DNA of 14,038 bases. Origin: Promethearchaeota archaeon (GTDB lineage Archaea > Asgardarchaeota > Lokiarchaeia > Sigyniarchaeales > SOKP01). The stretch lies in contig JBHLNT010000107.1 of NCBI GenBank assembly GCA_048941265.1, positions 1 through 14,038 on the forward strand. Reading direction: 5' to 3'. The position numbers and the translations under genes are program-made. Numbering within the stretch: the first letter of the stretch is position 1; every line of letters starts with the position of its first letter. Under the pieces are notes generated by a model. That model saw only the letters and a program-made list of their open reading frames with translations. It did no database searches and had not been told where the DNA came from. Shown here piece by piece: positions 1-14,038 of this stretch.

Positions 1-1
1 T

Positions 2-910
2 AATTACATAGAAATACGACCTAAATCCAAGTTAAAGTATTTTTTTTGGTCAGATCCTTATAGGCTTCCTAAAGACTTAGCAACCTTAAGTTACCTTGAG
101 AAAAAAGGAATACAATTTGTTATCGCTTTAGGTAAGCATACAATGAGAGAAAAATGCTATAGCAAGATAAAACGCTTAATAGATAATAATATTGGTATTA
201 ACATCTGTTTATTGGACAAGGATTTCGCTCATTTAGATAATTCATATAATTTTATTGGGCTCTATAAATTTTTAAGGAAAAGTTTTATTTTCGACAGCGC
301 TAATGAAATCTATATTGACGCCGAAATATCTAATAAATATCGAAAAGACATGATAAATTCTTCATGGAACAATATATTGACCTATATTTACAATAATTAC
401 CCTAGTAAAAAAGAATATGTTAAAGCTATTAACGACTACAACCATCTTACAAAATTAATTCATAGAGATGGTAAAAAATTTGGTATTATTCGATCAATAA
501 ACGCTGCTAACGAAGTTGATAAATTAACGCGAAATGTCCCTTTTAAAGAGATGGAGGAAGATATCTCGGTCGCAATGGTTTATAGAGTTCCAGAGAAAAG
601 AAAAAAAGAATATAAAGATTATTGGTTTTATCAAATTGCCAAGAAAGAGGGAGATAATATTTTTCTTGGAGGGATCAATAACGCATATCGAAGTTTGAAA
701 AAAGATATTACTATATGCAGTTATCTTAGAAAAAAAAGAATTTATATTTATGATTTCAATGGATTTCAAAAATTTTGCAAAATCAGCGACTTAAAACCTT
801 ACAAGCACTATAAAATAAAAAAAGATACATTAGAATCTTTCAAACACATTACAAAATTCGCAGGGATAGAGGTTGCTGATAAAATTATTAAAATTTTTAA
901 ATCTAAATAG
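2..910 (+). CDS. Hypothetical protein, 5'-truncated by the window edge; possibly a glycoside-hydrolase-like TIM barrel
   Basis: The frame of the 143..910 ORF has no stop from position 2 (NYIEIRPKSKLKYFFWSDPYRLPKDLATLSYLEKKGIQFVIALGKHT-MREK...), so the true start probably lies upstream of the window. Short beta-like segments alternate with helices (IQFVIAL, INICLL, IYIDAE, FGIIR, VAMVYR, IFLGG, IYIYD). The fold call is inference only. Confidence 0.7.
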   Translation, partial: NYIEIRPKSKLKYFFWSDPYRLPKDLATLSYLEKKGIQFVIALGKHTMREKCYSKIKRLIDNNIGINICLLDKDFAHLDNSYNFIGLYKFLRKSFIFDSANEIYIDAEISNKYRKDMINSSWNNILTYIYNNYPSKKEYVKAINDYNHLTKLIHRDGKKFGIIRSINAANEVDKLTRNVPFKEMEEDISVAMVYRVPEKRKKEYKDYWFYQIAKKEGDNIFLGGINNAYRSLKKDITICSYLRKKRIYIYDFNGFQKFCKISDLKPYKHYKIKKDTLESFKHITKFAGIEVADKIIKIFKSK

Positions 911-1076
911 AAATGGTCCCTCACTAATAAAACAAAAAAATTTCTAATTTTCCTTATTATATCTATATACTTAGTTTGTTGTTTCTCAGATTGGTTAAAT
1001 TCTTGGTTTTACTGTTTTTCTTTTTAAATTCTATTGAAATAAATTTATAAAATCAGACATTACTGAGGATTTTATT

Positions 1077-1124
1077 AATAATATTTATTAGCGTGAATAG
1101 CAAATAGTGTATAAATCCACTATT
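1077..1124 (+). promoter_or_regulatory. Archaeal TATA-like element followed by a 22-bp quasi-palindromic operator candidate
   Basis: AATAATATTTATTA at 1077-1090, then AATAGTGTAT-AA-ATCCACTATT at 1103-1124 (10-bp arms, one mismatch), positioned over the expected transcription start. Confidence 0.6.
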
Positions 1125-1127
1125 AAT

Positions 1128-2297
1128 ATGAAAACAAAGAAAATTATGATGTTTTCTACTCCAAAAAAAATTGGGAATTTAGAAATCAAGAATCGCTTTG
1201 TGAGATCTGCTACTTTCGAATCTCTAGCTTCCGATAGCTATGTTAATGATAAACTTATAAATTTTTATAAAGCCCTGGCTGAGGGAGGTGTCGGATTAAT
1301 TATTACTGGAGCTGTTGCTGTACAAAAAAATGCGAGAATAAGTGAAATGCAAATGGGAATATTTAAAGATGATTTTATTTCTGGTTTGAAAAAAATTGCC
1401 AATATTGCGCATAAATATGGTAATGAGTGTAAAATTAGCCTGCAACTGCATCATGCCGGAACTCAAAATTTCGTGGAGAAAGATCGTGTAGCACCTTCAG
1501 CAGTTTACAATCCATTTCTTAAAAAATCACCTCGTGAAATGACTCTTGATGAAATTAAAGAGACAATAGAAGCTTTTGCACAAGGAATAAGAAGAACTAA
1601 AGAAGCAGGATTTGATGCAGTACAGCTACATGGAGGACATGGATGGCTTTTAAGTGCATTTCTCTCTCCATACACAAATATTAGAACAGATGAATATGGT
1701 GGAAATACAGAAAATAGGGTTAGAATTGTTGAAGAAATTTATAAGAGAGCAATAGAGTTGGTGGGAACCAATTTTCCGATTATGATTAAATATAACTCTG
1801 ATGATTTTATGGAAGGTGGGATGGATCTAAATGAAGGTAAAAAAATTGCTGATAGACTCTCAAAATTAGGATTTGTTGCTCTTGAAATTAGTGGTGGTAT
1901 GTGGGCCGCTGTAACTCGAAGCGAAGAAGAGCTAGGCTGGAAAATTGCAATGTTACCAGAGTCTCGAATTAGTATTGGAACTGTGAATGAACCTGCTTAT
2001 AATGTACCATATGCTAAGGAAATCAAGAAAGTAGTAGATATTCCAATAATAGCAATTGGAGGAATAAATTCCCTTGTACTAGCAGAGAATATTTTAGAGG
2101 AGGGAAGTGCTGATTTCATTGCATTGGCTAGACCTTTCATTAGAGAACCAAACCTTCCTAATAGATGGTTAAAAGGAGAAAGTGACGCTGGAGTTAAATG
2201 TATTTATTGCAATACTTGTATAGGAAGCCTGTCGAAAGGTATCCGATGTGTTACTAAAGAGAAAGAAGAACGATTAGCTAAAAGAAAAGCAAAATAG
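1128..2297 (+). CDS. NADH:flavin oxidoreductase / Old Yellow Enzyme family protein with a C-terminal Cys (Fe-S) motif
   Basis: Motifs KNRFVRSAT, GGVGLIITG, QLHHAG, AGFDAVQLHGGHGWLLSAFLSP, NIRTDEYGG..ENRVR, GGI, ADFIALARPFIREP, and C-terminal CIYCNTC-x9-C. Start placed at ATG 1128 (1146/1149 are alternatives) rather than GTG 1107, which lies inside the palindrome. Confidence 0.93.
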   Translation: MKTKKIMMFSTPKKIGNLEIKNRFVRSATFESLASDSYVNDKLINFYKALAEGGVGLIITGAVAVQKNARISEMQMGIFKDDFISGLKKIANIAHKYGNECKISLQLHHAGTQNFVEKDRVAPSAVYNPFLKKSPREMTLDEIKETIEAFAQGIRRTKEAGFDAVQLHGGHGWLLSAFLSPYTNIRTDEYGGNTENRVRIVEEIYKRAIELVGTNFPIMIKYNSDDFMEGGMDLNEGKKIADRLSKLGFVALEISGGMWAAVTRSEEELGWKIAMLPESRISIGTVNEPAYNVPYAKEIKKVVDIPIIAIGGINSLVLAENILEEGSADFIALARPFIREPNLPNRWLKGESDAGVKCIYCNTCIGSLSKGIRCVTKEKEERLAKRKAK

Positions 2298-2352
2298 AAT
2301 TATTAATTTAAAACTAGTATTTAAACTTTACAATCATTATAAAACGAGTAAA

Positions 2353-2426
2353 AATAATATTTATTAAGATTTAAGGCAAAGTAATATATAAATATATAAA
2401 TCCACTATTGATGTAAAAATAAAAGA
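2353..2426 (+). promoter_or_regulatory. Promoter region homologous to the one upstream of the OYE gene
   Basis: Identical AATAATATTTATTA (2353-2366) and identical TATAAATCCACTATT (2395-2409), with similar downstream sequence; 8-bp tandem repeat AATATATA x2 at 2383-2398. Confidence 0.6.
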
Positions 2427-2463
2427 TTAAAATTAATTAAATTAAAGGAATGAGTTGTAAAAA

Positions 2464-3522
2464 ATGGCATTAGAAGAAGAATTAGATCAAGACGCAATTG
2501 AGGAGGCAAAAAGGCAATGGCATGGTGTACCCTTAAGCTTTGACCAAGAAAAAATGATTAAATGGTATACCCATGAGAGGGGAGGTGCCAGAGGAGGAGC
2601 GGACGTATTTTACCTTATGTTTGGTATAACCTATAATTGTCAACTTAAATGTCCCCACTGTTGTGTAGGTAATTATGAAAATGAGCCACCTAGAGAACTT
2701 ACAACAGAAGAGATTAAGGATGTATTAGATCAATCAGCTAAAGCTTTCGCGATCAACTTTTTTGGTGGAGAACCAACCTTGAGAGAAGACTTAATGGAAC
2801 TAATAAAATATGCTTCAGAGAGATCTGTATATGTATTCTGTGATACAAACGGAATAAAAATTACAAAGGATTATGCAAGACAATTGAAGGATAACGGCTT
2901 AGAGATTTTATATGTAAGCATTGATAGTCCCCATCCGGAAATACATGATGAATTACGCGGAATGAAAGGACTATTTGATATAGCAACGCAGGGTATAAAA
3001 AATGCACTTGAAGTGGGATTAAATTGTCAACTTTCCACTTATATAACAAAGGAGAATCTTGCAAATGGAAACTTTGAACGAGTAATTCAGTTGGCTCGAG
3101 ATCTTAATGCAACAGGGGTAAGATATTTATTACCTACACCGACCGGGAGATGGTTATATAAACTTGATGTAATGTTGACACCCGAAGAAAAGAAAAAAGT
3201 TAGAAAAATTGCCAAATTCCCTTACGTTGTTAGAGACTTCTATTTTCAAAATCAAACTTCAAGTCAATGCGCTGGTATGTCAGGTCATGCGTATTTTTAT
3301 ATCTCACCGTATGGAGATGTTATGCCATGCTGTTTTATACCGCTTACTTTCGGAAATATCAGAGAAGAACCTCTGAAAACAATTTTGGAAAGAATGTGGG
3401 GGCACGGAATGTTCAGTGAAGATTGGGTGAATAGAGAATGTCCAATGTTAAACGCGGAATATAGAAAAAAATATATAGATTCAATTCCCAGTGGAACAAA
3501 GTTACCGTTTAGAATATGTTAA
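2464..3522 (+). CDS. Radical SAM enzyme with a C-terminal Twitch/SPASM-type auxiliary Fe-S domain
   Basis: CQLKCPHC (CxxxCxxC), FGGEPTLR, DTNG, VSIDS...HDELRG; C-terminal QCAG...YISPYGDVMPCC...FGNIRE..L..I...ECPM. Confidence 0.92.
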   Translation: MALEEELDQDAIEEAKRQWHGVPLSFDQEKMIKWYTHERGGARGGADVFYLMFGITYNCQLKCPHCCVGNYENEPPRELTTEEIKDVLDQSAKAFAINFFGGEPTLREDLMELIKYASERSVYVFCDTNGIKITKDYARQLKDNGLEILYVSIDSPHPEIHDELRGMKGLFDIATQGIKNALEVGLNCQLSTYITKENLANGNFERVIQLARDLNATGVRYLLPTPTGRWLYKLDVMLTPEEKKKVRKIAKFPYVVRDFYFQNQTSSQCAGMSGHAYFYISPYGDVMPCCFIPLTFGNIREEPLKTILERMWGHGMFSEDWVNRECPMLNAEYRKKYIDSIPSGTKLPFRIC

Positions 3523-3643
3523 TAGAAAAAAAAACTTAGATGATGTGAACGATATCTACATTTAAACACGATTTTCTATCTTTTCTTGGATCTTTTTCTT
3601 AATTAGATCTGAATGCTCTTTTACGAAATCTAAGCGATCAAAC

Positions 3644-3657
3644 ATAATATTTATTAA
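3644..3657 (+). promoter_or_regulatory. TATA-like element upstream of the TIR gene
   Basis: ATAATATTTATTAA, the same core as at 1078-1090 and 2354-2366; a GTGA SD-like motif sits at 3714-3717 before ATG 3724. Confidence 0.45.
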
Positions 3658-3723
3658 CGAAAAAAATGAAAATATAAGATAATCCAATTAAATTTTCATA
3701 ATATTTTAATAAAGTGATGGAAA

Positions 3724-4488
3724 ATGGAAGAATTACATTCGGATAAAAGTATTTATAAGAAATTTTTCTATATAAGCATTTCTTTGTTAATTGTAGGAAT
3801 TATAGTTTTATCTATATTCCTATGGTTTGGAACTCAAGAAATTTCATTTAGCTTAGGGTATATTTTTTCGCACGCCCCCGGACTTGGTTTATTTTTGTTT
3901 CTTTTTATCGTTGTGTTTTTTTTTGGAATAGGAATAGCTAGTCTAACAATATACATTATTAAACCAGGAGGAGTTGAAAAAAGAGAATTTAGGAGATTAC
4001 AAGAAAAGCAAGCTAAATTTACTGGAAAATATCCAAGTCAACAACCGACTCCTAAATCAGTAGGATTTTCAGTGCAAAAAGGTATTTCTAAAAAGGAAAA
4101 TCTCTTAATTTTTATGAGCTATGCTACTAAGGATGCAGAATTATTTAAAATTTCTGATATAGCAAATAAGTTAACTAACTATAATGAAATTAATGATGTA
4201 CTTTATTGGCAAGAAGATGCTGGAAAAAGCATTGTTGAATATATGGAAGAAAATCTCAATAAATGCGATCTCTTATTATTATTCTGTTCTCCTAACTCAT
4301 TGCATTCTAGTGCTGTAAAGAAAGAATATGAAGCCGCACAATTTATGGGAAAGATAATTATCCCAGTTTTTACAGAAATTAGTCATGTTCCAACCTTGTT
4401 ACAGCCTGAACGTGGTGTTAGATTTGATATGTTTGATTTACATAAAACTATAGAAGAAATTTATAAGTTAATTAAAAAAAAAATCTAA
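3724..4488 (+). CDS. Membrane-anchored TIR-domain protein (2 N-terminal TM helices + C-terminal TIR domain)
   Basis: Two hydrophobic segments (FFYISISLLIVGIIVLSIFLWFG; LGLFLFLFIVVFFFGIGIASLTIYII). TIR pattern from about 4105: IFMSYATKD, LYWQED, CDLLLLFCSPNSLHSSAVKKEY (Glu at 4324-4326), IIPVF, VPTLL. Confidence 0.87.
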   Translation: MEELHSDKSIYKKFFYISISLLIVGIIVLSIFLWFGTQEISFSLGYIFSHAPGLGLFLFLFIVVFFFGIGIASLTIYIIKPGGVEKREFRRLQEKQAKFTGKYPSQQPTPKSVGFSVQKGISKKENLLIFMSYATKDAELFKISDIANKLTNYNEINDVLYWQEDAGKSIVEYMEENLNKCDLLLLFCSPNSLHSSAVKKEYEAAQFMGKIIIPVFTEISHVPTLLQPERGVRFDMFDLHKTIEEIYKLIKKKI

Positions 4489-4514
4489 TTCAAATTGATT
4501 TCAAATATATTAAA

Positions 4515-4526
4515 TTTTATTTTTTT
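4515..4526 (+). terminator. Oligo-T terminator candidate between convergent genes
   Basis: TTTTATTTTTTT shortly after the TIR stop codon, as typical of archaeal intrinsic terminators. Confidence 0.4.
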
Positions 4527-5713
4527 CATTTGACCACTTCTCGTGCAAGTATTTCAAGTTCTTCTTCAGTAATATATTCGTGATTTTTAATTCTTTCTTG
4601 AACTTTTTCGCGTAGGCTATCGATATGTTTTTGAGATGGAGTTAAACCCATTTTCATTAGTTTTGCCATTATGGCTCTATCTTGAAGGGTCGTTGCTCCG
4701 AATATCAATTTTCTTGTTTGGCCAACTAAATGAGGTTGAAATAATTCCCATGTCATCCAATTCCCGATTAATATCTGTTCGACATGCAAATCAGACTCAT
4801 GAATGAAGCAATTTTTTCCCACAATCGCCTTATGACCTTGTAATGGTGTATTACTATATTTCTCGACTAGCTGAGAAACTACCATAATTTTTTCTAACTT
4901 AATATCTGTACTAATGCCATATAAGATTTCAAGTGCCATTATTACCTCTTCAGTTGCCGCATTTCCGGCTCTATCACCAAGACCATTAAATATTACATCC
5001 ACTACTTCCGCTCCACCTTCAACTCCAGCTAGAGTAGTCGCACATGCGAGTCCTAAATCATTATGGGTATGTACTTCAATAGGAATATTCCCAACAATAT
5101 TTTTAGTAAATGCAACATAATCTCTAAAGGCTGTTGGAAGAGCACATCCATTTCCATCATAGCATACAATTCTATCAACCCCGGCATCAACTGCTAAATT
5201 TAGAAATTTTTCCCAAAATTTGGGCAAAACACGACCTGAACCAAAAGCTACAGTTACTCCTTGTGATTTAGCATATTCAATACCCTCTGTAATTCTTGTC
5301 AATACCGCTTTTTTGGTCCCTAAAACCGGATCGGGAACCAATAAAAAATTGATATGATCTACTTCTACTGAAATGTTATCATCAACCTCTTTCTTTATAT
5401 CTTTAGCGTATAATCTTCCATGAGAGGAAAGCCTCATTTTAATCCCTTCCCGCTTAAGTGCTTTAAATGTTTCAGCATGTTCTTGAATCCCGGCTCCATA
5501 ACCTACTTCAACTTCAGGAATCCCCATTTCTTCTAAAGCCTTGGCAATTTCAACTTTTTGATCTATAGTGAAATAACTACCGGGGGTTTCTTCTCCCTCT
5601 CTTAAGGTGTCATCTTTTATTATAACTTTTTCTGGCAAGTTCATTTGACTTCGAACTGAATCAGCAAAATTCCAATCCCTAGTGCACCATCTTTGATCTT
5701 TATCTACTTTCAT
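4526..5713 (-). CDS. DRE-TIM metallolyase, homocitrate/isopropylmalate/citramalate synthase family, without the C-terminal regulatory domain
   Basis: [12 protein letters not shown] (5588-5614 covers DDTLREGEE), EVEVG, HTHNDLG (HxH metal ligands), [31 protein letters not shown] 5713 preferred over TTG 5737. Confidence 0.88.
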
Positions 5714-5796
5714 TGATACCCCCAAGGGGTAATCCAAGCTCGTTCCATGATTTCACATTTTTTATAATTTCTAATCTATATCACTGCATTAGATTA

Positions 5797-5810
5797 TTTA
5801 AAATTTTAAA
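5797..5810. promoter_or_regulatory. Perfect 14-bp palindrome in the divergent promoter region (possible bidirectional TATA or regulator site)
   Basis: TTTAAAATTTTAAA lies between the divergent synthase and M20 genes. It is all A/T, so chance occurrence is possible. Confidence 0.35.
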
Positions 5811-5856
5811 AATCCTTTCATGGAAATAATATTATAAAAAACCAAGGAAAATTATT

Positions 5857-7077
5857 ATGGATGATATAGAAAAAATAGTTCTTGAAAAAATTGAAAATAT
5901 GAGAGATGAGATAATAAAATTTCATCAAGAAATTATAAGAATTCCATCTGAAAATCCTCCAAGGAAATATAAGGAAATTATAAATTTTACAGAAAAAAAA
6001 TTCAAGGAATTAGGATTAAAAACTCAAGTTAAACGTAATAATCTAGTGGGTGAAATAGGGAATAATAGGAGTCGTACATTAATATTGAACGGACATTTAG
6101 ATACCGTTGAAGCTTTCAAAGGTTGGAAACAAGAACCATTTGGAGGGAATATTATTGATGGAAAAGTATACGGACGTGGGGCCTCCGATGATAAATCTAG
6201 CGTCACCGCAGAAATCTTTGCAACTAAAGCGTTATTGGAAGCAGGTGTTAATTTAAATGGAAAGTTAATTTTAACTGCTGTGGTTGATGAAGAGACAGGA
6301 GGATTAAGAGGTGCCGATTATTTACTAAAAAGTGGTTTAGTAAATGGTGATGCTTGTCTGCTAGGTGATGCTCCATGTGATTATCCATTTGGATATTGTG
6401 GGGGTAGCATGTACATAACTTTTACAATTCATGGTAAAAAGGCTCATGGATTAGGATTTCCGGATTTACCTCTTCCTTATCGTAGTGAACAATCAGGTAT
6501 AAACAGCATTGAAAAAATGCTTAGAATAATGGACTTTTTGGTAAAATTAAAAGAAGAATTTCTTAAAAAAGAAACAAAATATCCATTACCAGAGGGATGG
6601 AATGTTTCTGTTAGTAGTGTAAATTTAGCGGAGATTCATGGAGGAGATAAAATTACTACAGTACCCGATCGCTGTTTTCTTCATGTGAGTATAAATACGA
6701 TTCCAGAACAAGATATTGGCAGTATTAAGAATAGAATATTAGAATATGTGGAAGCGCTTAAAGAACAAGATCCAAACTTAGATATAAATGTTCAAATTCC
6801 TATAGCATTTGAACCTCAATTGATTGATACTAAATCAGATTTTGCGAGAGCAGTAATAAAATCAACTAAAGTTGTTTTTAATGAGGAAAGGGAATTCAAA
6901 TTATTTTTACCTTCTACAGATGCTCACTGGTTTCAAGAGAGAAATATTCCTACAATATTAATAGGATCTACAAGAGAGGATAATAATATTCATGCAGAAG
7001 ATGAGTTCGTTTATATTGAAGATTTGATCAATACTACTAAAATGTTCGCCATAACTGCGTTAAATTACTTAAAATAG
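5857..7077 (+). CDS. M20 family metallo-amidohydrolase (ArgE/DapE/LysK-like)
   Basis: Metal-binding motifs NGHLDTV, GRGASDDKS, VDEETGG, LLGDA and NNIHAEDE; dimerisation-domain motifs GKKAHG and IHGGDKITTVPD. Confidence 0.93.
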   Translation: MDDIEKIVLEKIENMRDEIIKFHQEIIRIPSENPPRKYKEIINFTEKKFKELGLKTQVKRNNLVGEIGNNRSRTLILNGHLDTVEAFKGWKQEPFGGNIIDGKVYGRGASDDKSSVTAEIFATKALLEAGVNLNGKLILTAVVDEETGGLRGADYLLKSGLVNGDACLLGDAPCDYPFGYCGGSMYITFTIHGKKAHGLGFPDLPLPYRSEQSGINSIEKMLRIMDFLVKLKEEFLKKETKYPLPEGWNVSVSSVNLAEIHGGDKITTVPDRCFLHVSINTIPEQDIGSIKNRILEYVEALKEQDPNLDINVQIPIAFEPQLIDTKSDFARAVIKSTKVVFNEEREFKLFLPSTDAHWFQERNIPTILIGSTREDNNIHAEDEFVYIEDLINTTKMFAITALNYLK

Positions 7078-7090
7078 GAATCTCTTTAGA

Positions 7091-8257
7091 TTATTTATGA
7101 ACTTTTCCAGAAGTATCTTCAACTGTGATATCTTCTTCTTTAATAACCTCTTCTTTAATCGGTTTGGATTCATCAATTTGAGTATTGCATACCCAACATA
7201 AATTTTCTAAATTGCTCAACGCTTCAGCACATTTAAAACAATAAATAGCATCGCATTTCGGACACATGTAATTAAGTCTTGACACTTTCGCTTTACATAC
7301 CAGGCAAATTTTTTGTTCTTTATGAAATGTAACTTCCTCCTCTGTTATATGAGAAGGTTTTACAAATGCACTTAGATAATCGCGATCATCATCTTTCTGT
7401 TGTAGAATTTCCTTTAAAACTTTCGGAAGTTTTGATATATTCACAATACGCGTAATTGAGTAAAAACAATTCAATGAAGTTATAAAAATTCCAAGTATGG
7501 CAAAAAATAATACAGTAATGAACATATAATAGACTATGAGGAATAGAACATATATGAATAACATTGTAATGTTGAATGTTATGAAGATTTCCCACACTTT
7601 TTTTGATTTTAAGAGTTTTTCTGGATTAAAAATTGTGGGTATTAAGCACATAAGCACTCCGACTATTATAAATAGTGAGGGCAATGCCGGGTGGATAATC
7701 TTTAAATTTTTTATCTCAGCGGCCTCCAAGGAAACTCCGGAAACCATTAAAATCAACCCCGTTATTATAGGAATTAGGATTGCTTGGGTTTCTTTTTGTA
7801 GATTTTTTGTGAACCATAACACTCCTCCTAATCCCATAACCAATAGAATTCCTAAAATTATGTAGAAAAAAGGTCTCGCACTATCCAATGGTAATATTAC
7901 AATTATAAATAAGGAGATTAGATTTATTGCGGTTATGATGTACTTAGTTTTTTTTAAAATACGCTCAAAAAAGAAAAAAGCAGCGGTTATTCCAATAAAT
8001 AAACTAATATATCCTAATTTTACCATTAACTCGAATGGGGGGTATGTATTCTCATAATCCCCGTAATATTCATGTCCGGAGTAGGAACCAATTACTAGGA
8101 AATCACTAAAATAGAAAATAATTCTTTGAAAGGCAAGACCAAAGAAGAAACTGGCAAATCCTAACATTAGTAATTTTTCAGTAGATGTCCCTCTTTTATA
8201 TGCAAGATTACAGAAGTGAATACCTGCAAAGAGTAATACGTATATTGAACTAACCAT
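7091..8257 (-). CDS. Polytopic (~9 TM) membrane protein with a C-terminal 8-Cys double zinc finger (C4C4 RING-like)
   Basis: About nine hydrophobic helices followed by ITEEEVTFHKEQKI-CLVC-x10-CPKC-x4-CFKC-x10-CWVC (7187-7306). The frame stays open upstream to 8326, so the start is uncertain. Confidence 0.82.
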   Translation of the reverse strand: MVSSIYVLLFAGIHFCNLAYKRGTSTEKLLMLGFASFFFGLAFQRIIFYFSDFLVIGSYSGHEYYGDYENTYPPFELMVKLGYISLFIGITAAFFFFERILKKTKYIITAINLISLFIIVILPLDSARPFFYIILGILLVMGLGGVLWFTKNLQKETQAILIPIITGLILMVSGVSLEAAEIKNLKIIHPALPSLFIIVGVLMCLIPTIFNPEKLLKSKKVWEIFITFNITMLFIYVLFLIVYYMFITVLFFAILGIFITSLNCFYSITRIVNISKLPKVLKEILQQKDDDRDYLSAFVKPSHITEEEVTFHKEQKICLVCKAKVSRLNYMCPKCDAIYCFKCAEALSNLENLCWVCNTQIDESKPIKEEVIKEEDITVEDTSGKVHK

Positions 8258-8409
8258 TGCAAACCGGTTAATCGGATCAAAAACTAAAACTGTTGTAATA
8301 TTGAATCGCCTTAATCTGAAAAAAATTTACATAGAAATTAAAATATTAATGAAATTATATAAATTTTTAATGTTCACCTATATATTTTTTTCTTAATAAT
8401 AATACATTG

Positions 8410-8467
8410 AATAAAAAACAAGGGTAATAAAAAGATAATAATAAAAATAAAGAGTAAAAATAAAGGA
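8410..8467 (-). terminator. T-rich terminator region downstream of the GRE gene
   Basis: The minus strand reads TCCTTTATTTTTACTCTTTATTTTTATTATTATCTTTTT immediately after the stop codon: several T5 tracts. Confidence 0.5.
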
Positions 8468-11431
8468 TTAATTCGAATATTCGTGGCGTTCTATCAATTC
8501 TAATTGCATATCCTTAGTCAATTTAGTGAAATACGCATTATAACCCGAAACTCTCACTAAAAGCCATCGATAATCTTCAGGATTTTTCATGGCTTCTCTC
8601 ATCATATCTGAAGATACCACATTAAACTGCCATTGCATACCTCCTAAATCGAAGAAACTCTGTACATAGCTTGTAAAATGGTTCAACGTCTCAGGATGTG
8701 AATCCCCAGGATGAGGAACTAGTTTCACGTTGAATGAAGCGTTATTTGCCATTTTTAAATGATCTAATGCGGCAACACTTTGGATACTCGGTAGTAAAAT
8801 ATCTGTTGTCCCTGCAGCAGGTGTTAATCCCGGAGTTAATGATTTACCTTTCTTTCTTCCAGATGGTAGAGCTCCAGTAAGCATCCCCCATCCACAATGG
8901 TAAGAAATAGACCAATATCCCACAAGATACTTCCCACCCCTGTAATTAGGTGTAGCATTATATAGCTCATAGCAGTAATCAACTAAATCTTGCGCTAATT
9001 CTATAGTTCCATTTTCACCGGAGCCAAATTTTGGAACCCTTTCTATTCTCTTTAATAAGTTTTCATGACCATTACTAAAATCATCATCGATTGCGTTTAA
9101 TAATTTAGTGAAATCAATCTCGTTATTTTTATAAATTAGATCTTTCACTACAAGAAGGTTATCAACGACATCTGTAAGAGCAACCAGAGCGACACCTGAC
9201 GTATTATATATTGCTCCACCTTGAATAAGATCCTTTCCCTTTTCTAAAGGGCCATCATAGAAAGAAGACAATAAGGGAGTAGGATGGATATATTCATGAG
9301 CCTTACCTAAATAATTATTAATTTCAATTGATTTGTCCACTAAATATTTGAGCTGGATTTTATAAGCATTATAGAAATCTTCAAATGTTGGGAATACTGT
9401 TCTAACATCACCGGTTTCAGGTCCTATTTTATTTCCTGATAGAGGACTAACTCCATTATATAAGGTCATCTCAAGCGGTGCGATCAGGTTTAACAGCATG
9501 CAATTTGTGTGCCCGTAATGCCTTCCGACTATTGTAGGCTCAACGCAACCTGTGGCAGCCCAATCCCTCGCATCTTCAATGGAAAAACCCTCATGCACTA
9601 AAGCTTCAATCATAGTCTTATCATTATGAATAGACGGTGAGGCACCCATATTAATATTTACTTCGCATAAACGTCTTAAGTATTCTTTCGAATTAATATC
9701 CGGATAATATCTGGCGTTCATATTAGGATCTTGGAAACCCAGCATTTCATTTGTCTTTAAAATAAGAAAAGTCATGTCATTTACGGCATTATTGCCCTCC
9801 CGATCTACTCCTCCGACAGTTACAGTATCATCCGATGAGCTACCCCCGAATAATTTCCAACCTACATTTGGAATACAGGGGTCATGATCATTAATTCTTA
9901 AGAATAAGGATCCTACAAGTTCAATCGTTCTTCTTATAATTGCTTCTTTTTCTGGATCATTTGAAGCTTTAGAAATATCACTCATAAAGAATGGCTGCAA
10001 CATTTGATCTAATCTTCCAATCGATAAAGCGGAATTTGCATTTTCACAATGAAGACAAACAAAACTGGTCCAAATTGATTGAACTGCTTCATGAATTGTT
10101 TCTGCGGGTTTAGCCGGGACTTTAGCGCACATTCTGGAGATTTCTTTTAATTCATCGATACGTTTTACCTGTTCTGGATCATTTGGGTCGAAAGTATCGG
10201 CAATTCTTAGAGCCTCTTCGCTTAAGTGCTTAGAATAAGCCAGAGCACCTTCAATTGCTATTTGTATAGCTTTATAGAAATTCTTTTTCTTTTCTGAATC
10301 GGCCTCTTTCTCCATTTTAGCAGCTTTATCTTTTATATTTTCTAACCCCTCGTTAAGAATTTTTGGAAAGCCGGGTACAGTATGAGAAATTGCATTATTC
10401 TTCATCATGAAGTAAAATAACCAGCTTTCTTCTAATTGTTGCGATATTGGATTATTGTACTTTTTACGACAATATTCTCTTACGTTTCTATCCATCCAAT
10501 ATGGAAAAACTTCAAGACTTAAAATATCAGCATCATTTTGTGAAAGGTCATTCGGATTAAGTTCTCGATTACATATAGTATTTAATTCCGGCCATAGCGC
10601 AGTCCCTATAAGTTCGGGATAAATTGGAATACCAACCTCTTTTGATGTGGTGGAACCTGCTATTAAGTGTTTTTCGTGAATTATTGGTCTTTTGTTTGTC
10701 ATTATATGGTTTACAGCCATAGCCTGCCTTAATTCTGGATCAAAAGGATTACCTGCTTTATCAACCTCAAATCCGTTTTCTCGATGAAATTCAGTTAATA
10801 ATACAGGTCTTTCTACACAAACTGCAGGCTTTAAAGCAAAACGTCTATTTTTTAAATATTTTAAACGCGGAAAATCGCTTATAGAATATTTGGCGAGATA
10901 AGGATCTTCTAAAACTTGTACTTTATCAATTTTACGATTTAAACTCTCGTTTTTAAGCTTTCGGCCATGCTCATCCTCGTCTAAATCTTTAATTGGATAA
11001 ATCATTTGATTTTCGGGACCTTTATATTTAATCTTTTTAGCACCCAAAACAAGTGAAGTGAGGTAAGAAAATTTCGTCAGGTAAGACATGTTTCCGGTAT
11101 ATCCCATTTCATTCGTGAGAAGGTAATCAAGAGACTCCTCGGCACTTTTATCATAGAGGTTGGCTAATGTTTCTTTGTCTTTATAATAAATCGTAACGTT
11201 CGGATCATCAATTTTGCCCTCGCTAAAGGTCATTTTCCCATTATTAAATATCAGGTAACAATAAACCTTATCGTCAAGAGTTTTAAACTGGTATTTTGCA
11301 TTAAAGATAAAACCAGTTTTTTCATTATATATTTCTCTTCGCAATTTTCTGCGAGTATCGAATACCATTCCGAGCAAATCTAAGGATTCTTTAAATTTTT
11401 CTATTTTTTGATCGACTGTTAATTCTGTCAT
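8468..11431 (-). CDS. Glycyl radical enzyme (eliminase-type, PFL superfamily) with an N-terminal SCP2-like domain
   Basis: Glycyl radical loop LLVRVSGYNAYF (RVSGY at 8540-8554); single-Cys loop ATGCVEP (GCVEP at 9536-9550); SIGRLDQ, TVGGVD, PKFG, GALPSGR, QFNVVS. Residues ~30-130 (KYQFKT..VYCYLIFNNGKMTFSEGKIDDPNVTIYYKD...MGYTGNMSYLTKF) fit an SCP2 sterol-carrier pattern. AAGGT SD-like motif upstream. Confidence 0.93.
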   Translation of the reverse strand: MTELTVDQKIEKFKESLDLLGMVFDTRRKLRREIYNEKTGFIFNAKYQFKTLDDKVYCYLIFNNGKMTFSEGKIDDPNVTIYYKDKETLANLYDKSAEESLDYLLTNEMGYTGNMSYLTKFSYLTSLVLGAKKIKYKGPENQMIYPIKDLDEDEHGRKLKNESLNRKIDKVQVLEDPYLAKYSISDFPRLKYLKNRRFALKPAVCVERPVLLTEFHRENGFEVDKAGNPFDPELRQAMAVNHIMTNKRPIIHEKHLIAGSTTSKEVGIPIYPELIGTALWPELNTICNRELNPNDLSQNDADILSLEVFPYWMDRNVREYCRKKYNNPISQQLEESWLFYFMMKNNAISHTVPGFPKILNEGLENIKDKAAKMEKEADSEKKKNFYKAIQIAIEGALAYSKHLSEEALRIADTFDPNDPEQVKRIDELKEISRMCAKVPAKPAETIHEAVQSIWTSFVCLHCENANSALSIGRLDQMLQPFFMSDISKASNDPEKEAIIRRTIELVGSLFLRINDHDPCIPNVGWKLFGGSSSDDTVTVGGVDREGNNAVNDMTFLILKTNEMLGFQDPNMNARYYPDINSKEYLRRLCEVNINMGASPSIHNDKTMIEALVHEGFSIEDARDWAATGCVEPTIVGRHYGHTNCMLLNLIAPLEMTLYNGVSPLSGNKIGPETGDVRTVFPTFEDFYNAYKIQLKYLVDKSIEINNYLGKAHEYIHPTPLLSSFYDGPLEKGKDLIQGGAIYNTSGVALVALTDVVDNLLVVKDLIYKNNEIDFTKLLNAIDDDFSNGHENLLKRIERVPKFGSGENGTIELAQDLVDYCYELYNATPNYRGGKYLVGYWSISYHCGWGMLTGALPSGRKKGKSLTPGLTPAAGTTDILLPSIQSVAALDHLKMANNASFNVKLVPHPGDSHPETLNHFTSYVQSFFDLGGMQWQFNVVSSDMMREAMKNPEDYRWLLVRVSGYNAYFTKLTKDMQLELIERHEYSN

Positions 11432-11514
11432 TCTTAAAATACCTTTTAATAAATTTCTATAACTTGGAATTTTTTAATTCTTGTAAATTGGGAATATTAT
11501 AAAAGTTTTGTTTC

Positions 11515-11564
11515 AGATTATATAAATATTATTTTTACCTTGTAAAAGAAAAATACTATAATCT
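11515..11564. promoter_or_regulatory. Nested ~50-bp imperfect inverted repeat in the GRE/esterase divergent promoter
   Basis: Outer arms AGATTATA (11515-11522) / TATAATCT (11557-11564) and inner arms TTTTAC (11533-11538) / GTAAAA (11542-11547) share a centre at about 11540. Confidence 0.45.
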
Positions 11565-11633
11565 CCTTTACTAATAAAATATTAAATATCCTAATACAAT
11601 TTTAAAAGTTAACTAAATTAGTGATTAAACAAA

Positions 11634-12623
11634 ATGACATTACTAATAAGTCCAAAATTACGTTCAGATGTGAAAAAGATAATGGAACTTAGAAATTCTT
11701 ATGCAGAAATAGCAACAGAAGAATTTTTAAGTAAAAAAAAGAGTCAAGGGATCAAAATTACTGAAAAAACGTTGCTAAGTGATCGGAGCATAGCTTTGGA
11801 ATATCAACGCTATTTATCAGCATTCACTGCCCAAAAAAGAAATGTTTTAATTCCTAAAACAACAGTATTTGAGCGAATCAATACTGATGGAGTACCTGCT
11901 GAATGGATTATTACTCCTAATGCTGAAAAAAAAAAAGTACTTTTTCACCTATTCGGAGGAGGATATGTTATGGGAACAATTGAAACTAGAAGATGGTTAC
12001 CGTTTCTTATGGCTCGTGCATCGAAAATACGTGCCTTAATTATTGGATATCGATTAGCTCCTGAACATCCTTTTCCAGCCGCACTAGAAGACTCCATAAC
12101 AGCATATCGTTGGGTCTTATCTACAGGAATTTCCTCCCAAAATATAGTACTTAGCGGTGATTCAGCAGGTGGAGCCTTAGTAGTATCAACTCTAATAAGA
12201 TTACGTGAATTAAATCTCCCATTACCCGCTGGAGCTGTGCTTCTATCACCTTGGACGGATTTGGCATGTACGGGAGGATCTTTGGAAAGCAATGCAGAGT
12301 ATGAACCTGGTATCACAATTCCAGTATTAAGGGCGATGGCGAAGCTATATTACAAAGATAAGAGCCCAAAAGATCCTCTGATCTCACCGCTTTATGCTAA
12401 TTTAGAAAAGCTTCCACCGATGCTTATTCATGTAGGAAACATAGAATCATTAAGGGATGATTCGGTAAGATTAGCAGATCGCGCCAAAGCCGCTGGAATT
12501 AATGTAGAATTAAAAATCTGGGAAGATATGACCCATGTGTTTCAAAATTATTATAATGATATTCCTGAAAGTAATCAATCTATTGAATATATTAGTATAT
12601 TTATTCAAAAAGTATTAAATTAA
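11634..12623 (+). CDS. Alpha/beta hydrolase, hormone-sensitive lipase (family IV) esterase/lipase
   Basis: GDSAGG nucleophile elbow (GDSAG at 12156-12170), YRLAPEHPFPAALED, LLSPWTDL, ISPLYA, LPPMLIHVGNIESLRDDS, WEDMTHVF. The oxyanion motif reads FGGGY. GTGA SD-like motif at 11621-11624. Confidence 0.93.
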   Translation: MTLLISPKLRSDVKKIMELRNSYAEIATEEFLSKKKSQGIKITEKTLLSDRSIALEYQRYLSAFTAQKRNVLIPKTTVFERINTDGVPAEWIITPNAEKKKVLFHLFGGGYVMGTIETRRWLPFLMARASKIRALIIGYRLAPEHPFPAALEDSITAYRWVLSTGISSQNIVLSGDSAGGALVVSTLIRLRELNLPLPAGAVLLSPWTDLACTGGSLESNAEYEPGITIPVLRAMAKLYYKDKSPKDPLISPLYANLEKLPPMLIHVGNIESLRDDSVRLADRAKAAGINVELKIWEDMTHVFQNYYNDIPESNQSIEYISIFIQKVLN

Positions 12624-12630
12624 TAATTAT

Positions 12631-12646
12631 TTTCTATTCTTTTTTT
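12631..12646 (+). terminator. Oligo-T terminator candidate after the esterase
   Basis: TTTCTATTCTTTTTTT with a T7 run at 12640-12646, just after the stop codon. Confidence 0.45.
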
Positions 12647-12700
12647 GATTTAAATTTAAATTTTTAATATTCATTCTTATTTTCCATTGAGTTAAATCCT

Positions 12701-12713
12701 AAAGATTTATATA
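12701..12713 (+). promoter_or_regulatory. BRE/TATA promoter of the AOR gene
   Basis: Purine-rich AAAGA followed by the canonical archaeal TATA box TTTATATA (12706-12713); AGGAG SD at 12771-12775. Confidence 0.55.
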
Positions 12714-12785
12714 TACTGCCTTCTAAAATTTGATACAATTATCCATTTAATTTGTTTAAAAATAAAAAAAAGGAGTATAAATAAT

Positions 12786-14038
12786 ATGCCTAACGGATAT
12801 ATGGGAAAAATTTTATGGGTAAATCTTTCTGATGAGGCTTTTAAGGAAGAACAATTATCCGATGAGATTTATCGTCAATTTTTTGGAGGATATGGCTTAG
12901 CAACCAGATTAATCTATGAGAATTTACCGGCAAAAGTTGATCCTCTTAGTCCAGATGCGTTATTAGGATTCTTTCCAGGATTGCTAACTGGTACAGTAGC
13001 TCCTTTATCAGGACGTTTCATGGTCGCTGGAAAGTCCCCTTTAACTGGAGGGTGGGGAGATGCCAACTGTGGGGGTTATTTTGGTCCAGAAGTTAAAAAT
13101 TGTGGCTATGATGCGATCTTAGTTAAGGGAGCAGCAACGGGCCCTAAACTTATTGTTATTATTGATGACGATAAGCAAATTTTAGATGCTTCGGATTTAT
13201 GGGGGCTAGATGTTGTTCAAATTGAAAATAAATTGGCAGAAAAATATGGAAGGGTTCAAGTTGCAAGTATAGGACAATCTGGAGAAAAATTATCTCTCAT
13301 ATCTGGAATAGTAAATGATAAGGGAAGAATTGCAGGAAGATCTGGTTTGGGTGCAGTCATGGGATCTAAAAAATTAAAAGCCATTGTCTTAAAGGGAAAA
13401 AAGGATATAAGCCTTGCTGACAAAGAAAGTGTTCTTAATCTTACAAAAGAGTATAATGATTCTATTGCTAAAGGAGGAGGCCTAGTAACAGGTTTTAAAA
13501 CGTTTGGCACGACTATGGGAAATACATTTTGCGCCCAAACTGGAGATACACCGATTAAAAATTGGGGGGGCACATCTGTAGAAGATTTTCCTGTTGAGAG
13601 ATATAATAATCTAGCGGGTATGGAAATAAATAAATATAGAGAGAAACCTTATGGATGTTTTTCTTGTCCAGTTCGGTGTGGCTCTATCATGAAACTACCT
13701 GAATTAGGACTTGAAGAAACCCATCGCCCAGAATATGAAACCTGTGCTAGCTTTGGGCATCTTCTGCTCAATGATGATCTCATGTCTATCTTTATGATAA
13801 ATGATTTATGTAATAGGGCGGGAATAGATACTATTTCTGCAGGTGGATCAGTTGCTTTTGCAATAGAATGTTATGAAAATGGGATTCTAAATAAAGTTGA
13901 CACCGACGGGCTTGAATTATCTTGGGGAAATTCTACTGCAATTATTGACTTAACTAAAAAGATAATAAATCGAGAAGGGATCGGAGATTTATTAGCGGAT
14001 GGTTGCAAAATTGCTTCCGAAAAGATTGGAAAAGGTAG
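12786..14038 (+). CDS. aor: Tungsten-dependent aldehyde:ferredoxin oxidoreductase family protein, 3'-truncated by the window edge
   Basis: Absent from the ORF track because it has no stop in the window. Manual translation from ATG 12786: MPNGYMGKILWVNLS...GGYGLA...KSPLTGGWGDANCGG...GYDAI...IGQSGE...GRSGLGAVMGSKKLKAI...CFSCPVRC...PEYET...NRAGIDTIS...WGN...REGIGDLLADG. These are AOR pterin- and Fe-S-binding signatures. Confidence 0.95.
   Translation, partial: MPNGYMGKILWVNLSDEAFKEEQLSDEIYRQFFGGYGLATRLIYENLPAKVDPLSPDALLGFFPGLLTGTVAPLSGRFMVAGKSPLTGGWGDANCGGYFGPEVKNCGYDAILVKGAATGPKLIVIIDDDKQILDASDLWGLDVVQIENKLAEKYGRVQVASIGQSGEKLSLISGIVNDKGRIAGRSGLGAVMGSKKLKAIVLKGKKDISLADKESVLNLTKEYNDSIAKGGGLVTGFKTFGTTMGNTFCAQTGDTPIKNWGGTSVEDFPVERYNNLAGMEINKYREKPYGCFSCPVRCGSIMKLPELGLEETHRPEYETCASFGHLLLNDDLMSIFMINDLCNRAGIDTISAGGSVAFAIECYENGILNKVDTDGLELSWGNSTAIIDLTKKIINREGIGDLLADGCKIASEKIGKG

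Follow-up and report, generated by a model that had tools for sequence, protein, structure and literature searches.

Among the glycyl radical enzymes (GREs), the known 1,2-eliminases pass their aldehyde product to a dedicated oxidoreductase (review PMC13450708). The same review describes the isomerases YbiW/PflD of E. coli, which cleave a C-O ether bond beside a deprotonated carbinol radical (section 5.7) and so offer a chemical precedent for ether cleavage; PFL2/PflD of Archaeoglobus fulgidus, whose function is debated (section 7); and the X-succinate synthases, which require HiPIP-like Fe-S small subunits and in which accessory subunits gate a hydrophobic channel. The Cys-x-Glu motif also occurs in isomerases and in the decarboxylase HPAD (PMC13450708), so it is not exclusive to eliminases and alone is no proof of elimination. 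In Asgard archaea, GREs have been annotated as alkyl- or benzyl-succinate synthases (Zhang et al. 2021, PMC8163825).

The window considered here, a 14,038-nucleotide stretch of a Promethearchaeota archaeon contig, contains three real ORFs for an oxygen-sensitive GRE, an HSL-type esterase and an aldehyde:ferredoxin oxidoreductase (AOR), in the order given by an earlier note on this DNA, the esterase diverging from the GRE and the AOR gene following the esterase (Table 1). Both the GRE-spacer-esterase and the esterase-AOR junctions are bridged by contigs of two other runs, one of them from a different study, so the gene order is real and not an assembly artefact. The earlier note had drawn all three enzymes into a single chain of lipid breakdown. 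The reading we favour, to which we give roughly even chances, is that the region is at heart a GRE-AOR pair rather than a three-enzyme module, with radical elimination yielding an aldehyde that AOR would oxidise.

Table 1. Features of the GRE-esterase-AOR region, in window coordinates.
Feature	Position	Strand	Basis or remark
Glycyl radical enzyme (GRE), SCP2-GRE clade	8468..11431	-	ORF, 987 aa; Pfam PFL-like + Gly_radical
Predicted N-terminal SCP2-fold domain of GRE, residues 1-130	11042..11431	-	AlphaFold2 model + Foldseek
Low-confidence linker of GRE, residues 131-185, ending in conserved DPYL	10877..11041	-	pLDDT <50
GRE barrel + glycyl radical domain	8525..10864	-	Pfam ranges 190-848, 866-969
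His350 of GRE	10382-10384	-	Aligns with GD His164
Cys629 of GRE	9545-9547	-	GCVEP motif at 628
Glu631 of GRE	9539-9541	-	Cys-x-Glu, C629-V-E631
Gly963 of GRE	8543-8545	-	RVSGY motif at 960 (960-964)
Divergent spacer, 202 bp, 84% A+T	11432..11633	.	Between GRE and esterase
TATA-like promoter element, conserved, ~87 nt upstream of GRE start	11517..11535	-	AAAATAATATTTATATAAT
HSL-family (family IV) esterase, 329 aa	11634..12623	+	ORF; Abhydrolase_3
Tungsten-type aldehyde:ferredoxin oxidoreductase (AOR)	12786..14036	+	AFOR_N + AFOR_C; open at contig end

The divergent spacer has the length claimed for it. The inverted repeat to which the earlier note drew attention, AGATTATA/TATAATCT at 11515-11564, the best in the spacer, proved to be at chance level: its score was equalled or exceeded in 263 of 300 dinucleotide-preserving shuffles, and L069, the sole relative that shares the esterase, does not conserve the right arm. 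The left arm overlaps the TATA-like element AAAATAATATTTATATAAT, which is nearly invariant in five of five close loci despite their differing upstream genes.

Pfam assigns residues 190-848 of the window GRE to the PFL-like family (PF02901, E 9e-152) and residues 866-969 to Gly_radical (PF01228, E 2.5e-23), and the protein has the features by which the superfamily is recognised, a barrel and a C-terminal glycyl radical domain with RVxG, together with the catalytic Cys on the Cys loop, where it is the single Cys. The features expected of an eliminase type are also present, namely Cys-x-Glu and, in His350, an equivalent of the general acid His164 of glycerol dehydratase (GD); His350, Cys629 and Glu631 align with GD His164, Cys433 and Glu435, the roles of which are described in section 5.6 of the review (PMC13450708). 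These three residues are invariant in 99 of 99 SCP2-GRE family sequences, as is G963 in all 93 that extend to this position. Among solved structures, the protein comes closest to A. fulgidus PFL2 (2f3o, E 7e-109) and glycerol dehydratase (1r8w, E 8e-108), and its bit scores against PFL2, GD, HypD and CutC range from 333 to 368 (GD 365), compared with 200 for MASS, 170 for BSS and a low 120-240 for the decarboxylases. The window GRE nevertheless scores under every NCBIfam equivalog cut-off (TIGR01774, 519 vs 678 bits; HypD, 416 vs 1100; CutC, 396 vs 1050), and the GD positions H281, S282 and D447, which we take to be substrate contacts, are S, A and N in SCP2-GRE, suggesting that its substrate is not glycerol-like in detail. 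The clade is widespread, occurring in Asgard archaea, Desulfobacterales, one Atribacteria MAG and myxobacteria, and includes members from Desulfatibacillum, a degrader of alkanes and alkenes; no characterised member was found in the literature searched.

The SCP2 label given to the GRE N-terminus by the earlier note fails by sequence, the Pfam SCP2 model scoring 12.9 bits (E 0.14) against a cut-off of 21.3, but the fold confirms it. Residues 1-185, modelled with AlphaFold2 from a 27-sequence alignment, have a pLDDT of ~85-95 over residues 1-130 and below 50 for residues 132-185, a stretch in which D176, P177 and L179 are invariant in the 27 sequences. Among the Foldseek matches listed from the PDB, all 31 with an E value of 0.001 or less are SCP2-fold proteins, including AF1534, the C-terminal domain of SdsA1, UbiJ-SCP2 and human SCP-2L, with a probability of 1.00 and target-normalised TM-scores of 0.60-0.65 against AF1534, UbiJ-SCP2 and human SCP-2L. 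The model therefore gives the N-terminus an alpha/beta SCP2 fold, for which a lipid-carrier role is predicted. In 13 split loci, a standalone protein of 160-195 aa homologous to the SCP2 domain is encoded right after shorter GREs; tblastn matches it to the fused GRE N-termini (E 1e-7 to 1e-12), and in L065 it reaches 16.9 bits (E 0.008) with Pfam SCP2. Homology thus indicates that the SCP2 module of this clade comes either as an N-terminal fusion or as a small gene directly downstream, a pairing of GRE and SCP2 of which we found no description in the literature searched.

There is no activase on the window's contig. The genome encodes four activases above the TIGR02494 cut-off, one of which, an orphan on contig C154, shares 60-67% identity with seven archaeal activases linked to the GRE clade (nine compared), while the other three share 35-44% with the GRE-linked archaeal activases; by sequence identity, the C154 protein is the orthologue of the clade-linked activases and the putative cognate activase of the window GRE. 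It would place the radical on Gly963, after which the SCP2 module would hand a hydrophobic, hydroxyl-bearing substrate to the GRE, the Cys629 thiyl radical would take a hydrogen from the carbinol carbon, Glu631 would deprotonate the hydroxyl and His350 would protonate the leaving group (OH, OR or similar) on the neighbouring carbon. The aldehyde would then leave the GRE, and the adjacent P. furiosus-type AOR would turn it into an acid, reducing ferredoxin. Judged from the conserved residues, the most likely function is a radical elimination acting on a greasy substrate with hydroxyl groups, the resulting aldehyde being oxidised by AOR. What the analysis shows are the enzyme families, the fold, the invariant residues and a recurrent AOR linkage that is clade-specific; the chemistry, an aldehyde as product and a lipid-like substrate are inferred.

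The window AOR has AFOR_N (E 5.7e-73) and AFOR_C (E 1.6e-57) domains and CFSCPVRC at 291, and comprises the first 417 of ~612 residues, the rest lying beyond the contig end; its full-length 89% orthologue in L017 has P. furiosus 1aor as its closest solved structure (E 3.5e-89). An AOR lies within 10 kb of the GRE in 37 of 116 related loci, or in 38 of 110 if only loci with a long GRE ORF are counted and the window is included; the other 72 have none, many of them with short available DNA, and L042 has none despite 10-kb flanks on both sides. AOR is the commonest non-activase enzyme neighbour of the GRE and in 24 loci directly flanks the GRE/SCP2/activase unit, 12 of them with the AOR downstream on the same strand. 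Directly adjacent AORs include those of Desulfobacterales loci, so that the adjacency recurs in both archaea and bacteria, and L065 and L129 have GRE-SCP2-AOR-activase operons. With GREs merged at an identity of at least 85%, an AOR within 5 kb is present in 9 of 39 groups and absent from 30, against ~4% expected given that each genome carries 2-16 AOR copies. All but one of the 35 GRE-locus AORs fall into two AOR clades, and 10 of the 11 long AOR paralogues of the window's genome lie outside both; the window AOR belongs to clade A, which holds eight GRE-locus AORs. Across 151 genomes, clade-B AORs and SCP2-GREs co-occur (both 36, AOR only 10, GRE only 19, neither 86) with an odds ratio of 16, although some of these genomes are related and hence not independent samples, so P values are overstated. 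Recurrent adjacency, the two AOR clades and phyletic co-occurrence thus lend comparative support to the GRE-to-AOR part of the chain.

It could be argued that the window AOR is simply one of the 15 AOR paralogues of this genome that lies nearby by accident, the GRE having either unlinked partners or none. AORs of the clade-A-like type seen in the window are indeed common (61 of 151 genomes), mostly unlinked to the SCP2-GRE and present in 26 genomes where it was not found; in G110 and G030, of the same genus, the closest orthologue of the window AOR and the GRE are on separate contigs; an esterase and two AT-rich spacers separate the two genes in the window; and the surroundings of the GRE are heavily rearranged in this lineage. 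We consider such an accident somewhat unlikely given that the AOR-x-GRE arrangement is also found in L017, that direct clade-A pairs occur in L073, L081 and L075, that the AORs within the L065 and L129 operons also belong to clade A, and that none of the other eight GRE-bearing contigs of the genome has an AOR. Although the GRE of this genome has moved away from the slot it ancestrally occupied, it still has a clade-A AOR nearby. The complete chain of the earlier note, in which ester-lipid hydrolysis by the esterase would yield an alcohol or diol for conversion to an aldehyde by SCP2-GRE and oxidation by AOR, asks in addition that the esterase belong to the module. The three genes are adjacent in an order upheld by independent contigs, and the esterase (Abhydrolase_3, PF07859, E 1.5e-52) looks intact, with GDSAG at 175 and HLFGGG at 105, which we take to be the GxSxG nucleophile elbow and an HGG-type oxyanion motif; its closest NCBIfam model is a GESAG-type HSL subfamily (262.6 bits, under the 430 cut-off). 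Other hydrolases occur near some GRE relatives (an Abhydrolase_1 gene in eight loci, HAD hydrolases in L017 and L020), and in L069, a 91% relative, an esterase likewise starts divergently from the GRE. That is, however, the only one of the 116 related loci in which an esterase adjoins the GRE, so the link to the esterase is not supported, and the upstream gene varies among the closest relatives, with a URO-D/MtaA-like gene taking the place of the esterase in L017 (92% relative), an M1 peptidase in L071 and small hypothetical ORFs in L070. In L073 and L081 the AOR diverges directly from the GRE with no gene between them, none of the four closest esterase homologues (50-56% identity) has a GRE or AOR within ~10 kb, and the genome has three strong and six weaker Abhydrolase_3 matches. 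A functional module of all three enzymes is therefore very unlikely; the esterase, cytoplasmic-looking and tied to the GRE-AOR pair by its position only, is a local, lineage-specific insertion between AOR and GRE and not a conserved pathway member.

Two further alternatives keep the GRE and change its chemistry. If it were an alkyl- or benzyl-succinate synthase, adding an SCP2-held hydrocarbon to fumarate, alkanes would be a fitting cargo for the hydrophobic carrier domain, the occurrence of the family in Desulfatibacillum would be apt and the lone Cys of the Cys loop would be in keeping. We find this highly improbable, as the GRE scores much nearer the eliminases than MASS or BSS, neither the Glu of Cys-x-Glu nor the counterpart of GD His164 varies, and the AOR linkage would be left without explanation. 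Moreover, the window has no plausible small Cys-rich ORF next to the GRE, and the only recurrent small partner is SCP2-like (in the split loci, among ORFs of at least 80 aa outside the window). The GRE might instead carry out another radical reaction on a substrate that is lipid-like or linked to CoA, such as isomerisation of the YbiW/PflD type to a ketone or decarboxylation, the AOR and crotonase neighbours then acting downstream or in parallel and not on the direct product. This would be compatible with a Cys-x-Glu motif common to isomerases and HPAD, with the altered GD substrate-contact positions and with the enoyl-CoA hydratase genes that adjoin the GRE in 13 loci. The prominence of AOR among its enzyme neighbours, extending to shared operons in L065 and L129, and the low similarity to decarboxylases argue against this, and we regard these other reactions as unlikely.

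Like the GRE 1,2-eliminases (glycerol dehydratase 1R8W, propanediol dehydratase 5I2A, CutC and HypD), which are among its best-scoring solved relatives (333-365 bits), the window GRE has the barrel, the radical domain, Cys-x-Glu and the GD-His164 equivalent. It differs from them in an N-terminal extension of ~185 residues that has an SCP2 fold, in falling under all their NCBIfam equivalog cut-offs, at GD positions 281, 282 and 447, and in having a tungsten AOR as partner in place of a CoA-acylating aldehyde dehydrogenase, with no microcompartment genes among the annotated neighbours. A. fulgidus PFL2 (2F3O), the best solved relative and likewise an archaeal GRE, has no counterpart of the SCP2 domain, its chain aligning only from residue 37, opposite query residue 228. 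YbiW/PflD share the Cys-x-Glu loop but act on soluble sugar phosphates, lack an SCP2 module and score 264-329 bits; by analogy with them, SCP2-GRE may cleave ether lipids. The X-succinate synthases (BSS, MASS) are a GRE class with a hydrophobic substrate, as is predicted for the window GRE, although they use HiPIP- or rubredoxin-like Fe proteins, not SCP2, as accessory subunits, and their similarity is much lower. The AOR resembles that of Pyrococcus furiosus (1AOR), the closest solved relative of its L017 orthologue, in its AFOR_N and AFOR_C domains and CxxCxxxC motif, and differs in being incomplete at the contig end. As in the SdsA1 alkylsulfatase, the SCP-2L of human MFE-2 and UbiJ, where an SCP2 fold serves an enzyme for long alkyl or isoprenoid chains, either as a fused domain or as a partner, the predicted SCP2 fold of the window is joined to an enzyme; here, unlike in those systems, its partner is a glycyl radical enzyme.

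The glycyl radical enzyme (GRE), esterase and tungsten-type aldehyde:ferredoxin oxidoreductase (AOR) genes described by the earlier note are all present as open reading frames with Pfam matches, in the order it gave, and the divergent spacer between GRE and esterase is indeed 202 bp long (84% A+T). This order is not an assembly artefact, because both junctions, GRE-spacer-esterase and esterase-AOR, are also spanned in contigs of two further public runs, one of them belonging to another study. The source genome, of which the window is one entire contig (C73, 14,038 bp), is a 5.0 Mb Asgard metagenome-assembled genome (∼30% G+C, 91% complete, 4.8% contaminated), whose named relatives are of the Promethearchaeia/Lokiarchaeota type. 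The best-supported reading of the locus is a GRE/AOR pair, not a three-gene module.

Features of the GRE locus and of the orphan activase; coordinates refer to the window unless a contig of the same genome is named
Feature	Position	Strand	Remarks
Multi-pass membrane protein, 388 aa	7091-8257	-	C-terminal CxxC...CxxC zinc-ribbon tail
GRE, 987 aa	8468-11431	-	Pfam PFL-like residues 190-848 (E 9e-152), Gly_radical residues 866-969
Best inverted repeat in spacer, AGATTATA/TATAATCT	11515-11564		
TATA-like element AAAATAATATTTATATAAT	11517-11535	-	∼87 nt before GRE start
Abhydrolase_3/HSL-type esterase, 329 aa	11634-12623	+	ORF, Pfam
AOR, first 417 residues, cut by contig end	12786-14036	+	ORF, Pfam
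Orphan GRE activase	G000:C154:34244-35104 (locus L157 9233-10126)		Without GRE on contig

Judged from gene neighbourhoods, the esterase is a predicted lineage-specific insertion between AOR and GRE, since it is near-absent from GRE loci, the gene upstream of GRE varies, and the loci of esterase homologues lack GRE and AOR. The proposed link failed the enrichment check, in which 116 loci with GRE relatives (52 of species-representative genomes, 64 metagenomic) were searched with the window proteins: the esterase occurs in none of the former and one of the latter (L069, GRE 91% identical), where only its first 23 residues are seen at a contig edge. The gene upstream of GRE is URO-D/MtaA-like in L017 (GRE 92% identity) and an M1 peptidase in L071, L070 has small unknown ORFs in this place, and in L073 and L081 a window-type AOR is directly divergent from GRE with nothing between. 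The top esterase homologues across 150 genomes of the class share only 46–60% identity, and neither GRE nor AOR lies near any of the four of the six best that have the full 20 kb, the other two being on short contigs. A URO-D/MtaA-like methyltransferase-family gene adjoins esterase homologues in two of these six loci (L134 73-2084 and L155 10015-13198), and in the 92% relative such a gene (L017 8481-9680) lies between AOR and GRE where the window has the esterase; we leave this as a coincidence without explanation.

The inverted repeat reported in the spacer is at chance level, its score being reached by 263 of 300 dinucleotide-preserving shuffles, and its right arm is not kept in L069, the sole relative sharing the esterase; with shuffles equalling its score and conservation lacking, we rejected a role as operator. 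Its left arm overlaps a TATA-like element that is nearly invariant ahead of GRE in all five close loci (the window, L069, L017, L071 and L070). Because the element is kept in loci with differing upstream genes, GRE seems to have its own promoter regardless of the gene upstream, which would give a 5' leader of ∼55–60 nt that might be regulatory. A conserved ACTTTTAT stretch lies downstream of the element, ahead of GRE, in the same five loci.

The SCP2 label given to the GRE N-terminus does not stand by sequence (Pfam SCP2 E 0.14, 12.9 bits against a cut-off of 21.3) and does stand by fold. An AlphaFold2 model of residues 1–185 (27 sequences in the alignment) has high confidence for residues 1–130 and shows 132–185 as disordered, and the Foldseek PDB matches listed for it at E ≤ 0.001 are all SCP2-fold proteins, including A. 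fulgidus AF1534, the C-terminal domain of alkylsulfatase SdsA1, UbiJ-SCP2, and human and insect SCP2. Furthermore, 13 more distant loci encode a GRE of 812–907 aa without the SCP2 domain, followed directly by a gene for a 161–196-aa protein that matches the fused GRE N-termini in tblastn (E 1e-7 to 1e-12). The modelled fold and these split loci identify the SCP2 module as a predicted conserved partner of the GRE clade, present as a fused domain or a separate small subunit. The GRE small subunits in the accessible text of a 2026 review (Imrich et al., PMC13450708) are HiPIP-like and rubredoxin-like only, and the words ‘sterol carrier’ are absent from it; nor was a description of an SCP2-linked GRE found in the openly accessible main texts searched. 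The family member P0134 of Desulfatibacillum aliphaticivorans (6.5-Mb record) has only 493 aa, compared with 988 aa in other strains, and its gene may be truncated or split.

The best solved relatives of the window GRE are A. fulgidus PFL2 (2f3o, 368 bits), glycerol dehydratase (GD, 365 bits), HypD (352 bits) and CutC (333 bits), compared with 200 bits for the X-succinate synthase MASS, 170 for BSS and 87 for E. coli PFL; it reaches none of the NCBIfam equivalog cut-offs. The Cys loop carries GCVEP and the Gly loop RVSGY. His350, Cys629 and Glu631 are invariant in all 99 aligned family members, as is Gly963 in the 93 sequences long enough to include the position, and the first three correspond in the HMMER alignment to GD His164, Cys433 and Glu435. 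At the positions of GD H281, S282 and D447, which we take to be substrate contacts, the window GRE has S, A and N, so its pocket differs from that of GD. GD His164 is described as the general acid, Cys433 as the radical carrier and Glu435 as the general base in the available review text, which also places Cys-x-Glu in the isomerases YbiW, PflD and HplG and in HPAD (PMC13450708). The motif in the window GRE therefore does not prove elimination, and points to carbinol-radical chemistry. Asgard GREs are labelled alkyl/benzyl-succinate synthases in the accessible text of Zhang et al. 2021 (PMC8163825). For the SCP2-GRE clade, the higher scores of eliminases over MASS and BSS and the lack of small Cys-rich ORFs beside GRE in the window argue against this label.

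The earlier note also suggested looking for AOR genes near SCP2-GRE homologues, and here the adjacency recurs, involves two AOR clades and, for clade B, extends to co-occurrence across 151 genomes. AOR is present in 38 of 110 loci with a GRE ORF of at least 450 aa, window included. In 24 of the 38 it directly adjoins the GRE/SCP2/activase unit (12 of these AORs are downstream and co-directional), Desulfobacterales loci L020, L023 and L101 being among them, and GRE-SCP2-AOR-activase operons occur in an Atribacteria genome (L065) and in L129. AOR was not seen within the DNA obtained for the other 72 loci, including L042 with 10-kb flanks on each side of GRE. When GREs of ≥85% identity are merged by single linkage, AOR lies within 5 kb in nine of the 39 resulting groups, and in eight of the 24 groups with ≥8 kb of flank. 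The 2–16 AOR copies per 3–5.5-Mb genome (31 genomes) predict a share of ∼4%, giving a binomial P of 2e-5 at 4% and 1e-3 at 7%; both values are overstated, since the loci are related and thus not independent.

In a tree built from the window AOR, 35 AORs of GRE loci and the 11 long AOR paralogues of the window genome, two clades account for 34 of the 35 GRE-locus AORs, and 10 of the 11 paralogues fall outside both. Clade A (SH-aLRT 100) comprises the window, L017, L019, L040, L075, L081, L065 and L129, while clade B (SH-aLRT 98) has 26 AORs, four from Desulfobacterales and 22 from Loki-type archaea. Among the 151 genomes of the class, SCP2-GRE was found in 55 and clade-B AOR in 46 (both in 36, AOR only 10, GRE only 19, neither 86; odds ratio 16). 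Clade A, to which the window AOR belongs, shows a weaker association (odds ratio 4.7: 35 genomes with both, 26 with AOR only, 20 with GRE only and 70 with neither). In two genomes of the same genus, G110 and G030, the nearest orthologue of the window AOR lies apart from GRE, on another contig. Clade B AORs (e.g. L052 14555-16360 and L020 7296-9146) are common to Desulfobacterales and Loki-type archaea. Since this mirrors the cross-domain distribution of GRE, and the copies in the loci sampled are GRE-linked only, it suggests GRE and clade B AOR were transferred together as a pair.

Many Loki-type relatives share the order Ldh2-Ldh2-CDF-FNR-FADox, GRE-activase-(AOR) ... DUF1848-FAD oxidase-MTRI. 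In the window genome both flanks adjoin on contig C271 (locus L158 7808-18401), with Ldh2, CDF, PaaE-like reductase and CrtI-like oxidoreductase genes beside the DUF1848...IF-2B-like genes and the GRE slot empty; GRE and its activase have therefore moved out in the window lineage, GRE now lying with a clade-A AOR on the window contig (C73) and the activase on C154. We infer that the AOR neighbourhood of GRE outlasted the relocation. The edge of the 2.7-kb contig C141 encodes a 267-aa fragment with 59% identity to a clade-B AOR. The flavoprotein block (CrtI-like FAD oxidoreductase, PaaE-like reductase, CDF transporter and Ldh2) flanks GRE in 24–27 loci, and because it persists on C271 without GRE we rejected its members as pathway partners, their position beside GRE probably reflecting conserved synteny and not pathway function. 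We likewise rejected the membrane protein gene directly downstream of GRE, which is without a Pfam or NCBIfam match and is shared in only two of 116 loci, those of the closest relatives L069 and L115. Elsewhere on C271, a LuxE-like acyl-protein synthetase gene adjoins one for a LuxC-like acyl-CoA reductase (L158 2533-5557); such pairs produce fatty aldehydes in bacteria and are unusual in an archaeon. A 254-aa protein encoded in the window (3724-4488, +) carries a TIR domain at its C-terminus (TIR_2 E 4e-13, weak ThsB_TIR) and an N-terminal half with no domain assignment; it is possibly a defence protein or NADase.

An activase adjoins GRE in 66 of the 116 related loci, and none is encoded on the window contig. 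Of the four activases in the genome that exceed the TIGR02494 cut-off, three are on contigs with another GRE. The fourth, on C154 among unrelated glycosylation (glycosyltransferase) and housekeeping genes, has 60–67% identity to seven archaeal activases encoded directly downstream of SCP2-GREs in other genomes, compared with 35–44% for the other three; against two bacterial activases identities are lower throughout and the ranking is unchanged. By sequence, the C154 protein is the orthologue of the activases next to SCP2-GREs elsewhere. The testable hypothesis for the window is reduced from three genes to two, and the missing activase, required for any GRE expression experiment, is identified. 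A radical SAM/SPASM gene in the window (2464-3522) was rejected as GRE activase, as it resembles heme/PQQ-type SPASM maturases and not TIGR02494; it comes closest, below threshold, to heme b synthase AhbD and NirJ. It follows an Old Yellow Enzyme-type flavin oxidoreductase gene (together 1107-3522, +), a pairing that recurs in L069, L071 and L130.

The GRE chemistry we infer from residues and neighbours is of the eliminase/isomerase type: assisted by SCP2, the radical enzyme would act on a hydrophobic, hydroxylated substrate and most likely release an aldehyde. A P. furiosus-type AOR (the AOR orthologue in L017 is closest to 1aor) would take this to the acid, reducing ferredoxin. Enoyl-CoA hydratase genes beside GRE in 13 loci fit a fatty product passing to beta-oxidation, and match other schemes equally. 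Ether cleavage of glycerol lipids by GRE would be chemically plausible by analogy, because YbiW and PflD are described as cleaving ring ethers (PMC13450708). We consider it unlikely that the SCP2-GRE is an O2-independent lipid head-group lyase, in which SCP2 would hold the chains, GRE cleave a carbinol-adjacent C-O bond and AOR trap the aldehyde; substrates would be glycerol ethers (archaeal isoprenoid ethers or bacterial alkylglycerols) or long-chain vicinal diols. Such an enzyme would provide the first anaerobic route for ether-lipid catabolism; among PFL-like GREs it would be the first from an archaeon to be characterised, and among all GREs the first with a lipid-carrier subunit. More generally, if the clade acts on lipids, it would offer an O2-free entry into membrane-lipid and other hydrophobic carbon in sediments, and the labelling of Asgard GREs in print as ‘alkyl/benzylsuccinate synthase’ would be corrected. 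According to the accessible text of the 2026 review, PFL-like GREs of characterised function are all bacterial, and the accessory subunits known for GREs are exclusively small iron proteins (PMC13450708). The SCP2-GRE clade, in contrast, is common in Asgard archaea as well as occurring in sulfate reducers, has a lipid-carrier module, and is tied to tungsten AORs.
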